In this document: positions 1-49,324 of the stretch, in pieces
Layout: every line of letters begins with the position of its first letter
Position numbering within the stretch: the first letter of the stretch is position 1
Origin: Fonticula alba ATCC 38817
Taxonomy: Eukaryota > Protista > Nucleariida
Assembly: GCA_000388065.2 (NCBI GenBank)
Contig: KB932203.1
DNA: 49,324 nucleotides
Reading direction: 5' to 3' (one strand)
Notes under the pieces: generated by a model
What the model was told of the DNA's origin: nothing
Databases searched by the model: none
What the model saw: the letters and a program-made list of their open reading frames with translations, nothing else
Translations under genes and position numbers: made by a program

Positions 1-132
1 GCCTCGGGCGCGCGCACGCGCGACAAAAGAGCCCGCCAGCGCACCGGGAGGGCCTTGAATCGGCCACCAACAGGGCTAACGTTGCACGCGTGCGCGTGAT
101 CTCCCGGGGGATGCTCAACTTAATCGAGATAG

Positions 133-328
133 CTATGCTTGTTCGGGTGGCGCACGCAAACGCGCGGATTGCTACTGGTGAAGGTCGAAGCCAGGCCGGC
201 AGCTGGCCTCCCTTGTAAGTCTCAGCCGCGCTCCGCTTTGTCGGCCACGCACTCACACACGCACACGCACACGCACACGCACACGCACACGCACACGCAC
301 ACGCACACGTACACGCACACGCACACGC

Positions 329-367
<39 letters not shown>

Positions 368-912
368 CACTCATACACTCACACACTCACTCACACACTC
401 ACTCACACACTCACTCACACACTCACTCATACACTCACTCACTCGCTCACACACACACACACACACTCACTCATACACTCATACACTCACATACTCATAC
501 ACTCATACACTCACACACTCACACACTCACACACTCACTCGCTCACACACTCACTCACACATACACATCCACCAGGCCCCCACCAGGCCCCCACCTGCCC
601 CGCAGGGTACCCGACAGGGAGGGGATCCCCCATTTCCGCCTTGCCCGAGTCATCTTGGCCCGGCCGGAGGCCGCCAGTCAAAGAGAGGAGGACATGCAGA
701 TATTTGCACACGCCAGGCAGCATGCACTGTGTATGTATTCGTCCTTGCAAGATACGCCGAGGAAAGAAACACCAGGAACACGCATGTGCACATGTGTCTC
801 ACTCGTGCTGGCTCTATCCATCGCCCTCGGGCTCCGAGCCCGGGGCCGGGGGGATCTTGCCCGACCGGATGTGGATATACTTGCGGGTATACTCGAGGGC
901 CGCCTGTCGTGA
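133..912 (+). CDS. Possible 3' exons of a + strand gene entering from upstream (unknown product)
   Basis: CTAAC branch-like motif (~76-80), AG acceptor 131-132, GTAAGT donor 215, microsatellite-filled intron, CAG acceptor 603-605. The phase-compatible join reads ..MLVRVAHANARI..WPPL|VPDREGIPHFRLARVIL... A further GTATGT donor lies at 731. No recognisable family. Confidence 0.3.
249..567. repeat. Compound microsatellite (GCACAC)n, (CA)n and degenerate CACT/CATA
   Basis: Directly visible. It produces the spurious poly-HT stretch of ORF 139..912 and is probably intronic. Confidence 0.95.
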
Positions 913-3900
913 GGTCTCCTGGTCCATCCCGGTCGGGCAGTGGGCCTGCTGCTGGGCCTGCTGCTGGGCCTGCTGCTGCTGCTGCTGGAAGAGGTCCGAC
1001 TCGGCACCCACCTGAATCACCGGGCCCCGAGTGGGCGGCCGCCCACGCAACACCAAATTGATGCGAATGTTGCCATCCGGCCCGGGCACTCGGCCGCCCG
1101 GGGTCGAGGCATGGGCATCCCCCCGCGTCGGGAACCAATGTCCGGCACTCTTGCTCAGGGGCACATACTCCTGCTCATCGGTGGCGGGCCCCGAGCGCGC
1201 ACCCGACAGCGCCGGAGCCACCTCATTGGCACGACGCGTGGGGGCCTTCCAGTCGGCGGCCGCCGCCCCGCCATCCACCAGCAGCCCGGTCAGCCGGGAC
1301 TCCAACAGCCGACCAAGATCCTCGTCGGTCATGTCCGACCCTCGGCCGGTGATCTGAAGCGGCTGCTCGCTCGGCGACCGGGTGGGCTCCGGCAACGGCA
1401 AATGGTACATCGGGCCATGGGCCGACTCCACGGCGACCGGCCGCACGGCAGCCGCAACCCGTGCCGGGGCCACCGCCAGCCGGAAGCCCGGCGCCCGGGC
1501 CGGCTCCTCCTCGTCGGACCCCTCGGAAGACCAGTCACTCTCGTCGATGTGGCCATCGGCCTCATCTTCGAAATCGATGTCCAACTCGCCGGCGCGCATG
1601 GTCAACATCGGCTGGAGGGCCGCCGCCGGCACCGCCGGCGCAGGAACCACCGCGGAGGCCGGCCCCGGGCCCGGTCCAGGAGCATCCGCCAAGCCGGGCG
1701 TCGGGTCGGCCACCGTGCTGCCGGGCCCCGGGCCGGCGTCCCGGCGCAGGGCAGTGGCTTCGTCCACGGCCCCGGCTCGGCGAAGACGCCGGTCCCGGAA
1801 GTAGTGGATGAAAGGCAGGTACTCCGGGGTCAGGCCGCCCGAGGTGCCCTCCGGGCCCCGGTCGAGGGGGGTATCCATGCGCAGGTCGTGCTCCAGGCTG
1901 TCCGGCAGGACAGCCAACTCGCCGACATCCCGGCGATGGTGCAGGTACCGCAGCGAGGGGCTCAGCCATCGGAGGTCCGCCGGCTGATGCCGCGAGTCCT
2001 CCCAGTCATCGCCCTCCACCTCGGTGGAGGTCGTGGCAAACTCCTCATCCAGCAGGTTCATCCCCAGCACCGGGTGCAAGTACCAGCAGCCCACCTGGCC
2101 GCCATACGATGGCCCGGGAGCCGGCTCGAAGGGGGCCCCCCGCGGCAGGTAGCCCAGGTCGGTCGTCGGCTTGATGTCCATTCGCCGAACGGCCCGACTC
2201 CACAGGCGGACCATCTCGTACCGGGGCACACGCGAATCCTCCCGACAGGTACACCCCTCGTCACAGGGGAAGGCATAATCTTCGTGCTCCTCCGGGCGCG
2301 AGCGCAGGTGATACACGGACGAGGTGCTGGCTGCCGGATGGAGGATGCTCGTGGAGGTCGGAGCTGAAGCTGGAGCGGGGACCGGAGCCGGGGCCGGAGC
2401 CGGAGCCGGAGCCGGAGCAGGGGCCGGAGTTGGGGCCGGAGTAGGGGCCGGAGTAGGGGCCGGAGTAGGGGCCGGAGTAGGGGCCGGAGTAGGGGCCGGA
2501 GTAGGGGCCGGAGTAGGGGCCGGAGTAGGGGCCGGAGCCTGCATTGGGGCTGGGGAAGCCTGGGCCCTGTCGGCCGGCTTCGAAGAGGTGGCCGGCACCG
2601 TGGCCAGGGTCACCGCAAGCCCGGGCTCGGACGCGGCACCACACGGGCTCGGAGCATTGGACCACATCCGCCGGAGCGCCTGCGATGTGACATGGCTCCA
2701 GTCAATCGGCTGGGCCAGATCCTCCGGCGCGCCCATGCGCAGCACCATCAGCCGCTCCAAGCACACATCATAATCGTAGAGCGGTGGCTGGCCATCCGGG
2801 AAGAGATCCGCCACATTGACGCCATGCTGCTCCAGATGCAAGAGATATTCATCCAGGGCAATGCGCACCTCCACCGGGAGGGGCGTCTTCGAGGAGAAGT
2901 ATGCCTAGGTCGCGGGAGGAGAGAAATGCATTCGACACGGTGTGAGCGGGACATCGGACAAAGGGAGAAGCCCCCCCCCCCCCCCCGCCCCGCCCCTTAT
3001 CCGACAGGCACAGGATGACAGACACACCATGAACAACGGCAGGAACACCAACATATGGGAGCGGACCGGCTCGACCATCAGCAAGTCGGTGAAAGTGCCC
3101 AGGGTGTAGAAAATCAAGCGCGACCGAACGAAGCTGGTCGGCGGGTCGACCAGGCCGCCGGAGCCGGGACTCGGGAACCCATTCTTGTGGCCGCTGGTCA
3201 GGCAGGCAGTCAGCACATCGAAAAGCACGGTTGTCGACACTAGGCCGAAGGCGAAAAGTTCGCCCAGGAAGGCCCCGGCCGAGAGGAGCCGCTGCGCATC
3301 GGCAAAGTCATACGGCCCCGACAGGATGATTTGCAGCCAAACCAGCAAGTTGTCCAGCGCCTCAGCCAGCAGCAGCGGCATCAGCGGCACTTGGTGGGCA
3401 TCCGCCGCCAGGCAGGCGAACAGGCTGGCCAATTGGGCCAGCGCATCGAACGAGTGCAGCACCGGCCTCGAGAGCAGGTCGCGGAGAGTGAGGTAATTCT
3501 GGCGGAGTAGCGCATGTGTCAGCCCCAATCAGGTGACAGCAAGCCGGGAGCAGGCCCAGGGGCAGGATGGCGCGCAAACAGGATGGCCAAAGGGGAGAGG
3601 CAGATAGGCAAATGGCTCCCAGCGTGGGGGCGCACCTGTTCCTGGGAAAAGTCCAGCCTCAAAAGTTCGGCGGCAATGTCGCGAGGGCTCTCGGCCATGG
3701 GGAGCTCCATCAACAGCAAATGCATGATGTACCCGGCCTCCGAGGGCGAGTTGGACACATCCAATTGCTGGGCAAGGAGGTCCCGCTCGGTGGGCATGCA
3801 GTAGGCCGTGATGACCGCGATGTCATGCGCGGCGAAGGCCGCATCCACCATCTGGCGAAGCTTGCGCCGGAGGATGTCCAGCGTCTCCACCAAGCCCCCA

Positions 3901-6900
3901 TGCGACAGGGGGTTCGAATAGAGGCTGCGCCCGCACACCAGCAGCAGCGACCTCAGGGTCAGGATGCTGGGCGGCTTGAAGTGCACGGCCATGGTATTGC
4001 ACATGCTCAGAATACACTGGACGGAGGCCACCTTTCCGTGGTAAAGGAGCCCCAGGATGGTGGCAAGCTAGCCGGGTGTGTATGTATGCATGTGCATGCG
4101 TGTCAGTGATATGGGTGGCGGGGGCAGCGCGAAACCGAGAGCCGGAGGCAGGTCGAAGTCCAAGCACCTTTGTGATGTTGTCATTGAGGAAGTAGGTCGA
4201 CTGGGCGTTCGAGGACTGCTGCACCATCTTGCGAATGCCCTCCTCCAGGAAGTAGAGGAAGTCCTGGCCAAACGCCGGGTAGGACGTCGCCGTCACCAAC
4301 ACCAAGCGTGCCACCGACTGGAGGCGCGCCAGGCGGACATGCATCACATACTGATTCAATGTGAAGGCGGCCAATGCCCGCGTCCCAGGAGCCTGAAGGT
4401 CCAGCACTTGGACCAGCGTCTCGGCAGCGCGGTCGGGCGTCTCTTCCATCATGGCCAGGACCCGGTGCAAGTGCATGGCCATCGATTCCGGGACTTGCTC
4501 CAGCAGGTACACCGGTAGAATTCGATTCAAAACCCACCCCTCGGGCCGGTCCTTCGGGGCATCGGCAAATCTCTTGCTCCAATGCCCAAACAGCTGGAAG
4601 TGCTCGGTCAGCACGTCGACCGCCGGCCGGGGGGTGGCCAAATTCAACAGCGACGCCGCAGTCACCGGACAGCCCAGGCTCTGCTCCGGCTGGTCGACCT
4701 CCCGAGGCACCGTCACCAGCTTCAGCACCTCATCTCCCGGGCCATGAAAGTCCGAGAAGTCCGCCGGCAGGTGGACATTTTCCGGCAGCCGCAAGCTGGC
4801 CACCAGGTCATCCGCCGCACGAGTGATGTCCACGCTCCTGAGCAAGCCGTATGCCTCCGGGTCGAAGGTGGCTTGCTGACGCGAGTACCTTTGGGGTTGG
4901 GGTTGTTTTTTTTTTCCCCCACCGCAGCATCCAAAGGGCCGGAGAAGGATGACGCGTTAGAGACGACAGCACAACAAAGCGAGCTGATCATGGGCAACCG
5001 GCGAAGGTGCCCTGCTCCGCCCTCCCCCGGTGCCCACAGTCGAGAAAAGAACACCCAAAGTGCCCCCGCCCCACCCCGGCGCCGGGCCACCCCGCTTGCC
5101 GGCCATCCACCGGGCGATCCACGCACCGGAGCACCTTCGAGAGGGTGGCATTCAGGCCCCGGACCATCTCGATCATGCCCGGCGAGAGGCTGAGGTTCAG
5201 GGCAAAGTGGTGCGCTGCCTTCTTCAAAACATGCTCCCGAAACCGGAGCACGTCCTCGAAGATGCCGCCCTGCAGGAGGTGAATGTCCCGAAGCAAGTGC
5301 TTCAGGGTCTTCTGCAGACTGGGCGAGATGATGGTGGACAGGCGATCCTGGAAGTCCTCGGTCAGGTCGGCCAAACTCACCACCCCGGCCGGCAAAGGAT
5401 CCTGCTCCAAACGACTGAACGTCTCAGGGAAGGCCTGGACCAGGGACTGCAAAGTCAAGCTCGGGGGCATGGTCTGGTGTTCCGCCAGAAAGTCCCGCAC
5501 ACGGGAGACTTCCTCCTCGAGGAACTGGTACCGGGTCGGTAGCTCCAGGCAAAAGATCGGCACCAGGGTGTTGATGGCCACCAGGGAGGTCATATTGTCC
5601 AACATGTCCTGGAAGTGTGTCGGGAGCTGCGCTGACGACTGAGAACCGTTCAGCATGGTGGACAGGTCGGGCACCGAGCCCTGCTGGCACCACGGCTCCA
5701 GCAGAGAGTTCAAGGCGGCCGGCGTGCTGATCACCCCGAGGACCGTCAGGCCAAAGACCACGGCAATCAATGACGCATGGCTGTTCCGAGGGAAAGTAGA
5801 TGCGCTGATGCGCTTGGAGTAGTCCTCAAAGCGGCAGCTAAGCAGCACATGGATTGCCACTACCTCCTGGTAGTGTCGGACCGAGCTGATGGTCGTGGTG
5901 GCAAGCGAGGAGATGACTGTGTGGCAAAGGAGTTGCGTGCGCGCGCGCGCGCGTACACACATACACACACACACACACATTTACACGGTGAGTCGAAAGC
6001 AGGAGGCGGAAACGGGCCGGATTCGGGTCAGGAGGGACGCACTTTCGCCCAGGAAGGGCTGCAGGTTGGGTCGCAGGGAGGTCGAGATCAATTTGGACAG
6101 GGCTGCCGAGGAGGGCCGCGAGTGCGCTTGGACAATGCTCTTCACCAGCGACATATGCTGCTTGCTCGAATGGCTGGATGTGGTGGCGACAAAATCGCCT
6201 GAGTCGGTGCCGTCGATTCACAAAGAGGAAGCAGTTGGTCGGTAAGGGAAACGGTGCATAGGAGGAGGCGGGGGGAGGCGGGGGGAGGCGGGNNNNNNNN
6301 NNNNNNNNNNNNNNNNGGGGCGAGGCGGGAAGGCCAGAGCAGGAAGGGCAACTGGTGTGACATACGCTGCAAAAGTGCCGGCTTGAGAACGCGAATGGCC
6401 TTGGCGAGCCACGAAAAGTAGTGCAGTGTCTTGTAAGACTGGAGGATGCTCTTCAGATTTCGGCACCCAGCGTTCCACCATCGTCAATGTCAGTGTCGGG
6501 ATCGGGCTCGGGGTCAGTATCGGGGTCGGAAAGCCCGAAGGGCAATGAGGGAGCATCGGCGCCGGGAAACCAAGAACAAGAGGCGACGTACGGACTGTTT
6601 GGAGGCCGATGAAGGTGCGGCATCGGCGGTGGATGTTTCATCGGCAAGGGTCGTTGCCTCGACACGGGGAGAATCAGCGGTGGAAACTTCGGCATCAGCA
6701 GCGCCAGAGGTGTCAACATCAGCAGCAGGCACTGTATCGGTAGAAGGGGCAGCATCAACCCCGAGTGTATCCTCGGCAGCAGGTGCGTCCTCGCGCATGG
6801 GCGGCTCCTCGACAGCAGGCGGCTCCNNNNNNNNNNNNNNNNNNNNNNNNNNNNNNNNNNNNNNNNNNNNNNNNNNNNNNNNNNNNNNNNNNNNNNNNNN

Positions 6901-7104
6901 NNNNNNNNNNNCGACAGCAGGCGGCTCCTCGACAGCAGGCGGCTCCAAGGTCATAGGCGATTCCAACATTGAGGAAGTTTCCTCGACAGCAGGCGACTCC
7001 TCAGTTGCAGACATATGCCCCATGGTGGATGCATCAGCCATGGCATCCATGGTATCAACCAGGGGCATTGGCTCGACAGCAGACCCAGTGTCGTCGGTCG
7101 ACAT
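814..7104 (-). CDS. UPF2: Regulator of nonsense transcripts 2 (UPF2/NMD2), divergent; multi-exon, 5' end uncertain
   Basis: Phase-consistent exons: >=7104-6592, 6450-6366 (less certain), 6198-6043, 5916-5127, 4888-4168, 4067-3636, 3498-3028, 2904-814. Motifs recalled from UPF2: MIF4G-2 end LLLVCGRSLYSNPLSH..RRK..AYCMP (cf. LLETCGRFLFRSPESH..RKK..YYCNPP); MIF4G-3 QRLLSAGAFLGELFAFGLV..DPPTSFVRSRLI (cf. QRRISSAKFLGELYNY..DPPEHLFRIRLV); C-terminal NIRINLVLRGRP..VIQVGAESDL..QQQ..ETSRQAALEY resembling the UPF1-binding segment. Confidence 0.8.
2382..2538 (-). repeat. Coding tandem repeat: 9 x 12 bp (PAPT)n followed by (PA)n
   Basis: GGGGCCGGAGTA x9 on +, then GGAGCC units; in frame in the last UPF2 exon. 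Confidence 0.95.
6800..6998 (-). repeat. Coding 18-bp tandem repeat (EEPPAV)n interrupted by an 85-N gap
   Basis: TCCTCGACAGCAGGCGGC units flank the gap at 6827-6911, with degenerate copies beyond. Confidence 0.85.
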
Positions 7105-8224
7105 GGTGTCGAGAGCCTGCCAGGGGAAAAGAGGACGTCCGTCTTCGGTTGTGACGAATCACAGGGGGCAAGTGGATGCTAGAAAGTCGTCAAGTCACTC
7201 GCTGCAGGGCTACCTCCCCAACGCCGGTGGGTTGGACAGTGTGTCTGCCTTTCCTGGGAAATGGAGAGGTCGCACAGGAGGCTGGGCGCTTTCTGCACGG
7301 AGCCAAGCGAGGGCCGAGGCAAGGGCACGGGTGGATGGGGGGTCAGCCGCGAGCAGTAGAGGGCTGGGGAGATCTACGGCGTGGACGCACACAGGTGATC
7401 CAGAGACAAAGGAAGCGAGGGAGGGGCGGGGGGGGGGGGGAGGGACAACGAAGAGCAGAGAGGGGAAGGAAAGGAATAGATGTATGGGGGGAGGAGAGGA
7501 AGAGCGGTCGTATGATCCAGTCTGGAGCCCTTTCCCGGCTTGAGCCTGCCCCCTCTAGACATGGTGGTGACGCGGGGGGGGGGGGGGGGGGGGGGGGCGA
7601 CGGATACACCGGCTGGTCCAGGGCCACCGCCATGCACCCGGCCCGAACGAGTTGCTGCCCCAGGCGAAGGACAGACCGAGGGCACAAGGGCGACGATTCA
7701 CTCGGGCGGGCGATCCGGTGGAAACCCGGCGATCGGCCAGGTGCCAACGCTCGGCGTGGCGTCTTTGGGCTTGTGGATTCTTCGCCCTGCTGTGCCGCTT
7801 TCCCCCGCCCCCGCGCGAGGACACGCGCGTGGTATGGCCCTGCATGGGGGACTCGTCGGCCTCCCCATCCGCTTATGCCCCATCCACCGCCCTCGTCCCT
7901 CTCTGTCGGGGGACTGCCTTTGGCCCCGGGCCTTGCCTCGCTGCTCTTTGCACCCGCTCCGCACGCGCAACATGGACGAAAGCCACATTCACAGGTGCTC
8001 ACATGCATATGGGGGAGGGCTGGCGTAGGCGCTTGGTTGCCCCTAAGGGGTGTCTATTATTGAAGGGGGGGGGGGCTGGCCATGATCGGCCCCTGGACTG
8101 GCGTCGATTTAGGCTGCCTCATTTGCCTGAATACCTGCTTGTTTCTTCTTCTTCTTTTTGCCCCACTTTCTACCGGCGAGTCACCTGCAGCAGGTGGAGG
8201 AAGGCCCAAAGAGCCGCACCACTC

Positions 8225-9221
8225 TCAGGCCTGAGCCGCGGCCCCGGACTCGCCCACGGGAGGTGACTCGCCAGCGGCAGGGAGGCTGTCCACCAGGGCC
8301 GATGCCCGGCTAGCCTGAGCCACCCCCTTGTTGGCCAGCTGCCCACAGGCAGCCATGATGTCTCGACCGCGGGGCCACCGCACTGTCACATGGATAATCT
8401 GCCCGCGGTGCCGGGAACTCTCATCGTGCAGGGCCGCCGTGAAGGCCTCGATGGCCTCAACCGTGGAGGTCCCATAGGGGGAGCCTTCCCACGGGTTGAA
8501 CTGCAAGCAGTGGGGCAAACATGGCGGTGAGTGGACGACCTTTCCTGAGCATGCCACGCTCAAACACAGGCACATGCAGATGTGCGCGCTCGACGGCGAG
8601 CGACTGCATGTTTGTTTTCTTTTGCCCGCGCTTGTGTGTGTGTGTGTGTGTGTGCGTGCGTGTGTGCGTGTGTGCGTGTGTGCGTGTGTGCGTGTGTGCG
8701 TGTGTGCGTGTGTGCGTCGGAAGAAGGGAGGAGAGAAAGATGCACCAACCGGGGGGGGGGGGGGGAGACGCACTGGGATGAGGTTTACTAGCGAGGGGAT
8801 CGGCCGCAGGAGGCGGGCCAGCTGACGGGCCTCCTCCACGGAATCGTTGACACCCTTCAGCATGACATACTCGAAGGTCACCTTTTTGGCGGGCTTATTC
8901 GTGGGGTATTTCCTATTTTCGCACGTCCATCAGGCAGCAAAGACCGGTTAGGGACACGGAGGGTAAAGGGCAAGCCGAAGGCTATGGCCATGGTCGAGGC
9001 AGGTGGCGCAAGTGCGCCGGCGCACCGACACGCATCCAGCAGCATCTCGATTGGGTACTGCTTGTTAATGGGGACCAGCTCATCGCGCAGGCGGTCGTTC
9101 ACCGCATGCAGGGAGACCGCCAGCTCCACGCCAAGATCATGACCCATGCGCTCGATCAGCGGCACGATGCCCGACGTGGAAACGATGATACGGCGCTGCA
9201 TGCACATCGTGCGTGCGTGCG

Positions 9222-9265
<44 letters not shown>

Positions 9266-10192
9266 AGTAATCCGTTTGCATGCGTGTGCAGGGAGCAGTC
9301 ATGCTGCACTCTTTCGAAACGAAAGACAAAGGCGGCAGAGGGGCGGGGGAGGAGGAAAGAAACGCCCTTACGCACCCGCGACAGAGCCAGACCATCCTCC
9401 GAGGAGAGGACCTCCACCGCACGGGTCAAGTTCCGGTAGTTGAGCAGCGGCTCGCCCATGCCCATCATGACGATGTTGCTGACAATGCGCTCTGGCCGGC
9501 TGCTTGGGAAGTCGCCGAGAGCCAAGCGCTGCGAGAGGAACTGCGCGACGATCTCGCCACTGGACAGATTCCGCAAGGCGGCCTTGGACATGGCCCCGGT
9601 CCGACAGAACGAGCACTGGAGCGAGCAGCCAACTGAATGGCAGCAGGCCGCGGGCAAATAGCCGAAGCGGGGGGAGGAGGCCGGAATCGGAGAGTCAGAT
9701 GGGGATATGGGGCAGCAAGTGGCAAAGATGACGAGCAAGCCAGGGCCATGCCCCGGAAGGAGAAGACCATCACCACATACCCTGAGACGAGAGACACGCG
9801 GTGCCGGTGCTGCCACGTGGGATGAACACCGTCTCGATGACGCCCGGCTTCTTGGCTGCCGAGGCGAGGCTCTTCCACATCCCGGGGCCCTCATCTTGCA
9901 GGTCAGGACGAAGGCCGATCCCGCGCTCCGGGTCGAAAGGCGCATGAACGCACGGCCGGTCCGGGCCAATGGACTCCGGCATCACCAGCGACCCGTCCAG
10001 GCGAAGGAGCCACTTGCGCGTGTCGTCATCACTGCGCAGGGGATCCACCACGCTGGGCAGACCAAACTGGAAGATCTCTCGCGCCAGGCGCTCTCGCAAG
10101 GGCAACGAGAAGGTGGTCATCTTGTAGGGGTCCACCACGCCCTGCTGATAGATCCACGACCAGAGCTATCCCCCATTCCGGCGACTATGTCA

Positions 10193-10229
<37 letters not shown>

Positions 10230-10533
10230 ATGCGAGCAGAAGGCCGGACCAAGGGCACCCGGTGGCCTCCGGAGAGGCAACTGAAGGGGCATGCAGAAAG
10301 GGGGGGTGGCAAGTGCCCGGACGTACCTGGCGCGCGCGGTACGGCTCCAAGTCGAACTCCTGCATCCGAGCAATGAGCTCGGACTTGGTCATGTCATACA
10401 CCCAGGGGCGTGGGGCCGGCTGCTCGGCCACAGCCGGTGACGCCAATGACGAGGAAAGGGATCGGCGTGCCAGTGCCGAGAGGAGGGGAGCCCACCGGTG
10501 GGCAGATCCCCGGCTGACATGCGAGGAGAGCAT
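8225..10533 (-). CDS. rlmN: Dual-specificity RNA methyltransferase RlmN (radical SAM), 6 exons, putative organellar presequence
   Basis: Phase-consistent exons 10533-10327, 10165-9781, 9632-9376, 9195-9026, 8912-8774, 8500-8225. Motifs: [25 protein letters not shown] (CxxxCxxC), [49 protein letters not shown]|[17 protein letters not shown]-terminus is R/S/L/A-rich with no acidic residues. Confidence 0.95.
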
Positions 10534-11330
10534 GTCGGATGGGGTCGGATGGGGTCGGATGGGACAAGGGCACTGGGCAAGGGGCGGCGATGTATGGGCA
10601 CACCAGGCGAGGCCGGGGAGTGGAGAGCAAAACCCGGAGGGCGAAGGGCGGAGGGCGGAGGGCGGAGGGCGGAGGGCGAAGGGTGGAGGGTGAGGAGGGG
10701 GGGGGGAAGGAGAAGGGGGCTTCCCGATCGCGTGGCCCGCCCCCGCCAGGCGGGACCGCTGGCCCATGGGGGCCGATCAGCCACACGGCCCCACACCACG
10801 TTGCGCCCCTATCGTCCGGCCGGGCTGCCCCCCCCCCCCCCCCCCCCNNNNNNNNNNCCCCCCCCCCACACACACACACATACACACACACACACACACA
10901 CCGTCTCGCCTCTCTCCGTGTCCCTCCCCCCCGGTCCCGGAGACGCCGGGCCAGATCTCGCAGCCGTGTGGCCCATCGGCCGCGGCTGCCAACGTATGGG
11001 GGAATCAATCCGCGCCCACAGAACGGCCCCCCGGCCGGGGAGACTATTTCGTCGGCAGTCGTCTGCCCTGACGGGCGATCTGAGCGGGGCGCACTGCTCC
11101 CTTTTTCGGCCAGCAGGCCCGAGAGCCCCGGGTGAAGCCCGGGCGGACAGAGCCCCTCCCCCCCCCCCTCCCCCCCCAGCCCTGGCCACCTACCGTCGTC
11201 CATTCAGCCCTCGGGTGCCCTCTCTCTTTCGCTGCCCTCCCCCTTCCTTCGCACACTCTTCCCCTCCGGGTCTCGCTCGACCCCCGTCCCCCCCCCCCTC
11301 CCCACCGCAAACATGTCACACATCTTCCAG

Positions 11331-11811
11331 ATGGCCACCCAGTCGATGACACACGCCCCGGACCTGGGCGTGTACCGACCTTTCTCGGAACGGGAGCTGA
11401 ACAACGCTCGACACGACATCTTCGGCAAGTTGAAGGAGCGCGGCCCGGACGTGGCCCTGTCGTTGGAGGAGCTGTCGCAGCTGTGTCCGAATTACCACCT
11501 GCTGGAGAACCACCCATTGGTGGAGATCCTCCGGCGGGACGAGTTCATCGTCACGACGCCGGCGTCGGCCGACGGCACCGAGCCGGAGCGCTTCTCCTTC
11601 CTGGGAACACACCCGGAGCTTCGCACCGGCGAGGATTTGATGTCATTCATGCGAGCGCTCAGCCCGCACGGCATCATGCGCGAGGACTTTCGTCAGGACC
11701 GCGAAGCCGTCAAGGAGGCCATTGAGCAGGGCCTGCGCGACGGGACCCTCTTGTCGGTGGGCAGCATCATCTTTTTCAATGCCGAGCCCGGGGCACGGCC
11801 TGTAAATCGGG

Positions 11812-11875
<64 letters not shown>

Positions 11876-12282
11876 ACTGATCGTTGGATACGCCGTGCGA
11901 TTGGCCCGGCGCAACAAGTCGAAATCCAGCCTGTGCAAAACTAACCGCGTGGTATTTTTGTCCTGTCCCGTCCTGTCTTGCACGATCATCATTGCGGCCG
12001 CCGCCGCCGCCGCCGCTGCAATTCCCGCCACCACCACCATCGCCTGCAATCTGCCTGGCGAACACAGAAATCAAGGAGTACTGGGATGGCATCCGCGATG
12101 CCTCGGTGGAAGAGGTCCGTGGGTTCCTCTTCCGTGACCGGACAATCCCCTATGCCGATGCTTTCTCCAATCTCAATGATAATGGCACGCCGCGGGCTGG
12201 CGAGCCGATCAGCATCAGCCTCGGCACTGACTCGGCCGGAAACCGCTTGCGTGTTCCGATCAACAAACGTCGCCGCACCTAG
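11331..12282 (+). CDS. GTF2E2: Transcription initiation factor IIE beta subunit-like
   Basis: Exons 11331-11811 and 12068-12282 (GTGCGT..CAG intron containing (TG)n; join ..PVNR|EIKEYW). Pattern LSLEEL..LLENHPLVE..RFSF..LRTGEDLMSFM..GIMREDF..IIFFN..EIKEYWDGI matches recalled TFIIE-beta (LTLDEI..LVNNPKIE..KYAFKP..GILLEDI..ILFFND..EFQKLWRSV). Basic tail KRRRT. Upstream exons are possible. Confidence 0.7.
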
Positions 12283-12636
12283 ACGGCCGCCTGCGTGCGT
12301 ATGTGTCTATGTACCCGCATGACCGTCTGGCTAAACACTGCTTCCCTCAAACTCACCCGTGTACATGTGTGTATGCCTTTTGGTGGGAGGGGGAGGGGGA
12401 AATGGGGGGGTGGGGGGGGGAGGCTGTTCCTTGTTGTTGTTTTTTTCCCCCACGCTCGTGGCTTTCCGGAGGCGGGCGGTGGACGAAGAGAAGAAGGAGG
12501 GGATTTCTGGTATTTGGGTATATTTTCAAGCTCGCACGTGTGCGCGGTGGAGAGTGTACACCAAGGCGAGAGGCACAGCCACCCTCGGGTACACATGCAT
12601 GCGCATCGATCGGCAAGGTGCGCAATGGGGGCTGGC

Positions 12637-13467
12637 TTACAGGAACTTGGAGCCTGATTATACAGGGGCGAGGGGACGGGAAAGGTATGAGGACCGGACA
12701 CACGAGAAGACTGCGGCAACATGATTGACGTACTGCTGGTGCCCTTGTAGCCGTCATCGGCGATGATGCGCAGGCGAACAACGATGCCAAAGAAGAAGCC
12801 GATCGCCTGAATGCCAAGGCAAACATACGTGACGATCTCCGTCACCCGAGGGACCACGGCATCCGGCGACCCGAGCAGAGCCACCAGGAAGCTGTTATCC
12901 GCGCTGTACACTAGGACCTTGGTACGGACCAAGATCACCAGAATGCCCATCACCGTCCAAATGAAACACCAGAAGATGTACTGCACGGTCGTGTGTGTGT
13001 GTGTGTGTGTGCGTGTGCGTGCGTGCGCGTGCGCGTGCATTCAGCCGCACAGGGTGAAGGAAAAGGTGGAGATGAGTGATGGTGGGGCAACAAAGAGGAG
13101 GCAGGCGAGAAGTGCGTGCTGAATACGCACCACCAGCATGATCGACGCCGGCCACGACCGGCCGGACTTATGGCGAGTGGCCGCAAAGAGAGCCAGGATG
13201 GGGAAGAGCAGGTCAATGAGCCCCAGGTAGGCCAGGCGATTCTCCGGCACCAAGCCGGCCGTGACATTGAACAGAACCATGAACTACATGCGCGCAGAAG
13301 TGGTCGGACGAGGGTGCACGTGCAGGGACAGGGCCAAGAGGGGGGTATGTCAGCGCGGGTGATGCGTCACAAAAGCAAGGATGTCCCGGTGAAGCTGTGG
13401 CGCAGCGTACGATCTGGACGCAGAGGAGCACCACGAAGGGCAGGATGAGGCCGAGATTCACGGCCAT
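12637..13467 (-). CDS. Small four-transmembrane protein (~157 aa), NKAIN-like by eye
   Basis: Phase-consistent exons 13467-13411, 13283-13131, 12980-12734, 12653-12637, giving MAVNLGLILPFVVLLCVQI|FMVLFNV..PILALFAATRHKSG..IMLV|YIFWCFIWTVMGILVILV..IVTYVCLGIQAIGFFFGIVVRL..GYKGTS|SSKFL*. Four hydrophobic segments. Confidence 0.75.
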
Positions 13468-14808
13468 GGCTGCGGGGAGGGAGAGGCACACGCGCGAGTG
13501 GGATGGAGCACCTTTCGCGGAGGAGAGAGGGGGCGGGGGAGAAAGGGAGGGGGAGGGAGAGGGAAAGAAGAAAGGAGGGGGGCCGGGCAGTGGGGAGGGG
13601 GGGGGGGAGAAGAACAATACGGTTCAGGTGAGTCCTGGCCATCTGCAAGGACGAGGGCTTTTCACGCCCGCCCTCCCACGACGCCGAAACCTATTGAGCG
13701 GCGCGAAACACCGCGTCCGGCAATCGGCCGGAGGCAAGCAGGGGGCATTATTGGCCGAAGCATCTCTCCCGAGAAAAGTCGAAAAACCCCCCCCCCCCCC
13801 CCCCCGCCTCGCTCGAGACGCTCGCGCGCGCTCGTCGTTCCCTCCCGTTGGGAGTCTCCCGGACCAGCGAGGTGCGACCAGCCCGCTGGAAGCCAGACCC
13901 GGGGGAGTACAGTGTGCTCCGATCTGCACACACACACACACACCCGCACCCGCACCCGCACCCGCACCAGCGCCCTGGGGCCCCCGGGAAGGGCAAGGGC
14001 GAGCTGGCTCGGGAATCACGAAAACGCCGGGAGTCTTCTGCCCGACTCTGACTCAGGCGTCCGCGGCGGCGCGGGAAAGGCCACTCTCGTTCTCCCCCCC
14101 CCCGGGGGGGGGGGGAATGAGAAGAGAACCCGAGCTGGCGGTCGTCGGGAATTCAGTTCTTAATCTTCCCCGTGATTAAAGGGGGGCGTGACACCATTGG
14201 AATCCGGCCCCAGGGACAACAGGCCCGCCTCTGCCACCACTTGAGGTAGTTCCCCCCCCCCCCGCCACCCGCCTCACATCCTCCCCGTGCATCTGTTTCC
14301 CTTTCCCTCCCCCCCCCTCCTGGCTTCCTGCCCCGTTCCCCCATATTGCGCTGCCTGTGCGCGGACATGCCAGGTGCACCACCCTCACAGGGTGCGCCAC
14401 CCTTGTCTTGGCCCTCTCGCACATCGGCGCTCTATCTCTGCCTGGTCTCCTCGCGCTGATCTCTCTCTCTCTCGCTGCTTATGGGACGGGGGATCTCTCT
14501 CTCTCTCTCGCTCACACGCGACTCAATGTCTATACACAAGGTGCAAATGAGGCCCAGGGAGAGGGGTGTGTGTGGAGGGAAAGGGGAAAAGGGAAGCAAG
14601 GACAAAAATGAAAAACGAGCAACAGGGCGTTAGTAGCAACGGAAGGCACGGCAGCGCGGCAACTCGCAAGCCGAGAAGGCAGGAGAGGAACAGAGTCAGA
14701 GGAAGAGGGGAGGGAACGACAGACACGGGCGAGTTGCCCTGTCGCGTCCGTCCCCCCGACTGGAGGGGGGGGGGGGGGCACAGACACACGCACGCACGCA
14801 CGCACGCC

Positions 14809-14846
14809 CGCATGCGCATGCGCATGCGCATGCGCATGCGCATGCG
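14809..14846. repeat. Self-complementary hexamer array (CATGCG)6
   Basis: Directly visible, next to (GCAC)n; downstream of the zinc-finger stop codon. Confidence 0.95.
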
Positions 14847-14957
14847 GGCGGCGCGCGGACGCGCAGTGACGCAGAGCCACGGAGGGGAGTTTTGCCGCTC
14901 CTCGTGACTCTCTGCACCACACATCGTGCAGACACCGCGGCGGCGCGTGGCGCGCCC

Positions 14958-16389
14958 CTACTCAACCTCGCTGTCGGAGAGGGGGTTTCCGGATGCCACG
15001 TCCGAGGAGGATGCCTCCTCGTCCTCCCCCTCGAGCGAGGACAGGACATCGTCGCCGGGGCCGGCGCGGCTGGCCGTCGCGGCAATGGCAGCCGTATGCT
15101 GCTGCACACGCTGAATGAAGGCCTTGGCTTCTTCGGCCTCGCCGACCTCCGGCTCGATGCGCGACAGCTCCGGCGAGAAGGGCACATTCAGACCGTCCCG
15201 GCGGTGGCGCAGGATGTGCCGACGCAGGGTGTCCGTATACTTGAAGGAGTTCCCGCAGTTGGGCACCGGGCACTTGAAGGTCCGGGCACCGGTGTGCGTC
15301 AGGTAGTGCCGGAGAAGGTGATGCCGGCGCTTGAAGGCCGCCGAGCACACCAGACACCGGTACGGCTTGTGGTCCACATGCAGAGCCCGGTGCCGGGATA
15401 GCTGTGTCGCCGTGCGGAAGGCCTTGTGGCAGGGCCGTGGCGGGGCTGGCTGCTCATTGTCATCGAGATTCTCCTCGTCGTCCACATCGACAAAGTCACA
15501 CACGAATGGCCGCTCGCCGGTGTGAATGCGCATATGCTCCAAGAAGCCGCGCCGCTTGGAGAAGGACCGATTGCACAGGGTACACGTGGTGTTGGCCATA
15601 TTCCCCTGGTCCACCTGCTGCACAAGGTCGATGGTGGAGATGTGCGGGTGGGAGGGCGCGTCCTCGCGCCGACCGGGCGAAGGGGACCGGCTGCCATCAC
15701 CAAGCAGGGGGGGGCTGGCCCCGGCCACCGCCGCCGTGGCCGCCCTGGCCGCCGTGTCCCCCGCGACCGTCCGGCCTGCTGTTGTCGGGGAAAGACGTCG
15801 CCGCTGGCGTGTGGGTTCATTTTTGCCCGCATGCCGAGAGGCAGTCGTCGCATTCGTCGCCGCCGCCGCCGCCGTGGCCGCCACCGCCGGCCGGGCACGC
15901 TTGCCGGTGGGGGCAGCAGCTCCCCCAGAGGGGCCCAGCGAGGTGACCACCGTGGCATCAGCCCCGGCCAGGCTGTTGGCTGCCTGTGCCAGAAGCTGCA
16001 TCGTGGTGTGAGCCGGGACCGGGCCCGGAGCTGTTGCTGCTGGGGCGGCGGCAGCGACGGCAGCAGGGGTCGAGTGGGCACCCTGACTTGAATCAGGGGC
16101 CGGCTGCTGGGCAGTATCATCCCCGGCAGATGCAACATTGCTTGGGTCCCCGGTCAAGGGGAAATTGTTGGACGCACCAGTGCCACTGGCACTGGGGTTG
16201 TGCATGGCCAGGGACTGGTCGAGCGGCGTGGCCAGCAACCACTGCATTGACTGGTTGTAGTCGAACAGAGCACCAGGGACAAGGTGGGCCCCGCCGCCGG
16301 CCACCAAAGCCAGGCCCTCACTCAATGTGGTCGACACCTGACTGCCAAGAGCATGCCCATGGGCATGGGGGGACCCGTGCGAGTAGACC

Positions 16390-16422
<33 letters not shown>

Positions 16423-18424
16423 AGGGAGTGGTGCTGTGTCATCAGGTGCTGCAAGTGCTGCGGCGGTTGCTCCGACTGCGGAGGATGTGCCGGCGCCTGC
16501 CCCGAGTGCCCAGCCGCCGGCGTGCCATACGCAAAGTGGTACGGGTGGTGCAGCTGGTGATGATGATGATGCTGCTGCTGCTGATGATGATGATGATGGA
16601 AGGCGCCACTGGCGGTGAGTGGTGTCCCGCCACCGGCAGCGCCAGCATCCCCACCGAGCGCCGGGTACCCGCCATTGTGGGGGTGGTGGGCAGCCGACAT
16701 GGACGCGGCCCCGGCAGGCCCAGGGTCTTCCCCGCCGGCCGACGAGTGATGGAGCGCAGGGGGATCAGCCGACTGCACCGCCGACGAGTCGAGCCCTCCC
16801 ACGGGCAGGGAGAACTGCGGCAAGAACACCGGCGACTGGCCGCCACCCAGTCCGAAGCCGCCGACTGGCGGGGCAAACATGGGGTACGAATGGTCCGAGG
16901 GAACCGGCGACACGGACATACGCCGGTAGTGGCGGATCATGTCATCGTCCGAGGCGCCGGCCGCCTGGTCTGCCTCGGCCCCACCGCCATCCGGCAGCCG
17001 GAGAACATCCGCGAAGCCATGGGCATTCTGGGACTGGTGATGCGAGCCCCCACCAGTGAGGCTGGTATCCAAGGAGGAGCCAGGGGCCGCGGCGTCGGGG
17101 GATCTGACCTGACCGGCTGCTGCTGCTGCTGCTGCTGCTTCGTCGAAGAGGCCACCCTCGGCGGCGGATGCATCCAGGAGAACTGGCCGCCGGCCGGGTG
17201 ACGCACTGCCCGAGTCGTGGAAACCCCCCGCCGGGTGATGGGGATGATGGGGCGAGTGCGGATGGTGGTGGGAATGGTGGTGGTGGTGGTGGTGGTGGTG
17301 GAAGGGACCCCCCGCCAAGCCCGACCCCGACCCCGATCCCGACGCGCTCGAGGAGGCACTAAGGCCGGAGGAAGATTGATGGGACGGATGGGAGTGGTGG
17401 AAGGAGCTGGCCAGAGGGGAGGAGGTGGCCATCAGGGCTCGGATGGTCGGCAAGTCCCCAATCAGCGACGATGAGGAAGGGTAGCTGCCATGGGACGCTG
17501 GCCCCCCGTGCGGCGACTGCCCAGGCCCGCCAGTCAGGAGGAAGGAGTCGCGCCGCCGAGGAGGCTGTGTGCACAGGTACCCCGATGCGGTGAAGTGCTC
17601 GGGCAGACTGCCGGAGCTCGATGGCGACCCCGGGGCAAGAGCCGAGCCGGAGGCCCCAGTCGCGGTGGCAGAGCGCTCATCCGAAGCCGCTGGCAGCCCC
17701 GCCGTCGCCAGTCCGGTCAGCGTGGCGCCCTGTGGGTGCTGCTGCTCGCGCGGCGGCGGCACCGCACCGGCATCACGAGCAGCGTACTCCGGCGATCCGG
17801 AGGGAGGACGCCCGGCCGACAAGTAGGGCAGAGCCGGACTGGCCGCCGACTGGCCATGCATCGAAGCAGCCGCCTCGCCAACAGCCGCGAACCGGCTACC
17901 TGACTGACCAGTGAGCGCCACTCGCACTGAGACCAGATGCGAGGCCAGTAGCTGAGCGGTATCGAGCGGCGCATCGGTGGTGGCAATCTGTGTGACATAC
18001 ATCGGAGAGGAGACGGGGATAGGTAGAGAGGTGGGGAAAGATGGGGGAAGAGAGAGAGGGGGGGGGGGGAGAGAGATGGATAAGGGGTGAGTGTCATTCT
18101 AGGGGAGGGGGAGATGAAAACGAGGGGTAGCATCCAAGCGCAAACACCGACGACGCACCGTCTCAATTGGCAGAGTGGCCTCCTGCTGCATGGTCACCAG
18201 GGACCCTGCCGGAGTGAGAAAGGCGAAATCCGTCCCGAGAGCAGCAGATCCCGGCTGGATGTGTGGGGGAAGGAGATGCCCGGCCCCGGCGGCCGCGGCG
18301 GCCGCGGCCAAGTCAAAACCTGAGGCGGCAATCTGCTCACGCAACGTCGTCAGAAGTGAGGCGTTCGTGGCAAACACGCTACCCAGGCTGAAGGCTGGCG
18401 GATGGGCGGAGGAGAGCTGCTGCG

Positions 18425-18470
<46 letters not shown>

Positions 18471-19172
18471 GTGATGATGCCCGGAGCCGGACTCCATGGG
18501 GCCGGCCGGAAACTCCAGCTGTACAAGCACCTCGTACAGATGTGGCACGCTGGTCAGACGCAGGCGGTAGATGGCCGTCCCGGTGGCCGGGAGATAGCGC
18601 GGGACGACAGCGGAAATGGTGGAAAGGGAAGCCCCCGCCATGGCAGCCACCGTGGCGGCGCCAGCACTGCCGGAGACGAGGGGTGACGACGGGGCCGTCT
18701 GATGCGAGGCGGGGTGCTGGTGCGGCAGCTGCGAGTGGTGGGAGAAGGAACTTCCGGAGACTGGGGTCGAGCGTCGCGAGCTGGCCGCCGATGGGACGTC
18801 GGACCCGAAAAAGCCGCCACCCGGTGACGACGCTGGATGCTGCTGCGATGCGAAGGGCATCGGCGAGGGGGGAACACTCGGCCCAAGAAGGGGAGAGGCG
18901 GTGCCCGATCCAGGGTGAAGAGGTGCCGAGGCCGCCAGCGAGGGGCCGAGCAACAGCGGGGCCCCGGTGTCAGGGTTCAACTGGTGCGGGAACCGCTGCG
19001 AGGGAAAGTGCGATTGGCTCACATGCTGGGGATGATGATGTTGTGCCTGGTGCTGTGATGGGTGCTGTGATGAGTGCTGTAGAAGTGGCGACGACTGATA
19101 CTGGGGTGCTCGTGGGTGATATTGCTGCTGCTGCTGCTGCTGCTGCTGTTGTTGTTGTTGTTGTTGTTGCTG

Positions 19173-19204
<32 letters not shown>

Positions 19205-19654
19205 ACTGCTGTGACTGCTGCGACTGCTGCGACTGCTGCGACTGCTGCGATTGCTGCGATTGCTGGTACTGTTGCGACTGGAAGTGCTGGAAGGTTGAAG
19301 GTGCTTGCTGCCGGGCGGCGGCGGATACCATGGCCGAGGAGGCGTGATGGCGCGCGTGGTGGTGTGTGTGGAAGCCATCGCGAGCTGCTTGCTGCTGCGA
19401 CGGCGGTGGTGGATAGTGCGATGGGGGAGCCAGAGCTGGCGAAGTAGACCGCGGCGAGGGGGCCGCTGAAGCACTCGGAGTCGACCGAGCCGATGATGAC
19501 CGAGGCGAGTCAACCGGGTGGCTGGTGTCCCGCCGGCTGGACGCCATCAGTGACGGGCCAATAAGTAGCGAGGGAGAGCTGGTGTCAGTGACGGCCCGGT
19601 CGCGCGAGTGCCTGCGCCGATCTCCAGGCGACTCCTGTTGCAGGTGGTGCTGCT

Positions 19655-19687
<33 letters not shown>
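14958..19687 (-). CDS. PolyQ/polyH-rich C2H2 zinc-finger transcription factor (4 C-terminal fingers); 5' end lost in the gap
   Basis: Exons <=19687-18159 and 17987-14958 join in phase (..LPIET|IATTD..). Fingers: CTLC..HMRIH-TGERPF, VC(x22)C..HRALH, YRCLVC..HYLTH-TGARTF, CPVPNC..HILRH. The reading frame runs into the N-gap 19688-20272. Confidence 0.9.
19122..19265 (-). repeat. CAG/CAA polyglutamine and (QQS)n coding repeat
   Basis: (CTG/TTG)n and CTGCTGCGA units on +. Further polyQ runs lie at 16391-16422, 18420-18468 and 19640-19687 (at the gap edge). Confidence 0.9.
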
Positions 19688-20272
19688 NNNNNNNNNNNNN
19701 NNNNNNNNNNNNNNNNNNNNNNNNNNNNNNNNNNNNNNNNNNNNNNNNNNNNNNNNNNNNNNNNNNNNNNNNNNNNNNNNNNNNNNNNNNNNNNNNNNNN
19801 NNNNNNNNNNNNNNNNNNNNNNNNNNNNNNNNNNNNNNNNNNNNNNNNNNNNNNNNNNNNNNNNNNNNNNNNNNNNNNNNNNNNNNNNNNNNNNNNNNNN
19901 NNNNNNNNNNNNNNNNNNNNNNNNNNNNNNNNNNNNNNNNNNNNNNNNNNNNNNNNNNNNNNNNNNNNNNNNNNNNNNNNNNNNNNNNNNNNNNNNNNNN
20001 NNNNNNNNNNNNNNNNNNNNNNNNNNNNNNNNNNNNNNNNNNNNNNNNNNNNNNNNNNNNNNNNNNNNNNNNNNNNNNNNNNNNNNNNNNNNNNNNNNNN
20101 NNNNNNNNNNNNNNNNNNNNNNNNNNNNNNNNNNNNNNNNNNNNNNNNNNNNNNNNNNNNNNNNNNNNNNNNNNNNNNNNNNNNNNNNNNNNNNNNNNNN
20201 NNNNNNNNNNNNNNNNNNNNNNNNNNNNNNNNNNNNNNNNNNNNNNNNNNNNNNNNNNNNNNNNNNNNNNNN
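19688..20272. other. Assembly gap (one of nine N-runs: 6293, 6827, 10848, 19688, 23999, 24519, 40649, 41502, 43296)
   Basis: N-runs, mostly flanked by poly-C/G or tandem repeats. Confidence 1.
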
Positions 20273-22737
20273 GGGGGGGGAAAGGAAGAGGGGACACTTG
20301 GGGTCGGCGCTCACGACACGGATGATCTTCAGATCTTGGGGCGGCAGGCGGACAGGTGTGAGAGGTGGCCATGGCGAGGGCGACGATGGTGACAACGGCA
20401 GCGGCAAGAAGAGGGAGGGGGAATGGGGCGCACGGGCATCAGGAGACCATATCAGGTGGCGGCGAGAGGGGGGGGGGGGGGGGGAGATTGGTGGGGGACC
20501 AATGCCGAGCCGGAGCGTGCGGCCGGGGACCGGGCAGCGGTGGCCGAAAAGGTGCCAAGCGGGGCGCCGGCGATGACAGGCAACTGACCGGGGCCAGAGA
20601 AGCAGGTCGTCTGGGGGGGGGGGCGGGGCGGGGATGGCGAGGGGGCGAAGAGGGCGGCGCAGCGGGCTAAGGGAGGCAGAAGAGGCAGGGGAGGGACGCG
20701 GGAAGGCGCGGGGAGAGCGCCCGCGGCGGGGGGGGAACAGACGCGGCGTGAGCCGGTCCCGGACCCTTCCCCGGTCAGCGGGCCACCCCATGAGCATGCC
20801 TCCGGGAGCCGGTCGTTGCACACTGGCCCGCCTGCCGGCCAGCCAGCCGGCCGGCCGGCCAGCCAGCCAGCCAGCCCATCCTCAGGCCTCAGGCGGTCGT
20901 CCGTCGTCTGGCACTGCGTGAGTTGGGGGGGTGGGGGGGAGGGGCGGCACGCCTCCCCCGGGCCGCTTTGCCCCCCTCCCCCTCCCCCCTTCCCCCACGG
21001 CCCTCCCTACGCATCAGCCCATGCAATCCTGGGAGAGGGGAGAGGAAAGGGGAGCACGGACACGCGACCGACGGCCATGTGCGACATCAGAAGCCCCCCT
21101 CCCAGAGGCCAGGGGCGGCAGACGGAGGCTCGCGCGCAGCGGCCGGGCTCTGCGCGTGCGTATGTCCGGCCATTACCGCACACAGAGAGAGAGAGAGAGA
21201 AACCAACGCGGGGGGGGGGGGATCCTTGCTTCCGCAGGGCCTGTCCTCATCACAACGGGGGGCCAGCCCGCGAGGCCCCAGCGCCAGGAAGGGGTGAAAG
21301 TGGGAACAATAATAATAGCCTCTTTTTTGTTTGCCCGCTTCTCCTTCTCGCTTAGGTGCTTTCACCCAGGACCAATCCCCCGCATGGTATAGCCTGCCCA
21401 GTTGGTTAGGGGCACAGCAAAGACGCATCCTCCACCCTGGCCCAGGTGGGAAGCCCAGACCAAGAACGCCCGTTGGGGAGGGCGAGAGCCGGGAGGGCGA
21501 GGTGGGGGCCGCTCGCTAGCGCGCACGCAGGACCGCAGACCGATCAACCATGCCCGGGCCTTCGCCGCCTGCCGGGGTCCTGTTGGCGAGACGGACGAAA
21601 GCAAGGGGGCAACCAGACTCCGGGCCTCCGGGGCCCCGCCCCGCCACGCCACGCCACGCCACGCCGGCCGGCACCGTGTGGTCGATCAATTTTCCGATCT
21701 GGCGTTCTGGGGCCGCGCACATTTGGCGGAAGCCAGGAATACACCCCTACGCACGCATGGGCTCGCGCCCGCGAGGCCCGGGCCGAGAGCGGGGGGCATC
21801 GTCGACGCCCCCTTCGCCGCTGGGGCGCCACGAGCACCCCCCGCTCCCCGACGCCAGTCATGTCCCTTCGGCCGGATGAGAGCCCCCCCCCGGCCCCGAC
21901 CGCCGGGTGCCCTGCAACGCAGGCCCCGCTTCTGGCCGGTATTTCTCCCACGTTCATCGACCGAAGGAGGTGCCCTCTCGGGAGGAACGGCTCAGCTGCC
22001 CTGCCCCCCGCCCCTCCCCTGCCCGAGACGCCCCCAGAGATTCGCGACCACTTCGGGCGGCAACCCCCCCCCCCCTCCCCGACGTCGCGGGAGATCGCCC
22101 GCCGGGGATGTGTGCGGCGCGTCCGTCTCCCCCCCCCCCCCCGGCCCTTGCGTCAAGGCCGTGCGCGGTGTGCGCGACCAATCAGAGGACATGCCCGACC
22201 CCCGCGCCGCCGCCACCGCCGTCGCCGCGCAGGCGGCCCGCCCGGCGCACGACCGCCCTGATCGCCCAGCTCGCTGTTCCCAGGCTGCTGGGCACCCCGG
22301 CCGGCAGGCAGCGACCCGGCCCCGGCGCCGGCCTAGGCCAAGGGCCGGCTCACGCGAGCCCGCCCAGCCGCCCGTGGCCGAGGACCACGCCCTGGGAGCC
22401 GCGTGTGTCCCCCGCACCCAGGGCGGCGGTATGCACAACACAGGACGCGCCAGGCGCGCCACGCCGCGGCCGCCAAGCATTCTCCCCGGTCCGCGGGCCC
22501 AGCCTGGGACGAGGGAGGGCAAGGGGGCGGGGGGTCGCATGCATGACCCCGACCTCTCGCTCTCACCAACTGGGGAGCGTCCCCTCGAGGTCGGGGTCAG
22601 GCCACGCGATGCCTGAGGGGGTATACCCCGACACGCGTTCAATGTCACCTGATAATCAAAACAAAGTACGCGAGTACTATTGTATTCTACAAAGGGAGAT
22701 TGTGGTTTGGGCGCGGCCAGCCGCGTCGGGGCTCTGG

Positions 22738-22996
22738 CTAACCATGGTGGGGGCGGTGGTGGTGGTGTAGGATGTGGTGGAAATGGTGCTGCGGCTGCGG
22801 CTGCGGCTGATGGCCATGGGAAGAAGAGGAGGAGGAGGAGGAGGAGGCATGCGGATGTGCATATACCGCATGGGGGGCCTGTGCCGGCTGAGACGCCGTC
22901 TGAGGCACTTGCTGAACCTGGGACTCCTGTGGCTCCGGCAGAGGCTGGGGGCCCGAGGGAGGGAGTGTCTCTGCTGACGTTGTTGTCGTGGTCGGA

Positions 22997-23031
<35 letters not shown>

Positions 23032-23823
23032 TGCCTCTGCCGCCTGAGCGGCCTCCTGCTCGGCCGCCAGGGCCGCCAGCTGGGCACGGCTCATGAAGCG
23101 CCCACCGCTCGAGCGTGGCCGCGACACCGCATGCGTATGCCGGCTCCGATGGAGAAAGGGCCCACGCCGACCGGGGGCCCGTGCCCCCGTGCCCAAGGAC
23201 CCGACGCCGGCGCCGGTCGCGCCAGCAGGCCCCCCAACACCGAACCCATTCTCCTCGGACCCGCCGGCACCGACTATCCCCCCGAGCAGTACATCGGGCG
23301 TGGCGCCGGTCGAGGAGGCCACCGCGCTTAGCAGGACCCCAGAGGGAAGCCCGGCCAGTGCCTCGGCCGCTGCCTTGAAGGACTGGGGCGGTTGGCGAAC
23401 GGTGCACGCGTCGCGCACCCCGCCGGGTTGCTGCAAAATGGCTTGGGCAAGCTGAATGCGCAGGTTCAAGCGGGCTCGAGTCTCCCGCCGCCGGAGGATG
23501 CGCTGATACTGCTTGGCATTGACGTAGACCACCTCGCTGGGACTTGTGCCGGTGGGAGGGGACCCTACATCGGCGTTTCCCCCGGCCGGGGGCGCCGCCG
23601 GTGCTGGCTCGCCCGATGGCGGATCAGAGCCTGGCCCAGGAGCCCGGCGTCCCGGGTGTCCAGATGCGCCTGGCACTCCGGGCTCCTGGCCAGCAGGAAG
23701 CCCGGCAGTGGCAGCGGCACCGGCGTCGGCGCCAAAGTGCAGGAGGATCGCCGCGTCGCCCGGGGGAATGCTACTCGGGGGGAGGGGAGGACCGCGGGAG
23801 CGACCACTCATCACCGGGATCAT
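22738..23823 (-). CDS. NFYA: CCAAT-binding factor subunit NF-YA/HAP2/CBF-B; 5' end uncertain
   Basis: A1 helix VYVNAKQYQRILRRRETRARL and A2 DNA-binding segment FLHRSRHTHAVSRPRSSGGRF (cf. YVNAKQYHRILKRR.ARAKL and YLHESRH.HAM.R.RG.GGRF). Confidence 0.9.
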
Positions 23824-25316
23824 ATGTGGGGCGCGGATGGGAGGGAAAATGCGCGGCCAGTTGCTCAGAGGGGGCGGCAGGGGACCAGGGTGTGAGGGGG
23901 AAGGAGAGTGTGTGCGTGTGGAGGAGAGTGCTCTGCTACTGCGATGAAGGCAGGGGAAGAGGAGGGGGGGGGTACGCGGGAGAGGAGGGAGGAATGGTNN
24001 NNNNNNNNNNNNNGGGGGGGGGGAGAAGCGGAGCAGGCTCTCGAGAAAGAAATGTGCCCGACCCCTGGAGAGGATTTATCCCCCGCTGGCCGGGCTTTTA
24101 GACCTGCCCCCCCCCCGCCCCCTTCAGGGGGGAGGAAGCAGGGAACGGGGCCACCTTGACTGCCCGCCAGCCCCGCCCCTCGAGCCGGACGGAGGGAGAG
24201 CGGGAGAATGCGAGAAAGAGAACCAGCGACAAGGGGCCCGCAGTTTGTTCTCGATCGGCTGGCCGGCCGGCCGGTCCACTGGGAGTTGGTCATTTCACGA
24301 TCGGCCGCATGCCACCCGAGTCCCGCGCCGTCCTTGCAGGTGGCGGTGTTTTGTTTTTTGTTTTCCCGCACAGATACGTGACATGCCCCCTCCCCCCCCC
24401 GGACAGGGATGACGGCTTTACTTGATGCTCTCTATTCTCAAGGTCAAAGGATTGCGCGCACGCGCGCGCGCGTCATTGTAGCGGCACATGCACTCATTCC
24501 TCGCCGCCCCCCCCCCCCNNNNNNNNNNNNNNNNNNNNNNNNNNNNNNNNNNNNNNNNNNNNNNNNNNNNNNNNNNNNNNNNNNNNNNNNNNNNNNNNNN
24601 NNNNNNNNNNNNNNNNNNNNNNNNNNNNNNNNNNNNNNNNNNNNNNNNNNNNNNNNNNNNNNNNNNNNNNNNNNNNNNNNNNNNNNNNNNNNNNNNNNNN
24701 NNNNNNNNNNNNNNNNNNNNNNNNNNNNNNNNNNNNNNNNNNNNNNNNNNNNNNNNNNNNNNNNNNNNNNNNNNNNNNNNNNNNNNNNNNNNNNNNNNNN
24801 NNNNNNNNNNNNNNNNNNNNNNNNNNNNNNNNNNNNNNNNNNNNNNNNNNNNNNNNNNNNNNNNNNNNNNNNNNNNNNNNNNNNNNNNNNNNNNNNNNNN
24901 NNNNNNNNNNNNNNNNNNNNNNNNNNNNNNNNNNNNNNNNNNNNNNNNNNNNNNNNNNNNNNNNNNNNNNNNNNNNNNNNNNNNNNNNNNNNNNNNNNNN
25001 NNNNNNNNNNNNNNNNNNNNNNNNNNNNNNNNNNNNNNNNNNNNNNNNNNNNNNNNNNNNNNNNNNNNNNNNNNNNNNNNNNNNNNNNNGGGGGGAGGTG
25101 TCAGAGAAGTCCGGCATATGTGCCGCTGGACTGGGCCTGCCCCTCCTTCGCTGCCAGGTTGGCGGCATCCGGAGAGGCTCGCCTCCCGGGGAAGGGGCCG
25201 AGCCTGGCCCTGCCGTGCTAGCAAACACGGAGAAAAGGAAAGAACGAAAGAAAGAAAGAGGGCCCCCAAGCCGACAACACACAACATGCCGGCGGAGCAA
25301 CATTTACCGAACGTAC

Positions 25317-27284
25317 AGTCTGCTGGATGCCCAGGCCACGGGACAGGATCCGATCGCACCAGGAGGGCGTCCGCTCGGAGCCGATGTCGTACGAGTGTGT
25401 GCCCTTGACCAGCTTGTAGGTGGGCGGGAAGCGGATGCGTGCTTCATTGAAGACACGCAGCGCATTGCGCGGCTGGTGCGCCCGGAACTGGTCGCGATTC
25501 AGCATGGCCGCCAGGGCGTTGAGGCTGCCCCCGCGTTGCAGGGCCTGCCATGCCTCGGCCGGGGTCATGTCCACCCGGTAGTTGAGATCCCCGAAGAAGA
25601 AGCAGAACTCATGGTCCAGCGCCCGGGACCCATCGCCGCCATTGATGAAGGCCACCCGGTCGGCCTCGCGTCTGGCCGAGGGGAACTGCGTGGACTTCAG
25701 GATGGCGGCCGCATCGGAGTCCCGGTCCTTGGAGCGTGTTTGCCCGGCAGCCAGGTGACAGTTCAGGAAGCAGAAGGACGAGTCCAGCACCCGCAGGCGG
25801 ACGCCGACCGAGCCCTACGCGCGCGCGCGCGCGTCACACACGAGGGACCACACAGAGGGATGTCAGTCTGCCACTTTGAGGAGGAGGAGGAGGGGAGGAG
25901 GAGGAGGAGGAAGAGAAGAAGGAGGAGGGGAGAGAAGTCGCAGCGCAGCGACAGCAACGGCGGCGACGGCCGCAACAGCGGCCGCGATGGCAGCAGGGCC
26001 GCACATGCCGCGGGCGTACCTTGTTCCCGGCCTTGCCGCCGAGGCCGGTCTTGGTGGAGTCCACGGCGACACTGCGCACAAGGGGGCCAATCTTGTCGGC
26101 CGCAAAGACGAAAATCATCAGACCGATCATGGCCTTGGAGTCGACGCATGTGAAGTAGCGGTTGGGATGCGCATAGCGTAGCGCGCCGCTGATGGCTGGA
26201 CGGCGTGACGCCCAGGACGCGTGGGGTTAGCGGGTCCGCTGGCCGGTGGTGGGCATGGCCGAAAGACGACGGGGCAGATGGGGAAGCTGAACACGCACTG
26301 TGATGCCAGTTGGACAGGGCCTGCTCCGAGCGGACATCCTTCAAGAATTGCTTGGCATTCTTCCGGTTCAAGTCCAGCTCCACCACCTCTTGCAGACCGA
26401 TGACCAGGAGGTCCGGCACATCGCCGGGCGCCGAGGCCGGGGGGGCGGACCCGGCCGCGCGCCGGAACCGCCCGCTTGGGCCCCCTCGCCGGAAGGCATC
26501 ACATCCGGGGAAGAACATGCGCGCCAGATTGACCGGGCCAATGCTGAAGGGTGACGTGCCGGACACATTCCAGCTGAACACACCGACATGGGCGTCGGTG
26601 TACTGGCAATACAATGCCTCCTGGGCCTTGAGCGACAGGAGGATCGAGTCCGCTCGCAGGAGACTGTCCCAAAAGCGGATGCGGCCATTCTCCGCCAAGC
26701 TGGCCGCCGTCGACAGGAGCGAACTCTGGGGCAGGACAATCTGCAAGACCGGGGACTTATGCGCCCTGGGGTTATCACAGCAAAGGGGGCCGGAGCCGGA
26801 GCAGGGTCCATGGCGAGGGAAGGGGAGGAGGAGGAGGCAAGAGAGAGAGAGAGAGAGCGAGAGAGAGGGAGGGAGGTGGTGCTGAGGGTCAGTCAAAAGA
26901 CAAAGGTAGCCCCGCCGGGTAGCCAGCCCTCCATCGGGACCATGTTGCCGGTGCGGGCTGGCCGAAACGCACTTCCACTCCTTGGCACAATTCCAGTTGT
27001 CCGACGCATCGAGGATGGCAATCTTCCCGCTGCCGAAGCCCACCCACAGGAGCGGCGAGTCGGTGATCGCCGACAGCGAGGTGACCGGCTCGCCCATCGT
27101 GATGAAGTTGAACAGGTCGAAAACATGCGACCCAGAGGCGACCAGCGCCCCGTGCACCGACCCGGGCCGGGCAGATGAGCCGCCGGCACCGGCGCCGGCA
27201 CCGGGCGACGTGACCGCGCTCAGGCCATACGGGCGCTTTCGCCAGATTACTGTGGCAGGGCCCGCCGCCCCCGCCCAGAGAGAT

Positions 27285-27317
<33 letters not shown>

Positions 27318-30300
27318 CCGGGGCAAGCGAAAGGTAAGTCGGCCGGAGTGAAAGGGGAGCATGACAATTGGGCAGGGAAGCCCATGGCAAGAGGGGAGCA
27401 GACACATGAGGATGCACATACGGATTCGTCCATCCTGGTGCCCGGTGCACACGTATTCCCCATTCATGAGGGCTGCCACGCCGGTGATGGTGCTGGCCCC
27501 GGAGGACGAGGCTTCCAGAGCGGCACGCTTGGCCGCCCCGCCGCTGGGCACATTGCTGGCGCTCTCGGCACCGGAATCACTCACCGGGCCGCCGGAGCCC
27601 GTCCGCATGGCCGAGGCCACCGACATGGAACGATGGTGCCGACCAGGGCCCAGCGCCTCGGCCGGCACCTCATCCCCACCGAGGAGCGAATCCTCGGCGG
27701 CGGCAGACTCCGCAGCAGCAGCGACAGCCGCACGCGCCGCCGCGTGGAACACCCCATCGGTGTCCAGCGACTGGCAGCGACGGGAATTGAAGTTGGAGAA
27801 GACCCACGCACGATGGCGCTTGGCAAGCCAAAGGGCCGATGGCTCGTACACGGACACATTGGCCTCCTGGCCGCCGGCCGCTCGGACTGGCACCTCGCCG
27901 ATCAGCTGCGGCGGAATGAAGACCGATTGCGTGGCGCGCGTCACCCCAAGGTGGACATACTCCACGGTGAACTGGTCAAAGAAGCCGCCCAGCAGCGAGG
28001 CATGTGACACCGGGGTGGCCGGCTGTCGCATCGGGGCGGAAGGGGTCCGGGCAGGCGAACCGTCGGGCCGGCCAGGGCACAGGCGGCAACAGGCGGAAAA
28101 GGGAAGAAAGACAGGGAGAAGGGGAGCGAATGAAGGGACGTGAGTCGGTGCGACAGGGCGGCGGAGCGCCCCGGGGCGTCAGCGCGGAAGCGAGGGGCGC
28201 CACGCACCTTGGAGTTGAAGATGGTCACCGCGCCATCGGCCGACAGGGCCACCACCCGCGGGGGAATGTATTGTCCGGTGTCGGAGGACACGCCGAGCGG
28301 GGTGCCTGGATCGAAAAAGAGGGCCACCAGCTCGATCGACGTGCTGTCGGTCGAGAGCTCGACCCCACCGGCGGCGTCCGGGCCGCCCGGGATGGGCGAG
28401 GGCTGCTGTGGGCCAGCCGGGCCGCCGGACCCAGGCTCGGCCGTCGGCAGGACGGGCCGCACGGCATCTGGCGTGGACAGGAAGGCAGCGGTCGGGGCTG
28501 TGGGGAGGGAGGTTAGGGAGGATGGAGAGCGGAAGGAAGGGGGATAGGCGAGGGATTTGGCGCATGACCATGCGTGTGTATGGTATGGGTGCATGGCGCG
28601 ACAGAGGCAGGCGACAAGTGATGGTGCAAGATAAATACACGCTCGCGGCGGGGGGAAAGAAGAGAAAGTGCCGCGGGGCACGACTTGGGGCTACCGGAGC
28701 CCGGACGCACCGATCGAAGTATGGGCATCGGATGGGGCCGGGGCGTGGCCATCGACTTGCGCATCGCCAGCCCCGGACCCTGGCCGCCGCCAAGTGGCCA
28801 GCAGGACCCCGGTGGCGATGTTGAAGACCAGCAGACTGCCATCCGAGCAGCCGGCCCACACAATCGTACCCTTGATGTCAAACGGGCAGAAGACTGGGCC
28901 ACCGCAACCAGACCGCCCCAGGCAGGCAAGAGGAAGGTGAGGAGAGAAGCGGGGGGGGGAGGAGAGGAGGAAAGAAGAGGGAGAGGGAGAGGGAGGGAGG
29001 GAGAGAGATACGACAGGCAGAGGGCAAGGAGGACACAAACGAGGGACACGCACTGAGCGAGTTGACCTTCGAGGTCTCCAACTCGAAGCACCCGGTCTTC
29101 AAGCACTCGCCGGACTTCATGGACCAGGACCGGATGCCGGAGCTGCCAGTCAGCACGACCCCGTCACCGACGATGAAAGACCGGACACTGGTCCGCGCGC
29201 GGAACTTCTTCACATACACCGAGCTCGGGTAGAGCGGCGGCTGGTAATTGCACCGGGCGTAATCCGGGATAATGCCGGCCGGAGGGGCAACTGTGGCCGC
29301 CCCGGCGGCGGCCACATTGGCAGTAGCGGCAGCAGCAGCAGCAGCAGCAACACCAGTTGTGGCAATGGCCGCAGGTGCTTCCTTCCGGGGATGCTGCACA
29401 TGGTGCGCGTGCTGATGCTGTGCCGATGCCGGCACGGAAGCGAGTGGCACCGGCAGCTCGAGATCCTTGCCCACGGCCGAAGGCGCCCCAGCGATGGACG
29501 TGCCCAGTTGGGCACGCGCCCCGATCGGAAGGAAGGCCCCGCCCGAGGTCCCGGGCAGCGAGGGGCGCCGGAGGGAGCGCGAGATGCGCGCCAATCCGGC
29601 CAAGGTCTCGGAGCTGGGAGAGCCAGCGTGTGACTGCCGGGGGAGGGGCAGCTGCCCGGGGGGGCCGCCGGCTGGCGGGGCAATGCCGATGGCACTGGCG
29701 CGCAGATTTTCCATCCCAAGCAGGGGATTGCTCAGGTCGCCGAGGTGGTCCAGCATGTCGGGAGAGACGCTGTCCGGCGGATGGCCCCGTGTAAGTAAGT
29801 AAAGCCCACGCACCATACGACGTGCGGGATGCGCAGATGGGAGCGGAAAGGGGGGGGGCGGAGAAAGAGAACGAGAGAGAGAGAGAGAAGCAGACAGGCA
29901 GGGAGGGGGGTAGAAAGAAAGAACTTCCAAGGGAAAGGCACATACCCCTCCTCCATCATGTACCACGCCTCCGGGCCGAGGATGGCCAGCTCGTCCTGCA
30001 TGGCCATCACCGTGTCCAGGAGCCGTGGCCGGGGCACCGGTGCCCCGGCCGGCAGAGCGGGCCCGCCCTCAGGCCCCTGCCGGGAGGTGGAATCGGCTAA
30101 CGCGACGAGGCGAAGGGCCGCGCGGAGGAAGCCAGAGCCGGAGGACAAGGGAAGCAGACACAATAAAAGGGGTTAGGCCTGAGGTGTGAGAAAAAAACAC
30201 ACACAAAAAGGGAGGGAGAAAAGGGCAAGCGGAAGGCGGTGAACGACGCACCGAGGCTCGCCGAGGAGGCGGAGGCGAACGGCTCGGCCGCCGGCGCGAG

Positions 30301-32245
30301 GGCATTTTGCTGCTCGGCCGCTCGGCGCAGCTGGACATATCGCTCGAAGGAGCCACCGGCCCCGGCGGCAAGATCAGCCAGCGAGGGGCCGCTCTCGATC
30401 GAGCCGCCCGAAGAGGCCGCCGTGGTGGCGGCCATGCTGGCGGTGGTCGGAGTGCTGGGGGTGTCGCTCGCGCCGTCGGCCGGATCCTCGACGCCATCGA
30501 GCGCCAACGCCGGCGGCGACAGCAGCAGCACCGATGGCGGACTCGCCGGAGAGGCGGTGCCCATGGCCATCAGCCCAGGGCTGGAGGCCACATGTAGCGG
30601 CCGGTAGGCGGCGCCGGCGGCGTGCGGGCTGCCGATGCTGGCCGGTGGCGGGGTGCTCATCATCGCCCGGGGGCTGGCCGGCAAGGCCGACATGGCCGGA
30701 CTGCCATCCGGCCCGGGGGTGGAGACGGCCGTGATGCCGGGCGACCCGCTGGCAGCAGGCCCGGCCAGGGTGGCCGTGATGACCGGCTGCAGGCCGAAGG
30801 TGCCGGACCGGAGCCGGCCACGCTGGGGAGTCTCGCTTTGGCTCATGAGGCGGCTATAGTGCGAGGGGGGCGGCCGGGCGGGCAGGGCCCCGGCCGGGTC
30901 ATCGGCCTGGCCGGACCCGCTGGCAGCAGGCCCGGCCAGGGTGGCCGTGATGACCGGCTGCAGGCCGAAGGTGCCGGACCGGAGCCGGCCACGCTGGGGA
31001 GTCTCGCTTTGGCTCATGAGGCGGCTATAGTGCGAGGGGGGCGGCCGGGCGGGCAGGGCCCCGGCCGGGTCATCGGCCTGGCCGGTGGCCGCGGCATCGG
31101 CCTCCGTCAGCTGCCGAAGGAGTTGGGCCACCTCCTCCGAGGAGGTGGCCGCCCCTCCGGTCCCGGTCGAGTGGAGGGAGTCGGTCGAGCGAGAGGCCGA
31201 CGGCGAGAGAGCCATGAAAGACCGGCGCCCGGCCGGCGAGGGGGACCCAGCGGACAGCGGGGCCGACGGGCTCGGGGCCATGCCAAGGGGGAGCACCAGC
31301 CCGGGGCGCGGCGGGCCGAGTGGCGTGTCGCTGGTCACCGGCGAGGGGGTGCCGGCCATGTCGCCAACCGGCGACGTGGCCATTGTCCCTGCCAGCGACC
31401 CACCGAGGTGGTCGCCGCCAAGGAGAATCTCCGGCGGCAGGTGCGTTGTCGAGGAGGGCCCTCGCCCGGAGGGGGCACTCAGGTCACTGGAGGAGGCTGC
31501 CAGCGAGCCGGAGCTACCGTACTGCATGGAAATCACTCGACTCAGGCGGCGTCGGAGTGCTTGGCTGCGCACGCGGCCGAGCCCGGGGAAGGGGACATTG
31601 CCATCAGCAGCGGCAGAGGGTGGGCCAAATGCCGGCAGGCGGAGCAGCCAAAGGAACAAGAAGAGGGACGGCAAGAAGAGGGACAAAGCCCCGGCGAGAG
31701 GGCACGCACCTGGTGCTCAGGCTGCCGGCCTGCGACCCGGCCGTCAAGTCACTCAAGCTGCCGAAGGAGGGCTCCAAGCGCGGCCCGGGCGAATCCGGCT
31801 GCAACAGACTCGGCAAGTGGGAGGCCGATGCCGAACCACCAACATCGCACCGTGGGATGGGCATTGACGAGGCGGCGGCCGTGGCCGTGGCCGTGGCCGT
31901 GGCCGCAGCCGCGGTGGCCATCATCGGTGACACCGGTCTCGGCGAGGGGGTAGTCTCACTGGCTGCCTCGTCGTCGGAAGGGTCCGGCGTGGCCTGCTCA
32001 TCACCCTTGTCGGCATCGGCCGTCGAAAGCAGCGTGACTGAGGCCCGGCATGGGGGGTCGACGACAATCGTGGGAACCACCGGGCTGGCGGACACGGCCG
32101 GAGCGATCGGCAAGTCGATTTGGATGGTGACGGTGCTGCTGGTGATGATGGGGCCACCGATGACCGAGGGAAGCCGCGGCCTGGCTCCGATGGGGGAGGG
32201 GACTTGGGACCGGGGGATGCCACCGACGGCGCCAGGAGTGGTAGT

Positions 32246-32277
<32 letters not shown>

Positions 32278-32458
32278 TGCCGCCGCCGTCGCTGCCGGTG
32301 CCGCCATTACCACTGCCACCACCACCGCCATCCCCAAAGTTGCCGCTGTCACTGGTGCCGTCCATGTCGAGCCAGCGCTGGCGCAGGGCGTGGAAGGAGG
32401 CCCGGTTGGCATCCGGCGCGGCGGAGGAGCTGGCTTCGGGGGGGCACATGGTGCTCAT
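25317..32458 (-). CDS. Inositol polyphosphate 5-phosphatase with WD40-like beta-propeller and long low-complexity N-terminus; last exon(s) probably in the gap 24519-25089
   Basis: Catalytic motifs VFSWNVSG, PDLLVIGLQEVVEL, MIGLMIFVF, TGLGGKAGNK|GSVGVR, CFLNCHLAAG, FFFGDLNYRVD, FPPTYK, RTPSWCDRIL. WD-like units VLTGSSGIRSW, VWAGCSDGSLLVFN, VCTGHQDGRIR, LWVGFGSGKIAILD, AHKSPV..ENGRIRFWD. Checked junctions: 31710/31564, 30252/30096, 29946/29769, 26020/25814. The usual SDH.PV end motif is not visible. The start codon is a guess. Confidence 0.9.
30743..31085 (-). repeat. Perfect in-frame 171-bp (57 aa) tandem duplication
   Basis: 30743-30913 is identical to 30914-31084, encoding GQADDPAGALPARPPPSHYSRLMSQSETPQRGRLRSGTFGLQPVITATLAGPAASGS twice. 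Confidence 0.95.
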
Positions 32459-33803
32459 CGGCGCGTGGCCGAGTGCGGGAGGAGGGAGGAACCGAACCGC
32501 GGGGCGAGTGGCGTCGGCAACGTTGATGCGTTGGTGGCCGCGCGGCTCTCGGCCAGACGGGACACGGGTGGGGGATACGTGGCGACGGGGCGAGAAGAGA
32601 GAGAGAGAGAGAGGGGGGGGGGCGGAAGCAATCGCAGTGGCTGGGGCGGAGGGGAGCAGAAGAGGAGGCGGAAGGCGGGAGGCGGAAGGGGAGGGGGGGG
32701 GAGAGGAGAGATGCCTGTGCCCCTCTTTCGCGAGGGGGGACCGGGGGGCTGGCCGCTTTTTCGTGCCCGTGATGGGGGGAAGTCCCCACCACGGGGGGAG
32801 GGTGGGACGCCCGGAGGCGGGCGACGAGGGGTAAGGCGATTGGCGGGCGCCCGTTCGCGACCGGCGCTGCCAACCATCTTGGACTCCGGGCAGATGGGGA
32901 GAGCGAGAGAGAGCGAGAGAGAGAGAGAGAGAGAGAGAGAGGAAGAGGAAGAGGTGGGCGGATAAACCGCTGCTGCCGCCGCCGCCGCCGCCACGACCAC
33001 CGTTCCCCCGCCCCTGTTGGACAGCCGATCGGCCACACAGGCCCGGGCCGCCGAGGCGCGCAGGGAGGGGGGCTGAGCAAGATCCACCGCGCCCGGCTCG
33101 GCTCCCCGGGCTCGCTTGCCAGGAGCGGCCAGAAAAAAAAAGCGCCGCACAGCCGAGGAATGCATTGGCCGCCGGACCGTGGGGGAAGCGGGGACAGGAA
33201 GGGGGGGACTCATGGGGCACACGGCCCCCCCCCCTCCCCCGTGTACCTCCTCGATTCGCTAATGTGCTGGCTGGGCCTCAATCGCCAGCCGCAGGGCGAA
33301 AGTGGGCAGATCTTCCGCGTCCATGGCACCCAGGCCTGGGCTTGGGCGGCATGGAGGGGGGGGAGGGGTGGGGGTGGGCGGAGGACGGCTCCTCGCCCCG
33401 CCCCCGGACCCCGGGCCCCCAGGAGAGGGGGGCAGCAAAAGGGGGAGACTGGCCCCGGCCCCGGTCCCCCGGCCTGTGTGGCCCCCCCCCTTTCCCGTCC
33501 CCCCACCGAGGGCCGACCAAGACGGACCCGGTGTGTCGGGGCTGGGGCGCGGAGGGCGGGGGGGGGGCGGCTCTTCAGGGGTGGATGCCCGGCGGCAGCT
33601 GGGCGCATGTCCAGCCGCTCCGTCGCGCCCTCCCCCCCCCCCCCCTTGGGCTGCTGTTGGTCCGAAGCAGGGGGTGGGGGCTGGTTGTTTCTTTTGGCCT
33701 GGCTTTCTGGGTGGGAGGAAGCCCGGACCGGCGGCCCTGGGCTTGACTCGGCCCCGCCCACACGGGGCCCGGGGTGCCCGCATTACCCCGCCTGCGTGGA
33801 GGC

Positions 33804-33896
33804 TATGCGTACGTACGTACGTACATGTGCATGCGTGTGTACGTGCGTACGTACATGTGCATGCGTGTGTACGTGCGTGCGTGCGCGCGTGTGCGT
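33804..33896. repeat. 93-bp alternating purine-pyrimidine tract with a 30-bp period
   Basis: TATGCGTACGTACGTACGTACATGTGCATGCGTGTGTACGTGCGTACG...; two near-identical 30-mers. Confidence 0.9.
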
Positions 33897-36800
33897 CTGG
33901 GGGGGGGGGGAGCCCTGAACCGCCGGCCGCCAGCGAGATCCACGCACGGATGGCCCTCCTCTCGCGGCTCGGCTGGGGATGTGTCCAGTAGATGCCCAAA
34001 TCGGGGGCTCTGTGGGTGGGGCATTCGGCCGGGGCTGTGCCGGCGCAAACGAAGAGGCCCCCTCACCCGAGGAGCAGGAGGGGGCGCGAGGAATAAACAA
34101 ACCGCCTGCCCGGGAGGCGGGGGGAAGGGTCTTTCTCGGAAAAGAAGCGCGCCCTCCCCGGCCAGTAGCGACGGCGGCACCGCTCCACTAAAGAAGAAAC
34201 CCGCCCCGCCGCACGTCCACACCGCCCCAGCGAGGGTGCGCCCGAAAGGGGGGGCCGGGGGCCGGGCCAGGCGCAAGACCGCTGGTGAGTGCACCAGGGG
34301 GGTGCCAGCGCCCTAAAGGCCAGCGGCTGCCCAGAGGGGGGTGCCCAGGCGGAAGGGCGGCCGAGGGCCGGCAAATTCCTGCCCGTGGCTCTGGCCTCCT
34401 GCGCGCATCAACACCGCCAGGAGCGTGCCGGGGGGGGGGGGAGGGGGGGAGCGGGGGCCGGGCCGGGCCGACCTGGTCCCGGAGCCCCTCTCCAAGCGAT
34501 AATGGCGGAATTCCCTTTTTGCTACCCTTCCCCCGCCGGCGGCGGGGGGGGGGGGGGGGGCATACACATGTATGTGCACGCCGCCCGCGCCCGCCCAGGC
34601 ACGTCCCCAAAAAGGGCAGGCCAAGGCCGGGCGCGCACACAGCCACGCTTCTAGGCGTATGCCCCCGCCCACCAAGGAGCGGGGTGCAAGGCTTGCGCGA
34701 TTAAGTGTCCCCTTCGCGGATCTCGCCCCCCGCCGAGGCGACCCCCCTCTGCCCGCCCGCCCGCCCTGCACAAACCCGCGGACGGAGTGTAGGGGGGAGG
34801 GGGGGGGGGGCTGGTGTCGCGCGCCGCCGGCAAAAGCGCCGCACCATCCGCCCAGGGATCTATTGCCAACGCTCGCACCCTCTTCCTCCCGGCGATCGGC
34901 CCCCCCCCCTCCGGCCGGGGAGCGGCCTCCTTCGGCCTGTTCGTACATGCCCAGCATCCGCGGCCACGGATGCGCTGGCTCTGGCAGCGTGCGTTCTTTT
35001 GCCGGGGGGGGGGGGGGGGGACTGCCTTCGCCCGTTCCCCCCCACCCCCTCACTGCGCCCCTGCGCCCCCTTCGTATCCCTCACCTCGCCCCCTTTCCCT
35101 CTCTGTATGAGCTTCTACGCGCCTCGCCGGCAGGAAGGATGCCACGACAGTGCCGGGGTGCCAAGAATCGAGCTGGTGCTATTAACTCGCTGCCACACAG
35201 TTACAGGAGACCGAGCTGCTGGGCGCAGTTTCGTCAGGGCCCTCTCTCCCGGGTTAGGCCCACGTCAAGTGGGTGAAAATGGCCGAGGACATACTGGAAA
35301 TCTAGCGGCCGTTGGCGACCTCCGGATGGATGGGGAGGGGGGGGCGCCCTGTTGTCTGTGCCCGGGAGAATCGGCCACCCGGCCGACGCACATGGGGCCC
35401 GGGTGGGTAATAAAAGGAGAGAAAGGCACGGATTAGAAAAAGGCCGATCGAGCGGAAGCCCGAGAGAGCAGGTGTCCGCAGTACGAGGAGACCAGCACTA
35501 CTTCTCGGCCATGCTCTTCAATGCACAACTGCTGGATGGCTTTCGCGGCCCAGAGGCAGCTCGGGGAAGCCCCCCCCCCCCCCCTCCAGACCTCCGGGCT
35601 CGGCCAAGGGGTAGATCTGAAAACCCTGCGGCCGTGTGTCCGCCCGCTTGGGTATCGCCGTCCTTCGTCGGGCACGCGCATTGCCCAATCCCGGCGGCCA
35701 GTGGTGGGGGGCTCTTGTCTTATCCGGCATTCCTCCTCTTTGAATGGTGTTCGGCGACATACCCATCTCACGTGCGTTTATCGGAGGCTATGTAACCCAT
35801 TCCGTAACTCGACGCGCTGTTTGGGTTTCTCTTCGGGAGGGAGGATCTCATGACCACCGTGGGCCTGTGGGACTCGTCAGAGAACTTGGCGGGCCGCGGG
35901 TGGCGGCACTTTCCCAGACACTTGCCGCTGCCTGTGAAGGAAGCCCATCCTGGGCGGCGGCGGCGGCGGCGGCGATCAGCTTTGCGGACAAGGAACATTT
36001 GTTCTAGCGCACTGATCGCGTTCGTGACCCCCCTACCTGGCGGTGGTGGCCGGTCGGGGTGTGCATGGCACGCGCGCATGCTGAGCTGGTTGAGTGGGGG
36101 GGGGGGGGGAGCCCTGGCGCGCATGCCGGGGTGGGCGTGAGTCCACACGCCCGAGGGTGGGGGGGGAGAGGAACTGCCCCGCCACGGGGATCTTCCAGGG
36201 GGCCGATCGTTCCCAGCTTCGCTGGACACTCTCGGCCCGGGCCTTTCCAGCATGCATGCGCAGGTACACCGAGGAGGGGAAATGCGTGCGCGATTGTGAA
36301 CTACGCACGGAAAGACCTGGAGGCCGTGTGTGGACACGAAAACCCGACGATGGGGCTGCCCTAGCACCCATACACCATAGGACAGGCACGGCCGGGTCTG
36401 GCCGCCGCCTCGCGAAGCGCGCCATCCGTTCTGGGACATTTTGGCCGAGGCCTGCTCAGCTTCGCCCCCCCCCCCGGCTGGCTCGGGGGGCCTCCCATCG
36501 TCGGGTCCCAGGGCGGCAGACGGTCCCCCGGCGAACCCTTCTCGCCTTGAGGAGCATTTTCCGGGAAACGATGAGAGCACGCGCCCGGCGGTGGCGCGCC
36601 TAGTGCGCATGTGCCCGCCCCCGGAGGGGATGGGGGGCAAAGCGGCCGGCGGGCAGGCAAAGCAAGAGGTGCCTGTTTCCCTGAAGCAGAGCGGCATGGG
36701 GGCGGCGGAATATCAAGGACCGAGGGACAAAGAGTGGCCGGGCACATTCTCACGGAGGGCGCCCTCCCTCCCTGCCCCTCCCTGGCGCGTGGCTGTCCAG

Positions 36801-39403
36801 GCGACCCATATCAGTTCCTAATGCTGCTTGCGAGTGCGTGCAGGGCTGTGGCCCCCCTGCCCGGCGCGCATCTGGGCCAGCGGGGCAGCCGACACACCGC
36901 CCCGGCCGCATGCTCCGCCCCCGGCGACGGGGGGGGGGGGGAGACGACGAGGGCCTGCAAGGGCGGGCGCGCGAGCAGGCTGCTCACAATGGTCGGTGGC
37001 CTCGCCGGGGGTGGGGGGAGGGGGGGCAGCGAGGCCGACAGAGCAGCTGCAACACCAGCACCAGCAGTAGCACAGAGAGAGAGAGAGAGGCGGCGAAGCA
37101 CAGGCTATTAACATGACCGCGCGCGCAACACACAGGGTCGGTGTCCGACAGGGGGGGAGGGGATGAGGATAAGAGCCACGCCGCCCAGGCACACCCGCGG
37201 AGCTGATGGCGGCCTGACACAGGCGACCGGGAGGGAGCCGCACGGAAAGTTGCAGGTGCGAAAGGAGGCCGGGGACGAGGGGGCAAGCACACTGTGTGGG
37301 CGGGGAGCGGGGGGGGGGGGGGGGGGGCCATCCAACAAAACCCAGGGGATAATTGGTGCACAGGCGCGATGGCCTCGTGTCCGGGGGGGGGGAGGACGGA
37401 AAAAAAGGCCGGGGCCCGCGCGAGCGGACCCGGCGCGCTCTCACACCGCCCCCGGGGCAGGACGAGGCGAAGGGCGCACCGAGTTCGTCGGGCGGAGTGT
37501 CATCTCGGCGGTGCCAGGGGTTTCATGCCCTTCAATGGTCGATGCACCGGAAGGCCCGGGGCGAGCGGGGCCACCAGCTCCGGGCCTGTGGACGAACAGG
37601 CGGGAGCCCCCTGCGCGAGCGCGAAGGAGGTGGCCGCGGGGCTGGCAAGTGCGCCCGCCTGGCCCCCGGCCCCTTGACCCATCCAGAAACGAAGGCCGGG
37701 CGACCACGGGGGCCAGAACGCGTAGCCCGCAGCGGGAATGCACAAACAACGGAGTCGGAGGTCGCCCTCGGTCCGACGAGCCTGCACCGGAGGCGCGGGC
37801 CGCCGGCGACATGCGGCGCACTACGCGCGCTACTTGAGATGGGCGCATGTGAGGCCGGCGCAAGCGAGACAATGCCGCGGCACGGGCCGGCCGGAGGGCC
37901 GGGGACGAGGCTCGCCCGTAAGAGCGTGCCATCGGCGAGCCGACGGCGCCTGTGGAGGCCGCGCGGCGCATGTCCCCTCACAAGACCGGGGCAGGGGGAG
38001 AAAATGCCCAGGTGCACTTGCACGGGCCACACACGCGTGGCCATCACACAGAGAATGTGCACACGCCTGCATGCGTGGGGGGCCCCGCCCATCCGGGCAC
38101 CGAATGCTTGGCAGGCTTGCCGGCGCCGCGGTCTCCCGGATCCACGCTGGGGCCGGCAGGACATCTTCTCCGCCCCGCACCGCTACCCCTTCCCCGCGTT
38201 CCCCCTCCCCTCGCCCCCTGGGGGATGCCGCTCCGGGGTCGCCCCCCCGTCCGCCCCTCTCCCTCCGGGCAGGCGCCCCGGGCCGGGGAAACGACGTGCG
38301 CGCGCCCCGGGGCCCTTCTTCCCCCACTCTCAATGACCACACCCACCGGTGGAGCAGGGCACGCGGCCAATGACCATCCGACCAATCGATGGCTCGTCAG
38401 ACCGTCGCGCACCAGGGAGCCCGAGAACCCAGGGCGTCAAGGGGGCACGGGGGCGCGGCCGGAGGGCGAGCAAGAGGAGAGCCCTGGGGCGGGGGGGCGG
38501 GGGGGGGGGGGGGGGGGGGCCCGGCCGGGGGGGGGGGGGGGGCGGCACCAGCTCACTGGACACACAAGCCCTTGGCTTCCGGTCTGGACAATCTCCCCTT
38601 TCGGGAGATGCCCCCTAGTGAGACAGCATGACCGGCCCGCTCACCCGAGAGCGGACTCGCCGGGGCCGGGGAAGGGGGGGGGGGGGCGAAGACCCAGACA
38701 CACGCAGGGGAAACGCCTGGCCCCTTTCGACGCGCGGTTGGGACACGACTACCACCAGCCTTCGGCGCCGACGCCCAGAACTAGATGCGGGGCCCGGCGG
38801 CCGGGGGCGCTGGAAGGGCGGGGGGCGGGCACCGCGCCCACACCCCCCCCCCCGGTAGCCCAGCTCGACTGTGCTCCCTTCATGCGGGCTCCCCCGCCCT
38901 CGGCGGGGATCCACGGCAGATCTCCCCAGCAGGGTGGGAAGGAGCCAGGCAGTCGATTGGCCTGGTGGTTTGGCAATCAGGCACACACATGCACACCTGC
39001 GGGACCAGGATGAACAGGGGAACCCGGCGCTGCGGCTCGCCCATCATGCCTCTTTGAGCCATATTTATGGTCTGACATTTAATAACCCCTTATTGTTGCC
39101 ACTTTCACATCGTACAGCCTCGCTTTTCGCTTTGACTATTTCCTCCAGGGGTGGTGGTGATGTGTGGGGGAGGGAGGGGTAGTAGCTGCGCATGCCGGTG
39201 TGTGGCCTTTCTCTGAGTTAAAGGGGAAAGCTGGCGGGGGGGGGGGGGGGGGGGGGGGCAACGACCGTCCCCGAGGTCCCCCTCGTCTTGCCCACGCTTC
39301 CATTCTCCGCGCCCGAGCCTCCCCGGCCTCATCTCGCCCACGGGAAAAGAAGCCCAAAGAAGTGGCAACTGGGCCTGCCCCGGGCTCCCAGCCCATGCTC
39401 TCT

Positions 39404-39456
<53 letters not shown>

Positions 39457-40885
39457 TGCCCTCCTCCTCGGTCATGCATTCCCGGCGAGAGGTGGCCACG
39501 ACCGCCCGAAGTCGTGCCTCCGCCAGGGCGGACGATGTGCCGGGGGGCTCATCGTCCCGCGGCTCATGCTCACATCCCACAGGGGAGACCTCCGTCTAAC
39601 CCGGGGGCAATGGTGCAGACGCATGGGAGGGGCAGAGGGGGGGGGGGGGGCCGGGCCGACTCCCGGCATGAAAATCCACATATCAGCCCATCCCCTCTCC
39701 GGCCGGCCCCCGGCCGCCGGTCGCGCTCTAGTCTCTCTTGGGCGAATCGGCGGGGGAGAAGGCGCCGCACCACGGGGCGCGCCTCAGCGGTGGCCAGCCG
39801 TGTGTCCCAAAAGAAGGCTCCCGTATATGGGCCCCTTTGTCTGAGGGCTGCCGTGTGTGTGTATGTGTGTGTGTGTGTGTTTGTCTTCCGAACGCGCAGG
39901 CTGGGCGGGCAGGCGGGCGCCCCACCGAGGCGGCAATATTGCCTTGCTTTCTGTATCTCTCTCTCTCTCTCTCTCCCTGTCCCTGGCTCCCCGCGCTTGT
40001 TTGCACCCGCTCGGTCTTTTCACGCTCACGGAGATCGGGGATCTATCGAACCTGGTGGCCAGTCCCCTGGCCATCCCCGTTGCTTGTGCCGCCAGCCGGC
40101 CGGTGCCAGTGTTGTTGCTGCCGCTACCGAAGCAGGAGGCCTTTCTCCCCCCCCCACCGTACCCTCGCCCGCCTGGGGCATCTCTCTCACACAGGTGCCC
40201 GCAGCTGGGAGCCACCTCCGCCGCTTGCTTTTGATGGCGCACCTCGTAGTTCATGGTCGATGGCGACTTGAGTCCACCTACCCTTCTCGGGACGGGCCTC
40301 GCCCCGGGAGCAGGCGCGATGATGTGGGCAATGGTGAGGAGGGTGATGATCAGCAGCCATCTTGGCGGCCTACTTGCCAGGAGTCCCCAGCGGATTTCCC
40401 CCCTCTCTCCCTCACACCTACCCCTCCCCCCTCCCCCTCCCTCCCACACCCACGCGGCCTCACATCGTCCTCTCTTTGTTGATGCCAGCTCGCCTCCTCG
40501 CTGCTCTCTGCCCTTTCCCCACCCCCTCCCTGGGCGCCTGGTACGCCATTTCCCCGCCTCGCCTCAGATCGCACTACGACCTGCCGCTCGCCTGTCCTGA
40601 TGCCTGCCTGCCTGCCCTGATGCTTGTCTATTGTGCCGCTCTTCCTCTNNNNNNNNNNNNNNNNNNNNNNNNNNNNNNNNNNNNNNNNNNNNNNNNNNNN
40701 NNNNNNNNNNNNNNNNNNNNNNNNNNNNNNNNNNNNNNNNNNNNNNNNNNNNNNNNNNNNNNNNNNNNNNNNNNNNNNNNNNNNNNNNNNNNNNNNNNNN
40801 NNNNNNNNNNNNNNNNNNCTCTCTCTCTCTCCTCCTCCCCCACCCTACATCCATCGTCCCACGGTCTCGCTGCGGGTGATCAGCG

Positions 40886-43800
40886 ATGCTCTCGATCCAC
40901 GATCTCCTCCGGCCGCCACACGATGTGTTCGAGCTTCAGACCACCCTAGGCGCAGGCACCTTCGGGAAGGTCCTCAAGGCCCAGCACCGTGACAATGGCT
41001 CCATCTCTGCCATCAAGTGCGCATACCGAATAGCTGTTGCCCCGCCCGCCCCCCTCCCCCTCCCCCTCTCTCCCTGCGTCCCCTCGCCGGGCTGGGCTCT
41101 GACCACCATCCTCCTGCTCTCCCACCGCTCGATCTCCCCTTCAGGATTGTCCCCCTGGACCATAGCGATAAGACCAGTCAGACGGAAATCCTGCGCGAGG
41201 TGGAGCTTATGCGCGGCCTGCGCTGCAACCAAATCGTCCAGCTGCTCGGGACATACCTCCTGCCGCTGCAGCTCTGGGTGCGTGTGCCCTGCCCTTTCTT
41301 CCGCCCGTGCGCCCGCTTCTTGTCAGCCTGCGCGGAGGCTCTAACCATTGTACCGCAGATCGTTCTTGAGTACTGCCCTGGCGGAAGCATCGCCGACTAT
41401 CCACGCTTCTGCAATCGCACCCTGCAGGAGCGTCAGATCGCCTCGATTTGCCGGTGCGTGTATTCGCCTCTTCTTGTCTTCCCCTGATATCCCCCCCCCC
41501 CNNNNNNNNNNNNNNNNNNNNNNCCCCCCCCCCCCCCCCGACCTCGCACACATGCAGCGATTCTCTCGCCGGCCTTGTCTACATGCATAACCAGCGCCTC
41601 ATCCACCGCGACGTGAAGGCCGGCAATATCCTCCTCGGGATGGACGCCTCGGCGAAGCTCGCGGACTTCGGTGTTGCGTCGCGCCTCAGCTCGCAGACCA
41701 TGCACCGGCGAACGCTGACCGGCACGCCGTACTGGATGGCCCCGGAGGTTGTGCAGGAGAATGACTATGACGAGCGCGTGGATGTCTGGTCGCTGGGAAT
41801 CACCTGTATCGAAATGGCCGATGGTCGACCGCCCTTCTCGGAATTTCGTCCGATGCTGGCCATGATGATGATTCCGAGCAAGCCCCCGCCGACCGTTTCG
41901 CAGCGTGCGTTTCTCCCTGTCCCCCTTTGCCCCACTCACCTGGCCCCATCTCACCCTGCCCCCGGCATTTTTCCATATGGGGACTACACCCCCGCATGGC
42001 ATGTGTTCCCCCCTCCCAGCCGAGCGCTTCTCGCCCCTCTTCCTGGACTTCATCAGCCGGTGCCTGGTTAAGGACCCGGCACACCGGCCCAGCTCCAAGG
42101 ATCTGCTCAGCCACCCGTTCCTGTCAACCGGCGTGTCCCTGGAGCCCGTCCTCACGGAGATGATTACCGCGATTGACCGGATGTCGCAGATCTCGGTGCG
42201 TGTCGAGAGCCTTCCTCCGCCCCCTCCCCGCCTGGTGGCCACCTGTTGCCTTGCTTGTTGGCCCCTTTCTCATCTGTGTCCTATCACACCTCCCCCTCCC
42301 CGCAGGATGGCATCGCCAAGGCCCATGTGGCGATGGCCGGCGGCCCAGTTGACGTGGGCGTTGGCTCGCCCATGCACCATCCGCAACAGCCGGCGCTGCC
42401 GCAGCACCCCCACCAGCAGCAGCAGCATTATCACTCGCAGCAGCCGCACCACCCTCCACCGCCGCAGCCGCAGCCGCAGCCGCAGCCGCAGCAGCAGCAG
42501 CAGCACTACATGAAGCCACATCCGACGGCTTACCTTCTGCAGCAGGGCGGCCACGCTGTCTCCCCGAATGGGAGTACCGCCAATTACCAGTCGCCGGCGG
42601 GGACCCCTCGGCCGGCAGCCGGCGGGGCCTTCCCCCCGCCACCGCCGCCAATTGCCCTGCCCTCCCCGGGGTCCGGGTCCGGCGAGCTGGGCGGCAATTC
42701 CCTGGCGCACCACCACCCCCCCCATTCGGCTGGCGGTGGCTCGGGTCAGCCCGCGTGGTGGAGCGGTCCCGGTGCTGGGCGACACCCCTCCCCTCCAAAC
42801 TCGGCCCCGACGACTGGCAGCAGCAATCCCAGCACCTACACATACAATGGCAGTGCCACCACCGGCCCGACGGCGGCCGGCACATCATGGAACCTTCCGC
42901 CTCCCAGCCCCACTGCCGGCCATGCTCCCCTTCCGTATGGCGCCACTGGCGGGCATCAGACCCCCCTGCCGCCGGCCCCCACTCGCGCGGCTCCCCTGCC
43001 GCCAGGTGCCACCTCGCCGGCGCCCCTGCCCGGACCCATTTCTCCGCCGCCCCTGCCGCCAGCCTCGGCCCCCGGGACACAGCAGCACCCCCCGCCAGCC
43101 ATTGCCCTGCCAGCGCCTGCCACCGGTTCCCGGCAGCTGGACGGCACCTCGCCCCCCTCCTCGAAGCCCGCCTCCCCCACCTTGCAGTCGGAGCTTGGCG
43201 CCCTGCAGCACCCGCCGCCGAATATCCCCCTGAAGAATGTGCGTACACACATGTCCACACAGAGGCACACACATATATGCGCCAGTCTGCCCCCCNNNNN
43301 NNNNNNNNNNNNNNNNNNNNNNNNNNNNNNNNNNNNNNNNNNNNNNNNNNNNNNNNNNNNNNNNNNNNNNNNNNNNNNNNNNNNNNNNNNNNNNNCCTGC
43401 CTCCCCTCCCAGGCGTGTCCCACATCACCTGGCGGTCTGCCCCAACTCACCAGCCTTCTCCCGCCGTAGCTTCCTTCCCCGATCATCGCCATCTTCGTCA
43501 AGTCCGGCAATTCCACCTTCGAGGCGGACCTTCGCCGCGGGCCGTTGGCCATCATGCGCACTCCTTCCTCCGACTCGCCGAGCACCCCGGTGCCAACCAA
43601 CTCCATTTGGTTCAAGTCTCGTGTGGTCTCTCGGCACCATGCCCAGATCGACTACCACAAGCCCACCGGCCAGCTGCTCCTCTACGACATGGGGTCCTCG
43701 GCGGGGACATTCGTCAATGGCAAGCGCCTTTCCGAGTTCCAGCGCCCCTCCAAGCCCTACACCCTGTCCACGAGCGACGACGTGCGCATCGGCACTAGCA

Positions 43801-43973
43801 TCGACATGAATGGCTCGGATTTGGCCGAGGGTGCCGATGAGTCGGCCTCCCCGTCGGATCGCCGCGCCCTGCGCCTTAGCGTGTTTCTCGATTATACGCA
43901 CAACCCAGCTGGCCTGTACTGCATTATTCTGAGCAACAACCCCCACAAGCATGGCATTCGCGAGCTCTGCTAA
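40886..43973 (+). CDS. STE20/GCK-II (MST1/2-Krs-like) Ser/Thr kinase with Pro/Gln-rich linker and C-terminal FHA domain
   Basis: Phase-consistent exons 40886-41016, 41145-41277, 41359-41453, 41558-41904, 42020-42195, 42306-43238, 43470-43973. Kinase motifs: LGAGTFGKV, AIK, HRDVKAGNILL, DFG, GTPYWMAPEV, DVWSLGITCIEMADGRPP, MIPSKPPPT. FHA motif: FKSRVVSRHHAQI..DMGSSAGTFVNGKRLS..L...DDVRIG. The last intron contains a 100-N gap. Confidence 0.9.
43470..43973 (+). CDS. FHA-domain exon (SLMAP/Far10/Dma1-type)
   Basis: It starts after a TAG acceptor (43467-43469), which is also an in-frame stop. The exon lacks an in-frame ATG before the FHA's first beta-strands, so it must be spliced to an upstream exon. 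Confidence 0.85.
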   Translation, partial: LPSPIIAIFVKSGNSTFEADLRRGPLAIMRTPSSDSPSTPVPTNSIWFKSRVVSRHHAQIDYHKPTGQLLLYDMGSSAGTFVNGKRLSEFQRPSKPYTLSTSDDVRIGTSIDMNGSDLAEGADESASPSDRRALRLSVFLDYTHNPAGLYCIILSNNPHKHGIRELC

Positions 43974-44433
43974 GACACGAGCAGTGCGCCCCCAGCGTGT
44001 GCCGTGCTTTTATTGAGGCGAGGAGAGCTGTGCGCAGGCGCACGAGCTAGCGACGGAGCGCGTGCACCCCCTCCGGAGAAGGCACCTCCCCCGAGCAGCA
44101 GCAGCAGCAGCAGTAGCAGCAACAACAACAGCAATAACAACGGCCTCTGCGGTGATGACGGCAGAATGTCTCCAAAAAAAAAACGAGGGCGCCCTTCACA
44201 TCTCGCTACCTTTTTATCCCCCTTTTTATATTCAGAGCAAGGGCACACCCGCGCCCGACCCTTCCCCTCCACATGAAACGCGCCAGCGCCATCTGTCTCC
44301 AGCAATGCGCAGGATGGCACCTTCCCTGCGCACAGACAAACGGAGCAGCCCAATATCCCCCCCCTCCACCCGCATTCTCACTGCAAAGAGAGGGAGAGAG
44401 AGAGATGCTCTCGTGCACGTCCCCCCTCCCTCT

Positions 44434-44747
44434 TCCCCGATATGGGCCCCGGGGAGAGGCACGGAGCACGTGCCTCCACCATCGGTCGGGTCGAGTTAAG
44501 TCTTGGCCGCTTGTGGACCCGTGTTTCCCCCCCCTCCCCCCCCCCCCACTCCCTCCCCCCTCTCTCCCCTTCCCCCTTCCCCCCCCCTTCCCACCACACC
44601 ACACAACCAACCAAAAGCAACACCACAACCAACCCCCCCACCCGCATCCCCGATATGGGCCCCGGGGAGAGGCACGGAGCACGTGCCTCCACCATCGGTC
44701 GGGTCGAGTTAAGTCTTGGCCGCTTGTGGACCCGTGTTTCCCCCCCC
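44434..44747. repeat. Direct repeat of a 101-bp element (44434-44534 and 44647-44747; period 213)
   Basis: Identical TCCCCGATATGGGCCCCGGGGAGAGGCACGG...GTGGACCCGTGTTTCCCCCCCC copies separated by an unrelated C/A-rich spacer. Confidence 0.95.
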
Positions 44748-45641
44748 CCCCCCCCCCCCCACTTCCCTTCTTTGGCTTCATACCTCCCTTTTCTGCCCTC
44801 CTGGCCGGCCACCATGCGCTGCCGGCACAGGAATACAATCCCTAGAATAGCATGATCATCACTCCCCCCCCCCCCCCCCCCGCCCCCTCTCCCTTCTCCA
44901 CACAGCCCTCCCGTCGGATCAGAACAAGGGGGAAAGCGAGATGAGCGCCCCTCGCCCCTTGGGGAGGAAAAGACATTCAATATGTGTGCCCGTTCGAGGA
45001 AAGCGTGTTTATTGTGTTCGGGCGAATGTGAGGGGGAAGGGGGAGGGGAGGGGGACGACCAGCCGGTCGGGCTCTGCGGCACTGCACAACACCACCCACC
45101 ACAAGAATGCATAGACACCCACATACACATGCACACGCGAATTTGTCCGCCTGTGTGCGTGTGCGTATGTGCAGAAGTATGAGCAGATACAAGTGGAGGG
45201 AGGGAGAGAGGGGGGGGGGGGAGGGCAAGACTCTGCACCAGACACATGTAGCCCCCCACACCGGAGGGAGAGAGGGGTTGTATATGTATAGGTGGAGAAG
45301 GCGTAGCAAGGGGCGAATGGAGGGGCGCGTGCCAGGGGAGGAAAGCAGAAGGGGGAGGAAGGCGACAAGGGAGAAGAAGCGGCAGGCAGGCAGGCAGGCA
45401 GGCAAAGTCACACTTGCGATCATCCCCTTGCGGAGAGGGGGGAGACGCAGAACGTGAGCCTGCCGGCCCTCTGCACGCCAGCCGCGGGTCCTCTCCCCAC
45501 CTGTCGACCCACCACCGATCAACCACCTCCCCTCAGTGACACACAGCCATACATACATGCATATATGCATGCATGCATGCATAGACATGGGCACGCGAGC
45601 AAGCGCAATCACACGGCAGCTACACCGTCAGCAGAAGAACC

Positions 45642-46292
45642 CTACTCGTAAGTGGGGTAGTTGACGAAGGCGGTCTTGAGGCCGGTGGGAATGGTCGGGC
45701 TCGAGGCAACCGACTCAGCCTCTGAGGGGGGAGAGGGAGTGATTTGCGGAGGCACGGGCGGAAGAGCGGGGCGGGAGGGGATGGGCAGGGGAAGCAGGAC
45801 CAGTCAGTGACCATGATGCACATGGAGGGTGAGAGAGAGGGGAAGGAGAGAGGGAAAGACAGACTGGAAAAGGGGAAGGAGAGAGGGAAAGAGATAGAAG
45901 GGAAGGAGGGGGAGAAGGAGAAGGCTGGGTCATACACCACCACACAACACGCAGACTGGCCGGATCACCGGAGCGGAGGGGGAGCGGGCGCCGCCATGTG
46001 CATTTACTCTACGCGAGGGAAGGGGTCGTGAGTGGGGGAGAGATGCGCGGGGACGCATGGAGGAGGAGAGGGGGAGATGGTGCAAGCGCGGGTGCAAGGA
46101 GGAGAAGAGGAAAGGAAGGGGATGGAGATAGGAGGGAGGGAGGGAGTAAGGGGGACAAGGGAAGCGGGGGGGGGGGAGAGAAGGACAATGAGGAGTGGGG
46201 GAATGTAAGTAGACGAGTGGCATGACCACCCATGCGACCATCTCAGGAAGCAGGGAGGAGGGGACGGGGCCACCATACAGGCAGGCAGGTGG

Positions 46293-46330
<38 letters not shown>

Positions 46331-47321
46331 GGTGATCGGTATCGATCGGGCGCGATGGCAGGCAGGACATGACACTCGGGGAAGGGGGAAAGGGAGAAAG
46401 AAGGGGACAACTTCGCGTGGCTTTGGGTAGATGGTGGGGGGGAGGGCGGGGAAGGGAGAGGGAGAGGCATGCCCACGAGCATGGAATCAACCATGCCATA
46501 GCATCTGGCATGAAAGTCCATGCGGGAGGAAGGGACACACACACACACGTGGAAACAGACAGAACACTGCACAAGCAAAAGCCCATGGAGGAAGGCGAGG
46601 GGAGGAGAGAGGATGGAGCACCAGCAGGTGGTGCCGTTGTCGAGAAGAAGGGGAGAGGGGGAGGGAGGGGAGAGAGAGAGAGAGAGAGACAGACAGAGAG
46701 AGGAAGGATCAACGGACGCACCCTTCTTGAGGAGCTCAGCAAGAGCGGGGTTGTAGTTGTTGTTGTCGTTCCAGAAGAGAGAACGCAGGCCGTTGCCGAA
46801 CGGGAAGGGACCAAGGTGCCAGTTGAGGTAGGGGTAGGCAACGTAGTTGGTCTCATCAAGGTGCTGGTGCTCAAGGTTGGCGAAGATCACGGCAGCGCTG
46901 ATGAAGGTGAACGGGATGGCACCGAACCAGGTAAGCTTGTACCAGAGGTTGGCGGCGACTAGGGGCACAGGCGGTGAGCGCGCGTCGACGGGAGCAGGGG
47001 TTGTCAATACCACCATCACCATCACCACACCACCGGGCCGCAGGTCAGAAGAAGCCGGCGGCTGGGCAGGGGGAGGGGGGGGGGAGGGGGGGACAGAAAC
47101 AAAGAGGGGGAGAGAGGGAAAAAAGCCACCGCCGGCGTCATGTGCAGAAGGGGCTATGGCGACGTACTGGCAGCGCGCTCGATGGCGGCGCGCTCGGACT
47201 CGAGCATCGGGGGAGTCGGGCGACCAGGGCCAGCACGGACGGTCTCGACGTACTTGGTGGCCTGGCGCATGTTGGCGGCAGAGGAGAAGCGGCGGACGGC
47301 GCCGGAGGTGGCACGGAACAT
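45642..47321 (-). CDS. COX6A: Cytochrome c oxidase subunit 6A (COX13), 3 exons, 156 aa
   Basis: Phase-consistent exons 47321-47168, 46958-46722, 45721-45642. Presequence MFRATSGAVRRFSSAA; TM ANLWYKLTWFGAIPFTFISAAVIF; YVAYPYLNWHLGPFPFGNGLRSLFWN (cf. [26 protein letters not shown]). Confidence 0.9.
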
Positions 47322-48327
47322 GGTGGAGGGGCGGATGGGGGAGGGGGGGAGGAAGAAAAGGGGAAATCGAGGAGGAGGATCAACACCTTTTGGCGGCCCG
47401 GCCCCAGGGCCGCGGGCCACACTCTGGTGGCACTTCATCCCGTCCGCCGAGGTACCCCCCCCGCCCCCCCGCCCCCAGCATGTGGGCAAGGGCCTGCGGC
47501 AGCTGGGGCCACTGCTCCCGACAAACGTGCAGGCACCCATAGGGGGCGAGGCAGAGCCAGCAACCCTTGTCTTGCTCGGTCCCCGCGCCGGCCCTCTCCC
47601 GCATACAAGAAGAAGAAGCCCACCCCTGTGCCTGTGGCGTCACCCAGTCCCCCTCTGGGCTTCTCAGAGGGCTCTCCGGGCATCACAACACGACGTCGCT
47701 CCTGGCTGACCTTGCACCCCCCCCCCGGGGGGGGGGGCCGGGAGAACAGTGAAGGGGCACGAGACAGATGCGCGGGGGAGGGCTGCGCGACCAGCCAGGC
47801 AGCTCTCGTGCGAGCCCTCATCCCCCACCCCGGCAGGAGGGGCCGTCCCCAATCGCCAAGTGTGAGTCATTTGATCCGCGAGCTCCCATTCTGAATCCCC
47901 CCCCCCCGGACGCCAGACTTTGGGCGGAGCAGGAGGGCCAACCAACACCAACCGACCAGCGGCAAGTTGCCCTCACGCCCCCCCCTGTCTCTTGCTCATC
48001 GGGCGGATGGGCCTTCGGCCGCGTTGAGGGAACAGCCCAACCAGCTCTCAAGGCGGGGGCGGGGGGCTTGCCCCAGGAAGCCAACGGACGGCTCCCCCGC
48101 ACCCTCGGATATCAGCGGCCCTGCAGATTCTTTAGGGTTTAAGTTTGAGGCAGAGCCCAGGCGCGAGGACATCCACCGCCAGCCCCTTCCGCCCCCCCCC
48201 CCTCTGCAAGCAGGGGCAGCACCTCCACACGCCCAGACCGAGACACAGAGGCAGGGCTGCCAATGAAAGCGCCAGGGATCGGGAATGTCGACTCTATTCA
48301 TGTGATCTGGGTTGGGAGCTGGAGGGC

Positions 48328-49306
48328 TCACTTCGGGTGCCCGGCCGCCCCGTGCAGGTCAAACCAGCGGAGCCGCGCACGCCAGTCGTCCCGAGTGGAG
48401 TAGGCGCCGATGAAGCGCCGGTACCCGGTGAAGGCCTCCCGGCCGTGGAGGACGCGCTGGTTGTCAAAGATGACGGCGCTGCCGGGGCGCATGGGGAAAC
48501 GCCAGACCAGCTCCGGGGACCGGGCCAGCTCGGAGAAGAGCTGCAAACCCGCATACAGGTCGGGCACCCGATCGGAGGGGACGGCCGTCAATGGGGCACG
48601 GTCGTCGCTGTTGAAGCGGATCCCGCGCAGAGTGACCCCGCGGTAGGCGTCGCGCAGGGGGTCCCCAGTAGCAGGAGCATCCAGATCCAGGTCCACATCC
48701 TCGGCCTGGATAACGGGATACGTGTGATCGGGGCGCATGTCGAGCTTGGCCGGCTGGTCATGGCCGTGTGAATTGGACAATGCAGAGGCGAGGTAGGGGA
48801 GAGAGGGAGAGGGGGAGAGAGAGGGAGAGAGAGGGAGAGAGAGAGAGAGAGAGAGAGAGAACGATCATAATGGTGATGATGAGAGGGAGGGAGGGAGGGA
48901 GGGATGATAAGGTCTGTTAGGAAACTGGACAAGCCACGGTGGGCCCCGCTGCTCTCGGAAAGGCGAGGGAGAAACCTGGCCCGATACGCACATGGTCGAT
49001 GTAATGACTTGCGAAACGCGTTTGGCGCAGGACATCAAAGAGATGCGGCGCCTGGCGGCGGATTTCCAGTGCGATGCGGAATCCATCAACGAAGGTCGAC
49101 CAGCCACCGGTGCCGGTGTGCTGCATCATGTGGAACATCTGGATACCGCAGGGCTCGGAGAAGTAGGTGTTATCAGTGTGCGCACTCAGACCGACCGTCG
49201 AGTAGGCCAGATCGGCGTGCGTCATTTCCCCGGAAGAGACGGTCCACATCCCACCATAGTGGGTGTGGCGGATGGGCCCCAGGCGCTTGGCCAGCTGCTC
49301 GGTAGC
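48328..49306 (-). CDS. TMLHE: Trimethyllysine dioxygenase (Fe/2-oxoglutarate, TauD/TfdA-BBOX fold), last two exons; gene continues beyond the window
   Basis: Exons 49306-48992 and 48753-48328. AHTDNTYFSEPCGIQMFH..GTGG..VDGF (HxD; cf. human RHTDTTYFQEPCGIQVFH..GTGG..VDGF), IRFNSDDR, IFDNQRVLHGREAFTGYR..GAY.TRDD. Confidence 0.9.
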
Positions 49307-49324
49307 CTGTCAGGGGGGAGGGGG

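What the first reader, a model, noticed from the sequence alone, without database searches (positions are those of the whole stretch)
40886..43973. Hippo/MST-like kinase apparently fused to an SLMAP/Dma1-type FHA domain, with no SARAH domain
Seen: an MST1/2-like catalytic domain (activation loop TMHRRTLTGTPYW, MIPSKPPPT) and a ~310-aa Pro/Gln-rich linker. A phase-0 GT(43239)..AG(43469) splice then joins ..PLKN to LPSPIIAIFVK.. and a complete FHA (FKSRVVSRHH..SSAGTFVNGKRLS). Established: MST1/2 and Hippo end in a SARAH coiled coil, and STRIPAK switches them off when the SLMAP FHA binds their autophosphorylated linker. Related FHA domains occur in fungal Far9/Far10/Csc1 and in Dma1. Inference: this is a Rosetta-stone-type fusion in which the kinase carries its own pThr reader, allowing intramolecular autoinhibition, self-docking or phospho-primed substrate capture. 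I do not know of this architecture being described. The FHA has IMR in place of the usual (I/L)GR, but keeps the Arg and the SRxH motif.
Basis: partly seen in the sequence, partly recalled or inferred. Interest (0 to 1): 0.8.

Follow-up and report, generated by a model that had tools for sequence, protein, structure and literature searches.

The report
Hippo-type kinase with built-in FHA reader
The social amoeba Fonticula alba really does make one protein that joins a Hippo/MST-type kinase to the kind of phospho-threonine reader (SLMAP-type FHA) that switches such kinases off in animals. A few uncultured relatives share this rare, apparently undescribed design, and what it does is untested.

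Summary
Window 40886-43973 (+) holds a 7-exon, 772-aa gene. Both N gaps lie inside introns. Spliced RNA contigs from four runs remove all six introns exactly as modelled, including 43238->43470 across the 100-N gap. The product is identical to the public Fonticula alba protein XP_009494426.1, named 'STE/STE20/MST protein kinase'.

The kinase is MST1/2-class: 282 bits against MST1/2, 227 bits against MST3/4-type kinases. No SARAH domain is detectable. The C-terminal FHA is SLMAP/Far9-type (profile 68 and 46 bits, next family 32; best fold match is SLMAP FHA bound to pMST2). It is not Dma1/RNF8-type. The pThr-binding Arg, Ser and His are kept.

The same architecture occurs in two environmental ORFs and one genomic contig, probably from a Fonticula relative. 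A fourth, partial contig carries linker plus FHA. The four kinase domains form one clade (100/99). No other such protein turned up among MST-class candidates from 5.8 billion proteins.

All FHA-bearing members share a linker motif, R-[YQ]-x-D-x-T, absent from 199 other MST-class kinases. My favoured but untested mechanism is that the FHA reads this phosphorylated motif, in cis or in trans.

I rate it a new variant of a known kind. I found no paper describing it, and one paper scores Fonticula as lacking Hippo.

The parts
40886..43973 (+). Whole coding region of the MST-FHA kinase gene: 7 exons, 772 aa, identical to Fonticula alba XP_009494426.1
40931..42123 (+). Protein kinase domain (aa 16-270), spread over exons 1-5. 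It carries the GxGxxG loop 22-27, K44, HRD D138, DFG D156 and activation-loop T172 (41712-41714).
   Evidence: Pfam Pkinase 1.5e-67. PDB best match is MST1/2 at 282 bits against 227 for MST3/4/YSK1. Residues.
41454..41557 (+). Intron 3, which contains assembly gap 41502-41523
   Evidence: RNA joint 41452/3->41557/8, GT..AG, in 4/4 runs
42306..43238 (+). Exon 6: a 311-aa Pro/Gly/Ala/Gln-rich linker with no Pfam family. It contains the GCCGCA repeat 42461-42505 and a 30-nt repeat 42963-43062.
43131..43148 (+). Linker motif RQLDGT (R570-T575), the Fonticula copy of the clade-specific R-[YQ]-x-D-x-T motif and the candidate pThr ligand
   Evidence: present in all 5 FHA-bearing sequences and in 0 of 199 other MST-class kinases
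43239..43469 (+). Intron 6 (phase 0, GTGCGT..TAG), which contains the 100-N gap 43296-43395
   Evidence: RNA joint 43238->43470 in 4/4 runs, with zero depth at 43339-43458
43470..43973 (+). Exon 7: the FHA domain plus a conserved C-terminal extension (DRRALR..., aa 735-740) and the TAA stop
   Evidence: Pfam FHA 4.7e-15. AF2 model with 11 strands and pLDDT 76.5. Alignment with orthologs.
43593..43793 (+). Pfam FHA core (aa 647-713). The pThr-binding triad is R635 (43557-43559), S659 (43629-43631) and H662 (43638-43640).
   Evidence: The triad is defined for SLMAP as R32/S52/H55 in PMC5663475.
43974..44400 (+). 3' UTR, covered by the same RNA contigs that carry exon 7
   Evidence: table 8

Best explanation
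This is a real, expressed Fonticula alba gene. Its product is a catalytically intact MST1/2-class (Hippo-type) STE20 kinase with a disordered linker of about 310 aa and a C-terminal SLMAP/Far9-type FHA domain in place of the SARAH coiled coil. It belongs to a small, monophyletic MST subfamily that acquired the FHA once.

Proposed mechanism (inferred, not shown): the kinase, or a priming kinase, phosphorylates the conserved linker threonine in the R-[YQ]-x-D-x-T motif (T575 here). The protein's own FHA then binds that pThr. This could happen between molecules, giving head-to-tail self-association that promotes trans-autophosphorylation of T172, much as Chk2 uses its FHA. That would replace SARAH-mediated dimerisation. 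It could instead happen within one molecule, as a feedback latch that hides the site from other readers such as MOB1 or STRIPAK-SLMAP.
For: Shown:
- Gene structure and splicing, and identity to the public protein.
- MST1/2 class, 282 against 227 bits. Intact catalytic motifs and activation-loop Thr.
- No SARAH.
- SLMAP-type FHA by sequence: 6.3e-18 for SLMAP, 4.1e-11 for Far9/Vps64, and 1e-6 for the next family. By fold, the top hits are 6ar2/6ar0 SLMAP and then 6a8w Far9.
- The pThr triad R635/S659/H662 is invariant in the orthologs. It corresponds to SLMAP R32/S52/H55, which are needed for MST2 binding.
- The same architecture occurs as single ORFs P0156 and P0157 and in genomic contig L003, with two introns at the same codon positions.
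- In a tree built from the kinase domain alone, the four form a clade at 100/99.

Supporting the self-recognition step:
- R-[YQ]-x-D-x-T is in the linker of all five FHA-bearing sequences, is tandemly tripled in L003, and is absent from 199 other MST-class kinases.
- It shares the Asp at -2 (and Gly at -1 in two members) with the SLMAP FHA optimum E/D-G-pT-M-x-R/K.
- Animal MST2 autophosphorylates linker Thr motifs that the SLMAP FHA then binds.
Against: - There are no binding, phosphorylation or activity data.
- The motif's restriction to this clade could reflect shared ancestry alone.
- Fonticula's own copy (RQLDGT-SPP) is the most degenerate. It lacks the hydrophobic +1 and basic +2/+3 residues that STE20 kinases favour, so another kinase or another ligand may be involved.
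- The full-length AF2 model of ortholog P0156 shows a disordered linker and no confident contact between domains (pTM 0.59). AF2 cannot model phosphate, so this is weak evidence either way.
- No single RNA contig spans kinase to FHA.
Confidence: 0.45

Rival explanations
1. The FHA is a targeting module for other phosphoproteins, not for the kinase's own linker. It would dock the kinase on Thr-motif arrays phosphorylated by it or by paralogous MST kinases, giving phospho-primed, processive phosphorylation or kinase-kinase assembly. Candidate arrays are the GTM motifs in the tail of Fonticula's second MST kinase P0274, and the RFSDST and GTM arrays reported elsewhere in this genome.
For: P0274 (474 aa, the same organism) has DTM, GTM and GTM in its tail, like the MST2 TM sites bound by the SLMAP FHA. 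Unchecked scan notes report a GT[M/V]RFSDSTFVYR array in another Fonticula MST-like kinase and FHA proteins with Thr-motif arrays. The core RFSDST matches the clade motif better than P0001's own RQLDGT does.
Against: The array-bearing paralogs were not examined here, so those notes are leads only. The environmental orthologs carry good copies of the motif in their own linkers, which favours self-recognition.
Confidence: 0.3
2. The FHA acts in the STRIPAK circuit. It would be a built-in decoy that competes with the cell's SLMAP/Far adaptor for pThr sites and so shields the kinase from PP2A, or it would bind a phosphorylated STRIPAK subunit directly.
For: The FHA is of the SLMAP/Far9 subfamily. 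In animals the SLMAP FHA recruits PP2A to MST1/2. In fission yeast the Csc1 FHA alone localises the related SIP complex (title and abstract of PMC11321038).
Against: I did not check whether Fonticula has striatin, STRIP or SLMAP/Far orthologs. The protein has none of SLMAP's coiled-coil or tail-anchor parts.
Confidence: 0.12
3. It is an artefact: a chimeric gene model or scaffold misjoin at the N gap, with the FHA exon belonging to a separate gene.
For: There is a 100-N gap in the joining intron, and RNA contigs break inside exon 6 at a repeat.
Against: Spliced RNA joins 43238 to 43470 in 4/4 runs with flanks of at least 240 nt. Exon 6 is a continuous ORF. Three other organisms encode kinase and FHA collinearly, two of them as uninterrupted ORFs.
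Confidence: 0.02

Closest known systems
MST1/MST2/Hippo (STE20 family, GCK-II/'MST' subfamily)
   Same: The catalytic domain is the best match (about 48% identity, 282 bits). The activation-loop Thr is conserved, and a long disordered Thr-containing linker follows the kinase domain.
   Different: There is no SARAH coiled coil, so no SAV1/RASSF-type pairing is expected. The linker has no TM motifs. A C-terminal FHA domain takes the SARAH position. The kinases form their own clade apart from the holozoan and chytrid SARAH-bearing MSTs.
SLMAP / Far9-Far10 (Vps64) / Csc1, the FHA adaptors of STRIPAK, Far and SIP PP2A complexes
   Same: The FHA subfamily matches by sequence profile and predicted fold. 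It shares the R/S/H pThr triad and the extra C-terminal strands after the Pfam core.
   Different: In those proteins the FHA is N-terminal in a kinase-less, coiled-coil, tail-anchored adaptor. Here it is C-terminal on the kinase itself. Gly of the GR motif is Met (Cys or Thr in two orthologs, and kept as Gly in L003).
Chk2 / Rad53 / Cds1 / Dun1 / Mek1 (FHA-containing checkpoint kinases)
   Same: An FHA and a Ser/Thr kinase sit in one polypeptide. This is an established precedent for FHA-pThr-driven dimerisation and trans-autophosphorylation (established knowledge, not tested here).
   Different: Those have a CAMK-like kinase group, an FHA N-terminal to the kinase, and an unrelated FHA subfamily (Rad53 FHA1 scores 22 bits against 68 for SLMAP).
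Dma1 / CHFR / RNF8 FHA-RING ligases
   Same: They share the generic FHA fold.
   Different: RNF8 FHA scores only 24 bits and ranks 12th by fold. There is no RING. This is not the closest subfamily.

Membership tests
STE20 / MST (GCK-II, Hippo) kinases | Catalytic domain closest to MST1/2 rather than to other STE20 subfamilies | tested here: met
   PDB phmmer gives STK3/STK4 at 282 bits and STK24/25/26 at 227 bits. All named top database hits are STK3/4/Hippo.
STE20 / MST (GCK-II, Hippo) kinases | C-terminal SARAH domain (PF11629) | tested here: not met
   There is no Mst1_SARAH hit at E<=0.01 in P0001, P0156 or P0157, whereas Capsaspora MST scores 9.4e-16.
STE20 / MST (GCK-II, Hippo) kinases | Intact catalytic residues and activation-loop Thr | tested here: met
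   GAGTFG 22-27, K44, HRD 136-138, DFG 156-158 and T172 in HRRTLTGTPYW.
STE20 / MST (GCK-II, Hippo) kinases | Thr-Met autophosphorylation motifs in the linker | tested here: not met
   The P0001 linker has no TM motif. It has the clade motif RQLDGT instead. Paralog P0274 does have DTM, GTM and GTM.
FHA domain (PF00498) | Profile match above the gathering score, and an 11-strand beta sandwich | tested here: met
   52.8-56.2 bits against a cutoff of 20.7. The AF2 model has 11 strands, and its top folds are all FHA.
FHA domain (PF00498) | pThr-binding Arg (GR), Ser and His (SxxH) | tested here: met
   R635, S659 and H662 are invariant across orthologs. Gly before the Arg is replaced by Met.
FHA domain (PF00498) | Actual phosphothreonine-peptide binding | not testable with these tools
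   This needs ITC or FP with phosphopeptides.
SLMAP / Far9-Far10 / Csc1 STRIPAK adaptors | FHA of this subfamily | tested here: met
   The profile gives SLMAP 68.2 bits and Vps64/Far9 46.1 bits, with the next family at 31.8. Foldseek ranks 1-3 are SLMAP, SLMAP and Far9.
SLMAP / Far9-Far10 / Csc1 STRIPAK adaptors | N-terminal FHA followed by coiled coil and a C-terminal membrane anchor, with no kinase | tested here: not met
   The FHA is the last domain (aa 612-759 of 772) and follows a kinase. No transmembrane predictor was run. Only about 13 residues follow the fold.
Chk2/Rad53-type FHA kinases | CAMK-like checkpoint kinase domain with an N-terminal FHA | tested here: not met
   The kinase is STE20/MST class, and the FHA is C-terminal and SLMAP-type.

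The most novel reading that the evidence does not exclude
MST-FHA kinases would be a self-contained phospho-switch. In the fonticulid lineage a SLMAP-type FHA has replaced SARAH as the assembly and activation module of a Hippo-type kinase, by binding a phosphorylated R-Y-x-D-x-T linker motif head-to-tail. That would be an independent, Chk2-like solution to MST activation. It would also be a natural Rosetta-stone fusion showing that SLMAP-type FHA recognition of MST linkers predates the split of animals and fungi.
Probability: 0.3. Interest if true: 0.7.

Novelty: new variant of a known kind. Interest (0 to 1): 0.55.

Why it matters
In animals the SLMAP FHA reads autophosphorylated threonines in the MST1/2 linker and brings in PP2A to switch Hippo signalling off. 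Surveys that define Hippo as kinase plus SARAH score Fonticula, the sister lineage of fungi, as having no Hippo (PMC7035326).

This gene shows that Fonticula has MST-class kinases after all. One conserved subfamily has fused the kinase to the very class of FHA that regulates it in animals. If the FHA reads the kinase's own linker, this is a compact natural system for studying pThr-FHA control of MST kinases. It would also be a SARAH-independent route to activation and evolutionary evidence for an ancient FHA-MST link.

The protein is already in databases and the lineage is obscure, so the value is conceptual and evolutionary rather than immediately practical.

Tried and rejected
- The gap hides a stop or a separate gene. 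Rejected: spliced RNA contigs cross it in all four runs.
- The start lies further upstream. Rejected: an in-frame TGA sits at 40877-40879, just before the ATG, and the orthologs start at the same place.
- Dma1/RNF8-type FHA. Rejected on scores.
- A cryptic SARAH domain. None in P0001, P0156 or P0157, and none in paralog P0274 at E<=1.
- A degenerate FHA in the sister kinase P0164. hhalign probability was 0.1%.
- The word-index search with the FHA region was almost blank.
- The highest multi-stretch hits of the exhaustive FHA search (P0002, P0004, P0005 and others) are bacterial multi-FHA proteins with summed scores, so they are irrelevant. Only one of the 149 other top hits (P0136) has a kinase domain; its Pfam profile shows four FHA stretches, and I did not classify it further.
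- Full-length AF2 of ortholog P0156 gave no confident contact between domains, so it neither supports nor excludes cis docking.
- The FHA-only tree groups the five FHA domains, but weakly once Fonticula is included (85/31).
- The search of earlier findings by sequence was blank.
- I could not fetch the other Fonticula MST-like and FHA proteins mentioned in the scan notes.
- The source organisms of P0156, P0157 and L005 remain unknown.
Full report
**1. What is in the sequence**

Reading 40500-44600 and joining the ORF pieces at GTGCG donors and YAG acceptors gives a 7-exon model. The exons are 40886-41016, 41145-41277, 41359-41453, 41558-41904, 42020-42195, 42306-43238 and 43470-43973. The CDS is 2319 nt and encodes 772 aa. 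An in-frame TGA sits just before the ATG.

The two assembly gaps flagged by the scan's program (41502-41523 and 43296-43395) both fall inside introns, numbers 3 and 6. Piecewise Pfam scans find Pkinase in exons 1, 2, 4 and 5 and FHA (4.7e-15) in exon 7. The 311-aa Pro/Gly/Ala/Gln-rich exon 6 has no family.

**2. Test of the gap and the splice**

Four small RNA runs of the same organism hold the locus. Their contigs, laid on 40819-44400, show six joints, all GT..AG and all at the modelled exon ends. The joint 43238->43470 skips 231 letters, with 240-255 nt on the shorter side in 4/4 runs. Depth inside that intron is zero. The contigs lack every intron, so they derive from processed mRNA.

Two limits apply. 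The four runs are two samples of one study. The contigs also break at the GCA/GCCGCA repeat 42447-42515, so no single contig links kinase to FHA. Exon 6 is, however, a continuous ORF without N.

The 772-aa model is letter-for-letter the database protein P0001. That protein is Fonticula alba XP_009494426.1 / KCV71303.1 / A0A058ZBK6, 'STE/STE20/MST protein kinase'.

**3. The kinase**

Against solved structures, the domain (aa 1-300) scores 282 bits with MST2/MST1. The next subfamily (MST3, MST4, YSK1, LOK) scores 227 bits and PAKs about 215. All catalytic motifs are intact, as is the activation-loop Thr (T172, the equivalent of MST1 T183 / MST2 T180). No SARAH domain is detected, whereas the Capsaspora ortholog gives 9.4e-16.

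Fonticula also has a second MST-class kinase, P0274 (474 aa). It too lacks a Pfam-detectable SARAH, and its tail carries DTM, GTM and GTM motifs. A published survey that required kinase plus SARAH scored Fonticula as lacking Hippo (PMC7035326).

**4. The FHA**

By sequence, the best solved relatives are human SLMAP FHA (4.4e-9), yeast Vps64/Far9 (3.5e-6) and CEP170. With a three-ortholog profile the margin widens: SLMAP 68 bits, Far9 46 bits, the next family (bacterial OdhI/GarA) 32 bits, RNF8 24 bits and Rad53 22 bits.

An AlphaFold2 model of aa 600-772 (pLDDT 76.5, 11 strands) has as its best PDB folds SLMAP FHA bound to the pMST2 peptide (6ar2), apo SLMAP (6ar0) and then Far9 (6a8w).

SLMAP residues R32, S52 and H55 bind the phosphate and are required for MST2 binding (PMC5663475). 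They correspond to R635, S659 and H662, which are invariant in the orthologs. The Gly of the usual GR pair is Met here, Cys or Thr in two orthologs, and retained in a third.

The nearest named relatives in the 1.84-billion-protein search are fungal FHA proteins from basidiomycetes, Catenaria, chytrids and Olpidium. So the FHA is SLMAP-type and not Dma1-type.

**5. Is the architecture real elsewhere, and how common is it?**

Among the 150 best relatives of the FHA exon, only the query itself and one other protein (P0136) have a kinase domain. P0136 carries four FHA stretches by Pfam, and I did not classify it further.

Searching from the kinase side found two proteins with the same layout as single uninterrupted ORFs: P0156 (523 aa, a Logan contig) and P0157 (516 aa, a JGI contig). 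A profile of the three, run against 5.8 billion proteins, scores these three at 928-956 bits and everything else at 446 bits or less, which is the kinase alone. That search scores only the 8000 candidates sharing most words.

Two FHA-only hits proved to be pieces of further members.
- P0007 lies 270 nt downstream of kinase ORFs on a 40.5-kb eukaryotic contig from the thiocyanate-bioreactor metagenome PRJNA279279. A 4-exon model with GT..AG introns gives a 610-aa MST-FHA protein. Two of its introns sit at the same codon positions as Fonticula introns 1 and 2, and the donors have the same GTGCG/GTACG flavour. [quoted passage not shown]
- P0006 (contig L005) is a partial gene with linker plus FHA.

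A maximum-likelihood tree of kinase domains only (FHA excluded, PAK outgroup) places the four full-length MST-FHA kinases in one clade with support 100/99. Their sister is an FHA-less environmental kinase, P0164 (100/97). This clade is separate from the SARAH-bearing holozoan and chytrid MSTs and from Fonticula P0274. An FHA-only tree also groups the five FHA domains, but weakly once Fonticula is included. The simplest reading is one ancient fusion in the Fonticula lineage and its uncultured relatives.

**6. A clade-specific linker motif**

All five FHA-bearing sequences have R-[YQ]-x-D-x-T in the linker:
- RQLDGT in Fonticula (aa 570-575, window 43131-43148)
- RYDDDT in P0156
- RYSDST in P0157
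- three tandem RYSD[TS]T copies in L003
- RYNDGT in L005

None of the 199 other MST-class kinases I had fetched has it. The FHA-less sister P0164 instead has three D-x-D-T-V-K-[IL]-T-[RK] repeats.

The SLMAP FHA prefers E/D-G-pT-M-x-R/K, and MST2 creates its own SLMAP sites by linker autophosphorylation. The motif here shares the Asp at -2, and in two members the Gly at -1.

Non-PAK STE20 kinases favour Thr with a hydrophobic +1 and downstream basic residues (PMC6445471). P0156's DDDTVKRH fits that preference. Fonticula's DGTSPP does not, so the responsible kinase is uncertain.

**7. How it most likely works**

Shown: the architecture, the classes of both domains, the intact catalytic and pThr-binding residues, expression and splicing, and conservation in a clade.

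Inferred: the FHA reads the phosphorylated linker motif of the same protein. I favour recognition in trans. This would give head-to-tail self-association that replaces SARAH dimerisation and promotes T172 trans-autophosphorylation, by analogy with Chk2 and Rad53 (established knowledge). A cis latch is the close alternative. I put about 0.45 on self-recognition overall.

The main rival (0.3) is docking on other phospho-Thr arrays. These include the GTM motifs of P0274 and the arrays that other first-stage notes report in this genome: GT[M/V]RFSDSTFVYR in another MST-like kinase, and FHA proteins with GTM arrays. I could not check those notes. A STRIPAK-decoy role is possible (0.12). An artefact is nearly excluded (0.02).

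The full-length AF2 model of P0156 has a disordered linker (aa 299-358), a helix (360-381) just before the FHA, and no confident domain packing. That is uninformative for a phosphate-dependent contact.

**8. Novelty**

Full-text searches combining FHA, STE20/MST, Hippo, SARAH, Fonticula and kinome found no description of an MST-FHA kinase. The protein itself is public, and its FHA hit is precomputed in domain tables. The components and the FHA-MST relationship are known, but their fusion and the accompanying linker motif are not. I therefore rate it a new variant of a known kind, of moderate interest.

Noticed in passing
L003:241-2462 (contig from bioreactor metagenome SRR1955887 / PRJNA279279): This is a fourth MST-FHA gene, which a prokaryotic gene caller split into three ORFs. 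A 4-exon model gives 610 aa, with three tandem RYSD[TS]TAV units in the linker. Two introns sit at the same codon positions as in Fonticula. The contig probably comes from the 'relative of Fonticula alba' reported in that bioreactor.
   Followed up: partly
P0274 (Fonticula alba, outside the window): This is a second MST-class kinase of Fonticula (474 aa). It has no Pfam-detectable SARAH and carries DTM, GTM and GTM motifs in its tail. So Fonticula is not 'Hippo-less' at the kinase level, contrary to a SARAH-based survey (PMC7035326).
   Followed up: partly
P0164 (JGI environmental protein, 698 aa): This FHA-less sister of the MST-FHA clade carries three D-x-D-T-V-K-[IL]-T-[RK] repeats in its linker and an EEIQKE-type repeat at its C-terminus.
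   Followed up: no
window 44421-44553 and 44634-44766: A 133-nt direct repeat (96% identical, 213 nt apart) lies just downstream of the gene, flanked by long C/CT-rich tracts. RNA contigs reach at least 44400, so it lies at or just beyond the end of the 3' UTR.
   Followed up: partly
window 41720-41749: Each of the four RNA runs has a 255-nt contig that matches only about 30 nt here, the conserved GTPYWMAPE-coding stretch, and then diverges on both sides. This is presumably a paralogous STE20 kinase transcript.
   Followed up: no
window 42461-42505 and 42963-43062: Exon 6 contains coding repeats: (GCCGCA)7, which encodes a PQ/Q run and is where the RNA assemblies break, and a 30-nt unit repeated 3.4 times, which encodes PLPP-type repeats.
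   Followed up: no
window 40649-40818: A 170-N gap sits about 70 nt upstream of the start codon. RNA contigs carry about 340 further nt upstream of 40819, so the 5' UTR or promoter-proximal sequence missing from the assembly could be recovered from the transcript data.
   Followed up: no
L005:55-931 (Logan SRR10009858 contig): This partial fifth member (linker plus FHA, with two short introns) has three Thr motifs in a row: DGGTVK, RYNDGTSK and SDTMKIT.
   Followed up: partly
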